In this document: piece by piece, positions 1 to 64,000 of the stretch | How positions within the stretch are numbered: the first letter of the stretch is position 1 | Layout of the letters: each line of letters opens with the position of its first letter | DNA from: Escherichia coli | GTDB taxonomy: Bacteria > Pseudomonadota > Gammaproteobacteria > Enterobacterales > Enterobacteriaceae | Length of the DNA: 64,000 bases | Assembly (NCBI RefSeq): GCF_016026235.1 | Contig: NZ_CP065613.1 | Strand: one strand, 5' to 3' | Position numbers and translations under genes: made by a program | The notes under the pieces: generated by a model | Told to the model about the DNA's origin: nothing | What the model saw: the letters and a program-made list of their open reading frames with translations, nothing else | The model's database searches: none

Positions 1-23412: not shown

Positions 23413-23946
23413 TCAGCCCATCGGTTGATCCGGCGCGTCAGTGATCCCACCACCATCACCATTTTCGGTGTGTTTGTGGGCATTGTAGGTCTGCCGCATT
23501 TGCTGCATGCTGAGTCCGCCACTGTCGCAATTGTCAGTAATATCGGCGGTGGATTCGACTGGCATTTCAAAGCGCGCTTTAGGCGCGTTTTTAAAAATTA
23601 TGGCCTTCCCGGCCCCGTCCACCACAATACCGGAACGGGTCAGGACAACGGACTGTCCCAGATCGTCATAAAGCGCCACTTCCCCACGTTTCAGTCCTTT
23701 CAGCCGGTAACGTCTGTCAGCCACGACCACAACCACACCATGAGAACGATCGCCCGCCGGAAATAAAGCAACGCCCTCAGCACCGTTCTGTGCGGCAGAT
23801 GTAAAACCATAAGGTTCAAGGTGCTCAACGTGTTGTTTCTGATCTCCGGCTATCATTTTCAACCCTACAGACTGACACTTTCTGGCGGAATCCACCGCCG
23901 TGATGACAGCCCGGGAAATCAGATTACGAAGAGAAAACCCGTTCAT
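23413..23946 (-). CDS. baseplate assembly protein V / spike (Mu gp45)
   Basis: 177 aa, gene order. Confidence 0.55.
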   Translation of the reverse strand: MNGFSLRNLISRAVITAVDSARKCQSVGLKMIAGDQKQHVEHLEPYGFTSAAQNGAEGVALFPAGDRSHGVVVVVADRRYRLKGLKRGEVALYDDLGQSVVLTRSGIVVDGAGKAIIFKNAPKARFEMPVESTADITDNCDSGGLSMQQMRQTYNAHKHTENGDGGGITDAPDQPMG

Positions 23947-25001
23947 CAGAAATCCTCCTCAACATTTTTTTTCTTCCTGGCGGTAACAGGCTCGGGGAGA
24001 TAAGCATCTGCCGGGCCAACCCGTAATTCAGTCGTCGTGCCCCGGTCGTCCTGGTTATAGGTAACTTCTGCGATCACCAGTTCATCATTATCAAAATTAT
24101 TCAGCGGGTCGAAAACGATGACAGATAACCCCGGACGCCATAACGCGCCACTGCCCTGCCGCCAGCCCTGAACCGTATATGTTGTCTCACGGGTAAGCGC
24201 AGCCCGTTGGCGCGCTTCAAATTCACAACGGGCCTTACAGGTTGCTGTCGTTGCTGTGCCTGACTGCTGAATCAACAAAGGGCGATAACGGGTCACGCCA
24301 CTGTCCTGAATGGTCTGACGTATTGCGGCAATGGTGGCCTCACCAAAATCATCGTCGTTGCCCGGGCGCTGCCCACTGACCTGATATTCAGAAAACCGCT
24401 CTCTGATGCTTCTTTCCGTGTCACAGGAAAGAATATTCTCTCCCAGCACCAGCGCCGTCGCCGCTTTACCTGTTCCGGGTTTTCCCAGAACCAGTCGCCC
24501 GCATTCATCGTCATAAGCCAGCGTCTGAACCTGCCCCAGTAACCGGTTAAGACAATCGGCAACGGTTTCGCCGTGTTCCGGCTGGGCATCAATCACCGCT
24601 GTCTGCGGCACGCCAGCATCAACAACGGTGATGCCAAATGGCGCAGCCAGTTCACTGACTATTCTGAGCAGGTTTTTTCCGCTCTGCTGGAGTGGCAAAG
24701 CAGAGCAGTCAACCAGATCGGCTGTTTTGCTTCGCCCGACAATTCCCATGCTGACGCTGCTGGCGTCATAACGAAGCGGTAGTGCCTCCACATATCCGGT
24801 GAGCACAGGCTCATCCCCGATAATCACTTCAACCAGCTCACCATTTTTTATCCGGGGTTGATAATCCCGGCTTCCGGGCCAGCGGGTGGTAATGGCAACA
24901 TTAAAATCCCGGGCAATACGGTTAATGCCCGCACTGATACGGACGGATGTCCAGCCGCCCCATTCGCGACCGGAAACCCGAAGTAAAACGGTATCATTCA
25001 T
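23946..25001 (-). CDS. tail/baseplate hub protein (Mu P, gp44)
   Basis: 351 aa, gene order. Confidence 0.6.
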   Translation of the reverse strand: MNDTVLLRVSGREWGGWTSVRISAGINRIARDFNVAITTRWPGSRDYQPRIKNGELVEVIIGDEPVLTGYVEALPLRYDASSVSMGIVGRSKTADLVDCSALPLQQSGKNLLRIVSELAAPFGITVVDAGVPQTAVIDAQPEHGETVADCLNRLLGQVQTLAYDDECGRLVLGKPGTGKAATALVLGENILSCDTERSIRERFSEYQVSGQRPGNDDDFGEATIAAIRQTIQDSGVTRYRPLLIQQSGTATTATCKARCEFEARQRAALTRETTYTVQGWRQGSGALWRPGLSVIVFDPLNNFDNDELVIAEVTYNQDDRGTTTELRVGPADAYLPEPVTARKKKNVEEDF

Positions 25002-26389
25002 CTGACGGGTACCCTTAATGCCCTGACCGGAACAAAGCCCGGATGAGAGATGGCATTTCGATCCAGGATATCAGTTTCACGGGACGCATCGTCGTACCAT
25101 GACGCAGCCAGAACAAGCGCAGGCAGAACTTCCGCTGGCGTTCGCTCTGCGGTTTCCTCCGTCTGAACCAGACGCGCCTGAATATCCCGGTTCAGTTCTG
25201 TACGTAATGACGTCAGCTGAAAAAACAGCCTGTCATCCGCCGTACGCCTGAGCTCCTGTTCAATCGCCGCGTTCAGCGATTCGCGTATGATGGTGAGATT
25301 TTCCCGCGTGGGTGGTTGCGCTCTCTCATCCTGTCCTGTGCTGGCTGCCACGCTGTCAAGTGCCGGATGAGAAACGTGAATAATATCGGACTGACGTTCA
25401 GTGGAACCACCAACAGCCACAACCGCCTGCTGATTTTTCACCAGGCTTCCGGGTTGTGGCAGTGAAGTGACCGCCCTTGTGGCTTCGCTGATTGCCGTCG
25501 TCCGGATGACAGCAGCCACAAGGTTTGTCTGCTGTTTTTGCCTGATAACCGATGCGGAATCTGTGGGCCACACCGCACGCGGTGCCAGTCCTGGGTCCAG
25601 CGTAATGCCGGACATTGTCGTTATGGACTGCACCAGATCCTGTGTGTTATCCACCAGCCGGGTTCCGGCCCGCCAGGTATCCTGCAACGTATGCACAAAA
25701 TCACTGGCAACCGACGGCGGCATCAGAATGACGGATAAATCGCCCTGCAGTAGTCTCGCTCCGGCAGAAACAGCCGAATTAACCATTTTGAAAGCTGTCT
25801 GAACGGTTCCCAGCATATCGGTCGTCCGGGCAATAACATCGTTCTGAATAAAGTCCGGTATTCCCGCGAGATCAAAATCGCCGAACATGTCTTCAATCAA
25901 CTCATCCAGGAATACGGACGACTCCTCCAGTTTTCTGGCGGTTGCAGCTCCGGCGACCGGAAATGACAGTTCCCCGCTCTCAACAAACTGAAATGAAACC
26001 CGGCACATACGGCCTTCAGTGCCGGAGTGAGAAACGGTCACCTGCCCGTCAATACAGCCCTGCATTTCACCGAACTGCGGATGGATCAGCGTCCCCGGCC
26101 CGGCGGTTTCAATCGCTGTAATCAGCCTGTCGCGCTGCTCTGCGTAATCATCACCAACGAGATACGCATTAATCGTCAGCCGTCGCGTGGCACGCCCGAG
26201 ATCTTCCGTGTACGGTTTGTCACGGTTTGGGTATTCATGGACCTGAACGCGGCGTCCGAACGAACCCTCGTCGCTCTCCACCGAAAACGGAACGCCACGA
26301 AATGAAGCGTCGTAAAGATTATCGCGCCAATTGATACCTGAAGATGCAGAAAAGAGTGAAGAAAGAGAAGGTAAAGAAGGTAAGTCCAT
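24998..26389 (-). CDS. DNA circulation protein (Mu N, gp43)
   Basis: 463 aa, follows tape measure region. Confidence 0.6.
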   Translation of the reverse strand: MDLPSLPSLSSLFSASSGINWRDNLYDASFRGVPFSVESDEGSFGRRVQVHEYPNRDKPYTEDLGRATRRLTINAYLVGDDYAEQRDRLITAIETAGPGTLIHPQFGEMQGCIDGQVTVSHSGTEGRMCRVSFQFVESGELSFPVAGAATARKLEESSVFLDELIEDMFGDFDLAGIPDFIQNDVIARTTDMLGTVQTAFKMVNSAVSAGARLLQGDLSVILMPPSVASDFVHTLQDTWRAGTRLVDNTQDLVQSITTMSGITLDPGLAPRAVWPTDSASVIRQKQQTNLVAAVIRTTAISEATRAVTSLPQPGSLVKNQQAVVAVGGSTERQSDIIHVSHPALDSVAASTGQDERAQPPTRENLTIIRESLNAAIEQELRRTADDRLFFQLTSLRTELNRDIQARLVQTEETAERTPAEVLPALVLAASWYDDASRETDILDRNAISHPGFVPVRALRVPVR

Positions 26390-26399
26390 ACTGTCTCCA

Positions 26400-26428
26400 C
26401 TATAAAAAAACCGCCAATTTCTGGCGGC
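26400..26428 (-). terminator. Rho-independent terminator after lipoprotein moron
   Basis: minus-strand GCCGCCAGAAATTGGCGG hairpin followed by TTTTTTT. Confidence 0.65.
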
Positions 26429-26435
26429 TTATATA

Positions 26436-26918
26436 TTAATCATCATTAATATCTTTCATATTCAATTTGCAATTTTCGTAGGTCACTCCCGACTCGCCAT
26501 TAACATTAACTCCAGCTCTGATATTCCCGTTTTCTTTTACATCTACAAAAAACTGGCCTCTTGGCATCTTGAACGCAAATGTAAAACCAACAGTATCTGA
26601 ATCAAAATCATCATCTTTATATATTGGGATCAAAAATGTCATCGTCGCTGGTGATGCATTGTTTGCAAAATCAAATACACCTATACTTTTGCCGAATTCA
26701 TAAGAAGCTTTTCTCAATATAATCGCACCGCTGGCAGAAGGGGATGGGCACGATATCCTCAGTTGTCTGAATCCATCTGTATCCAAGTCAACGTCATTAT
26801 CTGCAGATGTTTTAACGTTACTAATAAATCGTGAAACAATCTCCTCATTTGTTAGTATTTTCGCCTGAGCACAGCAAGAGGTTAATATTGCAACCGTCAT
26901 TAAAAATGGCTTTATCAC
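26436..26918 (-). CDS. predicted lipoprotein (moron in tail module)
   Basis: 160 aa, signal peptide with lipobox LTSC, AT-rich gene with own terminator between tape measure and gp43. Confidence 0.6.
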   Translation of the reverse strand: MIKPFLMTVAILTSCCAQAKILTNEEIVSRFISNVKTSADNDVDLDTDGFRQLRISCPSPSASGAIILRKASYEFGKSIGVFDFANNASPATMTFLIPIYKDDDFDSDTVGFTFAFKMPRGQFFVDVKENGNIRAGVNVNGESGVTYENCKLNMKDINDD

Positions 26919-26985
26919 AAAACAAACTCCATTGTTAGCATGTTACGCGATAATTTTGCCTCATCTTTCACCACAAAAAAAGAAC

Positions 26986-28935
26986 TCACCTTTTAAATGG
27001 AGAATACCCAACATCATGGGTGATTTTCATAAAGGGATCGCCTGTTTTCGGCAAATCGATAACGCGCATTCCAGGCGGCGCGTTGTCAAACGTCACCTTA
27101 AGTTCGCTGCGGGTTGCCGGTGAAGATGCAAGGCTTAACAGCTGATTCCTTTCCAGTGATACATTCGGGGTGTAGCGTTTATCGGGAGATAAATACCCAT
27201 CACCACGTGGCATCTGCCATCCGGTCATGTCATAGACAAAATCATGGAACTGTTTGCCCCACTCGTCGAACTTATCATTCAGACCAAATCCACTGTTCAG
27301 TGCATCAGCCACAAAATTTTTAACAAGCCAGGGATGTTCTTTTTCAAACTCCTGCGCCATCATGCCCAGTTCAAGCAATCCACCAATCAGACTGATCTTT
27401 CCGAGGCCCTTTAATTTCAGCCCTGTTTTTCCTGCCGCCGTTGTCCATTGATTCTGGGCGACTGTTGCCGCACGAATACTTGCCACCGCCTTCACACCAA
27501 TATACAGGGCAGAAACCGTTGCTATTGTTTTTACTGCCTGTTCCCATCCCCCCATTGCTCTGACAACCTGATCAACCTCCTGCCAGACTTTTTTCACAAC
27601 CGGACCGACCGTTTCCCAGTTATCAATTATGAGATATGCACCACCGACGAGAAGCGCAATTAATCCCTTTGCCGGCGTCATATTCATCACGCTACCCATG
27701 ATTTTTGTTATGCGTGTCAATGTGCCAATCGCCACGCCCATCGTCAGTAATGCCGCACCAGTTTTCGCGATGGTTTTTACGACCTCAGGATTTTCTCTGA
27801 CAAACGTGCGCACTTCTTCCAGAAAAGGCTTCATCTCTTTTATGCCTTCATTGAGTGAAGGCAGGAAGGTTTCCCCCAGCGTGGAAGAAATCGCATTGAT
27901 CTGGTTCTGCAGCAGCAACAACTGATTTTCTGTCGTCGCGGCACGGGCGGCATATTCTTTCTGCATTGAGCCGCCATACTGCTGCGCATCCGCCACACGA
28001 TTAAAGTTGGTTCGCAACAAATCCAGATTCGTGAGCAGCGGCGCAATGGCCCCCAGGGATTCCTTCCCGAACAGCGCTTTCAGCACAGCAGCCTGTTTTT
28101 CTTTCGGCACTTTTGCCAGAGAATCCAGTACGTGCAGCATGGCCCCGCGGGCGTCTTTCTGCATATCCGCCGCCAGTTTTTTCGGGCTAATGCGCAACGA
28201 GCGGAGCACTTTTTTCTGCGATTTGGTGGCAGAATCCCTCGCTGTCAGCGACAACATAAAATTCTTTATCCCCGTCGCAGCAATTTCTGACTCCACCCCC
28301 ATTCCGGCAATGGTTGCCCCCATTGCGGCAATCTCTCCGGAGGCCACACCCGCAACACTGCCTAAAGGGCCAATACGGGTCACAACATCAGAAATCTTTT
28401 TCGCACTTGCAGGACCGGTATTGCCAAGATAGTTAATCTTATCCGCAAGCCCTGCCACCTCTCCCTGTGTCAGTTTAAAGGCAGTGCGCCACTGCGCCAT
28501 CATCTGACCGGATTCTTCTGCCGTGGTGTCAAAGGCCACGCCCATCTTCACGGCATCGTCAGTAAACTGCATCAGCTCGTCACGGGCGATACCAGCCTGA
28601 CCACCCGCCGCCACAATTTCGGCGATACCTTCCGCCGACATGGGCAGTTCTGTTGACAGGTCGCGCACCTGCTCCGTCATTGCCTTAAACGCTTCCGGCG
28701 TATCCAGACCATCCACCACTTTCCGGACATCCGCCATTTTTGATTCAAGGGCAATGGCAGATTTGACCGGGAGCGCCAGCGCCCCCAGTACTGCGGTTCC
28801 GGCACCCGCTGCGCCCAGTGACAGGCTGGCAAACTCCTTTTTAAAACCTTTCAGCTGGCGCTGCATTCCCTTCAGCGGTGCCGATACCTTATCCACGGCA
28901 GTGATGATCGCCTTCAGCTGAAAACTGTCAGCCAT
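26986..28935 (-). CDS. tail tape measure protein
   Basis: 649 aa, Ala/Gly-rich helical, position after tube and chaperone. Confidence 0.8.
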   Translation of the reverse strand: MADSFQLKAIITAVDKVSAPLKGMQRQLKGFKKEFASLSLGAAGAGTAVLGALALPVKSAIALESKMADVRKVVDGLDTPEAFKAMTEQVRDLSTELPMSAEGIAEIVAAGGQAGIARDELMQFTDDAVKMGVAFDTTAEESGQMMAQWRTAFKLTQGEVAGLADKINYLGNTGPASAKKISDVVTRIGPLGSVAGVASGEIAAMGATIAGMGVESEIAATGIKNFMLSLTARDSATKSQKKVLRSLRISPKKLAADMQKDARGAMLHVLDSLAKVPKEKQAAVLKALFGKESLGAIAPLLTNLDLLRTNFNRVADAQQYGGSMQKEYAARAATTENQLLLLQNQINAISSTLGETFLPSLNEGIKEMKPFLEEVRTFVRENPEVVKTIAKTGAALLTMGVAIGTLTRITKIMGSVMNMTPAKGLIALLVGGAYLIIDNWETVGPVVKKVWQEVDQVVRAMGGWEQAVKTIATVSALYIGVKAVASIRAATVAQNQWTTAAGKTGLKLKGLGKISLIGGLLELGMMAQEFEKEHPWLVKNFVADALNSGFGLNDKFDEWGKQFHDFVYDMTGWQMPRGDGYLSPDKRYTPNVSLERNQLLSLASSPATRSELKVTFDNAPPGMRVIDLPKTGDPFMKITHDVGYSPFKR

Positions 28936-29019
28936 GCTTCATCTCCTCGTTAATGCGGACGGCCTCGGCTTCCAGTTCTGTAAACTGCGAAACAGCCACC
29001 CGTCGCAGCTCCAGTGGAT

Positions 29020-29355
29020 TCAGTTTCCAGAACCAGGCAACATTGTAGAGTCGTTTCCGGAGGTGCTTCCCGTCTCCGACTGGGTAAAAAAACGCAGGAT
29101 CTGCATGCTGGTCTTAAAAATATCCAGTTTTGCCATCTGCGCCGCCGATGAACGCGGGATCCCCGCCAGCAACGGGATATATTTCAGTGCCACCTGGCTG
29201 TCCAGTTTAATACTGCCTTCACCGGAAATAATGAAAGGAAAACCCAGCGCCTCGATTTCGTCATACGTGGGCTCGCGCAACTCCAGCACATGCAGCATTT
29301 CGTTATGCGCTGTCACCGGTTTTTTTAAAACTATTTCTGTAACGTTCATTGCCAT
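29020..29355 (-). CDS. tail assembly chaperone (Mu gp41-like)
   Basis: 111 aa between tube and tape measure. Confidence 0.5.
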   Translation of the reverse strand: MAMNVTEIVLKKPVTAHNEMLHVLELREPTYDEIEALGFPFIISGEGSIKLDSQVALKYIPLLAGIPRSSAAQMAKLDIFKTSMQILRFFTQSETGSTSGNDSTMLPGSGN

Positions 29356-29711
29356 TACTGATACCCTCCCTCTTCGCCGTGGAATTCAAGATCTGCCGTG
29401 CCTTCTTCGGCATTATGATTAGCCTCTCCGTGCAGCCATGCCGCCGAAAGCACATACACCATGCCGTTTGCCAGCTCAGCGGTAATCGTCATCTGGTCTG
29501 AGGTGGTAATTTTGTCGACCGGAAAGTTTTTGGGCACTTTAAACGTGCCCTTAACGTAAGGTGACCGCCAGGTCTCCTTGTAATCCACATCCCCTGCCAT
29601 GCCGACGATGTCATCCCGGACATTGGTGTTCATCGGCACTTCAATGCCACCTGTCAGCGATAACTGCTGACCATCCACTTTAAAAAAACAGGTTCCGGCG
29701 ATCTTTGCCAT
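29355..29711 (-). CDS. tail tube protein
   Basis: 118 aa immediately after sheath. Confidence 0.7.
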   Translation of the reverse strand: MAKIAGTCFFKVDGQQLSLTGGIEVPMNTNVRDDIVGMAGDVDYKETWRSPYVKGTFKVPKNFPVDKITTSDQMTITAELANGMVYVLSAAWLHGEANHNAEEGTADLEFHGEEGGYQ

Positions 29712-30763
29712 TATGCTGACTCCTCTGAATACTGAAGACGGAACTGGTTAACCACCGCAAAGACACGTAACTGATTAACATAATCCGGCGGGAACAGCGT
29801 ATTCAGTCGGTTCGGGTTATCTGCATCACGCTCAACTATCAGATACTGTTTAAACAGATCGTAATTTTCCACAATACCGGCACGCTCCATCTGACGATAT
29901 GTCGCCAGAAGTTCCCCTTTGATAACGGCAGGAGTGACAATCGCCTGCCCCGGACCAAAACGGGTACCATCATTTGCCAGCTTGTGACGTCCGTACTTGC
30001 TTGTGATGACCGATTTCAGTTTGCGAAGAACATATGCACTGGTATGCAGAGTTTCACTGTCCAGATAGCTGTTGTCTGCCACGCCATACGCATTCTTTTT
30101 GTAGGTGGTTACGGAACGCTGGATCTGCAACGTGCCGCCTTCCACATAAGCCGTCGCCACGCCGTGAGATAAAAGGGTCTGCTGCTCTGTCATGATGAAT
30201 CGCTTACCTTTCGGTGCCGGAAGCATCCCCACCAGCTCCCCCGTCTGTGTCGGACGGGCAGGATCATTCCGGATAAATACCGCTTCACGGGCAAGGCGAC
30301 TGGCAACCAGTTCATCGACAGGCGACTGGGTTTCTTTTTCGTAACCGGCAAGCGTGATATGTTGCTGATTATGCATATCTCCGGCACCAACCAGCTCTGA
30401 CAGCGTTCCCAGTTTTGCGGTATAGACATGCCCGTATAACTGGCGCGCATAACTCCAGCGACCGCTGCTGTCATTCATTTCGGTCATCATCATATTGATG
30501 GAGGCGGCATCGTTGAACGGCAGACCGATAAAGTCGAATGCCTCATCGCCCATAGCAGCAACAGCGGCGGTAAGATCAGGCGCTCCGCTATCGGCAGCAC
30601 CGACTTCCGTCACCACCCGAAGCCCTGCTGGCAGAATCTCACCACCACCAGAACCATAATAATTCAGACAGACCGGTAACTCATTACCATACAGCCCCTT
30701 ATGACGGGCAGTCAGCGTCACCACGCCTGCATCAGATGACGCCGTAAACGGCAGGGTGATAAC
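29711..30763 (-). pseudogene. contractile tail sheath protein, 3' portion (gene split by IS insertion)
   Basis: reading frame continues the 5' portion at 32058..32511 across the IS; 9-10 bp target duplication GGGTGATAAC at both junctions. Confidence 0.8.
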
Positions 30764-32057
30764 CTGAGGAATCCCCAGAAAACAAGACAGGCATAGTGAG
30801 ATGTGATCTAATTGATTGTGCTAACAATTTCAAGGAGATCACCACTATGCCTGCACGTTCATTATGCCAAAATTTCCTTAACAATATACTGGCCCCTTTG
30901 CATCTTTACCGTCAAAAATCACTGATTGACGCAACTAATGCTGTAATAAATGGCGCTTCCCTCACACTTACCAGTATCGGGCGTCATTTAACCGGTACGG
31001 CATCAGTTAAAAACAAAATAAAGCGGGTGGATCGACTGTTGGGGAATCGACATTTGCAAAATGAGGTTTCCACCATTTTTCAGCGAATTACCCAAAAGAT
31101 TACGCGGGGAATGTCTCGTGTTGTGATACTCATTGACTGGAGTGCTTATCATGCCTCTCGTTTTCAGCTTTTGCGGGCAAGCCTGGCATGTGACGGGCGT
31201 TCTTTACCGTTGATGAGTTGTGTCGTTCCATCATCACAGACAGCGAATGCAGATGTACATGAGCGTTTTCTGGAATCGCTTGCTGAGTGCTTTTCCCCCG
31301 GGACTGATGTCATTGTTATTACAGATGCCGGTTTTCAGGGGCGATGGTTCCAACAGCTCCGCTCCCGTGGCTGGACCTATATTTGCCGGGTACTGGGCAA
31401 TCATTATTACAATGTTGGTAATGGCTGGGAAAAGGTGTCGGACTCAGGCACAAAAGCATCAACGACAGCAATTTATTTAGGTGAAGGCCTGCTGGGTCGA
31501 GATAAAAATGCACAACATGAAGGGCATTTTTATCTTTATAAAAGTAAGCCTAAAGGTCGTAGATTTAAACGCTCGAAGGAAAGAGCAACCAGACCATCGG
31601 TGACGGCTAAAGCTCGTACTGCCGGGAAATCACCATGGTTTATTTTCACAAACAGTACTGAGTTCTCGCCAAAACAGGTAATGAAATTATACAGCCGTAG
31701 AATGCAAATTGAGCAAAATTTCAGGGATGAAAAAAATCCTCGCTGGGGATTTGGACTACGGTTTGGTGCCAGTCATTCATCCGGGCGGGTCACGGTATTG
31801 AGTCTGATCGCAACATTAGCCAGTATCATTATGTGGTTAAGCGGTTTCAGCCTGGAAAACAAAGGGATACATCATAAATATCAGGCAAATACAGTGAAGC
31901 ACAGGCGAGTCATCTCGTTATTAAAACTGGCGGAGAATGTGATTCGACATTCTCCACTCATACTAAACACACTGTCACTTGACGCAGGGCTGAAAGTTCT
32001 ACAGCAACGGTATACCAATATGATAATGGTTTACTAAATTTTCTGGGGATCCCTCAG
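30764..32057 (+). mobile_element. IS4-family insertion sequence, IS10-like ends, copy 1
   Basis: 1294 bp, terminal inverted repeats CTGAGGAATCCCCAGAAAAC / CTGAGGGATCCCCAGAAAAT, flanking direct repeat. Confidence 0.85.
30847..32037 (+). CDS. IS4-family (IS10-like) transposase
   Basis: 396 aa; RIDRLLGNRHL-like and YSRRMQIEQNFRDxK motifs recalled from IS10 transposase; AAGGAG RBS. Confidence 0.85.
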   Translation: MPARSLCQNFLNNILAPLHLYRQKSLIDATNAVINGASLTLTSIGRHLTGTASVKNKIKRVDRLLGNRHLQNEVSTIFQRITQKITRGMSRVVILIDWSAYHASRFQLLRASLACDGRSLPLMSCVVPSSQTANADVHERFLESLAECFSPGTDVIVITDAGFQGRWFQQLRSRGWTYICRVLGNHYYNVGNGWEKVSDSGTKASTTAIYLGEGLLGRDKNAQHEGHFYLYKSKPKGRRFKRSKERATRPSVTAKARTAGKSPWFIFTNSTEFSPKQVMKLYSRRMQIEQNFRDEKNPRWGFGLRFGASHSSGRVTVLSLIATLASIIMWLSGFSLENKGIHHKYQANTVKHRRVISLLKLAENVIRHSPLILNTLSLDAGLKVLQQRYTNMIMVY

Positions 32058-32511
32058 GGGTGATAACCCCGTTTACCGCTTCCTTAATCGCGGTGGCAAC
32101 CGCAGTGGCATCATCGCCATTCACCACAGGCACCTGTACACGGGAGCGCCCGACATACAGACTCAGGGTGCCGCTTTCCTCTGCTTCTCCGGCAACCGTC
32201 ACCCTGACCGTCGCCGCCGCCCCTCTGGCTTCCGGTACTGCAATAACATACAGTTCACCGAAAGGATCTGTCTGACGGTAGACTTCCACCATACGCGCCA
32301 GCTGGCTCCCCGCCCCACAAATCTGGCGGGCATAATCTGCCGATGGCATCAGCACCAGGCTGTTAACCTCAATGGCTGCATCGTTGCTGGCATGCCCGAT
32401 CAGTAATGCAGGCGCGCTGGTCACCGCTGTATTTGCCGCAGAATTGTTCATCTCGGCGTAGAACAACGGCACCAGCGTATTCGACGGAACAGTATTAAAA
32501 CTTATCGTCAT
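32058..32511 (-). pseudogene. contractile tail sheath protein, 5' portion
   Basis: MTISFNTVPSNTLVPLFYAEM... N-terminus; frame runs into the IS end. Confidence 0.8.
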
Positions 32512-32669
32512 GATTTTTTAGCCTTATCCTGTTTAACACGTACCACATCACCCGCCGCTATACGGCGGAACCAGTAGCTGCTTTCTTCCACATTTCGCCC
32601 TTCGGAAGGCAAAAGGTCTCCACGGGCAGGGTCAGGAACCGACCGCCCTTTCAGGGGTTTCACAAACAT
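32508..32669 (-). CDS. hypothetical small phage protein
   Basis: 53-aa ORF (below ORF-track cut-off) with ATGA overlap to sheath start. Confidence 0.3.
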   Translation of the reverse strand: MFVKPLKGRSVPDPARGDLLPSEGRNVEESSYWFRRIAAGDVVRVKQDKAKKS

Positions 32670-32678
32670 GAGGGACTC

Positions 32679-33242
32679 TTAATTCTGAGGGAAACGCATT
32701 TCCAGATGGTGCTCAATGTCACCATCCGGGCCAGTACCAGGATCGATGTAATCCACATCAATACTCAGCAGGGATAAATCCGGCAGGGCATTCACGTCCT
32801 CTGCCTGTCGCGTGTCTTCTTCCGTGATTTCATACTTCGCCGTAAAATCAAACTGGTAATACAGTTCGTAACGGTTCAGATCCAGCAGGGTGCCACCGAC
32901 ATAAACAATCTCGCCCCCTTGCGGGTCCGGCATCCATCCAAGCAGGGCTTTCCAGAGTTCTCTCCGGACATCATGAACGGCGTCATAGGCTGCCCACTGC
33001 CCTTTTTCATCACGCTCATTGCTGAGCACCACAATCACGGAGAAGCCTTCAGTCAAATCCTGCCAGTAATCGGTCTGTGATTTTTGTTCCCCCGGCGCAT
33101 CGTCAGAGGGAACCACATAGGCAGCAGGCAGGCGAAGTTTTCCGGCATCAGGGATCGCCTTAAACTGCGCCGCGCCACCAACACGCTCCTCAAAACGCGG
33201 GCATCGCTCACGCAGCGCCGCAATTATCGTTGTCAGTTTCAT
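32679..33242 (-). CDS. phage virion protein (tail completion / Mu gp37-like)
   Basis: 187 aa between head-tail joining genes and sheath. Confidence 0.45.
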   Translation of the reverse strand: MKLTTIIAALRERCPRFEERVGGAAQFKAIPDAGKLRLPAAYVVPSDDAPGEQKSQTDYWQDLTEGFSVIVVLSNERDEKGQWAAYDAVHDVRRELWKALLGWMPDPQGGEIVYVGGTLLDLNRYELYYQFDFTAKYEITEEDTRQAEDVNALPDLSLLSIDVDYIDPGTGPDGDIEHHLEMRFPQN

Positions 33243-33802
33243 TTATGCTTCCTTTTTACCGGACGTAACGAACGCTGCAGCTCACGGGACAACAGTTCCT
33301 GCGTCCAGTGACGCCGACGCTCAATAACGTCAGCCATAAAGTTATTACGCGGGGCCAGCCGGAAAGTCGAAGAATGGTGCTTCTTCTGCCGCTTATCCTT
33401 TTTATCCATTCCATACGCTGAATGGCGAACGCCGTAATACAGAAACGCCGGATAATAAGGAGCACCTTCAGGAAAACGGCGATTCCCCTGCCCGTTTTTC
33501 TGGTCAGGGGAAATTTTCACCATCAGTCCGGGGCGACGCGTCGTTTTTTTGGGAACGTAATAACCAATGGAGCGGGCCAGACGCCCGGTCTGATATCCCG
33601 GGTTCTCTCCCGGACCGGAGCGTCCGCGTTTAATCACCAGACGTCTGGCATCACGCATGTAAACGCGCCCGATTTGCACAAACGCCCGACGCAGACGGGC
33701 GCGATTAAACTCCAGCTCCTCTGGTTGTTTAAAGTCGACGTGTAAAAATGCTGTCTGATTCATGGCATTCACCCCGTCGTCGCGCTGTACGCAGTTCTTC
33801 AC
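33239..33802 (-). CDS. HK97 gp10-like head-tail joining protein
   Basis: 187 aa, basic, gene order. Confidence 0.5.
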   Translation of the reverse strand: MKNCVQRDDGVNAMNQTAFLHVDFKQPEELEFNRARLRRAFVQIGRVYMRDARRLVIKRGRSGPGENPGYQTGRLARSIGYYVPKKTTRRPGLMVKISPDQKNGQGNRRFPEGAPYYPAFLYYGVRHSAYGMDKKDKRQKKHHSSTFRLAPRNNFMADVIERRRHWTQELLSRELQRSLRPVKRKHK

Positions 33803-34145
33803 ATTCCAGTAATAAAAAACGCCGCTGACCGTTCAGGTCACGTATTCGCCGGATCCGGTACTCTTGGCCGTAATAAACCACTTCGTGATCTGCCGTGATG
33901 TCGTGCCGGAAACGGATCGTAAAATAATGCGTAACGATATTTTCTGTCTGCACTGAGCCCTGATAAGCGGCAGCGCCTGGCTGAGCCACCTTTGCCCAGA
34001 CATCAAACGACTCCGGATACGTTGGCTCCGTACCAAAATCAGCGGTGGGTTCATCCACACGAAGGCGGATCTTTATCCGGCGATTCAGCTCTCCGGGATC
34101 CGGTAAAAGGTAAGTGGCACTGGTCTGACTTTGCCTGATTTTCAT
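33729..34145 (-). CDS. head closure / head-tail adaptor protein
   Basis: 138 aa from ATG 34145, ATGA coupling with upstream gene. Confidence 0.5.
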   Translation of the reverse strand: MKIRQSQTSATYLLPDPGELNRRIKIRLRVDEPTADFGTEPTYPESFDVWAKVAQPGAAAYQGSVQTENIVTHYFTIRFRHDITADHEVVYYGQEYRIRRIRDLNGQRRFLLLECEELRTARRRGECHESDSIFTRRL

Positions 34146-44918: not shown

Positions 44919-45977
44919 TTATGCTTTCCACTTCAGAACACCCGAATTTCTCGCGTGCATTAAAAAACGAATCAGCAACAACAACTGACTACCGTGTTTT
45001 TCTTCAAAATCTTTTACCCCGGCGTGTAGTTCGTTATGGCATTTACGACACAGCGGAATAACAAACAAATCGTCAGCCTTTGTTCCCATCCCTCCCAGTC
45101 CATGACCAATGATGTGGTGCGGATCATCTGCCTGATTGCCACACGTCATGCATTTCTGCGTTTTTACCCAGCGCGTGTATACAGGCATCTCTTCCCGTTG
45201 TGGTTTCTGGCGCTGGAGATACTGAGCCGGAGATTCCGGATCAACGGCAATGCTGACCACCGTCTCTTCCTGTGGTGGATTCTGTTGCTGGTGGGCGTGA
45301 GGCAGCGGCGCAAGATTTTTTGTGCGCTGCTTCAGTATGCTGGTGGCGGTCTGCTCTCCCGGCACGATGTCGCTTTCACGGTACATTGAGCGGATTTTTT
45401 CCGCACGCAACCCCAGCGAACGACGTAATACCGCTTCCGGTAGCGCGTCCGCCACCTGATTGCGGACCGCCCACCAGGATAATTCAGCCAGAGATAATTC
45501 ACGCTCCTGCGTACCGCTTATTGCGTGACCGATGACGTCAATCATCCATGCTGACAGGTTTTGATGAGCAAGTTGCTCGAGTGATTCGGATGTCTGGTCA
45601 CGCAACTGGTTGTCGCAGTGCCAGCACAACACCATTGCGCCGGTACCATAACGGTGAATGACGGTTTCGCTGTGATGATAATCGCCGTGTGGCCACTGGC
45701 AGGATTTAATATGACGCAACAGCCAGTCAGACAATGCACCAGCACCACCAGCAGCACGAATCACCCGTGCGTTACTGAAAAACGGCAGCAATGTTTTGTC
45801 TTCCACTAGCGGCTGGCGAACGGCAGGAACGACCCCGGACGGCAGATTACGCATGCTTTTCGGTTCCGGCTCCACCAGTACCCGGGTATTGTGGAATACC
45901 GGCATGGATTCACGGCCTGGCTTAAGGACCACCAGCCCGAGTTCCGGAACCAGAACAGGTCGAAGTAATACCCGCAC
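44919..45977 (-). CDS. DUF968-family prophage protein
   Basis: 352 aa with C-terminal Cys/His cluster (CMTCGNQADDPHHIIGHGLGG...CRKCHNELH). Confidence 0.6.
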   Translation of the reverse strand: MRVLLRPVLVPELGLVVLKPGRESMPVFHNTRVLVEPEPKSMRNLPSGVVPAVRQPLVEDKTLLPFFSNARVIRAAGGAGALSDWLLRHIKSCQWPHGDYHHSETVIHRYGTGAMVLCWHCDNQLRDQTSESLEQLAHQNLSAWMIDVIGHAISGTQERELSLAELSWWAVRNQVADALPEAVLRRSLGLRAEKIRSMYRESDIVPGEQTATSILKQRTKNLAPLPHAHQQQNPPQEETVVSIAVDPESPAQYLQRQKPQREEMPVYTRWVKTQKCMTCGNQADDPHHIIGHGLGGMGTKADDLFVIPLCRKCHNELHAGVKDFEEKHGSQLLLLIRFLMHARNSGVLKWKA

Positions 45978-45978
45978 A

Positions 45979-46257
45979 TTACCTCCAGATCCGTTGCTGG
46001 AATGTGCAGGACGGACGCGGTGGCCGTTCGGAATAAGGGAGCCTGACGAAGATTATCCAGTGACGATAATCGAGACTGAGGGCTTTCTTAATCTCGTATC
46101 CGTGTCTGCGGTAGCGCTGAATCAGCCATTCAGCCTGTTCTTCGGTGCAGGGGTCGTGCTGATACCAGTCAGATTTGAATGCATGAGAACGCCGCCCGTG
46201 CCTGCTGGCAGGGGCGGCAGAGTTATCCGAATTGTAAAATTTGGTATCGTGCGCCAT
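45979..46257 (-). CDS. hypothetical phage protein
   Basis: 92 aa from ATG 46257; longer upstream frame crosses a terminator hairpin. Confidence 0.45.
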   Translation of the reverse strand: MAHDTKFYNSDNSAAPASRHGRRSHAFKSDWYQHDPCTEEQAEWLIQRYRRHGYEIKKALSLDYRHWIIFVRLPYSERPPRPSCTFQQRIWR

Positions 46258-46324
46258 CTGTTTTCTCTGCTGGCGCAGCAGGTGCCAGTTGTTCAGGCTG
46301 ACGGATGGATTGTAAACCAGAACG

Positions 46325-46356
46325 ACCAGAAAAAACAAAACCCGCCGAAGCGGGTT
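46325..46356 (-). terminator. Rho-independent terminator after hok locus
   Basis: minus-strand AACCCGC-TTCG-GCGGGTT hairpin followed by T-run. Confidence 0.6.
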
Positions 46357-46424
46357 AAGTGCGGGTGCGTTGAGGATGCCTGACACATCAGCGGTGGCGA
46401 GGGATTTCTCCCCCGCCGGGTCTC

Positions 46425-46580
46425 TTACTCCTCAGGTTCGTAAGCTGTGAAGACAGCGACCTCCGTCTGGCCGGTTCGGATTCGTACCTCGCAGAGGTCT
46501 TTCCTCGTTACCAGTGCCGTCACTATGACGGTTAAACAGATGACGATAAGGGCGATTAACATCGCCTTTTGCTGCTTCAT
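46425..46580 (-). CDS. hokD: Hok/Gef-family type I toxin (HokD-like)
   Basis: 51 aa MKQQKAMLIALIVICLTVIVTALVTRKDLCEVRIRTGQTEVAVFTAYEPEE; overlapping 70-aa mok-like frame 46425..46637. Confidence 0.85.
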   Translation of the reverse strand: MKQQKAMLIALIVICLTVIVTALVTRKDLCEVRIRTGQTEVAVFTAYEPEE

Positions 46581-46839
46581 AGCCTGCTTCTCCTTGCCTT
46601 TCGGCACGTAAGAGGCTAACCTACATGTGTTCAGCATGGATTGAGCCTCAGATTAATGTTAAGCGTCTTGCAGGACGCGTAATGTTAACTGGGGCTTTTC
46701 TCTATCTGCCTTTTGGTGTTCATGCCTGAGACAGATAGCCTCAAGCACCCGCAGTCATTCTACTTAACTAAGATTTCCCTGCAAACCGTTTTTGTCCGGC
46801 ACAGTAAATATCCAACTAAACCAATAGCGTTCGCTGTAT

Positions 46840-47058
46840 TTACCGCCAGTATTCAATGCACATGACCGCCATGAACACCCCTAAAAAAAGGGCATTTATA
46901 TGTCCAAACATTAATATCAAAACATCAATTTTTTCCATATACCTTGCTGTGAAGATGATGGGCATACATGATGCGAACAACCAGAACGCAACAAACAAAA
47001 ACTGCAATGCGTTTTTCATTATTCCCCCTACAATCAATGTGCAATAACATTTAAACAC
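46840..47058 (-). CDS. hypothetical small membrane protein
   Basis: 72-aa ORF with two hydrophobic helices in an AT-rich stretch. Confidence 0.3.
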   Translation of the reverse strand: MFKCYCTLIVGGIMKNALQFLFVAFWLFASCMPIIFTARYMEKIDVLILMFGHINALFLGVFMAVMCIEYWR

Positions 47059-47231
47059 ACCTCAATTTGGCCGGACATATAAATATCTAAACCAGAAAAA
47101 ATCACTTACATAGCGTTACAAACTCTTTAGTCTAAATACTCATCGTAAAACATTCCCCATACTTATCAGTCCGTTCCGCGCCAGGTAGCTTATTGCCTTA
47201 TCTGGCAACCTATAATCAGGTTTCCGCTTTT

Positions 47232-47654
47232 TCAGTTGGCTGGTCGTTTAACCGACATAGTTAACCCATTAATCTGGTTGCCGGATGCTGGTGGATTTTC
47301 GCGTTTTAGTTGTTCATAAAAGTGCACAGCTTTAACCAGTTCTTCTGATGTAACCGGGACTGGTGGGGCAGTGAATAAGGCCTGAATTTCATAGTTCGGC
47401 CTGTCGTTACAATCCTCTTTTTTCGGTACATATTTCCAGTCACCAACCCACAACTCCCCCTGAGAGTCCATAACACCTTTTTTCACGTAGCGATATCGCC
47501 ACGCTATCGGCTCTGCTTCCAGCGATGCCCGTGCAATTTTGAATAACTCGCCCTCTACTCGCGCCATCCCTGAATTGGGGTGGCATTTCGTAATCGCTAT
47601 TTTTAATTTGGCTTCTTCGATTAATTGTTCTTTTGTTAATTCAGTCATTTTCAT
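47232..47654 (-). CDS. hypothetical phage protein
   Basis: 140-aa ORF in nin-equivalent region. Confidence 0.45.
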   Translation of the reverse strand: MKMTELTKEQLIEEAKLKIAITKCHPNSGMARVEGELFKIARASLEAEPIAWRYRYVKKGVMDSQGELWVGDWKYVPKKEDCNDRPNYEIQALFTAPPVPVTSEELVKAVHFYEQLKRENPPASGNQINGLTMSVKRPAN

Positions 47655-47744
47655 TACCGCCCTTTCAGGCGGCCTCCTGATGTTCTGAGGGTGCAGAAAT
47701 CCCTCCGGTTAAGGATTAAATTTTATTTGCTGTGCTAAATTTAA

Positions 47745-48200
47745 TTATTCAGTTTTTATTCCTGCTCTCAAAACAGCCTCTGCCATTCTGATATCCGGAT
47801 TTTCTGAAATCATCTTTTCCGGCGAGTCGCAATCACCACCACATTCAGTTATGCGTTCATGACCAAAACGAATTGTGGTTTTGTGCGCATTAATCATTTG
47901 TGTAAGCGCATCTGTCAATTCTGCAATGCGTTTGTCTTTAACTTCCAGCTCTTTCAGTAAAGCCAGTACGTCAGGATCGCTAACATCAACGACGGTTACG
48001 CGCGATTTCAGGTAATGCTCATCCGCAAAAGTTCGACCAGTTTTAAAATATCCATCATCCCCCTCACCTGTGCAGGCATACACAATATGCGTTCTGGAAA
48101 ATATGCGCTGTATCGACATTTCATCGCCACAAACAGGACATTCCGGCACCTGAATTGGTGAATAACGTTCACGTAATGCCTGGTAATTAGTCTTGCACAC
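47745..48200 (-). CDS. hypothetical phage protein with CxxC zinc-ribbon-like motif
   Basis: 151 aa, CPVC...C motifs, coiled-coil segment. Confidence 0.45.
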   Translation of the reverse strand: MCKTNYQALRERYSPIQVPECPVCGDEMSIQRIFSRTHIVYACTGEGDDGYFKTGRTFADEHYLKSRVTVVDVSDPDVLALLKELEVKDKRIAELTDALTQMINAHKTTIRFGHERITECGGDCDSPEKMISENPDIRMAEAVLRAGIKTE

Positions 48201-48492
48201 TGGCTGTCTCCTGAAAAATCACCGCATGCCCCAGTTTCTCCGCCAGCGCCAGTTCTGCCTTAGCGCCTGCTGACCGCTGCCAGCCTTTCAGCATGTAAAT
48301 CGCATCCACACAACGAATCATCGCCATGCAGATATCCATGTACTGCGGCTGTGTCAGCCCGTCCGGAAGTACTGCCGGGTTTAAGACGGTATGCCCTTCC
48401 CGTTTCAGTTCCTCTTCCGCATTGTGAAACGCCTCACGGTTGAAATTTTTATACCCGGTCATTGGACCGGCGATATAGACTCTCACCCTCAC
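48187..48492 (-). CDS. DUF4406 / nucleoside 2-deoxyribosyltransferase-like protein
   Basis: 101 aa, N-terminal YIAGPM motif typical of the fold. Confidence 0.55.
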   Translation of the reverse strand: MRVRVYIAGPMTGYKNFNREAFHNAEEELKREGHTVLNPAVLPDGLTQPQYMDICMAMIRCVDAIYMLKGWQRSAGAKAELALAEKLGHAVIFQETASVQD

Positions 48493-48911
48493 GCCATCAC
48501 CTCCTGAAAATTACCCTGATAAAACGACAATATGCGCTGCATAACTTCGCTCTTCCGGCACTCGCGACAGATTATGTTTAGGCGACTGTCGTAGCGACGT
48601 ATTTCTCCGTCAGGTAATGACCAGATAAGGTCCGGATCAACCGCAGATGGTTTCTTCAGCTTTGCCCTTGAGAGCTTTTTACGGGCATTTTGCCAGTCCT
48701 TACGCGCCTGTTCAGACGGGAATAACCCGTAACCAGAGTTGTATACATCGCCACTGGCAACCAGCTCTCTGGCCAGAACGCTCATCAGATATCTTGTTGC
48801 CCCAGTTTTAGCTTCCAGTTGTCGTAACGTCTCGCGCCCACTCTGGCGTACGAGTTCAAGAACCTGCCCTTTAATTTTTTCCCGCTCTTCTTGTGTAAAA
48901 ACTTTTGCCAC
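48489..48911 (-). CDS. hypothetical phage protein
   Basis: 140-aa ORF translationally coupled to downstream gene. Confidence 0.45.
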   Translation of the reverse strand: MAKVFTQEEREKIKGQVLELVRQSGRETLRQLEAKTGATRYLMSVLARELVASGDVYNSGYGLFPSEQARKDWQNARKKLSRAKLKKPSAVDPDLIWSLPDGEIRRYDSRLNIICRECRKSEVMQRILSFYQGNFQEVMA

Positions 48912-48951
48912 AAGCCCTCCTGAAAATTACCTCATGACCAGAAATTAACAC

Positions 48952-50115
48952 TTACCCCCTGAAGCCCGGCGGAATTTCGTTATCCGGTTCAGAAATATGA
49001 TTCACACAACGCTGGTTGTTCGTGCCGCTTACCGGGAGCAACCAGGGGTTCTCAAAATTCCGGTCCGGTCCAAAAAACGTCGTCGCTCGCTGAACAAATT
49101 CCGTTCCCGTTTTCCCGGTAGCCGCCAGGTATCTTGCGTAACGCCTCACGCCATCCAGCATGGCCTCTGGTGGCACCCCCTCGCGTAATCTGGCCTTCCA
49201 GGCACTGAAAGCGGATTTCTTCGGGTTTGCCCCGGCACGCAACGGGTACTCCCGCCAGACCTGTTCGAACACATCCGGATAATCCACTCGTCCCACAGAC
49301 TGCCCGGTGTTTTCCGGGACTACCCGATCGGCTTCCCGCTGAATGGCGGAATCGGCTTCAGGCTGCTGCAGTTGGTGTGATTGCTCCGGACTTGCGGTCA
49401 TCACCTGCTGCACAGCGCCCGAATCGGCTTTCAGCGCATACGCTGAATCGGCTTCCGGTGTCGTGCCTGCTGGCTGACCTGGCTCGACGGTCTGAACATC
49501 CCCCGCCTGGTTCGTGGCGATTTTTTCGCCATGAACCATAGTGTTTTTGTCCTGTTCCTGTTCTTTCTCCTGTTCCTGTTCTTGGCTTCGAAGCCCCTTT
49601 AAAGCCCCTTCGAAGCCCCTTACCGTATTTCGGTTGTTATTTCGCCTTACATCCAGATGAAAATCCGTCTTATATCTGTCATAAAACGCTGAAAGAAAAG
49701 CGTTTTCAGGTAATGACGCATATTCACTCCTGACACCTGCACAACGGTTATCGCCAGGCTTTAACTTTCCCCCAACCTGCCAGGCTGCCATTTCATGGAC
49801 CCAGACCATCTCGGAATCATGGTCATAACTGCAAAAACCCACTTCGACAGCCCTTCGAAGCCCCTTCGAAGCCCCTTCCGGACCAAGCCCGGTTTCATGA
49901 GCAAGGTACAAAACCGGCAGGTAATACAGGCCCAGCATGTTTGCGTGAGGGGATGTCATCAGGTAAAAAGCAACCACCTGCGCTTCTGCGCCTGCCTTTC
50001 TGAGTTCTTTCCCCGTTTCTCCCAGCCAGAATCGCGGGGAAACTTTTGCGTAATCACGCATGTCCACCTCATCTGGTGCCGAACCTTCCTCCGGATATAA
50101 TCTGTGATTCCCCAA
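48952..50115 (-). CDS. phage replication initiation protein (O-like), iteron-like repeats inside
   Basis: 387 aa; two clusters of 11-bp-spaced GAAGCCCCTT(C) repeats at 49586..49625 and 49845..49875; position in early right operon. Confidence 0.5.
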   Translation of the reverse strand: MGNHRLYPEEGSAPDEVDMRDYAKVSPRFWLGETGKELRKAGAEAQVVAFYLMTSPHANMLGLYYLPVLYLAHETGLGPEGASKGLRRAVEVGFCSYDHDSEMVWVHEMAAWQVGGKLKPGDNRCAGVRSEYASLPENAFLSAFYDRYKTDFHLDVRRNNNRNTVRGFEGALKGLRSQEQEQEKEQEQDKNTMVHGEKIATNQAGDVQTVEPGQPAGTTPEADSAYALKADSGAVQQVMTASPEQSHQLQQPEADSAIQREADRVVPENTGQSVGRVDYPDVFEQVWREYPLRAGANPKKSAFSAWKARLREGVPPEAMLDGVRRYARYLAATGKTGTEFVQRATTFFGPDRNFENPWLLPVSGTNNQRCVNHISEPDNEIPPGFRG

Positions 50116-50282
50116 TCAACAGAACCAGAGGAGGTTCGACATGTCTTTTTTGAAAAGCCTTTATCGGGCTCATATATTAAAAGTTGCAGCAACAAATCAC
50201 TGGCAAGAAGGAACAGATGAAATGTTGCCGGATTACCGGGCATGGCTGCGCGCCGAAACATACCTTCGTCTCGATATGCTGA

Positions 50283-50792
50283 TTAACGATCTTCAAAAAG
50301 AGGCTCCATCCACTCAAACCCTTCAGGGTGTCGGCGCTGTTCGCGTTCTGGTATCTCGCCATAACGCTCTCTCAGTAACTGAAGTGCGTCAGCTTTCTTT
50401 TGCTGAACTGATTTTCTTGCTTCAGCCAGCTCTGGAATCAGTGAATATCCCATCGGAGGTGTTCCGGTATCCGCCCCACGTGAACCAACAGCTACAAGCT
50501 GCACAAGACAACAGGCATGCTGGATTGACTCCCTGCTCAGAGGCTGAATGGGATCATTCTCTGCTGAAGAGATACCAAGATTTGTATAATCCTCAATAAG
50601 CCGGGCGCACGCTTCAGCATCAGCCAGTTTTTTTCTGGTTTCCTTGCGCTGTTCTCTGACGGACAAACGCCAGAGCAGCGCATTGGCTTTATGCATCAGC
50701 CACTCTGCCAGTTCCACATCAGATAAACCGCCACGCCAGATGTGTGGACTGTTTTCGTAAACGCTCAGTGTCAGTTTTTTGTCATTGGTCAT
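50283..50792 (-). CDS. hypothetical early protein
   Basis: 169 aa from ATG 50792 following ydaT-like gene; overlapping plus-strand ORF 50141..50599 is the alternative. Confidence 0.4.
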   Translation of the reverse strand: MTNDKKLTLSVYENSPHIWRGGLSDVELAEWLMHKANALLWRLSVREQRKETRKKLADAEACARLIEDYTNLGISSAENDPIQPLSRESIQHACCLVQLVAVGSRGADTGTPPMGYSLIPELAEARKSVQQKKADALQLLRERYGEIPEREQRRHPEGFEWMEPLFEDR

Positions 50793-50805
50793 ATTTATTG
50801 CCCCG

Positions 50806-51231
50806 TCAATGCACAGCCAGAGTATTTCCTGCCGGACCACCACGATTCATCTGATCGAACAGAACGATCGCTGATGCAACGAAATCATCGATATCTTTCA
50901 CCAGCTGTTCCTGCGTCTCCAGCAGTTCCCGAAAATAAACTGAACTGTGGCTGCGCATTCGGGCCACCAGCGGAGGCGGCATTGCCTTTTCGATCGCTGG
51001 TAACAACGCCTGAATTTTTTTAACAGCATCAGGGGTGTCTTTCTCTATCCAGCGGAAAATTTTCTGGGTATTGCGAGCCAGGGCTTCCGGATGGCTGTCG
51101 TCGTACAGTTCAGGGAACGTCATCCCCAGTTCGAAATAAGTCCGGGCTATCTCAGCCGCCGGAACTTTCTCACCATCAGGATATGCCCATGCATTCATCG
51201 CCATACGGATGTGCTCATGCTTGATTTTCAT
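50806..51231 (-). CDS. YdaT-like protein (Rac prophage family)
   Basis: 141 aa, N-terminus MKIKHEHI as recalled for YdaT. Confidence 0.6.
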   Translation of the reverse strand: MKIKHEHIRMAMNAWAYPDGEKVPAAEIARTYFELGMTFPELYDDSHPEALARNTQKIFRWIEKDTPDAVKKIQALLPAIEKAMPPPLVARMRSHSSVYFRELLETQEQLVKDIDDFVASAIVLFDQMNRGGPAGNTLAVH

Positions 51232-51491
51232 GAATCACCCCCCGCCGATGGTTGTGTGTTAGCCTGAAACTCAGCAGGCAAGCCGTCAGTTGGGTTGGGG
51301 TAGGTTTTACTGTCAATCTCATGTGGGGTCACCACCCATCCCGTTGCTTCACACCAACGTAATATTTTTTCTCCTGTAAGTTTTGCACGCCCCGTTATAA
51401 CGTGGCTGACCATCCCCTGGGATGCGCCAACAATCTCAGCAAATGAACTCTGGGTTATATGAAAATGATGCAAATATTCTCCAAGATTCAT
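51228..51491 (-). CDS. Cro/YdaS-like HTH regulator
   Basis: 87 aa from ATG 51491, HTH (QSSFAEIVGASQGMVSHV), divergent from repressor. Confidence 0.65.
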   Translation of the reverse strand: MNLGEYLHHFHITQSSFAEIVGASQGMVSHVITGRAKLTGEKILRWCEATGWVVTPHEIDSKTYPNPTDGLPAEFQANTQPSAGGDS

Positions 51492-51527
51492 AATCCGCCC
51501 TATGTGATGTGTTACCAACGCATAATT

Positions 51528-51568
51528 AATAGCACTGTTATTTTTGAAAGTAAATAGCGATGCTATTT
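51528..51568. promoter_or_regulatory. putative operator sites between repressor and cro-like gene
   Basis: perfect palindrome AAATAGCGATGCTATTT at 51552..51568 plus half-site AATAGCACTGTTATT. Confidence 0.55.
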
Positions 51569-51602
51569 CAAAGTGATTAGCAATCTTATTAGAATTGGAT
51601 GT

Positions 51603-52103
51603 ATGAAAAGAAAATCACTGTCAGACACCGACCTCAACGCCGCCAGAAGACTGAAAGAAATCTGGATGGCAAAGAAATCTCAGTTGGGATTGACTCAGGA
51701 ACGTGCGGCGGAAATTATGGGGTTTTCAACACAAGGGGCGGTAAGTCACTACCTAAATGGTCAAACCCCACTAAACCTTGAGGCTGTTCTAAAGTTTGCT
51801 GGCTTACTGAAAGTTCCCCCTGAGTCAATCAGGCCAGACATGGCAGATTTGCTGCAAATTGCAAGGATGTATTGTCGAGAACCACAGCAAGATAACATAG
51901 TCGCATTACCAGCAGACACAGAACAAACAGAGGATGAACTACCGTTTGCCGTAGAGCCGATGGAACGAGATTTAATCCATACGTTCAGAGCTTTTCCGAA
52001 AGAAGATCAAGAACACATGCTTCAGGAGATGAAAGATAAAAAAGAATCAATGGATCGTACGGTTGCGCGGTGGTTAGCTGCACAAAAAGGCCGTCGCGCC
52101 TAA
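51603..52103 (+). CDS. XRE-family HTH repressor (RacR/PaaR2-like)
   Basis: 166 aa from ATG 51603, N-terminal HTH (LTQERAAEIMGFSTQGAVSHYL). Confidence 0.7.
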   Translation: MKRKSLSDTDLNAARRLKEIWMAKKSQLGLTQERAAEIMGFSTQGAVSHYLNGQTPLNLEAVLKFAGLLKVPPESIRPDMADLLQIARMYCREPQQDNIVALPADTEQTEDELPFAVEPMERDLIHTFRAFPKEDQEHMLQEMKDKKESMDRTVARWLAAQKGRRA

Positions 52104-52122
52104 ATCAGAGGAGATATGTAAA

Positions 52123-52317
52123 ATGAGTACAGTCCTTTCCCCAATGGTTTCAGAATTTGAGACAGTTGAGCAAGAAAATAGTTACAACGAATGGCTGCGG
52201 GCCAAAGTAGCAGCAAGCCTCGCGGATCACCGCCCGGCGATTCCGCATGATGAGGTAATGGCGGAAATGGAACAAATTATTGCCCAAATTGCTGCTGCAA
52301 CTCACAGAGGTGAATAA
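52123..52317 (+). CDS. type II antitoxin (PaaA2-like)
   Basis: 64 aa acidic protein immediately upstream of and overlapping ParE-like toxin. Confidence 0.65.
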   Translation: MSTVLSPMVSEFETVEQENSYNEWLRAKVAASLADHRPAIPHDEVMAEMEQIIAQIAAATHRGE

Positions 52318-52607
52318 TGTTACCCGTTTTATGGCTACCATCTGCTCGTGATGATTTGCGCCAGATCGTAGCCTACATAGCTAAAGAAAATCCCGCGGCA
52401 GCACGCAGAATGAAAATTCGAATTGAAACATCCGTTTTGCCGCTCACAGAGCATCCTTACCTGTATCCTCCAAGCGAGCGAGTTCTTGGTCTTCGTGAAA
52501 TTGTAACTCATCCTAACTACATCATCCTTTACCGAGTAACAGCATCAAGCATAGAAGTAGTAAATATTGTGCATTCTCGAAGACAGTATCCAGGCAAAAA
52601 CAGTTAA
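52317..52607 (+). CDS. ParE/RelE-family type II toxin
   Basis: 96 aa, RelE/ParE-like sequence features, 1-bp overlap with antitoxin. Confidence 0.7.
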   Translation: MLPVLWLPSARDDLRQIVAYIAKENPAAARRMKIRIETSVLPLTEHPYLYPPSERVLGLREIVTHPNYIILYRVTASSIEVVNIVHSRRQYPGKNS

Positions 52608-52622
52608 TTATTCCCGCCGACA

Positions 52623-52646
52623 GAACCACCTTAGGGTGGTTTTTTC
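52623..52646 (+). terminator. Rho-independent terminator after toxin gene
   Basis: GAACCACC-TTAG-GGTGGTT followed by TTTTTC. Confidence 0.65.
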
Positions 52647-52659
52647 TTGCTCCAACAAA

Positions 52660-52705
52660 AAACAATAGCGATGCTATTTACATCAAAAAATAATGATGCT
52701 ATTGT
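52660..52705. promoter_or_regulatory. putative OL operators / early-left promoter
   Basis: AATAGCGATGCTATTT palindrome repeated, with second half-site AATAATGATGCTATTG. Confidence 0.5.
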
Positions 52706-52882
52706 TTCAGGCGTCAACCCACCCCGCCCCACAGAATGCAGGGCAATACTTCGAGTTACCAGGTAGTGGTCAGGGGGTAAGTAGCCAGCCCGAGGCGTAA
52801 GAACATGACGGCAGGGTTCAACTTTAACTATGCAGCAGGTTTTTGTTCCGCTCCCCCGGCGTTAAGGGGAAATGAGGTCAAC

Positions 52883-53038
52883 ATGGATACTATCAATCTT
52901 GGCAACAACGAATCTCTGGTGTGCGGCGTGTTTCCCAACCAGGACGGCACGTTCACCGCGATGACGTATACCAAAAGCAAAACGTTTAAAACCGAATCTG
53001 GAGCGCGTCGCTGGCTGGAAAGAAATTCAGGTGGGTGA
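52883..53038 (+). CDS. DUF1391 small protein (YdfA/YdaF-like)
   Basis: 51 aa from ATG 52883; size and position match Qin ydfA. Confidence 0.55.
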   Translation: MDTINLGNNESLVCGVFPNQDGTFTAMTYTKSKTFKTESGARRWLERNSGG

Positions 53039-53039
53039 T

Positions 53040-53168
53040 ATGGATTTCGACACAATCATGGAAAAGGCTTACGAAGAATACTTCGAAGGCCTTGCCGAAG
53101 GCGAAGAAGCTCTCAGCTTCAGTGAGTTTAAACAGGCGCTTTCCAGCCCGGCAAAATCTAACGGCTGA
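53040..53168 (+). CDS. small protein (YdfB-like)
   Basis: 42 aa MDFDTIMEKAYEEYFEGLAEGEE...; below ORF-track cut-off. Confidence 0.45.
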   Translation: MDFDTIMEKAYEEYFEGLAEGEEALSFSEFKQALSSPAKSNG

Positions 53169-53197
53169 TAAGCGAAGCAGCACCGCGAGGAATCAGC

Positions 53198-53416
53198 GTG
53201 CAGAAACGAGAACCCATCATCATCGCGCCAGACTATACCGATGATGAACTTTATGAGTGGATGCGCCAGAAAATTAATGCAGCGCAGGATCTGAAATGGG
53301 CTAATGAAGCCAGGGCTAAGCAGGCTGAAAATCTGTCCGCTCTGGAGCAGGATATCACCAATCTGGAAAAAGCAGCGGCATTAAGCATTGCCAGAATGAT
53401 TACATACCCGCGTTAG
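53198..53416 (+). CDS. small protein (YdfC-like)
   Basis: 72 aa; size and order match Qin ydfC. Confidence 0.5.
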   Translation: MQKREPIIIAPDYTDDELYEWMRQKINAAQDLKWANEARAKQAENLSALEQDITNLEKAAALSIARMITYPR

Positions 53417-53757
53417 TAGCTAATCAACAAAGCTAAGGTTAGTAATTAAGGAGTTCTCCACGGGTGAGGTGGAGTGCGTGCGCCGGACACGGGTGAGCAT
53501 CCGGCACTGACAGTTTACTGAAAGGATATTTCCCTGAAAAGTCAGACCATAACGCGAAAGCGCACGGCGAGGTAGCTGGTTCATAGATAGCCTGTCGTTA
53601 AATTTTCGTCGACCGTGCGCTTCCGGTTGTGGCAATCCGCGAAATGGCGCGGCGGTAAGTATGGCGGGGTTATTCCTTCCCCCGTTGAGGACACCGGGTT
53701 GTCAGGTTGACCATACGCTTAAGTGACAACCCCGCTGCAACGCCCTCTGTTATCAAT

Positions 53758-53815
53758 TTTCTGGTGACGTTTGGCGGTATCAGTTTTACTCCGTGACTGC
53801 TCTGCCGCCCTTTTT
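53758..53815 (+). ncRNA. dicF: DicF-like sRNA
   Basis: TTTCTGGTGACGTTTGGCGGTATCAGTTTTACTCCGTGACTGCTCTGCCGCCCTTTTT matches recalled DicF; lies just upstream of dicB. Confidence 0.6.
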
Positions 53816-53984
53816 AAAGTGAATTTTGTGATGTGGTGAATGCGGCTGAGCGCACGCGGAACAGTTAAAACCGAAAACAGTGTTATGGGTGGATTCTCTG
53901 TATCCGGCGTTAATTGTTAACTGGTTAACGTCACCTGGAAGCACCAGGCACCGCATCACAAAACTCATTGTTGAGGGCGCGATA

Positions 53985-64000: not shown

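Follow-up and report, generated by a model that had tools for sequence, protein, structure and literature searches.

Why does a phage tail operon carry, in the midst of its assembly genes, a gene whose product appears to be destined for the cell envelope? The question is raised by gene X (positions 26436..26918, minus strand), which was recognised from an ORF call and a match to PHROG 5586 and encodes an exported protein of 160 aa. It lies in a window of 64,000 nt, the whole stretch of Escherichia coli DNA that was analysed (contig NZ_CP065613.1), and forms part of the Mu-like tail gene cluster of a prophage. Our analysis suggests that X is one of many alternative cargo genes that occupy a fixed slot in such clusters, and that it may serve to exclude other phages at the level of the envelope.

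An AT-rich gene between tape measure and baseplate hub

X is flanked by the gene for the tail tape measure protein (TMP; 26986..28935, minus strand; 649 aa; phrog_28, E 1e-144) and by a gene for a baseplate hub protein of the Mu gp43/DNA-circulation type (24998..26389, minus strand; 463 aa; phrog_184, E 7e-135), which constitute the left and right borders of the slot, respectively. The sheath and tube genes precede the TMP gene, and the baseplate genes follow the gp43-like gene. A sequence scan delineates an AT-rich spacer of 67 nt (26919..26985, minus strand) that separates X from the TMP stop codon. As read from the sequence, this spacer contains a GGAG ribosome-binding site (26927..26930, minus strand) located 8 nt before the GTG start codon, and RefSeq assigns the same GTG start to an E. 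coli copy with 99% identity (WP_032245164.1). No further ORF of at least 50 aa is found on either strand of the X region. The GC content of X is 0.369 (GC3 0.311), compared to 0.52-0.55 for all neighbouring tail genes, so that X shows the deviant base composition that is one hallmark of morons (Juhala/Hendrix, PMC3594210). ORF, GC and PHROG analyses thus confirm the basic layout given in the preliminary description of this locus, an AT-rich ORF of 160 aa between the tape measure and gp43-like genes that is followed by a hairpin and seven T residues.

The full-length match to PHROG 5586 (labelled 'unknown function'; E 1e-88), the existence of homologs down to about 25% identity and a dN/dS ratio of 0.09 between X and a 74%-identical copy from Yersinia all argue against a chance ORF and indicate that X is a real gene under purifying selection. 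Its family is small, with about 20 representatives in total recovered by indexed and exhaustive HMM searches of sets of 5.8 and 1.8 billion proteins, none of which bears an informative name. The hosts include E. coli, Shigella, Yersinia, Citrobacter, Enterobacter and Pantoea as well as metagenome phages, and the full-length members all comprise ~150-175 aa. A cluster that is 99% identical to X carries a Shigella flexneri name. Neither X nor 10 members of its family had a Pfam match at E<=0.1, and no similarity to Bor or any other family emerged even at E<=10. NCBIfam and PADLOC returned nothing meaningful for X, the profile of the X family had no match in a PDB sequence search, and no PHROG other than 5586 was hit. 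Collectively, these searches (PHROGs, Pfam, NCBIfam, PADLOC and PDB sequences) revealed no known exclusion protein similar to X.

The prophage harbouring X is defective, because its tail sheath gene (29711..32511) is split into an N-terminal part (31999..32511, minus strand) and a C-terminal part (29711..30724, minus strand) by an ORF for an IS4-family transposase (30796..32037, plus strand); X and the remaining tail genes are intact. A gene for an IpaH-family type III effector E3 ligase (16200..17543, plus strand), as would be expected on a Shigella chromosome, lies just beyond the tail-fibre end of the prophage.

Comparison of related prophages at this junction, which had been suggested as a check at the outset, supports the reading of X as an accessory gene, since X is either present or absent between near-identical flanks. 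In phiP27, which shares 96% nucleotide identity with the window over both flanks and encodes flanking proteins that are 96-98% identical, X is absent and the TMP stop codon is separated from the gp43 start by only 15 nt. Among the 49 complete E. coli genomes with this junction, 10 contain X and ~39 lack it. The same clean presence/absence pattern is seen for a second clade of X (~50% identical), found in ~101 E. coli genomes and in phage vB_EcoM-720R4, of which we found no mention in the literature searched. X is thus missing at the same position from close relatives, the other hallmark of a moron (Juhala/Hendrix, PMC3594210), and its absence from phiP27 and most E. coli prophages with the same flanks shows that it is not needed to build the tail.

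Homologs with 74, 49, 43 and 38% identity to X all reside at the same junction. The respective identities of X and gp43 are 74% and 68% in Yersinia, 49% and 52% in 720R4, 43% and 53% in locus L005 and 38% and 68% in locus L007, where X agrees least with the divergence of gp43. This co-divergence with gp43 and TMP could reflect a role tied to the phage's own tail. All copies in tail modules are AT-rich (GC 0.34-0.40), regardless of the GC content of their neighbours. Given that X has co-diverged with gp43 and TMP and is AT-rich in each of these copies, its base composition is likely a maintained property rather than a mark of recent transfer. More distant homologs (24-29% identity) are located on plasmid-prophage-like contigs, next to genes for RepA, ParA, toxin-antitoxin systems and repressors, and the two whose composition was measured (L008 and L009) are not AT-rich. 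We count this genomic context as support for a function of X that may be independent of the tail.

Several individual loci deserve mention. An apparent different cargo in H41 was rejected, as a deletion has in fact joined the gp43 and capsid genes there. A 204-kb conjugative plasmid of avian pathogenic E. coli carries a P27-type tail module that contains a 720R4-type X (H46, NZ_CP126947.1, 185574..187074). In H45 (NZ_CM168021.1), an IS1 element is inserted within the stretch used as the 720R4 query, which comprises the TMP 3' end, X and the gp43 5' end.

A cargo slot with a resident hairpin

To place X in a broader context, IMG/VR was scanned with a gp43 alignment, and the best 80 of at least 579 gp43 (PF07157) loci were combined with reference loci, yielding 58 distinct junction sequences. 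As these 80 loci are the best matches and not a random sample, the following proportions are indicative only. Cargo is lacking from 22 of the 58 junctions, with seven of them minimal (0-38 nt, without a hairpin) and 15 consisting of a GC hairpin plus T-run alone (gap 0-50 nt as called; hairpins were counted in the junction gap only). The other 36 were scored as containing an insert of 370-1570 nt, including one (L053) that reflects a mis-called TMP end. Insert GC contents range from 0.32 to 0.42, except for L053 and L035 (both 0.49), and the same kind of hairpin ends 30 of the 36 inserts. X is absent from 22 of the 58 junction types and replaced by other cargo in ~24 more.

The slot accommodates ~14 unrelated, AT-rich cargo families, whose products mostly feature a signal peptide, a lipobox or a membrane anchor. 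Apart from X, they comprise a 176-aa family, two to three lipoproteins (with the lipoboxes LAGC, LSGC and LLGGC), several signal-peptide proteins, antisense membrane-anchored proteins and a HIRAN-domain gene. As a control, plus-strand ORFs of 100 aa or more that belong neither to X nor to the 176-aa family were collected from these loci. Of the 323 distinct ORFs obtained, only 10 had a strongly hydrophobic N-terminus, and 8 of these were junction cargo. The preliminary description had named the finding that would speak against an accessory gene, namely that the homologs are conserved structural components of Mu-like tails. This is not what was observed. The homologs do share the junction in diverged relatives, yet the distant ones are found in plasmid-prophage maintenance regions; moreover, about half of the related modules are cargo-less, and others carry unrelated cargo.

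The AT-rich 176-aa cargo (WP_000679479; PHROG 5485, without a Pfam match) has an N-terminal membrane anchor and occurs in L018 (2879..3409; E. coli S51) as well as in L019, L073, L078 and L083-L095. Some 1000 complete E. coli genomes matched the gp43 start alone of the 720R4 query, and both of those examined carry the 176-aa cargo; the number of complete E. coli genomes with this family would appear to approach a thousand. In L073 (2870..3379), an ORF of the IS200/IS605 TnpA type, as judged by eye, lies beside the 176-aa cargo in the slot, which suggests one route of slot remodelling. Antisense cargo is found in L089 and L099 (2944..3390, minus strand) and in L097 (2965..3402, minus strand). 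The L089-type protein possesses an N-terminal membrane anchor and matches both PHROG 8545 ('superinfection exclusion Sie-like', E 1.5e-49) and the Pfam family tRNA_anti-like (OB fold). Since antisense cargo must have its own promoters, the slot can host autonomous units. In L015 (2387..3423), a HIRAN-domain ORF with weak PADLOC PDC-M03B matches is situated between TMP and a homolog of X, and L055 (2522..3480) contains two cargo ORFs that appear to encode cytoplasmic proteins. The slot thus has room for more than a single gene, and its cargo is not confined to envelope proteins.

In the window, X is followed by an intrinsic-terminator-like hairpin (AAGCCGCCAGAAATTGGCGG plus T7; 26401..26430, minus strand; dG about -14 kcal/mol), which ends 2 nt ahead of the GGAG motif (26395..26398, minus strand) and 11 nt ahead of the ATG start codon of the gp43-like gene. 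The view that X brings along its own terminator does not hold, because the same hairpin follows unrelated cargo and stands alone in 15 cargo-less junction types. For instance, the hairpins CCCGCTTCGGCGGG-T7 and CCCACTTCGGTGGG-T7 are common to junctions with X, with unrelated cargo and without cargo, and the hairpin of the cargo-less locus L025 is that found after X in L007 but for one loop base. Similarly, L021, whose gp43 is 96% identical to that of the window, contains an unrelated lipoprotein of 151 aa (lipobox LAGC), followed by a hairpin near-identical to that of the window. The hairpin thus belongs to the junction, and these comparisons place the insertion point of cargo behind the TMP stop codon and ahead of this resident element. 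In L025, L028, L042, L047, L050 and other loci without cargo, TMP and gp43 are separated by a conserved GC hairpin whose loop often reads UUCG and which precedes a T-run. Situated amid tail genes, such a hairpin may act as an attenuator, stabilise the RNA or serve as an insulator. In Rfam searches of the region, the terminator hairpin gave rise to sub-threshold matches and nothing else.

A tool-based scan combined with a relaxed hexamer scan, which weak or activator-dependent promoters could escape, revealed no consensus sigma-70 promoter upstream of X in the window, nor upstream of the diverged copies of X in four further tail-module contexts. A block common to the spacers of the window and Yersinia (GGCAAAATT) likewise resolves into no promoter, and in L007, the start of X follows the TMP stop codon after only 16 nt. 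With no consensus promoter upstream, the late operon may be the sole source of X. In lambdoid phages, late transcripts pass terminators by means of the Q antiterminator. By analogy, late transcripts formed with the Q-like antiterminator of the same prophage (43873..44562, minus strand), the putative means of late readthrough, would continue past the junction hairpin into the baseplate genes. A transcriptome study of LF82 prophages covered no P27-type prophage.

We found no description of the TMP-gp43 junction as a hotspot in the literature searched; surveys of hyper-variability hotspots in temperate phages exist (bioRxiv 10.1101/2024.10.15.618418). X alone, as a typical prophage accessory gene, is a modest finding, and the hotspot is the more useful result. 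The slot is easily located, and phiP27-type prophages are common in E. coli, Shigella, Salmonella and their relatives. Its cargo provides a compact set of testable candidates for envelope-level phage exclusion or lysogenic conversion, and the alternation between cargo, a hairpin only and nothing offers a clean natural experiment on the role of a terminator inside a tail operon.

Export signal and predicted fold of X

The first 19 residues of X (MIKPFLMTVAILTSCCAQA; coding region 26862..26918, minus strand) form a predicted signal peptide, after which the mature protein would begin with KIL. The N-terminus (MIKPFLMTVAILTSC) fits the lipoprotein rule PROSITE PS51257, which demands a basic n-region, an uncharged h-region and a lipobox [LVI][ASTVI][GAS]C with its cysteine at positions 15-35: it contains a lysine within the first 7 residues, 6 uncharged residues and the sequence ILTS-C, with the cysteine at position 15. 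Accordingly, MIKPFLMTVAILTS-C15 passes the test, as does E. coli MliC, used as a control. The codons of the lipobox LTSC span positions 26874..26885 (minus strand). The same protein also contains an A-x-A signal-peptidase-I site after residue 19 (AQA, followed by K).

An N-terminal signal peptide is found in every full-length homolog of X, in agreement with the initial proposal that the product is exported. The lipobox cysteine, by contrast, is restricted to the E. coli/Shigella clade and the Yersinia copy (LISC, once a 1-nt frameshift is repaired); the remaining clades have A-x-A signal-peptidase-I sites that align with the AQA site of the window protein. With the lipobox confined to the closest clade and signal-peptidase-I sites in the others, export rather than lipidation is the trait of the family, and lipidation likely represents at most a clade-specific addition. 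The earlier classification of X as a lipoprotein is therefore only partly borne out: the LTSC lipobox passes PS51257, whereas other family members carry signal-peptidase-I signals and the window protein retains its A-x-A site. In the E. coli/Shigella/Yersinia clade, X is probably lipid-anchored at Cys15 and otherwise cleaved after AQA. In the X gene of Yersinia enterocolitica (L002, 5975..6003), a run of six A residues puts a good ATG/MKK start out of frame; with A7 instead of A6, the protein would read MKKTYLLVFMMLISCC. The A6 run may reflect a sequencing error or mutational decay, or it may be a tract prone to slippage.

AlphaFold modelling of the mature protein with an alignment of 13 sequences yielded a structure with a pLDDT of 88.8 and a pTM of 0.84, which superimposes on the AFDB model of the same protein with a TM score of 0.99. 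An earlier model based on 5 sequences that included the signal peptide was discarded (pLDDT 49.5). The predicted structure consists of an N-terminal helix followed by eight beta strands, which places X in the fold class of eight-stranded, antiparallel, closed calycin-like beta-barrels. The fold matches of this model are generic barrels, with no informative relatives among them. In an alignment of 10 full-length homologs, two cysteines, C57 and C150, are invariant. The first is located just after strand 1 and the second within strand 8. As these strands are neighbours in the closed barrel, a disulfide bond between the two residues is plausible, and they probably form one.

Candidate functions and comparison with known systems

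Considering these findings, X belongs to the cargo of an accessory-gene hotspot found in phiP27-type prophages, and we tentatively propose, with a probability of roughly 0.4, that it functions in envelope-level superinfection exclusion. In these prophages, a lambdoid regulatory region is joined to a Mu-type contractile tail, and X occupies the slot within the tail genes. Its product, which the presence/absence pattern and the export signal indicate not to be part of the virion, would be exported by the Sec pathway and act from the periplasmic side of the envelope. There, it may bind a host entry factor or the incoming tail tip, so that delivery of the DNA of other phages is stopped. The linkage to the TMP and hub genes could serve to keep the exclusion factor together with the type of injection machinery that it recognises. 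Support for exclusion may be seen in the Sie-like cargo of the same slot, with the proviso that its label is the annotation of an unrelated protein and not a test. We infer both the function and the target from this evidence, and the initial guess of lysogenic conversion or exclusion is plausible.

One may go further and speculate that the slot constitutes a dedicated arsenal for envelope exclusion whose cargo is linked to the injection machinery it targets, with X as a new class of exclusion factor, a periplasmic calycin-like barrel capturing the incoming contractile tail tip. We regard this extended scenario as doubtful.

An alternative that we consider unlikely is that X acts in lysogenic conversion as a fitness or virulence factor of the envelope, similar to lambda Bor (serum resistance) or Lom (adhesion), without any effect on phages. 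Such a role would suit an exported, possibly outer-membrane-anchored protein that is carried by prophages of Shigella, STEC and ETEC and has stayed intact here although an IS element disrupts the sheath gene, and fitness or virulence roles are frequent among morons (PMC3594210). However, the enrichment in pathogens may merely reflect which genomes get sequenced, and the family extends to Citrobacter, Enterobacter, Pantoea and metagenome phages. Moreover, the Pfam searches detected no relationship to Bor or any other family even at the relaxed threshold, and other cargo of the hotspot includes the Sie-like family.

A further notion, quite improbable in our view, is that X is a periplasmic inhibitor or immunity barrel directed against a peptidoglycan hydrolase, a protease or a toxin, comparable to MliC/PliC or T6SS immunity proteins. 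MliC/PliC proteins resemble X in being small eight-stranded periplasmic barrels with both lipoprotein and soluble members and with cysteines near their first and last strands. However, membership of X in this family (PF09864) was rejected: comparison of the X family profile with E. coli MliC in hhalign gave a probability of 0.2%, no Pfam match to MliC was obtained, and PliC-type fold matches score below unrelated barrels. Furthermore, the SASGA sequence of X, reminiscent of the SxSGAxY loop of MliC, directly follows strand 1, which is not its position in MliC, so that the two are not colinear. If the inhibited enzyme came from an incoming phage, this explanation would merge with the exclusion function favoured here.

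To a similarly small degree, we give credence to X as a helper in the late lytic cycle that is made from the late tail transcript only and either masks receptors, preventing the loss of progeny on debris, or tunes lysis. Receptor masking of this kind is a second role proposed for T5 Llp. This idea is in line with the lack of a detectable promoter upstream of X, the gap of 16 nt between TMP and X in L007 and the co-divergence of X with the tail genes; in addition, its position upstream of the hairpin would make X the last gene of a sheath-to-TMP transcript. Against it stand the distant homologs, whose plasmid-maintenance regions are expected to be active in the carrier state, and the antisense cargo of the same hotspot, which the late operon cannot drive. 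In addition, lysis is served in this prophage by a cassette of its own that includes a spanin. Finally, a structural or assembly component of the Mu-type tail, as the co-diverging homologs between TMP and gp43 in diverged modules might suggest, is highly improbable in light of the cleavable export signal in all homologs, the absence of X from phiP27 and ~80% of E. coli prophages with near-identical flanks, and the occupation of the slot by unrelated proteins or nothing in related modules.

For the exclusion function proposed here, one of the closest parallels is gp15 of HK97, a moron in the tail operon beside the TMP gene that acts as an exclusion protein (PMC3594210). Like X, it is an extra gene of deviant composition next to TMP that is absent from relatives, and it encodes an envelope protein, which excludes phages at the DNA-entry step (PMC3594210; Juhala et al. 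2000; Cumby et al. 2012). The two proteins have no sequence relationship, and they differ in that gp15 is a small YebO-like inner-membrane protein with a mapped promoter, whereas X is a predicted exported barrel of 160 aa for which no promoter was detected.

Cor (phi80/N15/T1) and Llp (T5), to which X had originally been likened, are small receptor-blocking phage envelope lipoproteins encoded among or near tail genes, and the clade of X in the window does have a lipobox. However, X is about twice as large, most of its homologs are not lipoproteins, and it adjoins the TMP and hub genes rather than a gene for a receptor-binding protein. There is no match of X to Cor, Llp or Bor in PHROGs or Pfam and no fold match to Cor or Llp, so the suggested likeness finds backing neither in sequence nor in fold.

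T4 Spackle, another close parallel, is a soluble protein of the periplasm that brings about exclusion by inhibiting the tail lysozyme of an incoming phage. It exemplifies the class of mechanism proposed for X, a periplasmic action on the tail tip as it arrives. Its structure is helical, in contrast to the beta-barrel predicted for X, and it is absent from the fold matches of X; a PHROG search of the P27-type TMP revealed no lytic domain.

At the level of the locus, a comparison can be drawn with the hotspots for accessory and defence genes in temperate phages, such as those of P2 and P4. These share with the TMP-gp43 junction the principle of a fixed slot between core genes that is filled with alternative, unrelated AT-rich cargo. 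The TMP-gp43 slot differs from them in that it lies inside a tail operon and that its cargo is almost exclusively targeted to the envelope.

Follow-up and report, generated by a model that had tools for sequence, protein, structure and literature searches.

Our analysis of a 64,000-nucleotide stretch of Escherichia coli DNA (hereafter the window) suggests, with a probability of about 80%, that a prophage within it carries two adjacent, separable units: an intact hokD/mok/sok module (46330-46785) and the gene of a conserved 59-aa inner-membrane protein (46840-47019). The first unit is nearly identical to a system that has been tested experimentally. The second was never called as a gene by PGAP, neither in the clade found in the window nor in a second, diverged clade. 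The features that make up both units are listed in Table 1.

Table 1. Positions of the features of the hok/mok/sok module and of the neighbouring small gene in the window
Feature	Position	Strand	Basis
Intrinsic terminator stem AACCCGCTTCGGCGGGTT, followed by a T run	46339..46356	-	Terminator scan
Full-length hok mRNA, predicted, about 420 nt (leader, mok/hok, 3' UTR, terminator)	46330..46750	-	Rfam RF01794, MFE fold
fbi element CCUCAACGCACCC, near the mRNA 3' end	46363..46375	-	Predicted 3' partner of tac
hok toxin gene, 51 aa	46425..46580	-	Pfam PF01848 (HOK_GEF), identity to K-12 HokD
mok frame, 70 aa	46425..46637	-	In-frame 19-codon N-terminal extension of hok
Sok promoter: -35 TTGCCT (46594-46599), 17-nt spacer, -10 TAACCT (46617-46622)	46594..46622	+	Identity to the sokW promoter
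sokT hairpin of the hok mRNA	46612..46649	-	Consensus fold of 7 alleles
Sok RNA, 71 nt	46629..46699	+	Homology to the sokW misc_RNA of AF125520, alignment without indels
tac element GGGUGCUUGAGG, mRNA 5' end	46739..46750	-	Predicted pairing with fbi
hok promoter-like site, TTTGCA-17 nt-TAGAAT	46757..46785	-	9/12 consensus matches
Small gene, 59-aa hydrophobic protein MKNALQFLFVAFWLFASCMPIIFTARYMEKIDVLILMFGHINALFLGVFMAVMCIEYWR	46840..47019	-	Conservation, dN/dS, Shine-Dalgarno
T7 homopolymer run in the small gene, codons 44-46	46883..46889	-	Indel columns
Shine-Dalgarno of the small gene, GGGGG here	47024..47028	-	Alignments
Mechanical 72-aa ORF, GTG start at 47058	46840..47058	-	ORF list; the extra 13 codons lack coding conservation
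Upstream block travelling with the small gene (5' UTR or possible promoter region)	47020..47159	-	Haplotype alignments

The window carries a Qin-like lambdoid prophage. DicF is located at 53759-53810 and a tRNA cluster at 43368-43674, and the ydfABC/dicB genes are 96% identical to those of K-12. We read the gene order with the annotation of a close relative genome (L001; 94.5% identical over 4.4 kb and 98.4% over the 1-kb query). On the minus strand, replication genes are followed by DUF977, DUF4406, Ead/Ea22, a 140-aa ORF, the small ORF and hok, and then by a rem-like gene, DUF968 (ydfU), rusA, a Q-like gene, the tRNAs and the lysis genes. Both hok and the small gene are found in the early-right (replication-to-Q) arm of the prophage. 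The DNA around the small ORF had been described as very AT-rich from the sequence alone, and it is: GC content drops to 34.5-38% at 46800-47200, compared to 44-58% in the flanking DNA.

The toxin gene matched the Pfam HOK_GEF family over its full length (82.9 bits, with a cutoff of 22; E=1.2e-23). Its 51-aa product is 100% identical to K-12 HokD/RelF (b1562), and PGAP labels the same gene hokD in 98%-identical genomes. The mok frame opens at an ATG (46637..46635) preceded, 8 nt before it, by the Shine-Dalgarno sequence GAGG (46649..46646), and its first 19 residues are those of the annotated MokW of phage 933W. Upstream, the hok promoter-like site is kept in 80 related loci and would put the 5' end of the mRNA near 46750, the position at which the Rfam hok-leader match also begins (RF01794; 46750..46575, minus strand, 118.9 bits, full model length).

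The MFE fold of the hok mRNA scored well below that of shuffled sequences (z=-7.3). In the predicted MFE structure of this mRNA folded alone, the first 12 bases, GGGUGCUUGAGG (46750-46739), pair with CCUCAACGCACCC (46375-46363), the arrangement described by the tac/fbi model of hok mRNAs (PMC9841398). Plasmid hokD loci are homologous to the window over exactly 46363..46753, that is, from fbi to tac. A separate identification of the 3' UTR as isrK was dropped, the match being sub-threshold (27 bits, with a gathering score of 50) and made up of two generic hairpins. Taken together, these data bear out the hokD-type toxin, the overlapping mok-like frame and the downstream terminator that an earlier, sequence-only reading of positions 46425-47058 had proposed, the terminator stem (46356..46339, minus strand) falling just outside that range.

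We placed the antisense RNA by homology to sokW, which GenBank AF125520 lists as an RNA of 71 nt on the plus strand. Between the Sok promoter and the 3' end of Sok, a single base, located in the terminator loop, distinguishes the window from the sokW of 933W/Sp5. A promoter-less sokW mutant in which the hexamer TAACCT (-10) had been altered lost antitoxin activity (Takada et al. 2021, PMC8621323; primers YO-421/422), and this hexamer corresponds to 46617-46622 of the window. Other primers and probes of the same study are also exact in the window: YO-406, the start of the functional sokW clone, at 46577; YO-422 at 46624-46649; and YO-592, the sokW Northern probe, at 46629-46658. For this near-identical hokW/sokW locus, killing or arrest by Hok and its neutralisation by Sok have been demonstrated (PMC8621323). 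The Sok RNA of the window is predicted to form a long hairpin that is preceded by an unpaired 5' tail of 14 nt and followed by a U-rich end (-30 kcal/mol, z=-5.0), and it is complementary to both the mok Shine-Dalgarno sequence (46649-46646) and the mok AUG.

The sequence-only reading had expected Sok near 46580..46660 on the plus strand. Its presence and strand were correct, but the RNA lies at 46629..46699, so that the guessed interval takes in the promoter but no more than the 5' half of Sok. The Rfam scan suggested there for finding Sok did return the strong match mentioned above (118.9 bits), but on the hok-sense strand, reaching from the start of the mRNA up to the AUG of hok. Because the Rfam "sok" family (RF01794) models the hok leader in sense orientation, it gives neither the position nor the strand of Sok, and we rejected it as a locator. 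Similarly, the antisense promoter that was to be sought on the plus strand is found at 46594-46622 by its identity to that of sokW, but our generic promoter scan overlooked it because only 7/12 consensus positions match. Opposite mok, there is thus both an antisense promoter and a structured RNA. All the hallmarks of hok/sok that are visible in sequence are present, confirming at this level an intact hok/mok/sok type I module.

A module of this kind is already known. In hokW-sokW of the Stx2 prophage Sp5/phage 933W, the leader, mok N terminus, Sok promoter, 5' tail and terminator hairpin differ from those of the window by a single loop base; the toxin also has 51 aa, and the setting is a lambdoid prophage too. 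HokW is 88% identical to the Hok of the window, with AVFVDYESEK at its C terminus instead of AVFTAYEPEE. Unlike the window, the 933W locus has a different 3' end past fbi and a different upstream neighbour, and it has no small membrane gene. The hok/sok system (parB) of plasmid R1 shares with the window a Hok/Gef toxin, the 19-codon mok lead-in, tac/fbi, an antisense RNA made of a tail and a hairpin, and the Rfam leader model. However, its sequence is only distantly related (HokW itself is 44% identical to R1 Hok; PMC8621323), and it resides on a plasmid rather than in a prophage. Given the prophage setting, a role in induction or lysis is likely, rather than one in plasmid addiction.

The comparison to the Qin prophage of K-12 is of another kind. 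This prophage is of the same type, with DicF, dicB and ydfABC, and its hokD (relF) encodes an identical Hok followed by the same downstream neighbours, rem and ydfU/DUF968. However, K-12 retains only the part corresponding to 46331..46594 of the window. The leader, mok and Sok (from the Sok -35 onward), together with everything upstream, are replaced by relE-relB-ydfV-flxA. The window therefore shows the locus intact and presumably in its ancestral state, in contrast to the degenerate version of K-12. Other disrupted forms exist: in phage PhiR42_1, the leader and the small ORF are kept, but an IS and flxA-ydfV-relB separate them from the remainder, the break falling at the start codon of hok, and strain 300709 carries an IS150 within the hok leader.

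Aligning 80 syntenic copies of the locus revealed that its variation is concentrated at the site of Sok recognition. Nucleotide diversity reaches pi=0.19 in a 25-nt patch (46646..46622) comprising the sokT loop, the mok start and the Sok 5' tail, compared to 0.007-0.06 elsewhere in the hok mRNA and 0.014 in the hok ORF. At least seven alleles of this patch exist, which keep the mok AUG and leave the stem largely intact, and the hairpin neighbouring sokT shows two compensatory pairs across alleles. The sokT loop (46634..46626) follows the mok AUG, and in the window it reads CUGAACA, which contains CUGA (YUNR-type). The window has the sokW allele, found in 11/80 copies, and differs from the commonest one (52/80). 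This pattern suggests a diversification of Sok specificity. Our literature searches on hok/sok elements and on Sok cross-talk found no description of a hypervariable loop.

We then turn to the second unit. The 72-aa ORF noted in the sequence-only reading (46840..47058) is present, but its length probably does not correspond to that of the protein. The paralogue described below has an in-frame stop six codons before its ATG, and the conserved product would therefore start at ATG 47019 and not at GTG 47058, giving 59 aa. The Shine-Dalgarno sequence of this shorter frame reads AGGAGG in many alleles and is separated from the ATG by 4-5 nt. The gene also travels with a conserved upstream block: from 47159 down, 98-100% of the haplotypes are at least 85% identical, compared to 22-66% further upstream, with mosaic breakpoints to the left of the block.

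The length of the ORF is no evidence that it is coding. Open frames of at least 72 codons occurred in 18% of Markov shuffles of 46786..47231, and frames of at least 59 codons in 40%, so that ORF length alone is not beyond chance. Its hydrophobicity is also weak evidence for coding, because T-rich DNA encodes hydrophobic residues by default. In addition, scans of the 59-aa protein against Pfam (E<=0.01), PHROGs, NCBIfam and PADLOC gave no match. Evidence for coding comes from a diverged homolog, the absence of which would have spoken against the sequence-only reading. Exhaustive HMMER and profile searches identified a second E. coli clade (P0037/P0042) that is exactly 59 aa long, 44% identical, and present on at least 1,000 contigs. 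Residues W13, S17-C18, P20-I-I, T24, L-x-F-G (36-39), N-A-L (42-44) and G47 are common to both clades. The nucleotide identity between the clades is 59%, and it is distributed over the three codon positions as.58/.69/.49. The corresponding pN of 0.34 and pS of 0.70 give a dN/dS of about 0.23, and all five other frames have higher ratios.

Variation within the clade of the window points the other way. In 124 viral contigs sharing the first 32 nt of the gene, we counted 11 polymorphic sites, all of them nonsynonymous and none synonymous. This does not look like purifying selection and is opposite in direction to the result between clades, although the sites are few and the changes mostly replace one hydrophobic residue by another. 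Together with the shuffle result for frames of at least 72 codons, the lack of PGAP annotation and of family matches, and the frameshifted variants, it would fit a frame that is open by chance in a spacer rich in AT and skewed towards T, rather than a gene. We nevertheless consider this quite unlikely. A paralogue with only 59% nucleotide identity has retained the start, the stop and the length; the codon-position pattern is typical of coding sequence, with a dN/dS of 0.23 in this frame only; the consensus Shine-Dalgarno sequence is properly spaced; and more than 95% of the copies are intact (120/124 viral contigs). Most of the frameshifted variants (3/124) fall at the T7 run.

Some phage records place the coding sequence on the opposite strand, as a 63-84-aa ORF labelled "hornerin" or "hypothetical protein". 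An ORF is indeed open on the plus strand of the window (46856..47047), and it is annotated in PV340562 and ON470612. However, L127 lists no such ORF, the dN/dS of this frame is about 1.0, and all antisense frames of the small gene carry stops in the paralogue. We therefore exclude the plus-strand ORF, which has hardly any probability of being the true gene. Overall, the conservation data make it probable that the 59-aa gene is real.

Of 5,426 complete E. coli genomes, about 1,543 (~28%) contain the small-gene region at 95-99% identity and 1,045 (~19%) contain the paralogue; the small-gene region together with hok was found in 1,067 genomes. Strains ATCC 43886, ATCC 25922 and ECOR13 are carriers of the small gene, and the paralogue is present in the type strain ATCC 11775. 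In a word-indexed search, all proteins with at least 75% identity came from E. coli or Shigella, and many of them had frameshifted C termini. GenBank entries from E. coli and four Shigella species label the protein "hypothetical protein" or "membrane protein". When 100,044 species-representative genomes were scanned with a six-frame pattern, a single locus emerged, an E. coli-type fragment with 95% identity in a probably mis-binned "Collinsella" MAG. The family is thus restricted to E. coli and Shigella. K-12 has neither the small gene nor the paralogue, and a full-text literature search with peptide strings of the small protein found no paper.

The paralogue resides in a prophage remnant at ttcA, the Rac attachment site, between an integrase fragment on one side and sitD fragments and uspF on the other. 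The copies in this remnant share at least 99% identity. The paralogue is followed, after about 55 nt, by a hok 3' remnant extending from about codon 24 to past the stop (local alignment score of 70, compared to a maximum of 26 for shuffles). The pairing of the small gene with hok is therefore old, and it reflects one ancestral gene order rather than independent associations. Among the 102 viral contigs that extend far enough, 80 have the start of hok 437-439 nt past the small-gene ATG, as in the window. On the other hand, the small gene lacks an adjacent hok in L002, L003 and 21/102 viral contigs, and the 933W and plasmid hokD loci lack the small gene. The small gene is thus not an obligate partner of hok, and the two units are separable.

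The small gene is on the same strand as hok and precedes the hok promoter by 54 nt, and no terminator separates the two in either of the deeply diverged lineages; in the window, we found no terminator-like site between the small-gene stop (46840) and the hok -35 (46785). A promoter scan upstream of the small gene detected no consensus promoter in either clade, but this result is uninformative since the same scan also missed the validated Sok promoter. Taken at face value, it would mean that the paralogue in the ttcA remnant may be silent. As its ribosome site is strong and neither a promoter nor a terminator of its own could be recognised, the small gene is most likely transcribed with the phage early operon. 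The simplest reading is thus that it belongs to the early-right operon, which would read into the hok locus.

This arrangement raises the question of a functional coupling, in which the 59-aa protein would modulate the action of Hok at the membrane during prophage induction, whether by conferring immunity, by setting the timing or as a co-toxin. We regard such a coupling as very doubtful. If it were true, read-through of the early operon would give a joint transcript, and the locus would be a three-part module, in contrast to the classic two-part hok/sok.

The 59-aa protein has two hydrophobic segments (about residues 4-25 and 33-55) around a short charged loop (RYMEKID), with a GRAVY of 1.2. 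The AF2 model shows helices at 2-24 and 30-58 with a mean pLDDT of 74, and a Foldseek search of this model against viral structures returned nothing better than E=0.5, with generic helical hairpins only. The two-helix membrane protein proposed in the sequence-only reading is therefore plausible: two hydrophobic segments and two predicted helices speak for it, while a possible lipobox at Cys18 speaks for a different topology.

According to this second possibility, residues 1-17 would be an SPase II signal peptide and Cys18 would be lipidated. The 42-residue mature peptide would then be held in the inner membrane by its lipid and by the second hydrophobic segment. We compared alleles from both clades, including both major alleles of the clade of the window, and the PROSITE-type and G+LPPv2 lipobox rules matched at Cys18 in 3/3 of them (LFASC, LFVSC and IVISC). 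A K or R is present at positions 2-3, and S17, C18 and P20 are invariant between clades. By comparison, 6.7% of shuffles of residues 3-25 matched the lipobox rules. However, F or V at -3 and S at -1 are minor lipobox variants, and the residues after Cys18 (MPIIFTA) stay hydrophobic, as in the continuous transmembrane helix that AF2 predicts for residues 2-24. Since the rules are satisfied at an invariant cysteine, a lipidated 42-residue peptide with one transmembrane helix is a live alternative, and we hold both the lipidation of Cys18 and this mode of anchoring to be possible, but on balance improbable.

Returning to the two-helix membrane protein, we considered several functions for it. It could be a moron for lysogenic conversion or superinfection exclusion, which the prophage would express and which would keep the DNA of related phages from entering the cell. 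Such a role would suit a small membrane protein encoded in DNA of 35-38% GC with flanks of ~50%, and also its retention in the decayed ttcA remnant (1,045 genomes), in which the integrase, hok and sit genes are fragments. However, the remnant copies are at least 99% identical, so that their intactness could merely reflect recent descent. Moreover, neither a promoter nor a terminator of its own was detected, and there was no PADLOC or PHROG match; the PADLOC models did not match the paralogue or Hok either. We therefore think this role unlikely. T4 Imm, HK97 gp15, class II holins and Cor/Llp are similarly small, phage-encoded and membrane-anchored, but none shows homology or a fold match to the small protein. 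In the case of the Cor/Llp lipoproteins, the possible lipobox is shared, but the mature part of the small protein is hydrophobic, unlike that of Cor/Llp. A class II holin or pinholin was rejected: the C terminus is only EYWR, without a charged tail, and the lysis genes are located beyond Q and the tRNAs.

Alternatively, the protein could be a second membrane toxin that resembles type I toxins or GhoT and is controlled by an RNA antitoxin of its own. GhoT has about 57-59 aa and two hydrophobic helices. The small protein is of about the same size as the GhoT/OrtT type V toxins and likewise has two hydrophobic helices, and its gene adjoins a type I locus in two lineages. Furthermore, the mRNA region of the small gene folds somewhat better than shuffles (z=-2.7), and it contains a 12-nt perfect complement between 5' UTR and ORF, with G-C, G-U and A-U variants. 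Against this, the protein matched neither the Pfam GhoT/OrtT family nor any other toxin family, and it has no GhoS-like partner. The opposite strand showed no promoter- or terminator-like site and no Rfam match, which is weak negative evidence given that the promoter scan also missed the validated Sok promoter. Finally, known type I toxins have one transmembrane helix, and copies of the small gene are seldom inactivated (~3%). A second toxin is thus improbable.

Based on these data, we propose the following explanation. The dynamics of hok/sok are inferred from experiments on R1 hok/sok and sokW, whereas the RNA and protein anatomy is that described here. A stable hok mRNA would be made from its own promoter and kept inert by pairing between tac at its 5' end and fbi at its 3' end. 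Slow 3' trimming would let the mRNA refold and expose the mok ribosome site. As long as the short-lived 71-nt Sok is made, its 5' tail would pair with the sokT loop at the mok start, blocking translation of mok and of the coupled hok and marking the duplex for RNase III. Once Sok synthesis stops, upon prophage induction or loss, Hok would be made and would damage the inner membrane. The 59-aa protein would insert in the membrane as a helical hairpin, as an accessory phage membrane protein that is not part of the toxin-antitoxin module.

The hok/sok part of this locus adds little to what is known: it shows the truncated hokD of K-12 in its intact ancestral form and fixes the exact position of Sok for an allele that is widespread in E. 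coli prophages. The small gene is a modest gain, as it represents a conserved family of small membrane (or lipo-) proteins that is unstudied and that RefSeq annotation omits in both clades. Prophage-encoded small membrane proteins frequently cause strong phenotypes, for instance in exclusion, lysis timing or toxicity. While the finding is otherwise ordinary, it thus offers two modest leads, this unannotated small-protein family and the hypervariable Sok loop. The latter suggests that prophage hokD loci fall into antitoxin specificity groups and, if so, would bear on cross-protection and competition between co-resident prophages.

Comparison of the hok/mok/sok module with related loci showed that the K-12 Qin prophage, phage PhiR42_1 and strain 300709 represent three decay states of one hokD locus. 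K-12 Qin (L006) retains only the part matching window 46331-46594. In PhiR42_1 (L003), an IS and flxA-ydfV-relB separate the leader and the small gene, which probably encodes a 59-aa hydrophobic membrane protein upstream of hok, from the rest, the breakpoint being the hok start codon. In strain 300709 (L002), the leader is interrupted by IS150.

A hok remnant, truncated at its 5' end, was also found after a paralogous 59-aa gene whose product is 44% identical to that of the small gene. This pair sits in the remains of a decayed prophage that occupies the Rac attachment site, between ttcA and uspF (L130, E. coli CP042246, 8001-8325), and the same paralogue occurs throughout loci L127-L137. Of the 5,426 complete genomes of E. 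coli, 1,045 carry it, and an annotated feature lay beneath the paralogue match in none of the 12 records listed.

On its upstream side, the small gene is preceded by a 140-aa ORF of PHROG 660 (unknown function), which is an allele truncated by a frameshift. In other contigs (e.g., L008), its homologue measures 171 aa, and its TGA stop codon corresponds to window position 47140. The stretch from 47140 to 47208 in the window represents the out-of-frame C-terminal remnant of the 171-aa-type ORF, and a true spacer of about 120 nt separates this remnant from the small gene.

Within the small gene, codons 39 to 42 (46894-46905) form a perfect 12-nt inverted repeat with the 5' UTR (47073-47084). Among the 80 copies in which the small gene and hok are arranged as in the window, one pair of this repeat is G-C in 49, G-U in 27, A-U in 4 and A-C in none. 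The repeat and its pair variants hint that the mRNA may adopt a long-range structure. The gene also contains a T7 run, at which most frameshifted variants of the small protein in public databases diverge; sequencing error and true slippage are both possible causes. In some GenBank records of phages, an antisense shadow ORF is annotated instead, labeled "hornerin" in ON470612 and ON470619 and "hypothetical protein" in PV340562, which looks like a wrong-strand call. A 5.5-kb contig of a metagenome-assembled genome assigned to Collinsella sp. (L139, JAIJJM010000167.1) harbors a copy 95% identical to the E. coli small gene and was probably mis-binned.

Features and sub-threshold or additional Rfam matches, in window coordinates
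Feature	Position	Strand	Remark
140-aa ORF, PHROG 660, with its C-terminal remnant	47140-47654	-	upstream of small gene
Shadow ORF	46856-47047	+	antisense to small gene
T7 run	46883-46889	-	inside small gene; T on its coding strand
Hypervariable patch	46622-46646	both	sokT loop, mok start and Sok 5' tail; diversity across loci L007-L126
isrK match	46335-46416	-	sub-threshold; on hok 3' UTR hairpin and terminator
rseX, IS009, CssrB, four prophage tRNAs, DicF, two more tRNAs	5341-5430, 14635-14838, 15595-15774, 43368-43674, 53759-53810, 58226-58312, 59304-59376		further Rfam matches, positions as listed

RF01794, which Rfam calls "sok antitoxin (CssrC)", matched 46575-46750 on the minus, hok-sense strand, from the 5' end of the hok mRNA to the hok AUG. 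This family is a model of the hok leader and not of the antisense RNA, and the strand that its matches give for Sok is wrong. The isrK match on the hok 3' UTR was rejected; it reached 27 bits against a gathering score of 50, the short stretch alone having an E-value of 3e-4, and the similarity is probably that of a generic two-hairpin structure.

Across loci L007-L126, diversity was concentrated in the patch shared by the sokT loop, the mok start and the Sok 5' tail, where pi reached 0.19, compared to 0.007-0.06 across the remaining hok mRNA, and at least seven alleles were present. By contrast, almost no variation was seen in the hok ORF or in the hairpin that terminates Sok. This pattern of sequence variation suggests that antitoxin specificity has diversified.

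Follow-up and report, generated by a model that had tools for sequence, protein, structure and literature searches.

The four small open reading frames (ORFs) between the replication gene and hok of an Escherichia coli prophage raise two questions: whether they form one functional block, and what the smallest of the encoded proteins, which carries a motif of the deoxyribosyltransferase-like fold, does for the phage. In the window, i.e. the whole stretch of 64,000 nt analysed here, an ORF check recovered the four ORFs on the minus strand at 47232-48911, and all of the predicted sizes (140, 151, 101 and 140 aa) were exact. The genes are named g1 to g4 in the order of transcription (Table 1). They are genuine genes rather than chance ORFs, because their products match Pfam or PHROG families and have homologues at 97-100% identity that carry RefSeq annotation. 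All four proteins are already annotated in RefSeq, as DUF977, DUF4406, ead/Ea22-like and hypothetical proteins, respectively. NCBIfam gave no match for g1-g4, and sequence searches of the PDB with each protein gave nothing significant (best E 0.13-0.67).

Table 1. Positions of g1-g4, their flanking genes and the junction elements in the window.
Feature	Position	Strand	Remarks
g1	48489-48911	minus	140 aa; DUF977, lambda Ren family (winged-helix type); first after the replication gene
g2	48187-48492	minus	101 aa; DUF4406; putative minimal N-(deoxy)ribosyltransferase-fold enzyme
g3	47745-48200	minus	151 aa; Ead/Ea22-like
g4	47232-47654	minus	140 aa; hypothetical protein, phrog_660; modules common to other prophage 'ea'-type proteins
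Replisome-organiser gene	48952-50115		upstream flank of g1-g4; phrog_1701 (6e-143)
hok	46425-46637		downstream flank of g1-g4; PF01848 (3e-23)
sok	46575-46750		Rfam match
Junction cassette, three copies	48208-48926	minus	GGTRATTTTTCAGGAG(G)-N5-8-GTG; Shine-Dalgarno and GTG start of g1, g2 and g3
TTTTCAGGAG cores	48917-48926, 48501-48510, 48208-48217		sequence reading and pattern search
g3-g4 spacer	47655-47744	minus	90 nt; small G+C hairpin just 5' of the g4 start

The host element is a Rac-like lambdoid prophage, and g1-g4 lie in its early-right operon. This operon, on the minus strand with a divergent repressor gene, comprises a Cro-like gene, a cII/YdaT-like gene, phrog_8304, the replisome organiser, g1-g4, hok/sok, DUF968, RusA and a Q-like gene. 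A relative with 97% identity in RefSeq likewise belongs to a prophage, which adjoins potC and carries racR and ydaT. Judging from their position, g1-g4 would be co-transcribed with the replication genes upon induction or infection. The original prediction described the genes as a nin-region block. The correspondence to the lambda nin region is one of position, from the replication genes to Q; the Nin protein families (ninB-ninI) are absent among the Pfam and PHROG matches of g1-g4, and only g1 has a relative, ren, among the lambda genes located there. No RNA family of Rfam was found within 47232-48911, and a promoter/terminator scan gave no excess across the g1-g4 region.

The junctions between the genes are of two kinds. 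g1 and g2 overlap by 4 nt (GTGA) and g2 and g3 by 14 nt, whereas a gap of 90 nt lies between g3 and g4. In 80 related loci (790 kb), there are 24 copies of the core TTTTCAGGAG on the gene strand against 0 on the other, and nearly all lie immediately 5' of a GTG start. This reused junction cassette, combining a ribosome-binding site with a GTG start, couples the translation of g1, g2 and g3, and the same GGTRATTTTTCAGGAG-GTG cassette is a likely recombination point at which such genes could be shuffled among phages. Translational coupling, which had been proposed for the whole set, holds for the overlapping g1, g2 and g3, but does not extend to g4 because of the 90-nt spacer. Folding of this spacer is not significantly different from that of shuffled sequences (z-score -1.38), and it has neither a U-tract nor a terminator call.

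g1-g4 lie close together, three of them overlap and are coupled, and an identical arrangement is found in a small number of E. coli genomes as well as one viral contig. These features might be taken to indicate one dedicated functional cassette, in which all four products cooperate in a nin-region system. However, every gene has a separate distribution. Among 5426 complete E. coli genomes, g1 is present in 4103, g2 in 1199 and g3, in this variant, in only 28; for g4, a partial match was found in 2056 genomes and a match of at least 80% in only 19. The colinear g1-g4 block was found in only 8 of these genomes. Meanwhile, a neighbourhood comparison across 80 DUF4406-carrying viral contigs revealed varied neighbours. 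The gene upstream encodes DUF977 (23 contigs), another HTH protein (12), DnaB (8) or a Dam methyltransferase (4), the gene downstream an Ead/Ea22-like protein (22) or DUF1382 (9), and all four genes are together on only one contig. For example, in Edwardsiella DUF4406 is part of an early-left operon, beside an exonuclease gene and near Ead_Ea22, Eai and integrase, and the gene upstream of it is not DUF977-like (BLASTP E 2.4) and belongs to the g4-type PHROGs. In addition, g4 is set apart from g3 by the spacer, and both g3 and g4 are themselves assembled from shuffled modules. The distribution data largely refute a single cassette, which we consider extremely unlikely, and the idea that the four genes make up one block is not supported. 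Nor are the four universal nin genes with replication roles, which would have refuted the original prediction; they are accessory, as the distributions of g2 and g3 show. Generally, g1-g4 are ordinary accessory genes, already catalogued, that have been shuffled together within the early operon of a lambda-like prophage, and a mosaic of four independent accessory genes, with the roles proposed for each below, is probably the best explanation overall.

An obligate DUF977-DUF4406 pair was considered separately and is ruled out by the distributions; DUF977 is mostly without DUF4406, since the former is present in so many more genomes than the latter. A functional linkage of some kind between g1 and g2 may still exist: of the 35 closest viral loci, 23 have DUF977 immediately before DUF4406 with the two genes overlapping by 4 nt, and each of the four Salmonella loci that were compared has the same arrangement.

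The protein encoded by g2 matches the Pfam family DUF4406 (PF14359) with 129 bits (cut-off 22; E 9.1e-38), residues 4-93 covering profile positions 2-91 of 91, and belongs to PHROG 355, which is annotated as nucleoside 2-deoxyribosyltransferase (NDT). The YIAGPM motif of the deoxyribosyltransferase-like fold, as predicted, is present in g2 as MRVRVYIAGPMTGY. The predicted structure is confident (pLDDT 93.7) and matches DUF1937, the CMP hydrolase MilB, NDTs and DNPH1; with Foldseek, NDTs are the top matches (E 2.8e-5, probability 1.0), which bears out the fold assignment. The closest structure is that of DUF1937 (PDB 1t1j, structural-genomics target APC5043), which is a different Pfam family and adds no functional information, because DUF1937 is itself uncharacterised. 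When the DUF4406 profile was used, the NDT of T. brucei was the only PDB sequence at E <1e-3 (2.8e-5). In the profile alignment, YIAGP of the g2 family falls on YIAGP of the T. brucei enzyme, and S-x-G-A-x-x-E of DUF4406 falls on its D-C-G-T-A-F-E. The same segment of g2, S74-x-G-A-x-x-E80, aligns with S-P-G-T-H-I/V-E of BcmB/BlsM, these matches being weak (4jen, E 0.057; 5vto, E 0.15). Neither S74 nor E80 varies in 72 diverse homologues or in a second set of 49, and Y5 is conserved along with E80, which makes Y5, S74 and E80 the putative active-site residues of g2. In the relatives, the catalytic residues are indicated by mutant PDB entries (NDT Y7F, E88Q/A and D62N; DNPH1 Y24F and D80A). By hand alignment, the equivalent of the general-acid Asp, which in the nucleoside-5'-monophosphate N-glycosidases is located on the helix preceding strand 3, is at about residue 55, where the consensus in DUF4406 is an unconserved Cys.

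The NDTs (EC 2.4.2.6; PF05014) have in common with g2 the flavodoxin-like fold, the YxAGP motif with its N-terminal Tyr-x-x-G, and Glu at the nucleophile position. It is thus conceivable that g2 is a true NDT, which would swap bases for salvage or supply modified deoxynucleosides for phage DNA; the annotation of PHROG 355, the place of NDTs at the top of the Foldseek list, the T. brucei enzyme as the sole profile match below E 1e-3 and the retention of Tyr5 and Glu80 are all consistent with such an activity. However, g2 reaches only 14.5 bits with the Pfam NDT model, under the cut-off of 28.8, and the Asp of the NDTs that contacts the sugar hydroxyls six residues before the nucleophile (D-x-G-T-x-x-E) is replaced by the invariant S74 in DUF4406. 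Moreover, the general-acid Asp is not conserved, g2 falls short of the solved NDTs (126-165 aa) by 25-65 residues, and base-modification genes are not consistently adjacent to DUF4406. On balance, true NDT activity appears unlikely for g2.

A Ser at -6 from the Glu, in the pattern S-x-G-x-x-x-E, is what g2 has in common with the nucleoside-5'-monophosphate N-glycosidases of the NDT superfamily, i.e. DNPH1/Rcl and the CMP N-glycosidases MilB, BcmB and BlsM, although the aligned matches are weak. In DNPH1, the Ser at -6 from the nucleophile Glu acts as a phosphate ligand; a second phosphate ligand in this group of enzymes is contributed by the partner subunit. From the fold and the conserved residues of g2 we infer its chemistry, substrate and biological role, and our best guess is that g2 may be a nucleoside-5'-monophosphate N-glycosidase. 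Its substrate would be a nucleoside 5'-monophosphate, or a close nucleotide, and the N-glycosidic bond would be cleaved with Glu80 as the putative covalent nucleophile, positioned by Tyr5; Ser74 and the GPM(T/S)G loop are predicted to bind the phosphate in the manner of DNPH1, MilB and BcmB. Such an activity would adjust or cleanse the nucleotide pool while phage DNA is synthesised. Nevertheless, g2 differs from these enzymes in several respects. With 101 aa against roughly 120-190 aa, it falls about 30-60 residues short of all characterised relatives, the missing part presumably being the C-terminal region, and the profile similarity to DNPH1, MilB, BcmB and BlsM is marginal (E 0.06-1). The chemistry may also differ, or the protein may merely bind a ligand, because the general-acid Asp of NDT and DNPH1 has no conserved counterpart in the g2 family by hand alignment. 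The DUF4406 family comprises 12,108 cluster representatives at E <=1e-3, and 49 longer DUF4406 proteins have no recurrent fusion partner (one HTH and one DUF551 were found). A literature search for DUF4406, PF14359 and DUF1937 returned incidental mentions only and no biochemical or genetic characterisation of DUF4406, in keeping with the earlier statement that the function is open.

The first gene, g1, offers a more familiar relative. Its product matches Pfam DUF977 (3.2e-30, 105 bits against a cut-off of 22) and phrog_142, 'Ren-like exclusion protein' (7e-47), and lambda Ren matches the same PHROG (1.6e-41). In BLASTP, the C-terminal motifs of g1 and lambda Ren are aligned with 9 of 20 residues identical (E 5e-6), the common motif being C(R/K)ECRxSxxMxR(I/V)L. 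Both genes lie directly downstream of replication genes (the lambda order is O-P-ren), and the profile match and this location together place g1 in the Ren family. In contrast to the 96-aa lambda Ren, g1 is 140 aa long with an extra central segment, and lambda Ren falls short of the Pfam DUF977 model. A winged-helix fold has been assigned to DUF977 (PMC2686095). Taken together, g1 corresponds to lambda Ren as a small protein of the winged-helix type, encoded right behind the replication genes. The classical function of lambda Ren is anti-Rex. A Ren-Rex protein interaction was observed in a two-hybrid test (bioRxiv 10.1101/2021.04.19.439022), and in a screen ydaW, the DUF977 gene of Rac, blocked the retron-Sen2 toxin RcaT. 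Retron-Sen2 (St85) is of type II-A1, the effector of which has an NDT-like domain (PMC7736814). Our literature search on DUF977, LygF and ydaW found just the fold assignment and the screen hit.

These records, together with the frequent 4-nt overlap of g1 and g2, might suggest that g2 is a counter-defence enzyme or sponge with a TIR/SLOG-like fold, which would break down or sequester either an immune signal derived from nucleotides or an NAD-related molecule, perhaps paired with g1. We regard this role as improbable. PADLOC gave no match for g1, g2 and g4, and for g3 only LmuB at chance level (E 0.034). DUF977 occurs mostly without DUF4406 in the E. coli genomes, other genera place DUF4406 behind DnaB, Dam, other HTH proteins or ea-type genes, and the longer DUF4406 homologues lack a recurrent fusion partner. 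Meanwhile, NDT-type enzymes beat TIRs in both sequence-profile and structure matching. The bearing on anti-defence that had been suggested for the region thus touches g1 only, and indirectly, through the Ren family and the effect of ydaW on a retron toxin, and does not reach DUF4406. A broader proposal, in which DUF4406 proteins would be widespread phage counter-defence or nucleotide-pool enzymes, i.e. minimal NDT/TIR-like hydrolases of an immune signal or of a toxic nucleotide made by a defence system, forming a coupled pair with Ren-like DUF977 in Escherichia and Salmonella prophages, seems quite doubtful.

Lambdoid early regions have been shuffled in many ways, and the g1-g4 locus, being one such arrangement, is of little weight in itself. 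Its remaining value lies at the level of the DUF4406 family, which is very large, is encoded in early operons of phages close to genes for replication and DNA modification, and retains the nucleophile Glu, the Tyr and the phosphate-type Ser. Once established, the activity of the 101-aa g2 could annotate thousands of phage genes, and could reveal whether phages edit the nucleotide pool by a DNPH1-like activity.

The two remaining proteins are related to the Ead/Ea22 group. g3 matches Pfam Ead_Ea22 (PF13935; 2.2e-20, 74.1 bits against a cut-off of 27) in residues 4-105 only. The protein begins with a Cys/His N-terminal domain, continues as a long coiled-coil helix (about residues 76-119) and ends in a small helical module. 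The pLDDT of the AF2 model is 78.5 overall, 63-74 in the N-domain and about 85-96 in the helix. Both the Pfam match and this layout, which is also that of Ea22, identify g3 as an Ead/Ea22-like protein; for Ea22, a tripartite architecture and a pro-lysogenic effect have been described (PMC10834534). g3 differs from lambda Ea22 and P22 Ead in its Cys/His N-domain and in the C-terminal module beyond the Pfam match. Furthermore, Ead/Ea22 sits in the exo-xis (early-left) region, whereas g3 belongs to the early-right operon, downstream of the replication gene and upstream of hok.

The zinc-ribbon motif predicted for this region is found in g3 in part: there is one CPVC knuckle (C21, C24), but the second CxxC is absent. 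Among the g3 homologues, C24 and C43 are invariant, and C21 and H62 are at least 90% conserved; because of this conservation, C43 and H62 could complete a CCCH site with C21 and C24. All zinc-ribbon Pfam families scored under their cut-offs with g3 (13-18 bits against 25-28). Foldseek with the g3 model, in which the N-domain is moderately confident, gave nothing significant (best E 1.3), zinc-ribbon proteins such as Rpb9 having a probability of <=0.14. g3 is a coiled-coil protein of the Ea22 type, the N-domain of which is probably Zn-binding.

For g4 there is no match in Pfam; it matches phrog_660 (6.3e-47) and also phrog_5117, phrog_60 and phrog_3323. Its residues 90-122 share 61% identity (E 3e-9) with the C-terminal portion of an Ead/Ea22-like protein, and g4 is an ea-type protein of modular build. 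For g3 and g4 alike, a role as modulators of host interaction or development is probable. The RefSeq relatives of g4 begin two codons later and have 138 aa. A fifth small ORF is located between g4 and hok, at 46840-47058.

The four small minus-strand ORFs, g1 to g4 in transcription order, were recovered at the sizes given in the original prediction and, judged by their Pfam or PHROG family matches, all four are real genes; copies at 97-100% identity carry the same annotation names in RefSeq E. coli. The ORFs g1 and g2 overlap by 4 nt (GTGA) and g2 and g3 by 14 nt, whereas 90 nt lie between g3 and g4; thus the predicted translational coupling is true of three genes, not four. In addition, a junction cassette, GGTRATTTTTCAGGAG(G)-N5-8-GTG, is reused ahead of g1, g2 and g3 and supplies their ribosome-binding site. 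In 80 fetched viral contigs encoding a DUF4406 protein (55-99% identical), all 24 occurrences of the cassette core are on the gene strand, nearly every copy lying directly 5' of a GTG start. We infer that the cassette may offer short homology for module exchange, and possibly a preferred mosaic boundary.

Features of the prophage early region and of the related Edwardsiella loci
Feature	Position	Strand	Details
Divergent repressor	51573-52103	+	Early-right region
Cro-like, cII/YdaT-like genes			Between repressor and replication gene
phrog_8304 ORF	50283-50843	-	186 aa; 1.7e-91; between cII/YdaT-like and replication genes
Replisome-organiser gene	48952-50115		phrog_1701 6e-143; upstream of g1
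Junction cassette GGTRATTTTTCAGGAG	48917-48926, 48501-48510, 48208-48217	-	Precedes g1, g2, g3
g1	48489-48911	-	140 aa; Pfam DUF977 3e-30
g2	48187-48492	-	101 aa; Pfam DUF4406 9e-38
g3	47745-48200	-	151 aa; Pfam Ead_Ea22 2e-20
g4	47232-47654	-	140 aa; phrog_660 6e-47
Small hydrophobic ORF	46840-47058	-	72 aa (59 aa from first ATG); between g4 and hok
sok	46575-46750	-	Rfam, 118.9 bits
hok	46425-46637	-	PF01848 (Hok/gef) 3e-23
phrog_1212 ORF			After hok/sok in operon order
DUF968 protein	44919-45977	-	352 aa; HNH-type signature, HNHc_6 1.3e-7; directly upstream of RusA
Edwardsiella contigs L006/L007/L008	~3094-6978 (L006, L007)		RdgC, Ead_Ea22, Eai, g4-type, DUF4406, Rv2179c-like exonuclease, DUF4752, ParB-like, integrase

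The view of the four genes as one unit was not borne out, as their distributions are separate. Among 5426 complete E. coli genomes, g1 DNA is present in 4103, g2 DNA in 1199, the g3 variant of the window in 28 and full-length g4 in 19 (parts of it in 2056), and the colinear 2-kb stretch in only 8; all four gene types occur together in just one of the 80 viral contigs (L010). The gene upstream of DUF4406 in these contigs is DUF977 in 23, a different HTH protein in 12 and DnaB in 8, with Dam methyltransferase (4) and a wHTH protein (4) as further upstream neighbours, and the downstream gene is Ead/Ea22-like in 22 and DUF1382 in 9, with many singletons. The DUF977-DUF4406 pair of Salmonella prophages is placed after three different replication modules, and Edwardsiella prophages carry DUF4406 in the early-left operon, flanked by a g4-type gene and an exonuclease, with Ead_Ea22, Eai and the integrase close by. 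There, in another genus and another operon, three of the window's four gene types again occur together. Shuffling extends into g3 and g4, each of which is assembled from exchanged modules: the first 85 residues of g3 are common to proteins with many different C-termini, and the C-terminus of an Ead/Ea22-like protein contains a segment 61% identical to g4 residues 90-122 (E 3e-9). All this is mosaicism of the kind classically seen among lambdoid accessory genes. Since the prophage accessory genes of the locus are already catalogued and their mosaic is an ordinary one, its interest is low.

The one thing that would merit an experiment is the biochemistry of DUF4406, a very large family (12,108 representatives of 50%-identity clusters at E <= 1e-3). 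The YIAGPM motif of g2 is present, and the anticipated deoxyribosyltransferase-like fold agrees with a Foldseek search using the AlphaFold model (pLDDT 93.7; four strands, three helices), in which nucleoside 2-deoxyribosyltransferases (NDTs) ranked on top (T. brucei 2a0k, E 2.8e-5), followed by DNPH1, the CMP N-glycosidases MilB and BcmB, and TIR domains. The family profile matches T. brucei NDT by sequence (2.8e-5), aligning YIAGP with YIAGP, and S74-x-G-A-x-x-E80 with D-C-G-T-A-F-E of NDT and S-P-G-T-H-x-E of BcmB/BlsM. G9, F22, P43, S74 and E80 are invariant in 72 diverse homologues, in which Y5 is the consensus and now and then Phe; S74 and E80 are invariant also in 49 longer homologues. 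The nucleophile Glu and the Tyr of NDTs are thus retained. However, at the -6 residue g2 has the Ser of monophosphate-specific hydrolases where transferases have Asp, it falls below the NDT Pfam model (14.5 vs 28.8 bits), a hand alignment gave no conserved counterpart of the general-acid Asp of NDT/DNPH1, and g2 is shorter than every characterised relative by 30-60 residues. Therefore, g2 is classed as DUF4406 and not as an NDT. We tentatively propose, at somewhat less than even chance, that g2 is a nucleoside-5'-monophosphate N-glycosidase acting through a covalent Glu80 intermediate. The original observation was for the most part correct, and its interpretation was right on the fold and in leaving the function open; no recurrent fusion partner (in the 49 longer homologues), no PADLOC defence-model match and, in a literature search on DUF4406, no characterisation narrows the chemistry.

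Ren is the function by which lambda escapes Rex exclusion. PHROG 142 is matched by both g1 (7e-47) and lambda Ren (1.6e-41), the two have a C-terminal motif in common (9/20 identical, E 5e-6), and g1 directly follows the replication gene just as Ren directly follows O and P. DUF977 has been assigned a winged-helix fold (PMC2686095), a two-hybrid assay detected an interaction between Ren and the Rex proteins (bioRxiv 10.1101/2021.04.19.439022), and ydaW, the DUF977 gene of Rac, came up in a screen as able to block RcaT, the toxin of retron-Sen2 (bioRxiv 10.1101/2020.06.22.160242). Thus, among the four genes, g1 alone has a counterpart in the lambda "nin" region, and g1 alone has indirect counter-defence evidence. 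A role of DUF4406 as a counter-defence enzyme, perhaps jointly with the Ren-like protein, is quite improbable; just three arguments favour it, namely the fold neighbours (TIR, ThsB), the result of the ydaW screen, and the 4-nt DUF977/DUF4406 coupling that is frequent in Escherichia and Salmonella.

The protein g3 passes the Ead/Ea22 Pfam threshold (74 bits), over residues 4-105 only. Of the zinc-ribbon motif expected in this block, one CxxC (C21-x2-C24), an invariant C43 and a conserved H62 stand in the N-domain and could form a candidate CCCH zinc site, but a second knuckle is absent, the zinc-ribbon Pfam matches are all sub-threshold and the model, of moderate pLDDT in this domain (63-74), had no significant Foldseek match. 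Next come a long helix (residues 76-119, pLDDT 85-96) and then a small C-terminal module, so that the model reproduces the tripartite layout reported for lambda Ea22; the latter forms tetramers, favours lysogeny and is encoded in the exo-xis region (PMC10834534), whereas the g3 gene lies in the other early operon. For g4, no Pfam family was found; it matches phrog_660, phrog_5117, phrog_60 and phrog_3323, all function-unknown PHROGs.

The genes around g1-g4 constitute a lambdoid prophage's early-right operon. Among complete genomes, the closest relative (97.1% identity across 2 kb) is a prophage of E. coli E200086 that adjoins potC and contains racR and ydaT. The phrog_8304 ORF looks like an inserted accessory gene, because its flanking genes are just 72 nt apart in that relative. 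The small hydrophobic ORF, with two hydrophobic stretches, gave no match in Pfam, PHROG, NCBIfam and PADLOC searches and is unannotated in the RefSeq relative; it is kept in 6 of the 80 viral loci, each time immediately 5' of hok. The hok/sok pair (46425-46750) is a complete type I toxin-antitoxin locus within the operon, and hok downstream of DUF4406 is a frequent landmark (20/80 related loci). The names RusA and Q-like, for the genes after DUF968/HNH, were taken from the annotation of the relative; the DUF968-RusA pair was seen again in 17-26 of the 80 loci. A cluster of four tRNA genes (43368-43674, minus strand) lies directly downstream of the Q-like gene, and the DicF antisense RNA (53759-53810, plus strand, 76.7 bits) on the early-left side. 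The window may come from Shigella or a near relative within E. coli, as suggested by Rfam matches beyond the early region together with a 99%-identical DUF4406 protein that carries a Shigella boydii name. These matches, at 5341-5430, 14635-14838 and 15595-15774, correspond to rseX, IS009 and CssrB; the last (230 bits) is a chromosome-encoded Shigella sRNA.

Follow-up and report, generated by a model that had tools for sequence, protein, structure and literature searches.

Phased 9-bp Boxes inside a Prophage Replication Initiator Gene Form a Candidate Origin

Results

A lambdoid early region with a modular initiator

In the window (the whole 64-kb stretch of DNA that was analysed), an open frame on the minus strand reaches a TTG at 50115 (48952..50115, 387 aa). 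Translation probably starts at the ATG at 50061, because a GAGGTG Shine-Dalgarno sequence accompanies this codon, the annotation of homologues agrees with it and the PHROG matches begin at residue 19. The predicted protein matches PHROG 1701 and 3729 ('DnaD-like helicase loader' and 'replication initiation protein') with E-values of 6e-143 and 5e-137, respectively. A Pfam search of the protein returned no family at E < 0.01, including neither PF04492 nor PF09524. The genes follow the order of a lambdoid early region (Table 1), with the initiator in the lambda 'O' slot after cI/cro/cII-like genes. No helicase or loader gene (DnaC-, DnaB- or P-like) lies downstream of the initiator in this window.

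Relatives of the N-terminal domain were detected in 616 proteins, where it is attached to unrelated C-terminal parts. The gene directly downstream encodes a DnaC/IstB-like ATPase in Raoultella, Proteus, Acinetobacter, O157 and Stx-type phages, a DnaB-like helicase in Caballeronia and Stenotrophomonas, and a lambda-P-like protein in Janthinobacterium; in other relatives, it is DUF6475 or belongs to no recognised family. Some relatives (P0089, P0044 and others) also carry a PF09524 (Phg_2220_C) C-terminal domain. Given these downstream helicase and loader genes and the PF09524 domains, the gene consistently occupies an initiator/replisome-organiser slot. The host gene of the boxes described below is a phage (prophage) replication initiator. 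Members of the family are found in 'Eru4'-type Stx phages and in temperate phages of Klebsiella, Acinetobacter, Ralstonia and Shigella, with few occurrences in plasmids. Of 5426 complete E. coli genomes, 2603 contain at least part of the window gene, and 546 of these contain most of it.

Table 1. Features of the candidate origin and its surroundings (window coordinates).
Feature	Position	Strand	Remarks
Repressor-like gene	51573-52103	+	
cro-like gene	51228-51518	-	
cII/YdaT-like gene	50806-51231	-	
Replication initiator gene	48952..50061	-	369 aa from ATG at 50061 (probable start)
N-terminal domain, aa 1-165	49567..50061	-	predicted winged helix-turn-helix aa 25-88 (nt 49798-49989), plus helices to aa 134
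Proximal box cluster (right)	49842..49877	-	exact boxes at 49858 and 49869; degenerate unit 49842-49852
AT-rich stretch, candidate DNA unwinding element	49622..49725	.	adjoins distal cluster, between the two clusters
Distal box cluster (left)	49586..49621	-	three exact boxes at 49591, 49602 and 49613; 11-bp spacing
Linker repeats	49546..49585	-	QEQEQEKEQEQ; (CAGGAR)n tract kept family-wide
C-terminal module	48952..49547	-	96-98% identical in phages with another N-domain (Tritos, Evi and others)
DUF977/Ren-like gene	48489-48911	-	next gene after initiator

The N-terminal domain belongs to no Pfam family, and its identity among homologues is 45–78% from Enterobacteriaceae to Rhizobium. A confident AlphaFold2 model of this domain (pLDDT 85), built on a 45-sequence alignment, consists of a helix (25-36), a strand (45-47), two helices (50-57 and 60-74), two strands (77-80 and 85-88) and then more helices, whereas residues 145-165 are disordered (pLDDT below 50). 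This alpha-beta-alpha-alpha-beta-beta fold can be superposed on known winged-HTH domains; as modelled, the N-domain is a winged-helix DNA-binding fold. From the topology, helix 60-74 is predicted to lie in the recognition-helix position, and the nucleotides that encode it (49840-49884) include the proximal cluster.

The gene is also a mosaic. Many phages and E. coli genomes match the window over 48952-49547 alone, at 96-98% identity, and differ in the 5' half of the gene. The N-domain/box module meets the C-terminal module at about 49547, in the linker and directly beside the left cluster. Thus, both clusters and the AT-rich stretch are part of the N-terminal module. The last 24 residues of the C-terminal module weakly resemble the DnaT C-terminus (E 9.5e-4, a score below the family cut-off).

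Two clusters of phased boxes and an adjacent AT-rich stretch

The 9-bp box reads AAGCCCCTT on the plus strand and AAGGGGCTT on the coding strand, and recurs with a period of 11 bp. A repeat finder returned a single family with a period of 11 bp; its units fall into two clusters, and their starts are spaced by 11, 245, 11 and 11 bp. All five exact copies of the box in the 64 kb belong to these clusters (Table 1); 0.51 copies were expected, and none of 100 shuffles reached five. Likewise, all four copies of the exact 11-mer CTTCGAAGCCC in the window fall inside the two clusters, and box pairs 9–13 bp apart, with one mismatch allowed, occur solely there across the 64 kb. When the 11-mer was searched with up to two mismatches, 16 matches were found against 16.8 expected in the window; this search is therefore uninformative, and the repeat signal resides in the exact copies and their phasing. 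The left cluster is composed of CTTCGAAGCCC, CTTTAAAGCCC, CTTCGAAGCCC and a final CTT, and the right cluster of the degenerate unit CTTCGACAGCC followed by two exact units. The clusters are separated by 256 bp start-to-start, with 220 bp between them. An earlier note on this DNA had reported direct repeats with a spacing of about 11 bp at 49586..49625 and 49845..49875, inside the coding sequence of a 387-aa early protein. The analysis bears this out: the repeats are non-random, the coordinates were right to within a few bases, and the open frame contains both clusters.

Both clusters lie 185-470 nt into the coding sequence, and none is found at the promoter. The distal cluster codes for aa 147-159 (VRGFEGALKGLRS), in the predicted disordered segment, and the proximal cluster for aa 62-73 (EGASKGLRRAVE), within predicted helix 60-74 of the winged helix. 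Searches of 49300-50250 found no DnaA box (up to one mismatch) and no IHF consensus, and no Rfam family matched at E ≤ 1. Promoter and terminator scanning gave promoters that were not above shuffle expectation. A second origin in the window, of the SPP1 oriR kind, was considered and rejected, there being no phased boxes elsewhere in the 64 kb.

The AT content was scanned as the earlier note had proposed, and an AT-rich element is indeed present between the clusters: the GC content of 49622-49722 is 37.6%, with local dips to 35-37%, versus 54.4% for the initiator gene. The interval 49625-49725 is the least stable 100 bp of this gene, although the instability is only moderate on the scale of the window, where 2.5-6% of segments are at least as unstable. 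Across 50 loci of the family, a modest GC trough (-0.06 to -0.09) is found at the matching gene position; it could stem from conserved F/Y/K/N/D residues.

Conservation of the boxes across the initiator family

Are the boxes peculiar to this prophage? We examined 80 viral loci and 61 species-dereplicated genome loci, the latter ranging over Raoultella, Proteus, Acinetobacter, Burkholderiales, Xanthomonadales and Rhizobium. Most relatives carry the 9-mer at matching gene positions, at GC contents from 38 to 68%; typically, two forward boxes lie at gene nt ~185 and ~196 and two or three more at ~430-466. Of 57 diverse genome sequences, 44 keep the proximal boxes (nt ~185/196), as do all 59 distinct viral sequences, and 39 of the 57 have two or more boxes in both clusters. 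In the 61 genome loci, we counted 142 exact boxes in gene nt 150-520 (6.27 per kb) versus 12 elsewhere (0.043 per kb). The spacing of adjacent boxes in these loci is strict: 11 bp in 107 pairs, 10 bp in two and 12 bp in six. Some divergent members lack one or both clusters, with no replacement repeat found in them; relatives without canonical boxes (L137, L140, L144, L145 and L126) likewise showed no clear replacement, so that co-variation of box and helix could not be shown.

The orientation of the boxes varies. In the window and in enterics, it is '>> | >>(>)', and all 59 distinct enteric viral sequences read '>> | >>' or '>> | >>>'. The commonest orientations in the diverse genome set are '>> | <<' (17) and '>> | <<<' (9), and some loci are mixed; family-wide, the distal cluster is thus found forward, reverse or mixed. 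In Stx-type phages with 77% identity, the left cluster is reverse-complemented (GAAAGGGGCTCTGAAGGGGCTTC), and the peptide CRKIEAPSEPLSS stands in place of VRGFEGALKGLRS. More generally, EGASKGL-like and EAPSKPL-like distal peptides alternate among homologues; translated in the same frame, the box gives the former and its reverse complement the latter. Because the distal cluster lies in a disordered segment, its peptide is free to change when the box flips; situated in this linker, the cluster is free to flip strand. Boxes also occur outside coding sequence: five Acinetobacter loci have one or two boxes (11 bp apart if two) in the non-coding stretch that immediately precedes the Shine-Dalgarno sequence.

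Constraint on the DNA beyond constraint on the peptide

The EGASKGL peptide is nearly invariant at aa 62-68 in homologues, and a similar peptide is found at aa ~150-158 in many. For the earlier note, an explanation of the repeats by a conserved repeated peptide motif alone would have refuted its reading. EGASKGL is conserved, yet this is insufficient to explain them. In 43 genes, codons at the EGASKGL site were compared with those for the identical amino acid elsewhere in the domains. GAA (Glu) was used in 93% of cases at the box versus 55% elsewhere in the domain, GGG (Gly) in 95% versus 25%, GCT (Ala) in 76% versus 19%, AAG (Lys) in 100% versus 58% and CTT (Leu) in 79% versus 12%. The box codons include rare codons. 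The box Ser is always TCN, but the last base of the codon, located between two boxes, is free to vary (TCG 22, TCA 9, TCT 3, TCC 2).

Fisher p-values of this codon comparison overstate independence, since the genes are related. For this reason, all conserved degenerate codon columns were also ranked, a comparison in which the tree is common to all columns. In 53 genes from Escherichia to Rhizobium (100 columns), the box codons ranked at the top, with a mean modal-codon fraction of 0.87 versus 0.58 (p = 3e-4); the top-ranked box columns were aa 62, 63, 66, 67, 68, 151-153, 155, 156 and 159.

Module exchange provides a separate view. The C-terminal module of phage Tritos is ~97% identical to that of the window, but its N-domain is unrelated (hhalign probability 0.1%) and the AAGGGGCTT box is missing. 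Its gene contains other repeats: CGTGAC, spaced by 10-11 bp, forms one cluster of five copies and one of four. The two clusters are 260 bp apart, and the distal one abuts the linker. A Pfam search of the Tritos protein returned no family, and the annotation 'replisome organiser N-terminal' was not confirmed; as in the window, no helicase or loader gene follows the initiator. The repeats swap together with the N-domain, the layout being kept while the box differs. Conversely, the boxes of the window type are co-inherited with their N-domain across varied C-modules and neighbouring genes: they follow the N-domain rather than the C-module. Four independent lines of comparative evidence thus show that the boxes are under selection at the DNA level, independently of the peptide: (i) synonymous sites are frozen, (ii) the distal boxes flip strand, (iii) copies exist in non-coding DNA and (iv) repeats are exchanged with the N-terminal module. 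The proximal boxes lie in an invariant peptide, and protein and DNA constraints act jointly there.

Discussion

What do the boxes do? We consider it likely that the two clusters are iterons for the winged-helix N-domain of the initiator in whose gene they lie and that, with the AT-rich stretch, they constitute the replication origin of the prophage. From the comparative evidence, we infer that the initiator binds the boxes, that the AT-rich stretch melts and that replication starts here. Upon prophage induction, the initiator would be made from the early rightward-type operon and its monomers would bind the 9-bp boxes; with the 11-bp spacing, neighbouring proteins would sit on roughly the same side of the DNA helix. 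The two arrays, proximal and distal, may then be bridged or wrapped into a single nucleoprotein complex, the adjacent AT-rich DNA (49622-49725) would open, and the variable C-terminal module would recruit the helicase. In the searchable literature, which leaves subscription journals largely outside, we found no experiment on binding or origin firing for any family member and no description of this box or origin; the motif itself retrieved unrelated primers alone.

Several other functions could in principle produce such repeats. The boxes may be initiator sites that act as autoregulatory operators or roadblocks on the initiator's own gene, with the true origin elsewhere. The Acinetobacter box pairs directly upstream of the Shine-Dalgarno sequence occupy a typical operator position, which makes this a real possibility for those copies, and iteron-plasmid initiators commonly autoregulate via such sites. 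In the window, however, the clusters lie well inside the coding sequence and none is at the promoter, the two-cluster layout with its adjacent AT-rich stretch is conserved, and the 64 kb contain no other phased boxes to serve as an origin; we therefore regard operators alone as improbable here. Autoregulation and origin function are mutually compatible. It is also true that conservation of DNA does not by itself name the reader, and the boxes might be bound not by the initiator but by some other protein, such as a host factor, a different phage regulator or one that acts in packaging or recombination. But the N-domain is the only constant partner of the boxes from Rhizobium to Escherichia while C-modules and neighbours vary, a swap of the N-domain brings a swap of the repeats, and the box fits neither the DnaA nor the IHF consensus. 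These observations make a different reader somewhat less probable still than an operator function.

Two further explanations dispense with a DNA-binding protein or with the DNA altogether, and we give both little credence. If the proximal and distal clusters paired as single-stranded DNA or mRNA, the repeats would form a long-range stem and be structural rather than protein sites; the clusters are mutually inverted in most non-enteric relatives, where ~20 nt could pair. The clusters of the window, by contrast, like those of all 59 distinct enteric viral sequences, are direct repeats, which cannot pair, and a stem is excluded for the window. Mixed orientations also occur, no Rfam family matched, and the strict 11-bp phasing and the non-coding upstream copies suit protein binding, so that a stem is very unlikely overall. 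Least probable of all is that the repeats are a mere DNA image of the repeated EGASKGL peptide and have no function as DNA. The near invariance of this peptide at aa 62-68 and its likeness at aa ~150-158 in many homologues speak for such an image. Against it stand the frozen synonymous sites with their rare codons, the Ser codon that is always TCN yet free at its third base, a distal peptide that becomes EAPSKPL exactly as the reverse-complemented box predicts and that lies within a disordered linker, and the boxes in non-coding DNA. An origin whose iterons are read by the initiator encoded around them thus remains our preferred reading.

The position of the proximal boxes raises a more speculative possibility. 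The nucleotides of the boxes at 49858-49877 are also the codons with which the predicted recognition helix begins (aa 62-68, EGASKGL), and it is conceivable, though we think it rather doubtful, that this very helix reads them. Iterons normally diverge fast along with their initiators. If the origin were self-referential in this manner, any change in a box would alter the site and its reading head together, which could explain a 9-mer frozen from Rhizobium to Escherichia; it would amount to a previously undescribed evolutionary lock of a cis site with its trans factor.

The proposed origin, if correct, would provide a candidate origin and a testable recognition sequence for a widespread, uncharacterised initiator family whose N-domain has no Pfam family, and would represent an in-gene phage origin in a family unrelated by sequence to lambda O. 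The combination of frozen synonymous sites, EGASKGL/EAPSKPL strand flips and exchange of repeats with the N-domain may serve as a signature for finding in-gene origins elsewhere, and Tritos is a second example. In practical terms, codon optimisation or recoding of the initiator gene would destroy the presumed origin.

How does this arrangement compare with known systems? One close system is the 'Eru4' replication-region type of Shigella phage 75/02 Stx, named in PMC8951638. Its initiator has the window-type N-domain (78% identity) and both box clusters are present. It differs from the window in that its distal boxes lie on the other strand and its initiator is followed by a DnaC-like gene. The Eru classification papers class replication regions and name genes, with no mention of an origin or iterons.

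The iteron origins of theta plasmids (served by the winged-helix Reps of pPS10, F, R6K and RK2) consist of helically phased direct repeats beside an AT-rich DUE, and in RepA_N plasmids the origin lies inside rep. The candidate origin resembles theta-plasmid iterons in its phased direct repeats, its predicted winged-helix initiator and its AT-rich stretch, but its boxes are 9 bp long rather than 17-22 bp, there is no DnaA box, and the element is a temperate phage. A Foldseek comparison of the N-domain with the RepA_N structures 4pta and 4pt7 gave weak matches that are not significant (E 0.13-0.19, probability 0.89 and 0.54).

In phage SPP1, oriL is embedded in gene 38, where repeated 'AB boxes' bound by G38P lie beside an AT-rich DUE (PMC5737612); G38P is assigned to PF09524 (PMC5737612). 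The sequence architecture is alike, with repeated boxes and an AT-rich stretch embedded in the organiser gene, and several members of the window initiator's family carry PF09524. The window protein, in contrast, lacks PF09524, and its N-domain belongs to another family, which has no name; the box sequence is not that of SPP1, and the hosts are Proteobacteria.

The earlier note had likened the repeats to those of lambda. In that phage, the origin is located midway within O and is made up of iterons, bound by the O product, and an AT-rich tract (PMC7466680). The likeness holds for the architecture (repeats within the gene and the initiator slot, with a moderately unstable AT-rich stretch as candidate unwinding element) and fails for the protein, which is no sequence homologue of lambda O. 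Membership in the lambda O family was rejected: there is no match to Pfam PF04492 (Phage_rep_O), and the hhalign probability for the window N-domain is 0.3%. Other differences concern layout. The lambda record contains four contiguous 18-bp iterons at O-gene nt 349-433, versus 9-bp boxes here that recur every 11 bp in two clusters with 220 bp between them; one of our clusters lies inside the winged-helix coding region; and this window lacks a P-like loader gene, the next gene being DUF977/Ren-like. With lambda O, including that of the Stx phages 933W and P27, the window gene nevertheless shares repeats in the initiator's own gene (here candidate origin repeats, with an AT-rich stretch as candidate unwinding element), a similar relative position (the lambda iterons compare with a distal cluster at nt 441-473 here) and a modular initiator, whose N-terminal part would bind DNA and whose C-terminal part would act in recruitment. 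It also shares with lambda the order cI-cro-cII-initiator, with a Ren-like gene downstream.

Possible modular exchange at the initiator linker

In nearly all members of the initiator family, the DNA 3′ of the distal boxes (the 9-bp repeat that recurs at 11-bp spacing within the prophage replication initiator gene) is a (CAGGAR)n tract that encodes the linker SQEQEQEQ, or SKEKEKEK in the Rhizobium version. In the window, the mosaic joint to the C-terminal module lies at this tract. The conserved, low-complexity linker DNA may serve as a recombination joint for exchanging N-domain/origin modules. The initiator of Escherichia phage Tritos (locus L004) has the same C-terminal module as that of the window, joined to a different N-domain. 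The Tritos gene has in-gene repeats of its own; they form two clusters, 260 bp apart, and are adjoined by a DKDT linker repeat (TCTTTATCTGTA, three copies). The Tritos repeats are probably a second, unrelated in-gene origin of like layout.

Features in the window and in relatives
Feature	Position	Strand	Sequence or support
Linker tract, window	49546-49585		(CAGGAR)n
Linker tract, loci L085-L142	gene nt ~470-520		
Second repeat	49326, 49349, 49421, 49445 (span 49326-49457)		GAATCGGCTTC or near-identical
Palindrome	49508-49548	+	13-bp stem, then T-run: TGGTTCGTGGCGA TTTTT TCGCCATGAACCA TAGTGTTTTT
Tritos in-gene repeats	L004 3137-3183 and 3407-3443		CGTGAC, five + four copies, spacing 10-11 bp
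ORF, ECs1072 family phage-associated protein	50141-50599	+	NCBIfam NF033230, 100.6 bits (cut-off 70)
ORF	50283-50843	-	PHROG 8304, E 1.7e-91
RelB/RelE-type toxin-antitoxin pair	52123-52607	+	64 aa + 96 aa

Box number and position vary among relatives

Acinetobacter loci L091, L096, L110, L112 and L131 have one or two boxes in non-coding DNA, 11-37 nt ahead of the start codon of the initiator gene and directly 5′ of the Shine-Dalgarno sequence; where paired, these boxes lie 11 bp apart. Their placement suggests that the initiator gene is autoregulated in the Acinetobacter lineage. In a Desulfobacteraceae MAG (L142), the proximal cluster has grown to four boxes (< > > >, forward and reverse orientations; gene nt 180-222) by a peptide insertion (QSPSEGASEGLSRGFKGG), which shows that boxes can be gained at a cost to the protein sequence. 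The same has been reported for the extra iterons of Stx phages.

Gene neighbourhood

In the O157 prophage, PhiR5_2 and Shigella 75/02, the initiator gene is separated from the DUF977 gene by genes for a DnaC-like ATPase and a DUF1627 protein. Both are absent from the window (comparison of 48489-48952 with the close relatives L001-L003) and from phage Tritos. The C-terminal 24 aa of the initiator weakly resemble the DnaT C-terminus.

Elsewhere in the window, two ORFs overlap on opposite strands by ~317 bp, each with family support; either one of the two is a mis-call that has since spread into a family, or both are real and form an antisense gene pair. Just past the repressor gene, the stop and start codons of a RelB/RelE-type pair overlap; the annotation of the O157 relative L003 includes this pair as well.

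Additional elements beside the presumed origin

The second repeat, GAATCGGCTTC, is confined in the window to four sites, all in the C-terminal module, where it encodes (E/K)ADS peptide repeats. Its coding-strand form, GAAGCCGATTC, is the reverse box with two changes. The second repeat may be a box that has degenerated, or it may reflect a repeated peptide.

What is the function of the palindrome? It lies just past the linker, within the initiator coding sequence (MVHGEKIATNQ), and four variants keep it, their base changes being compensatory (PhiR5_2, T>C with A>G; Tritos, A:T>T:A). With its stem and T-run, it resembles a terminator for transcription antisense to the initiator gene, and could act as one. 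Alternatively, it could belong to the origin, since in lambda, too, a palindrome lies close to the AT-rich region.

What the first reader, a model, noticed from the sequence alone, without database searches (positions are those of the whole stretch)
51528..52705. Same AATAGC-N-GCTATT operator palindrome on both sides of the repressor-TA block
The 17-bp perfect palindrome AAATAGCGATGCTATTT occurs at 51552..51568 (between repressor and cro-like gene) and again at about 52663..52679, each with a nearby half-site. This matches OR and OL of a lambdoid immunity region and places the TA pair inside the repressor-controlled domain.
Basis: seen in the sequence. Interest (0 to 1): 0.45.

Follow-up and report, generated by a model that had tools for sequence, protein, structure and literature searches.

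The report
Prophage repressor operators flanking a toxin-antitoxin
The repeated palindrome is real and marks the two operator/promoter regions (OR and OL) of a lambda-like prophage switch whose repressor is co-transcribed with a ParE toxin-antitoxin pair, a layout already shown experimentally in E. coli O157:H7 prophage CP-933P; here it has a different, uncharacterised DNA specificity.

Summary
AAATAGC-GAT-GCTATTT lies at 51552-51568, and a 16/17 identical copy lies at 52663-52679. It is not a perfect palindrome: it has 7-bp arms around a non-symmetric 3-bp core. Each "half-site" is a full second operator 25 bp away (51527-51543 and 52688-52704). OR also has a weak third site (51575-51591).

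The sites overlap the predicted divergent PR and PRM promoters and a PL promoter.

The genes between the two clusters form a three-gene operon:
- a 166-aa repressor with a lambda-CI-like N-terminal domain and a DicA/PaaR-like C-terminal domain, and no S24 protease domain;
- a PaaA2-family antitoxin;
- a ParE toxin.

The operon ends at a terminator just before OL.

This is the paaR-paaA-parE immunity architecture characterised in CP-933P (Jurenas 2021), with another specificity. In four immunity types that share flanks, TA genes and repressor C-terminus, the motif shared by OR and OL changes together with the repressor and Cro DNA-binding domains. In distant relatives with other cargo genes, the AATAGC-N3-GCTATT pairs stay with the N-terminal domain.

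Protein binding, transcription starts and looping are inferred, not shown. It is a new member of a known kind, of modest interest.

The parts
51527..51543 (.). OR1: TAATAGCACTGTTATTT, the operator nearest the cro-like gene. It overlaps the predicted PR extended -10.
   Evidence: 1 mismatch to AATAGC-N3-GCTATT. Its position is conserved in all type-A loci.
51552..51568 (.). OR2: AAATAGCGATGCTATTT, the best palindrome. It overlaps the PR -35 and abuts the PRM -35. Its centre is about -43 from the predicted PRM start.
   Evidence: Exact match. The arms are invariant in relatives while the core triplet varies (GAT/ACT/ATC).
51575..51591 (.). OR3 (weak): GATTAGCAATCTTATTA, lying between the -35 and -10 of the predicted PRM.
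   Evidence: 3 mismatches. It is 23 bp from OR2. An equivalent weak site is present at the same place in L131 and L133. The assignment is an inference.
51526..51554 (-). Predicted PR: -35 TTTACT (51554-51549), 17-nt spacer, TGc-TATTAA (-10 at 51531-51526). It would transcribe the cro-like and ydaT genes.
   Evidence: Read from the sequence. The stretch is a position-for-position parallel of the PL segment: by my count about 34 of its first 43 positions match, and one search gave 36 matches over 58 compared. The consensus scan did not call it because position 6 of the -10 is A. No experimental TSS.
51567..51595 (+). Predicted PRM: TTCAAA-17-TAGAAT. There are 7 nt between the -10 and the repressor ATG at 51603, which predicts a leaderless mRNA.
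   Evidence: The -10 and the spacing are conserved in all type-A loci. The geometry matches the mapped leaderless PRM of CP-933P (and the L005 sequence).
51228..51491 (-). Cro-like (YdaS-type) HTH protein, 87 aa.
   Evidence: Pfam HTH_3, E 4e-4, below the curated cutoff. Its HTH 'SQGMVSHVITG' resembles the repressor's 'TQGAVSHYLNG' and changes together with the operator type.
50806..51231 (-). YdaT-family protein, the CII analogue.
   Evidence: Pfam YdaT_toxin, E 1e-9. Function taken from PMC9986795.
51221..51238 (.). YdaT-type inverted repeat TTGATTTTCATGAATCAC at the ydaS/ydaT junction, the equivalent of OM / the PRE region.
   Evidence: 1 mismatch to TTGATT-N6-AATCAA. A matching repeat is present at the same junction in the five other loci with a hit, which cover all four immunity types: TTGATTTTCATGAATCAA in L002, L004, L005 and L008, and TTGATTTTCATGATTCAC in L131. 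It was footprinted in CP-933P.
51603..52103 (+). Immunity repressor, 166 aa. It has a lambda-CI-like N-terminal arm and HTH domain (residues 2-82) and a DicA/PaaR-type C-terminal domain (about residues 106-162). It has no S24 peptidase domain.
   Evidence: PDB lambda CI N-terminal domain, E 1.3e-9. Pfam HTH_3 only. NCBIfam DicA C-terminal half, E 7.6e-8. The C-terminus aligns with PaaR2 and PaaR1-type proteins.
52123..52317 (+). PaaA2-family antitoxin, 64 aa.
   Evidence: Pfam PF21217 PaaA2, E 2.1e-21. NCBIfam TA_RelB_antitoxin.
52317..52607 (+). ParE toxin, 96 aa. Its start overlaps the paaA stop codon.
   Evidence: Pfam ParE_toxin, E 1.8e-17. PDB 5cw7 ParE2, E 6.7e-37.
52622..52650 (+). Intrinsic terminator that ends the repressor-paaA-parE operon.
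   Evidence: 9-bp stem followed by a T-run. A stem-loop plus T-run with a different sequence occupies the same place in the other immunity types (sequences).
52663..52679 (.). OL2: CAATAGCGATGCTATTT, overlapping the PL -35.
   Evidence: Exact arms and core, 16 nt identical to OR2.
52688..52704 (.). OL1: AAATAATGATGCTATTG. Its right arm supplies the TGc-TATT of the PL extended -10.
   Evidence: 2 mismatches. In L002, L003 and L091 the same position holds a perfect-arm site, AATAGCAGTGCTATT.
52677..52705 (+). Predicted PL: TTTACA-17-TATTGT with TG upstream of the -10. It would transcribe ydfA-ydfB-ydfC-DicF-dicB-DUF1482-exonuclease.
   Evidence: This is the position of PL933P, which is active and repressed about 100-fold by PaaR2 and YdaS in CP-933P. 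Downstream genes.

Best explanation
The five AATAGC-N3-GCTATT sites are the right (OR1-3) and left (OL1-2) operators of a lambda-type immunity switch in a lambdoid prophage integrated next to tRNA-Ser(CGA).

Proposed mechanism:
- Dimers of the 166-aa repressor bind the 17-bp sites through a lambda-CI-like N-terminal domain.
- At OR1/OR2 and OL1/OL2 they cover the -10 and -35 of PR (cro-like gene, ydaT, replication genes) and of PL (ydfABC, DicF, DicB, exonuclease).
- Repressor at OR2, centred at about -43, is placed to activate PRM. The weak OR3 would shut PRM off at high repressor levels.
- PRM gives a leaderless mRNA for repressor-paaA-parE that stops at the terminator just before OL. The TA pair is therefore lysogen-expressed cargo in the slot that rexAB occupies in lambda.
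- The DicA/PaaR-type C-terminal domain probably mediates higher-order oligomerisation and OR-OL looping over about 1.1 kb.
- The Cro-like protein, which has a near-identical recognition helix, competes for the same sites.
- Because there is no S24 domain, the switch would not be flipped by RecA-mediated cleavage.

What is shown here: the sequence, positions, homologies and comparative co-variation. What is inferred: binding, transcription starts, activation, looping and bistability, by analogy with CP-933P and lambda.
For: - Site statistics and the exclusive location of strong sites in the two intergenic regions.
- Promoter overlap: PL and PRM were called by the scan. The PR segment is a position-for-position parallel of PL.
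- Homologies: repressor N-terminal domain to lambda CI N-terminal domain including the N-terminal arm, E 1.3e-9; C-terminal domain to the DicA C-terminal half and to the PaaR2 and PaaR1-type C-termini; PaaA2 and ParE2; YdaT.
- Published experiments on the homologous CP-933P locus: PaaR2 and YdaS footprints over OR, leaderless paaR2, PL933P beyond parE2 repressed by both proteins, and PaaR2 reported there, from earlier work, to form octamers in solution.
- Co-variation: four immunity types share ydaT, the repressor C-terminal domain, paaA/parE and the PL leader. Each has its own HTH domains and its own motif shared by OR and OL: AATAGC-N3-GCTATT; AAAAACTGT/ACAGTTTTT; GTTTAGT; ACTTTTAAAGT.
- Within type A the arms are conserved while the core triplets vary.
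- Of 120 viral contigs with an exact site, only 7 have paired sites in two clusters, and exactly those 7 encode the repressor.
- In distant relatives (N-terminal domain 66-76% identical) with other cargo (HipA_2 plus DUF3037, or none), the motif pairs still sit at OR and at the downstream promoter.
- The Cro-like protein changes together with the operator type and shares a QGxVSH helix with the repressor.
Against: - There is no direct binding, TSS or expression data for this allele.
- PR has a weak -10 (TATTAA) and was not called by the consensus scan.
- OR3 is only a 3-mismatch site, and in L002/L003 it is weaker still.
- The best palindrome sits at the O2 position rather than O1, unlike lambda, so the order of occupancy may differ.
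- The bare two-copy palindrome is only moderately improbable by simulation.
- OR as a whole is highly conserved among type-A loci, so phylogenetic footprinting within the type has limited resolving power.
- Oligomerisation by the C-terminal domain is extrapolated from PaaR2. Only the PaaR2 N-terminal domain has a solved structure.
Confidence: 0.87

Rival explanations
1. The palindromes are autoregulatory operators of the toxin-antitoxin module, bound by the PaaA-ParE complex as in classical type II TA systems, rather than prophage immunity operators.
For: The sites flank a TA pair. Many type II TA operons are autoregulated through palindromes in their promoter (background stated in PMC8630535).
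Against: PaaA2-family antitoxins have no DNA-binding domain, and regulation in the homologous system is by PaaR2. The motif pairs persist in relatives where the TA is replaced by HipA_2/DUF3037 or is absent. The motif changes with the repressor and Cro HTH domains while PaaA/ParE stay homologous.
Confidence: 0.03
2. The similarity between the two regions is only a relic of duplication or recombination of a promoter segment (PR copied to PL). The palindrome has no operator function, or the second cluster is not a regulated promoter.
For: The PL and PR segments are parallel copies: 36 matches over the 58 positions compared, with the matches concentrated in the first roughly 43 positions. Simulation shows that a recurring 6-N3-6 inverted-repeat pair is not vanishingly rare (23 of 300).
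Against: A neutral duplicate would not keep its arms while its core triplets diverge. It also would not be replaced in concert at two non-contiguous places, OR and OL, in each of four immunity types. The homologous PL933P is an active promoter that is repressed about 100-fold.
Confidence: 0.04
3. Only one of the two HTH proteins uses these sites, for example the Cro-like YdaS homologue, while the 166-aa protein recognises a different, unnoticed element.
For: Both genes change together with the motif, so comparative data cannot separate them. In CP-933P the exact sequences recognised by PaaR2 and YdaS were left undetermined, and two overlapping repeat types were proposed.
Against: Both proteins carry a similar QGxVSH recognition helix. 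17-bp sites at 23-25 bp spacing fit a lambda-CI-type N-terminal domain (the lambda geometry is from established knowledge). The PaaR2 and YdaS footprints overlap in CP-933P. No other motif shared by OR and OL was found; the longest shared word is the operator itself.
Confidence: 0.06

Closest known systems
paaR2-paaA2-parE2 / ydaS-ydaT immunity region of cryptic prophage CP-933P, E. coli O157:H7 (Hallez 2010; Jurenas et al. 2021, PMC8630535)
   Same: - The gene order is the same: ydaT, then ydaS, then OR, then repressor-paaA-parE, a terminator, and OL/PL.
- The predicted geometry of a leaderless repressor mRNA is the same.
- The repressor C-terminal about 45 aa are homologous, as are PaaA, ParE (E 6.7e-37 to ParE2), YdaT with its OM site, and the PL leader (93% identical).
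- Neither repressor has an S24 domain.

   Different: - The repressor N-terminal domain is unrelated in sequence: lambda-CI-like here, against the PaaR2 N-terminal domain (PDB 7nkv) there.
- The repressor is 166 aa here against 123 aa.
- The Cro-like protein differs.
- The operators are AATAGC-N3-GCTATT here against GTTTAGT-type repeats there.
- There are 3+2 sites here, against four inverted repeats (plus three overlapping pseudosymmetrical operators) at OR and three operators at OL reported there.
- The host prophage here still carries integrase, Q and structural-size ORFs, so it may not be cryptic.
Bacteriophage lambda cI-rexA-rexB with OR/OL
   Same: - The repressor N-terminal domain is homologous, with about 41% identity over 81 aa by my count of identical letters in the alignment, including the basic N-terminal arm.
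- The operators are 17 bp.
- Centre-to-centre spacing is 25/23 bp here; lambda's is 24/23 (from established knowledge).
- OR2 is adjacent to the PRM -35, the repressor mRNA is leaderless, and cargo genes lie between the repressor and OL.
   Different: - There is no S24/LexA-like C-terminal domain, so no RecA-dependent cleavage is expected.
- The C-terminal domain is DicA/PaaR-like.
- OL has two sites, not three.
- The half-site sequence differs.
- The cargo is a ParE TA rather than rexAB.
- The CII analogue is YdaT.
- No N gene is evident downstream of PL.
Qin prophage dicA-dicC-dicB immunity/division-inhibition locus of E. coli K-12
   Same: The repressor C-terminal half matches the DicA model (E 7.6e-8). 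The PL operon is the dicB operon: ydfA (DUF1391), ydfB-like, ydfC-like, DicF sRNA (76.7 bits), DicB (E 5.7e-39).
   Different: The whole-protein score is far below the DicA cutoff (32 against 101 bits), because the N-terminal domain is lambda-CI-like. A TA pair is inserted between the repressor and the dicB-operon promoter. The Cro analogue is YdaS-like.
Rac prophage RacR / YdaS / YdaT
   Same: Both have a non-cleavable repressor divergent from ydaS-ydaT, with lethal or division-inhibiting genes under its control (PMC9986795 introduction).
   Different: No sequence match to RacR was seen in any search here. Rac has no paaA-parE cargo.

Membership tests
Lambdoid immunity region (OR/OL genetic switch) | Divergent repressor and cro-type genes separated by a short region with multiple operators overlapping divergent promoters | tested here: met
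   The intergenic region is 111 bp. It carries three sites at 25/23 bp spacing over the predicted PR and PRM.
Lambdoid immunity region (OR/OL genetic switch) | A second operator cluster with the same motif over an early-left promoter, downstream of the repressor operon | tested here: met
   OL2 and OL1 at 52663-52704 lie over TTTACA-17-TATTGT, just after the terminator.
Lambdoid immunity region (OR/OL genetic switch) | Operator motif specific to the immunity type (it changes together with the repressor and Cro DNA-binding domains) | tested here: met
   Four immunity types have four motifs, each shared by OR and OL. The motif follows the N-terminal domain in loci with other cargo.
Lambdoid immunity region (OR/OL genetic switch) | Repressor and Cro physically bind the operators and repress PR and PL; cooperative binding and looping | not testable with these tools
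   Only shown for the homologous CP-933P proteins.
Lambda CI / LexA-like cleavable repressors | C-terminal S24 peptidase domain with a RecA-stimulated self-cleavage site | tested here: not met
   Pfam finds only HTH_3 and HTH_31. The PDB match is confined to residues 2-90. The C-terminal domain matches the DicA C-terminal half instead.
Lambda CI / LexA-like cleavable repressors | Lambda-CI-type N-terminal HTH domain with an N-terminal arm | tested here: met
   phmmer E 1.3e-9 to 1lmb. MKRKSLS aligns with TKKKPLT.
paaR-paaA-parE three-component TA / CP-933P-type immunity module | PaaA2-family antitoxin followed by a ParE2-like toxin, in an operon behind a separate regulator | tested here: met
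   PF21217, E 2.1e-21. ParE_toxin, E 1.8e-17, and E 6.7e-37 to 5cw7. The repressor-paaA gap is 19 nt, and the paaA stop overlaps the parE start.
paaR-paaA-parE three-component TA / CP-933P-type immunity module | Regulator with the PaaR-type C-terminal domain (...AFPxEDQxxMLxEMKxKKESMxxxxARWLAAQKxRRA) | tested here: met
   Alignable C-termini in the window, L004 (PaaR1-type), L005 (PaaR2) and L008. blastn homology resumes at 51976.
paaR-paaA-parE three-component TA / CP-933P-type immunity module | PaaR2-type N-terminal DNA-binding domain and GTTTAGT-type operators (the same immunity as CP-933P) | tested here: not met
   PaaR2 matches 7nkv. The window protein matches lambda CI instead. The operators differ. 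The module is heteroimmune by prediction.
paaR-paaA-parE three-component TA / CP-933P-type immunity module | Leaderless repressor mRNA from PRM | tested here: inconclusive
   The -10 TAGAAT ends 7 nt before the ATG, as in CP-933P (6 nt), and this is conserved in relatives. No TSS data.
DicA-family repressors (NCBIfam PRK09706) | Full-length match above the curated cutoff | tested here: not met
   32.2 bits against a cutoff of 101. Only model positions 74-130 match.

The most novel reading that the evidence does not exclude
This would be an uncharacterised immunity specificity made by domain shuffling. A lambda-CI-type arm-plus-HTH domain is grafted onto the DicA/PaaR oligomerisation tail, giving a non-SOS-cleavable repressor. 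That repressor loops OR to OL around a ParE addiction module and runs a bistable, heritable switch like that of CP-933P. Here the switch sits in a prophage that still looks complete, so it may control real induction by a RecA-independent route. Related 244-255-aa proteins carry two different HTH domains on the same tail, which hints at dual-specificity repressors.
Probability: 0.4. Interest if true: 0.4.

Novelty: new member of a known kind. Interest (0 to 1): 0.25.

Why it matters
The result gives a precise, testable operator map for a second immunity specificity of the PaaR/DicA-type prophage switches: five sites, three promoters and one terminator.

It also shows by comparison that a change of immunity required concerted replacement of two separated segments. 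One segment is cro-HTH/OR/repressor N-terminal domain. The other is OL. The TA cargo and the repressor tail between them stayed conserved.

It supports the view that paaA-parE is lysogen-expressed cargo in the rexAB slot rather than a self-regulated TA. The operon this repressor silences encodes the division inhibitors DicF and DicB.

In practice it helps annotate many E. coli and Shigella prophage genes now labelled only 'helix-turn-helix domain-containing protein' or 'toxin YdaT'. It does not reveal a new kind of system.

Tried and rejected
- Scan of IMG/VR for AAATAGC-N3-GCTATTT. The pattern is too short for that database. 113 of the 120 loci returned are single chance sites. It was useful only after filtering for paired sites and for the repressor gene.
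- Motif at up to 3 mismatches across the window. Not enriched (33 against 26 expected), so weak matches elsewhere, such as 15762 and 58606, were dismissed as chance.
- The conserved 170-nt PL leader (52712-52880) as a structured RNA or put-like antiterminator. There was no Rfam hit. The MFE is worse than shuffles (z +2.04), and only 1 covarying pair was found. I rejected this idea and read the leader as the edge of the shared ydfA module.
- LexA box search for an SOS-controlled antirepressor. The one CTGT-N8-ACAG match is at chance level and not near a candidate gene. The induction route remains unknown.
- Phage isolate database. Only one partial hit (phage Evi, TA region), so there is no characterised phage with this immunity.
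- Literature search for the operator sequences: none found.
- PDB search for the Cro-like protein: no match.
- The upstream GTG start at 51573 for the repressor. I rejected it in favour of the ATG at 51603, because of the alignment with the lambda CI N-terminus, the PGAP annotation in L001 and the promoter geometry.
Full report
**1. Observation**

The sequence shows AAATAGCGATGCTATTT at 51552-51568 and CAATAGCGATGCTATTT at 52663-52679. The two copies share 16 identical bases.

The element is an inverted repeat of 7-bp arms around a non-symmetric GAT core, not a perfect palindrome. Its reverse complement differs at three positions.

Scanning the window for AATAGC-N3-GCTATT gives two exact sites, one 1-mismatch site (51528-51542) and two 2-mismatch sites (52689-52703 and 58606). 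A 3-mismatch site lies at 51576-51590.

Each is centred exactly 25 bp from the perfect site. OR has a possible third site 23 bp further on.

How far this exceeds chance:
- The 17-mer at up to 3 mismatches occurs 5 times against 0.23 expected, and 0 of 100 shuffles reach that.
- The loosest class (up to 3 mismatches on 12 specified bases) is not enriched: 33 against 26 expected.
- In 300 Markov simulations, a recurring 6-N3-6 inverted-repeat pair appeared in 23, and within 1.5 kb in 4.
- The bare pair is therefore suggestive rather than conclusive. The duplicated 25-bp partner geometry and the comparative evidence below settle it.
- The 58606 site lies beyond the integrase and tRNA-Ser, in host DNA. 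It is at chance frequency.

**2. Anatomy**

On the minus strand:
- An 87-aa HTH protein (51491..51228) is followed by a YdaT-family protein (51231..50806; Pfam E 1e-9).

On the plus strand:
- A 166-aa HTH protein (51603-52103).
- A PaaA2-family antitoxin (52123-52317; PF21217, E 2.1e-21).
- A ParE toxin (52317-52607; E 6.7e-37 to ParE2, PDB 5cw7).
- A 9-bp-stem terminator with a T-run at 52622-52650.

Promoters:
- The consensus scan calls TTCAAA-17-TAGAAT at 51567-51595. Its -10 ends 7 nt before the repressor ATG.
- It also calls TTTACA-17-TATTGT (with TG) at 52677-52705.
- Reading the minus strand of OR gives TTTACT-17-TGcTATTAA at 51554-51526. This stretch parallels the PL segment position for position: by my count about 34 of the first 43 positions match, and one search gave 36 matches over the 58 positions compared.
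- So O2 overlaps the -35 and O1 the extended -10 of both PR and PL. OR2 abuts the PRM -35, centred at about -43. OR3 lies inside PRM.

Downstream of PL lie ydfA (DUF1391), ydfB-like and ydfC-like ORFs, DicF sRNA (53759-53810, 76.7 bits), DicB (53985-54173), DUF1482, an 813-aa exonuclease and an integrase next to tRNA-Ser(CGA).

**3. Identity of the repressor**

- Residues 2-82 are homologous to the lambda CI DNA-binding domain, including the basic N-terminal arm (E 1.3e-9).
- Residues 106-162 match the C-terminal half of the DicA model (E 7.6e-8). They align with the C-termini of PaaR2 and related regulators.
- There is no S24 peptidase domain.
- The protein is 99% identical to Shigella sonnei entries.
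- Host flanks are about 98% identical to E. coli.
- Only one of 5,426 complete E. coli genomes carries this allele at about 99%. 71 genomes carry the region at 80% coverage or more; the best of the others listed are about 81-82% identical.

**4. The known system**

The PaaA2 hit led to the paaR2-paaA2-parE2 locus of CP-933P. Jurenas et al. (PMC8630535) showed the following by EMSA, DNase I footprinting, 5' RACE and gfp fusions:
- PaaR2 (the CI analogue) and YdaS (the Cro analogue) bind overlapping operators in the 97-bp paaR2-ydaS region.
- paaR2 mRNA is leaderless.
- A PL-type promoter with three operators lies beyond parE2 and is repressed about 100-fold by both proteins.
- PaaR2 lacks the RecA-cleavage motif, and the paper cites earlier work reporting that it forms octamers in solution.
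- The locus is bistable.

YdaT binds TTGATT-N6-AATCAA at the ydaS/ydaT junction (PMC9986795). The window has TTGATTTTCATGAATCAC at exactly that junction, 51221-51238.

The L005 protein from EDL933 is PaaR2 itself (PDB 7nkv).

**5. Comparative tests**

*(a) Within the same immunity type.* The loci are L001-L003, L006 and seven IMG/VR contigs, 80-100% identical in the repressor. All sites sit at the same positions. The arms are conserved while the central triplets vary (GAT, ACT, ATC, ATT, AGT). Over 22 distinct 17-mers, half-site positions A2 A3 T4 A5 are invariant apart from two T's at position 3. G6 is kept in 30 of 44 half-sites and C7 in 35 of 44.

*(b) Across immunity types.* Loci that share ydaT, the repressor C-terminus, paaA/parE and the PL leader fall into four types. 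Each has different repressor and Cro HTH domains. In each type a different motif is the longest word shared by OR and OL:
- AATAGC-N3-GCTATT
- AAAAACTGT/ACAGTTTTT
- GTTTAGT/GTTTAATAAAC (the published CP-933P operators)
- ACTTTTAAAGT

Against types B and D, blastn homology to the window is lost only over 51303-51975 (cro HTH, OR and the repressor N-terminal domain); within the HSP that resumes at about 51976, the OL segment itself carries a different motif. Against type C (CP-933P) there is no homology across 52565-52714, the OL region. Two non-contiguous segments have therefore been replaced in concert.

*(c) Motif to context.* Of 120 viral contigs with an exact 14-base match, only seven have paired sites in two clusters about 1.1 kb apart. 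Exactly those seven encode the repressor, the Cro-like protein and the TA.

*(d) Protein to motif.* There are 244-255-aa relatives whose first domain is 66-76% identical to the window's N-terminal domain. They carry an extra HTH domain and the same tail. They sit in loci with different cargo (HipA_2 plus DUF3037) or none. Those loci still have two or three AATAGC-type sites between the cro-like gene and the repressor, and two more over a promoter downstream of the cargo. The motif follows the DNA-binding domain, not the TA.

*(e) The Cro-like protein.* It changes together with the motif. Its helix SQGMVSHVITG resembles the repressor's TQGAVSHYLNG, as expected if both read the same half-site.

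**6. Mechanism**

The best-supported reading is a lambda-type switch:
- Repressor dimers at O1/O2 of OR and OL occlude PR and PL.
- Repressor bound at OR2 may activate the leaderless PRM transcript, which carries repressor-paaA-parE to the terminator before OL.
- OR3 would give negative autoregulation.
- The DicA/PaaR tail may mediate octamerisation and a 1.1-kb OR-OL loop.
- The Cro-like protein competes for the same sites.
- YdaT acts at the PRE-like site.

The TA pair is thus lysogen-expressed cargo in the rexAB slot, not a target of repression. All binding, start-site, activation and looping steps are inferred from homology and geometry.

The induction route is unknown. The repressor has no S24 domain, and no convincing LexA box was found.

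**7. Rivals**

- TA autoregulation is contradicted by the lack of a DNA-binding domain in PaaA, and by the motif persisting where the TA is absent.
- A neutral promoter duplication is contradicted by conserved arms with variable cores, and by the concerted replacement at OR and OL.
- Whether one or both HTH proteins bind cannot be resolved computationally.

**8. Novelty and score**

The architecture and its logic are published for CP-933P, and lambda and Qin dicA/dicB are classical parallels.

What is new here is the specificity:
- a lambda-CI-like N-terminal domain on a DicA/PaaR tail;
- AATAGC-N3-GCTATT operators, in a 3+2 arrangement;
- no paper in the searchable library holds these operator sequences, and no sequenced phage isolate carries the region.

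I rate it a new member of a known kind, with interest 0.25.

Noticed in passing
window 51221-51238: An inverted repeat, TTGATTTTCATGAATCAC, at the ydaS/ydaT junction matches the published YdaT operator OM (TTGATT-N6-AATCAA). A matching repeat is present in the five other loci with a hit, which cover all four immunity types, so unlike OR and OL it is not immunity-specific.
   Followed up: partly
window 53759-53810 and 53985-54173: DicF sRNA (Rfam 76.7 bits) and DicB (Pfam E 5.7e-39) lie in the operon driven by the predicted PL. The OL operators therefore silence two cell-division inhibitors. A sub-threshold STnc100-like hit follows at 53822-53962 (36.5 bits against a gathering score of 47).
   Followed up: partly
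window 52712-52880: The roughly 170-nt leader between PL and ydfA is 93% identical to CP-933P and conserved in all immunity types. It shows no RNA-structure signal (MFE z +2.04, one covarying pair, no Rfam hit). It looks like the mosaic boundary of the shared ydfA module, starting about 10 bp after the PL -10.
   Followed up: yes
L131 3501-4235; L133 3501-4268 (proteins P0013-P0023): 244-255-aa relatives of the repressor carry two different HTH domains on the same DicA/PaaR tail. The first is lambda-CI-like; the second resembles the 132-133-aa type B and D repressors. They may be dual-specificity repressors or intermediates of domain shuffling.
   Followed up: partly
L131 4287-5860: In a related immunity region, the cargo slot between the repressor and OL holds a HipA_2-family gene plus a DUF3037 gene instead of paaA-parE. 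In L133 and L134 the slot is empty. The slot is a variable cargo position.
   Followed up: no
window 51603-52103 against 51228-51491: The repressor and the Cro-like protein share a similar predicted recognition helix (TQGAVSHYLNG against SQGMVSHVITG), although they are otherwise dissimilar.
   Followed up: partly
window 43365-43674 and 43873-44562: Four tRNA genes (Met, Lys, Thr, Gly) lie just downstream of the Q antiterminator gene inside the prophage.
   Followed up: no
window 57155-58312: The integrase gene abuts tRNA-Ser(CGA), which marks the prophage end. Large ORFs from about 17.7 kb to 58.2 kb suggest a full-length lambdoid prophage rather than a short cryptic remnant.
   Followed up: no
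window 51100-52900 against E. coli genomes: This exact immunity allele is rare in complete E. coli genomes. One of 5,426 carries it at about 99%, and 71 carry the region at 80% coverage or more; the best of the others listed are about 81-82% identical. The repressor is 99% identical to Shigella sonnei proteins, so the window may come from Shigella sonnei.
   Followed up: partly

Follow-up and report, generated by a model that had tools for sequence, protein, structure and literature searches.

The 64,000-nucleotide stretch of Escherichia coli DNA analyzed here (the window) carries a locus that is very probably a heteroimmune three-component toxin-antitoxin (TA) module (type II) of the PaaR-PaaA-ParE type, situated in a lambdoid immunity region. 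In this reading the regulator would be the CI equivalent and the TA pair would act in addiction. The gene content and homology of the locus, its operators, its mosaic boundaries, and the purifying selection on its genes are direct results of the comparisons presented below.

The described system of this kind, PaaR2-PaaA2-ParE2, comes from CP-933P, a cryptic prophage of E. coli O157:H7 (Hallez 2010; Sterckx 2016; Jurenas 2021, PMC8630535). PaaR2 is a functional CI analogue made from a leaderless mRNA (Jurenas et al. 2021, PMC8630535), and it competes with YdaS for the operators at OR and at the OL/PL equivalent (PMC8630535). YdaS and YdaT are the Cro and CII analogues, with YdaT activating a PRE-like promoter (PMC8630535, PMC9986795). 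The CP-933P locus is bistable, and plasmid stabilization by post-segregational killing has been described for it (PMC8630535). Two further loci serve as references. In locus L004 of strain ATCC 25922, the antitoxin and toxin have the PaaA2 and ParE2 sequences deposited in the PDB, and the regulator begins with MQKKE, the published start of PaaR2 (PMC8630535). Because this other type corresponds to PaaA2/ParE2 with a PaaR2-like start, we infer that locus L003 of strain 86-24 (O157:H7) is the PaaR1-PaaA1-ParE1 copy of CP-933M.

Organization of the Locus

The regulator gene lies directly upstream of paaA on the same strand (Table 1). The two open reading frames (ORFs) are separated by 19 bp, a gap that contains GGAG and neither a terminator nor a promoter. 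One base is common to the stop codon of the antitoxin gene and the start codon of the toxin gene (gaaTAATGtta), and a single terminator follows parE, with a terminator-like hairpin at 52622-52643 (dG of -15.4 kcal/mol; z of -3.65 versus shuffles). The original prediction of a regulator, a 64-aa antitoxin, and a 96-aa toxin with a 1-bp overlap, followed by a terminator, is confirmed in all parts by the ORF coordinates, the TAATG junction, and the hairpin. The layout, together with that of the homologous operon, suggests that the regulator gene, paaA, and parE are cotranscribed.

Table 1. Features of the immunity region and its surroundings (positions refer to the window)
Feature	Position	Strand	Details
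ydaT, CII-like activator gene	50806..51231	-	141 aa; PHROG 163 "CII-like transcriptional activator", E 9e-45
Predicted YdaT operator	51221..51238		TTGATTTTCATGAATCAc; spans the ydaS stop/ydaT start overlap
ydaS, Cro-like HTH regulator gene	51228..51491	-	87 aa; PHROG 35, E 2e-16
Predicted PR	51526..51554	-	TTTACT-17 nt-TATTAA, TGc preceding the -10 element
OR, three predicted operators	51528..51590		51528-51542 (1 mismatch), 51553-51567 (exact), 51576-51590 (3 mismatches)
Predicted PRM	51567..51595	+	TTCAAA-17 nt-TAGAAT (consensus scan); ends 7 nt 5' of the ATG
PaaR-like regulator gene	51603..52103	+	166 aa, counted from ATG
paaA antitoxin gene	52123..52317	+	64 aa
parE toxin gene	52317..52607	+	96 aa
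Intrinsic terminator of the repressor-TA operon	52622..52650	+	9-bp stem, then T-run
OL/PL	52664..52705	+	predicted operators 52664-52678 (exact), 52689-52703 (2 mismatches)
DicF RNA	53759-53810		Rfam, 76.7 bits

Toxin and Antitoxin

Direct searches bear out the family suggested in the original prediction. The toxin matches the solved ParE2 chains 5cw7_B and 5czf_C (E 7e-37, about 67% identity), and its best family match is Pfam ParE_toxin PF05016 (E 2e-17); the cutoff of the NCBIfam RelE/StbE model TIGR02385 is barely exceeded (29.3 bits; cutoff, 27.9). The antitoxin matches PaaA2 (3zbe/5cw7, E 2e-22) as well as the NCBIfam family NF050103 (91.7 bits; cutoff, 50). Its sole Pfam match is the 33-residue motif of PaaA2 PF21217 (E 3e-21), and therefore no DNA-binding domain is assigned to it by the Pfam search. 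The N-terminal 50 residues of the antitoxin are ~85% identical to those of PaaA2. The closest characterized TA pair is that of L003, the presumed CP-933M locus, with 86% identity to the toxin of that O157 copy, presumably of the ParE1 type, and 77% identity to its antitoxin, presumably of the PaaA1 type.

Published work describes colocalization of ParE2 with the nucleoid and induction of the SOS response (PMC8630535), and ParE2 is reported neither to bind GyrA59 nor to inhibit gyrase. PaaA2 is labile through ClpAP/ClpXP (PMC8630535). Because PaaA1 and PaaA2 show no cross-protection (PMC4803016), cross-neutralization between the pair described here and the presumed PaaA1-ParE1 copy is not predictable.

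Regulator

The regulator is an evolutionary chimera that joins a lambda-CI-like head to the conserved ~60 C-terminal residues of PaaR. Residues 2-82 align with the N-terminal domain of the lambda repressor, including its N-terminal arm (1lmb, E 1.3e-9). The PaaR-type helical tail comprises residues 103-166, and these 64 aa are 56% identical to the L003 regulator, presumably PaaR1, with a different, lambda-CI-like N-terminal DNA-binding domain in the protein described here. The tail contains the motif ELLQxFxAFPEEDQ...KKESM...ARWLAAQKxRRA, which is common to every TA-linked regulator examined.

Pfam matches in the 166-aa regulator are restricted to HTH_3/HTH_31, with no S24 peptidase domain; RecA-mediated cleavage is thus not expected, as published for PaaR2, and the classification as a true CI/S24 repressor was rejected. 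An orthology with DicA was likewise rejected. The NCBIfam DicA model (NF007257) reaches 32.2 bits at a cutoff of 101, with an alignment of the C-terminal domain only (regulator residues 106-162, model residues 74-130), and the C-terminal domain of Qin DicA shows 29% identity over 51 aa (E 2e-6). This distant version of the tail in the TA-less Qin DicA also led to the rejection of a C-terminal domain specific to TA-carrying loci. Since DicA has a version of the tail and a PaaR-PaaA-ParE ternary complex was not found in published work (PMC4803016), the tight conservation of the C-terminal domain is most simply explained by linkage.

Operators and Promoters

The exact 15-mer AATAGCGATGCTATT is present in two copies in the 64 kb, at 51553-51567 and 52664-52678, in agreement with the earlier description of an identical operator palindrome on either side of the operon. 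With at most one mismatch, AATAGC-N3-GCTATT gives 3 hits compared to 0.13 expected; all of them flank the operon, and 0 of 100 shuffles reach 3. At 2 to 3 mismatches, the count of operator-like sites across the 64-kb window is not above chance, and the significance of the operators rests on the exact and ≤1-mismatch copies and on their clustering and placement. The three OR sites are spaced by 25 and 23 bp, and the operator half-sites are kept in the O104:H4 sibling locus.

The putative promoter PR, read from the minus strand, mirrors PL in a 40-nt inverted repeat (78%). The consensus scan missed it owing to an A in the sixth position of its -10 element. The regulator mRNA is probably leaderless, since the predicted PRM ends 7 nt before the ATG and no Shine-Dalgarno sequence precedes this start; both PaaR2 and lambda cI have been shown to be translated from leaderless mRNA (PMC8630535). 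The exact operator at 51553-51567 is centered ~43 nt 5' of the regulator ATG, and the weak third OR site overlaps the PRM spacer. The promoter-like PL site at 52677-52705 combines the -35 element TTTACA, a 17-nt spacer, and the extended -10 element TGcTATTGT, and it is predicted to read into ydfA-ydfB-ydfC-dicF-dicB. The -35 and -10 elements of both predicted lytic promoters, PR and PL, are overlapped by operators. No antirepressor was found. A search for LexA boxes, which could have pointed to an antirepressor under SOS control, yielded a single noncanonical match at 17626, far from the locus and at chance level.

Genetic Neighborhood and Host Prophage

The genes divergent from the regulator comprise ydaS and ydaT, with replication genes beyond them on the opposite strand to the regulator. 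Identity between this YdaT and its counterpart in the PaaR2-type locus is 82%. YdaS shows 85% identity to the protein of the O104:H4 sibling and 36% identity to that of the presumed CP-933M type, with no similarity detected to the YdaS of the PaaR2 type. By these comparisons, YdaS covaries with the regulator head and is specific to this immunity type. The published YdaT site is TTGATT-N6-AATCAA (PMC9986795), and the only match in the window with at most one mismatch lies at 51221-51238, with one mismatch. This predicted operator takes the position of the OM site in CP-933P (PMC9986795).

On the other side, 3' of OL, the order is ydfA, ydfB, ydfC, the DicF RNA, dicB, ydfD, a RecE-type exonuclease gene, and the integrase gene. 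A 200-aa ORF at 53786-54388 on the minus strand overlaps dicB and ydfD and was rejected as spurious. The gene order ydaT-ydaS/regulator-paaA-parE/ydfA...dicB-exonuclease is common to the O157, ATCC 25922, O104:H4, and uropathogenic E. coli (UPEC) loci and to phage Evi. The resemblance to the PaaR2-PaaA2-ParE2 module proposed in the original prediction is supported by homology as well as by this neighborhood, which equals that of the O157 and ATCC 25922 loci.

An element of ~44 kb is bounded by a 31-bp direct repeat (14184 and 58223) that corresponds to the 3' end of tRNA-Ser (cga). This element contains the integrase, a lambdoid early region, Q, RusA, four tRNAs, lysis genes, a hok/sok pair, and a gene for an IpaH-family effector (ipaH; NF046045, 564 bits). 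Its morphogenesis block resembles that of the myovirus phiP27 (68% coverage, 94% identity). Judged from its genes, the prophage is lambdoid, with an early region like those of Rac, Qin, and CP-933P and a phiP27-like late region, and it appears complete at tRNA-Ser. The chromosome is of the Shigella/E. coli type.

Mosaic Boundaries, Distribution, and Selection

Phage vB_EcoM-606R7 has 73% of the early region in common with the prophage, at 96% identity, but carries a 214-aa cI unrelated to the 166-aa regulator and no TA genes. Homology to this phage ends at 51238 and restarts at 52715. Because the TA-less phage differs exactly over the replaced interval 51239-52714, the TA pair lies within the exchangeable immunity cassette. 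A second boundary emerges from the comparison with the presumed CP-933M locus, in which 51303-51975 is replaced; this interval takes in the N-terminal portion of ydaS together with OR and the head of the repressor. DNA identity to that locus is ~80% from 51976, the start of the homologous regulator C-terminal domain, through parE and beyond, and the OL operators differ. A near-identity search with 51200-52900 against 50,697 phage records returned only the ydfA leader, downstream, and by protein comparison, phage Evi alone among the phages searched has a close ParE homologue.

The TA family is found in 841 of 5426 complete E. coli genomes. The genes paaA-parE occupy one fixed lambdoid immunity slot behind several unrelated repressor heads, and at least four regulator arrangements precede them: 166-aa, 133-aa, and 123-aa types and a two-regulator tandem (strain 2013C-4974). 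The immunity type described here occurs in 71 of the 5426 genomes, each of which carries the TA pair (71/71) and matches the complete 1.7-kb module over at least 80% of its length (71/71). Strain RMDEC465 is the only near-identical one among them (98.9%); the remaining 70 are siblings (~80%) in which the operator half-sites are the same. The exact toxin sequence is present on at least 1000 contigs, mostly from Shigella sonnei. The exact regulator and antitoxin sequences are found on 39 and 30 contigs, respectively, with near-identical versions on at least 1000. The contigs with these proteins are mostly from S. sonnei, and their annotations are generic. For all three genes, dN/dS is 0.05 to 0.10 (0.05 to 0.06 for parE) with dS above 1 versus relatives, which indicates that the regulator gene, paaA, and parE are maintained by strong purifying selection.

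Proposed Mechanism and Alternative Explanations

The proposed mechanism draws on characterized homologues for the transcription pattern, DNA binding, toxicity, antitoxin lability, and addiction. The 166-aa regulator would be the CI equivalent of the prophage, probably made from a leaderless PRM transcript, with the AATAGC-N3-GCTATT operators of OR and OL as its probable targets. Once bound, it would switch off PR, which serves ydaS, ydaT, and replication, and PL, which serves ydfABC-dicF-dicB-exo-int, while regulator bound to the operator near -43 may stimulate its own promoter. Operator occupancy and PRM activation are extrapolated here from the PaaR1/PaaR2 systems, which differ in head, operators, and YdaS. 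The PRM transcript would extend across paaA and parE and stop at the terminator (52622-52643), so that a lysogen would constantly produce an unstable antitoxin along with a long-lived toxin of the ParE type. If the immunity cassette were lost or swapped, the supply of antitoxin would end, and free toxin would arrest or kill the cell; such addiction would stabilize the prophage and its immunity region. The CII-like YdaT, acting at 51221-51238, probably supplies the establishment promoter.

Addiction is the likeliest role of the TA pair by analogy with these homologues. The pair also sits in the rexAB slot, 3' of the repressor on the presumed lysogenic transcript, and a closely related phage has this slot empty, as expected for an accessory "moron". 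Both observations would fit a primary function in Rex-like superinfection exclusion or abortive infection. In that case the lysogenic promoter would drive the pair, an incoming phage that turns off transcription in the host or breaks down PaaA would set it off, and addiction would be a side effect. Such a primary function in exclusion is nevertheless quite unlikely: none of the three proteins matches the PADLOC defense models, and published work on the homologue shows post-segregational killing and reports no phage-defense phenotype (PMC8630535). The toxin itself could be a RelE-like ribosome-dependent mRNA interferase instead of a ParE-like poison of DNA topology, in line with the TIGR02385 score slightly above cutoff and the reported lack of GyrA59 binding and gyrase inhibition by ParE2. 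The top family match to Pfam ParE_toxin, the ParE proteins as nearest solved relatives, and the nucleoid colocalization and SOS induction of ParE2 (PMC8630535) make such an activity unlikely.

The organization as a three-component unit is hardly challenged by the idea of a standard ParDE/RelBE module of two genes that has a promoter of its own, regulates itself, and stands next to an unrelated regulator by chance. A promoter-like hexamer pair does lie at 51690-51718 within the regulator gene, and the O157 PaaA-ParE complex is reported to repress partially on its own (PMC4803016), but promoter-like sites in the operon region are at chance level (4 found versus 2.9 expected), and the 19-bp gap contains no terminator or promoter. 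Moreover, the antitoxin has only the 33-residue PaaA2 motif and no DNA-binding domain by Pfam, the conserved recombination block extends from the regulator C-terminal domain through parE, and the homologous operon is cotranscribed from the paaR promoter (PMC4803016); chance adjacency is thus very improbable. Even less credible is a decaying, nonfunctional remnant, a notion suggested by the cryptic prophages that house the best-studied homologues (PMC8630535). All three ORFs are intact, dN/dS remains at 0.05 to 0.10 versus relatives with saturated dS, the exact toxin sequence recurs on at least 1000 contigs, and the host prophage appears complete. The preferred reading remains that of a PaaR-PaaA-ParE addiction system under a CI-equivalent regulator.

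Comparison with Known Systems

The original prediction took the regulator for the prophage repressor and placed the TA pair in the rexAB-equivalent slot. Both views are correct and have already been published for CP-933P, for which the literature describes paaA2-parE2 in place of rexAB and PaaR2 in place of CI (PMC8630535, PMC9986795). The locus and CP-933P have in common the three-gene order and its place in the immunity region, with ydaS-ydaT opposite and PL/ydfA downstream; the layout ydaT-ydaS/OR/regulator-TA/OL-PL/ydfABC-dicF-dicB equals the published immunity region. The YdaT operator motif, the regulator C-terminal domain, and the leaderless-type PRM layout are alike as well. In contrast, the N-terminal DNA-binding domain of the 166-aa regulator is lambda-CI-like and unrelated to that of the 123-aa protein of CP-933P, the operators are AATAGC-N3-GCTATT compared to GTTTAGTAA-based repeats, the antitoxins differ in their C-terminal tails, and the prophage is apparently complete, whereas CP-933P is cryptic.

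Similarities to the lambda cI-rexA-rexB region include the CI-like N-terminal domain, three OR sites between divergent PRM and PR, OL at PL, a leaderless-type start, and accessory genes behind the repressor followed by a terminator, with a presumed cotranscription in the case described here. Contrary to lambda CI, the regulator lacks a C-terminal domain of the S24 (LexA-like) kind; a type II TA pair takes the place of RexAB as cargo, and YdaS and YdaT stand as the Cro and CII equivalents. The cryptic Qin prophage of E. coli K-12 (DicA/DicC) shows the same regulator position and the same downstream operon, ydfA-ydfB-ydfC-dicF-dicB-ydfD-exonuclease, but no TA pair between dicA and ydfA. The layout of the locus is that of Qin (dicA-ydfABC-dicF-dicB), to which a TA pair has been added 3' of the repressor. 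Classical ParD-ParE systems (RK2, Caulobacter, and Vibrio) belong to the same ParE/RelE toxin fold family, whereas the antitoxin described here is not a ribbon-helix-helix ParD, and regulation is left to a separate repressor.

Significance

A three-component system of this kind in an immunity region is already known, and the locus adds no new principle. New here is only the allele, with a lambda-CI-like head, its own operators, its own Cro-like partner, and a location in an apparently intact Shigella-type prophage. A further-reaching combination, in which a Rex-like TA pair is triggered by heteroimmune phages, a block of PaaR tail, PaaA, and ParE is portable, and the ipaH prophage is locked in, is improbable when taken as a whole. 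If it were true, the PaaR C-terminal domain, PaaA, and ParE would move as a unit and become joined by recombination to unrelated repressor heads, and in S. sonnei the TA pair would lock in a prophage that is not SOS inducible and carries ipaH.

The PaaA-ParE addiction cargo is not confined to the two cryptic O157 prophages; here, its host prophage carries ipaH, appears complete, and is common in Shigella sonnei. The loci form a natural series of heteroimmune alleles, which could test the published idea that the TA pair polices the cassette against recombination or loss. The same series could also probe whether the TA pair helps to keep a prophage that carries a virulence gene.

Probable prophage boundaries and cargo

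An element of ∼44 kb is enclosed by two copies of a 31-bp direct repeat corresponding to the 3' end of tRNA-Ser(cga). The tRNA gene is adjoined by an integrase gene, and the repeat copies probably represent attL and attR of the prophage that carries the paaA-parE toxin-antitoxin pair.

Within the att-bracketed element, past the tail-fibre genes, lies a gene for an IpaH-family type III secretion system effector (E3 ubiquitin ligase), the presence of which points to a Shigella-type host. In its listed form (447 aa with a TTG start), this open reading frame (ORF) may be shortened at the N terminus. The Rfam matches to rseX, IS009, and "chromosome-encoded Shigella sRNA B" (CssrB) are distributed over the chromosomal flank and the element's cargo end. 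Inside the prophage, four tRNA genes are grouped in the interval that separates the Q antiterminator gene from the lysis genes.

Features of the window
Feature	Position (nt)	Strand	Support or detail
rseX	5341-5430		Rfam
31-bp repeat TGGCGGAGAGAGGGGGATTTGAACCCCCGGT	14184-14214; 58223-58253
IS009	14635-14838		Rfam
CssrB	15595-15774		Rfam
ipaH-family gene	16200-17543	+	NCBIfam NF046045, 564 bits, above cutoff
tRNA cluster	43365-43674	-	Gly-tcc, Thr-tgt, Lys-ttt, Met-cat
Hok-family toxin ORF	46425-46637	-
sok antisense RNA	46575-46750		Rfam RF01794, 118.9 bits
152-aa ORF	50141-50599	+	between replication gene and ydaT
PL-ydfA leader	52715-52880		starts CCCACCCCGCCCCACAGAA
DicF sRNA	53759-53810	+	Rfam, 76.7 bits
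200-aa ORF	53786-54388	-	likely spurious
dicB	53985-54173	+
ydfD/DUF1482 gene	54170-54358	+
Integrase gene	57155-58195

Accessory modules and related loci

The hok/sok locus (46425-46750, - strand) is a second addiction-type module within the same prophage. The closest relative of this prophage, that of E. coli RMDEC465, harbors a further pair of the ParD/ParE family, located in the nin-like region (positions 1275-1837 of comparison locus L001), whereas the equivalent region of the window (∼46-48 kb) contains hok/sok and small unknown ORFs instead. The otherwise near-identical RMDEC465 locus also lacks the 152-aa ORF, whose counterpart in the O157 locus, judged by position and DNA homology, is the "ECs1072 family phage-associated protein." This ORF is overlapped by a 186-aa antisense ORF and gave no match in PHROG or PADLOC.

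In E. coli 2013C-4974 (comparison locus L010, 669-1532), paaA-parE is preceded by two tandem PaaR-type regulators, one with a PaaR2-like head and the other with a head like that of the regulator inferred to be PaaR1. In both, the conserved C-terminal motif is kept; the C terminus of the second is altered and overlaps paaA. The arrangement looks like the product of recombination via the conserved tail.

Genes downstream of PL

The long leader between the predicted promoter PL and ydfA shows 89 to 98% conservation in all related loci, irrespective of immunity type. It has no match in Rfam; a nut-like site or an RNA element are candidate roles. The 200-aa ORF overlapping DicF, dicB, and ydfD matches no family and appears to be spurious. 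As in the cryptic prophage Qin of K-12, DicF, dicB, and the ydfD/DUF1482 gene are located 3' of PL, and therefore the prophage repressor probably silences cell-division inhibitors as well.
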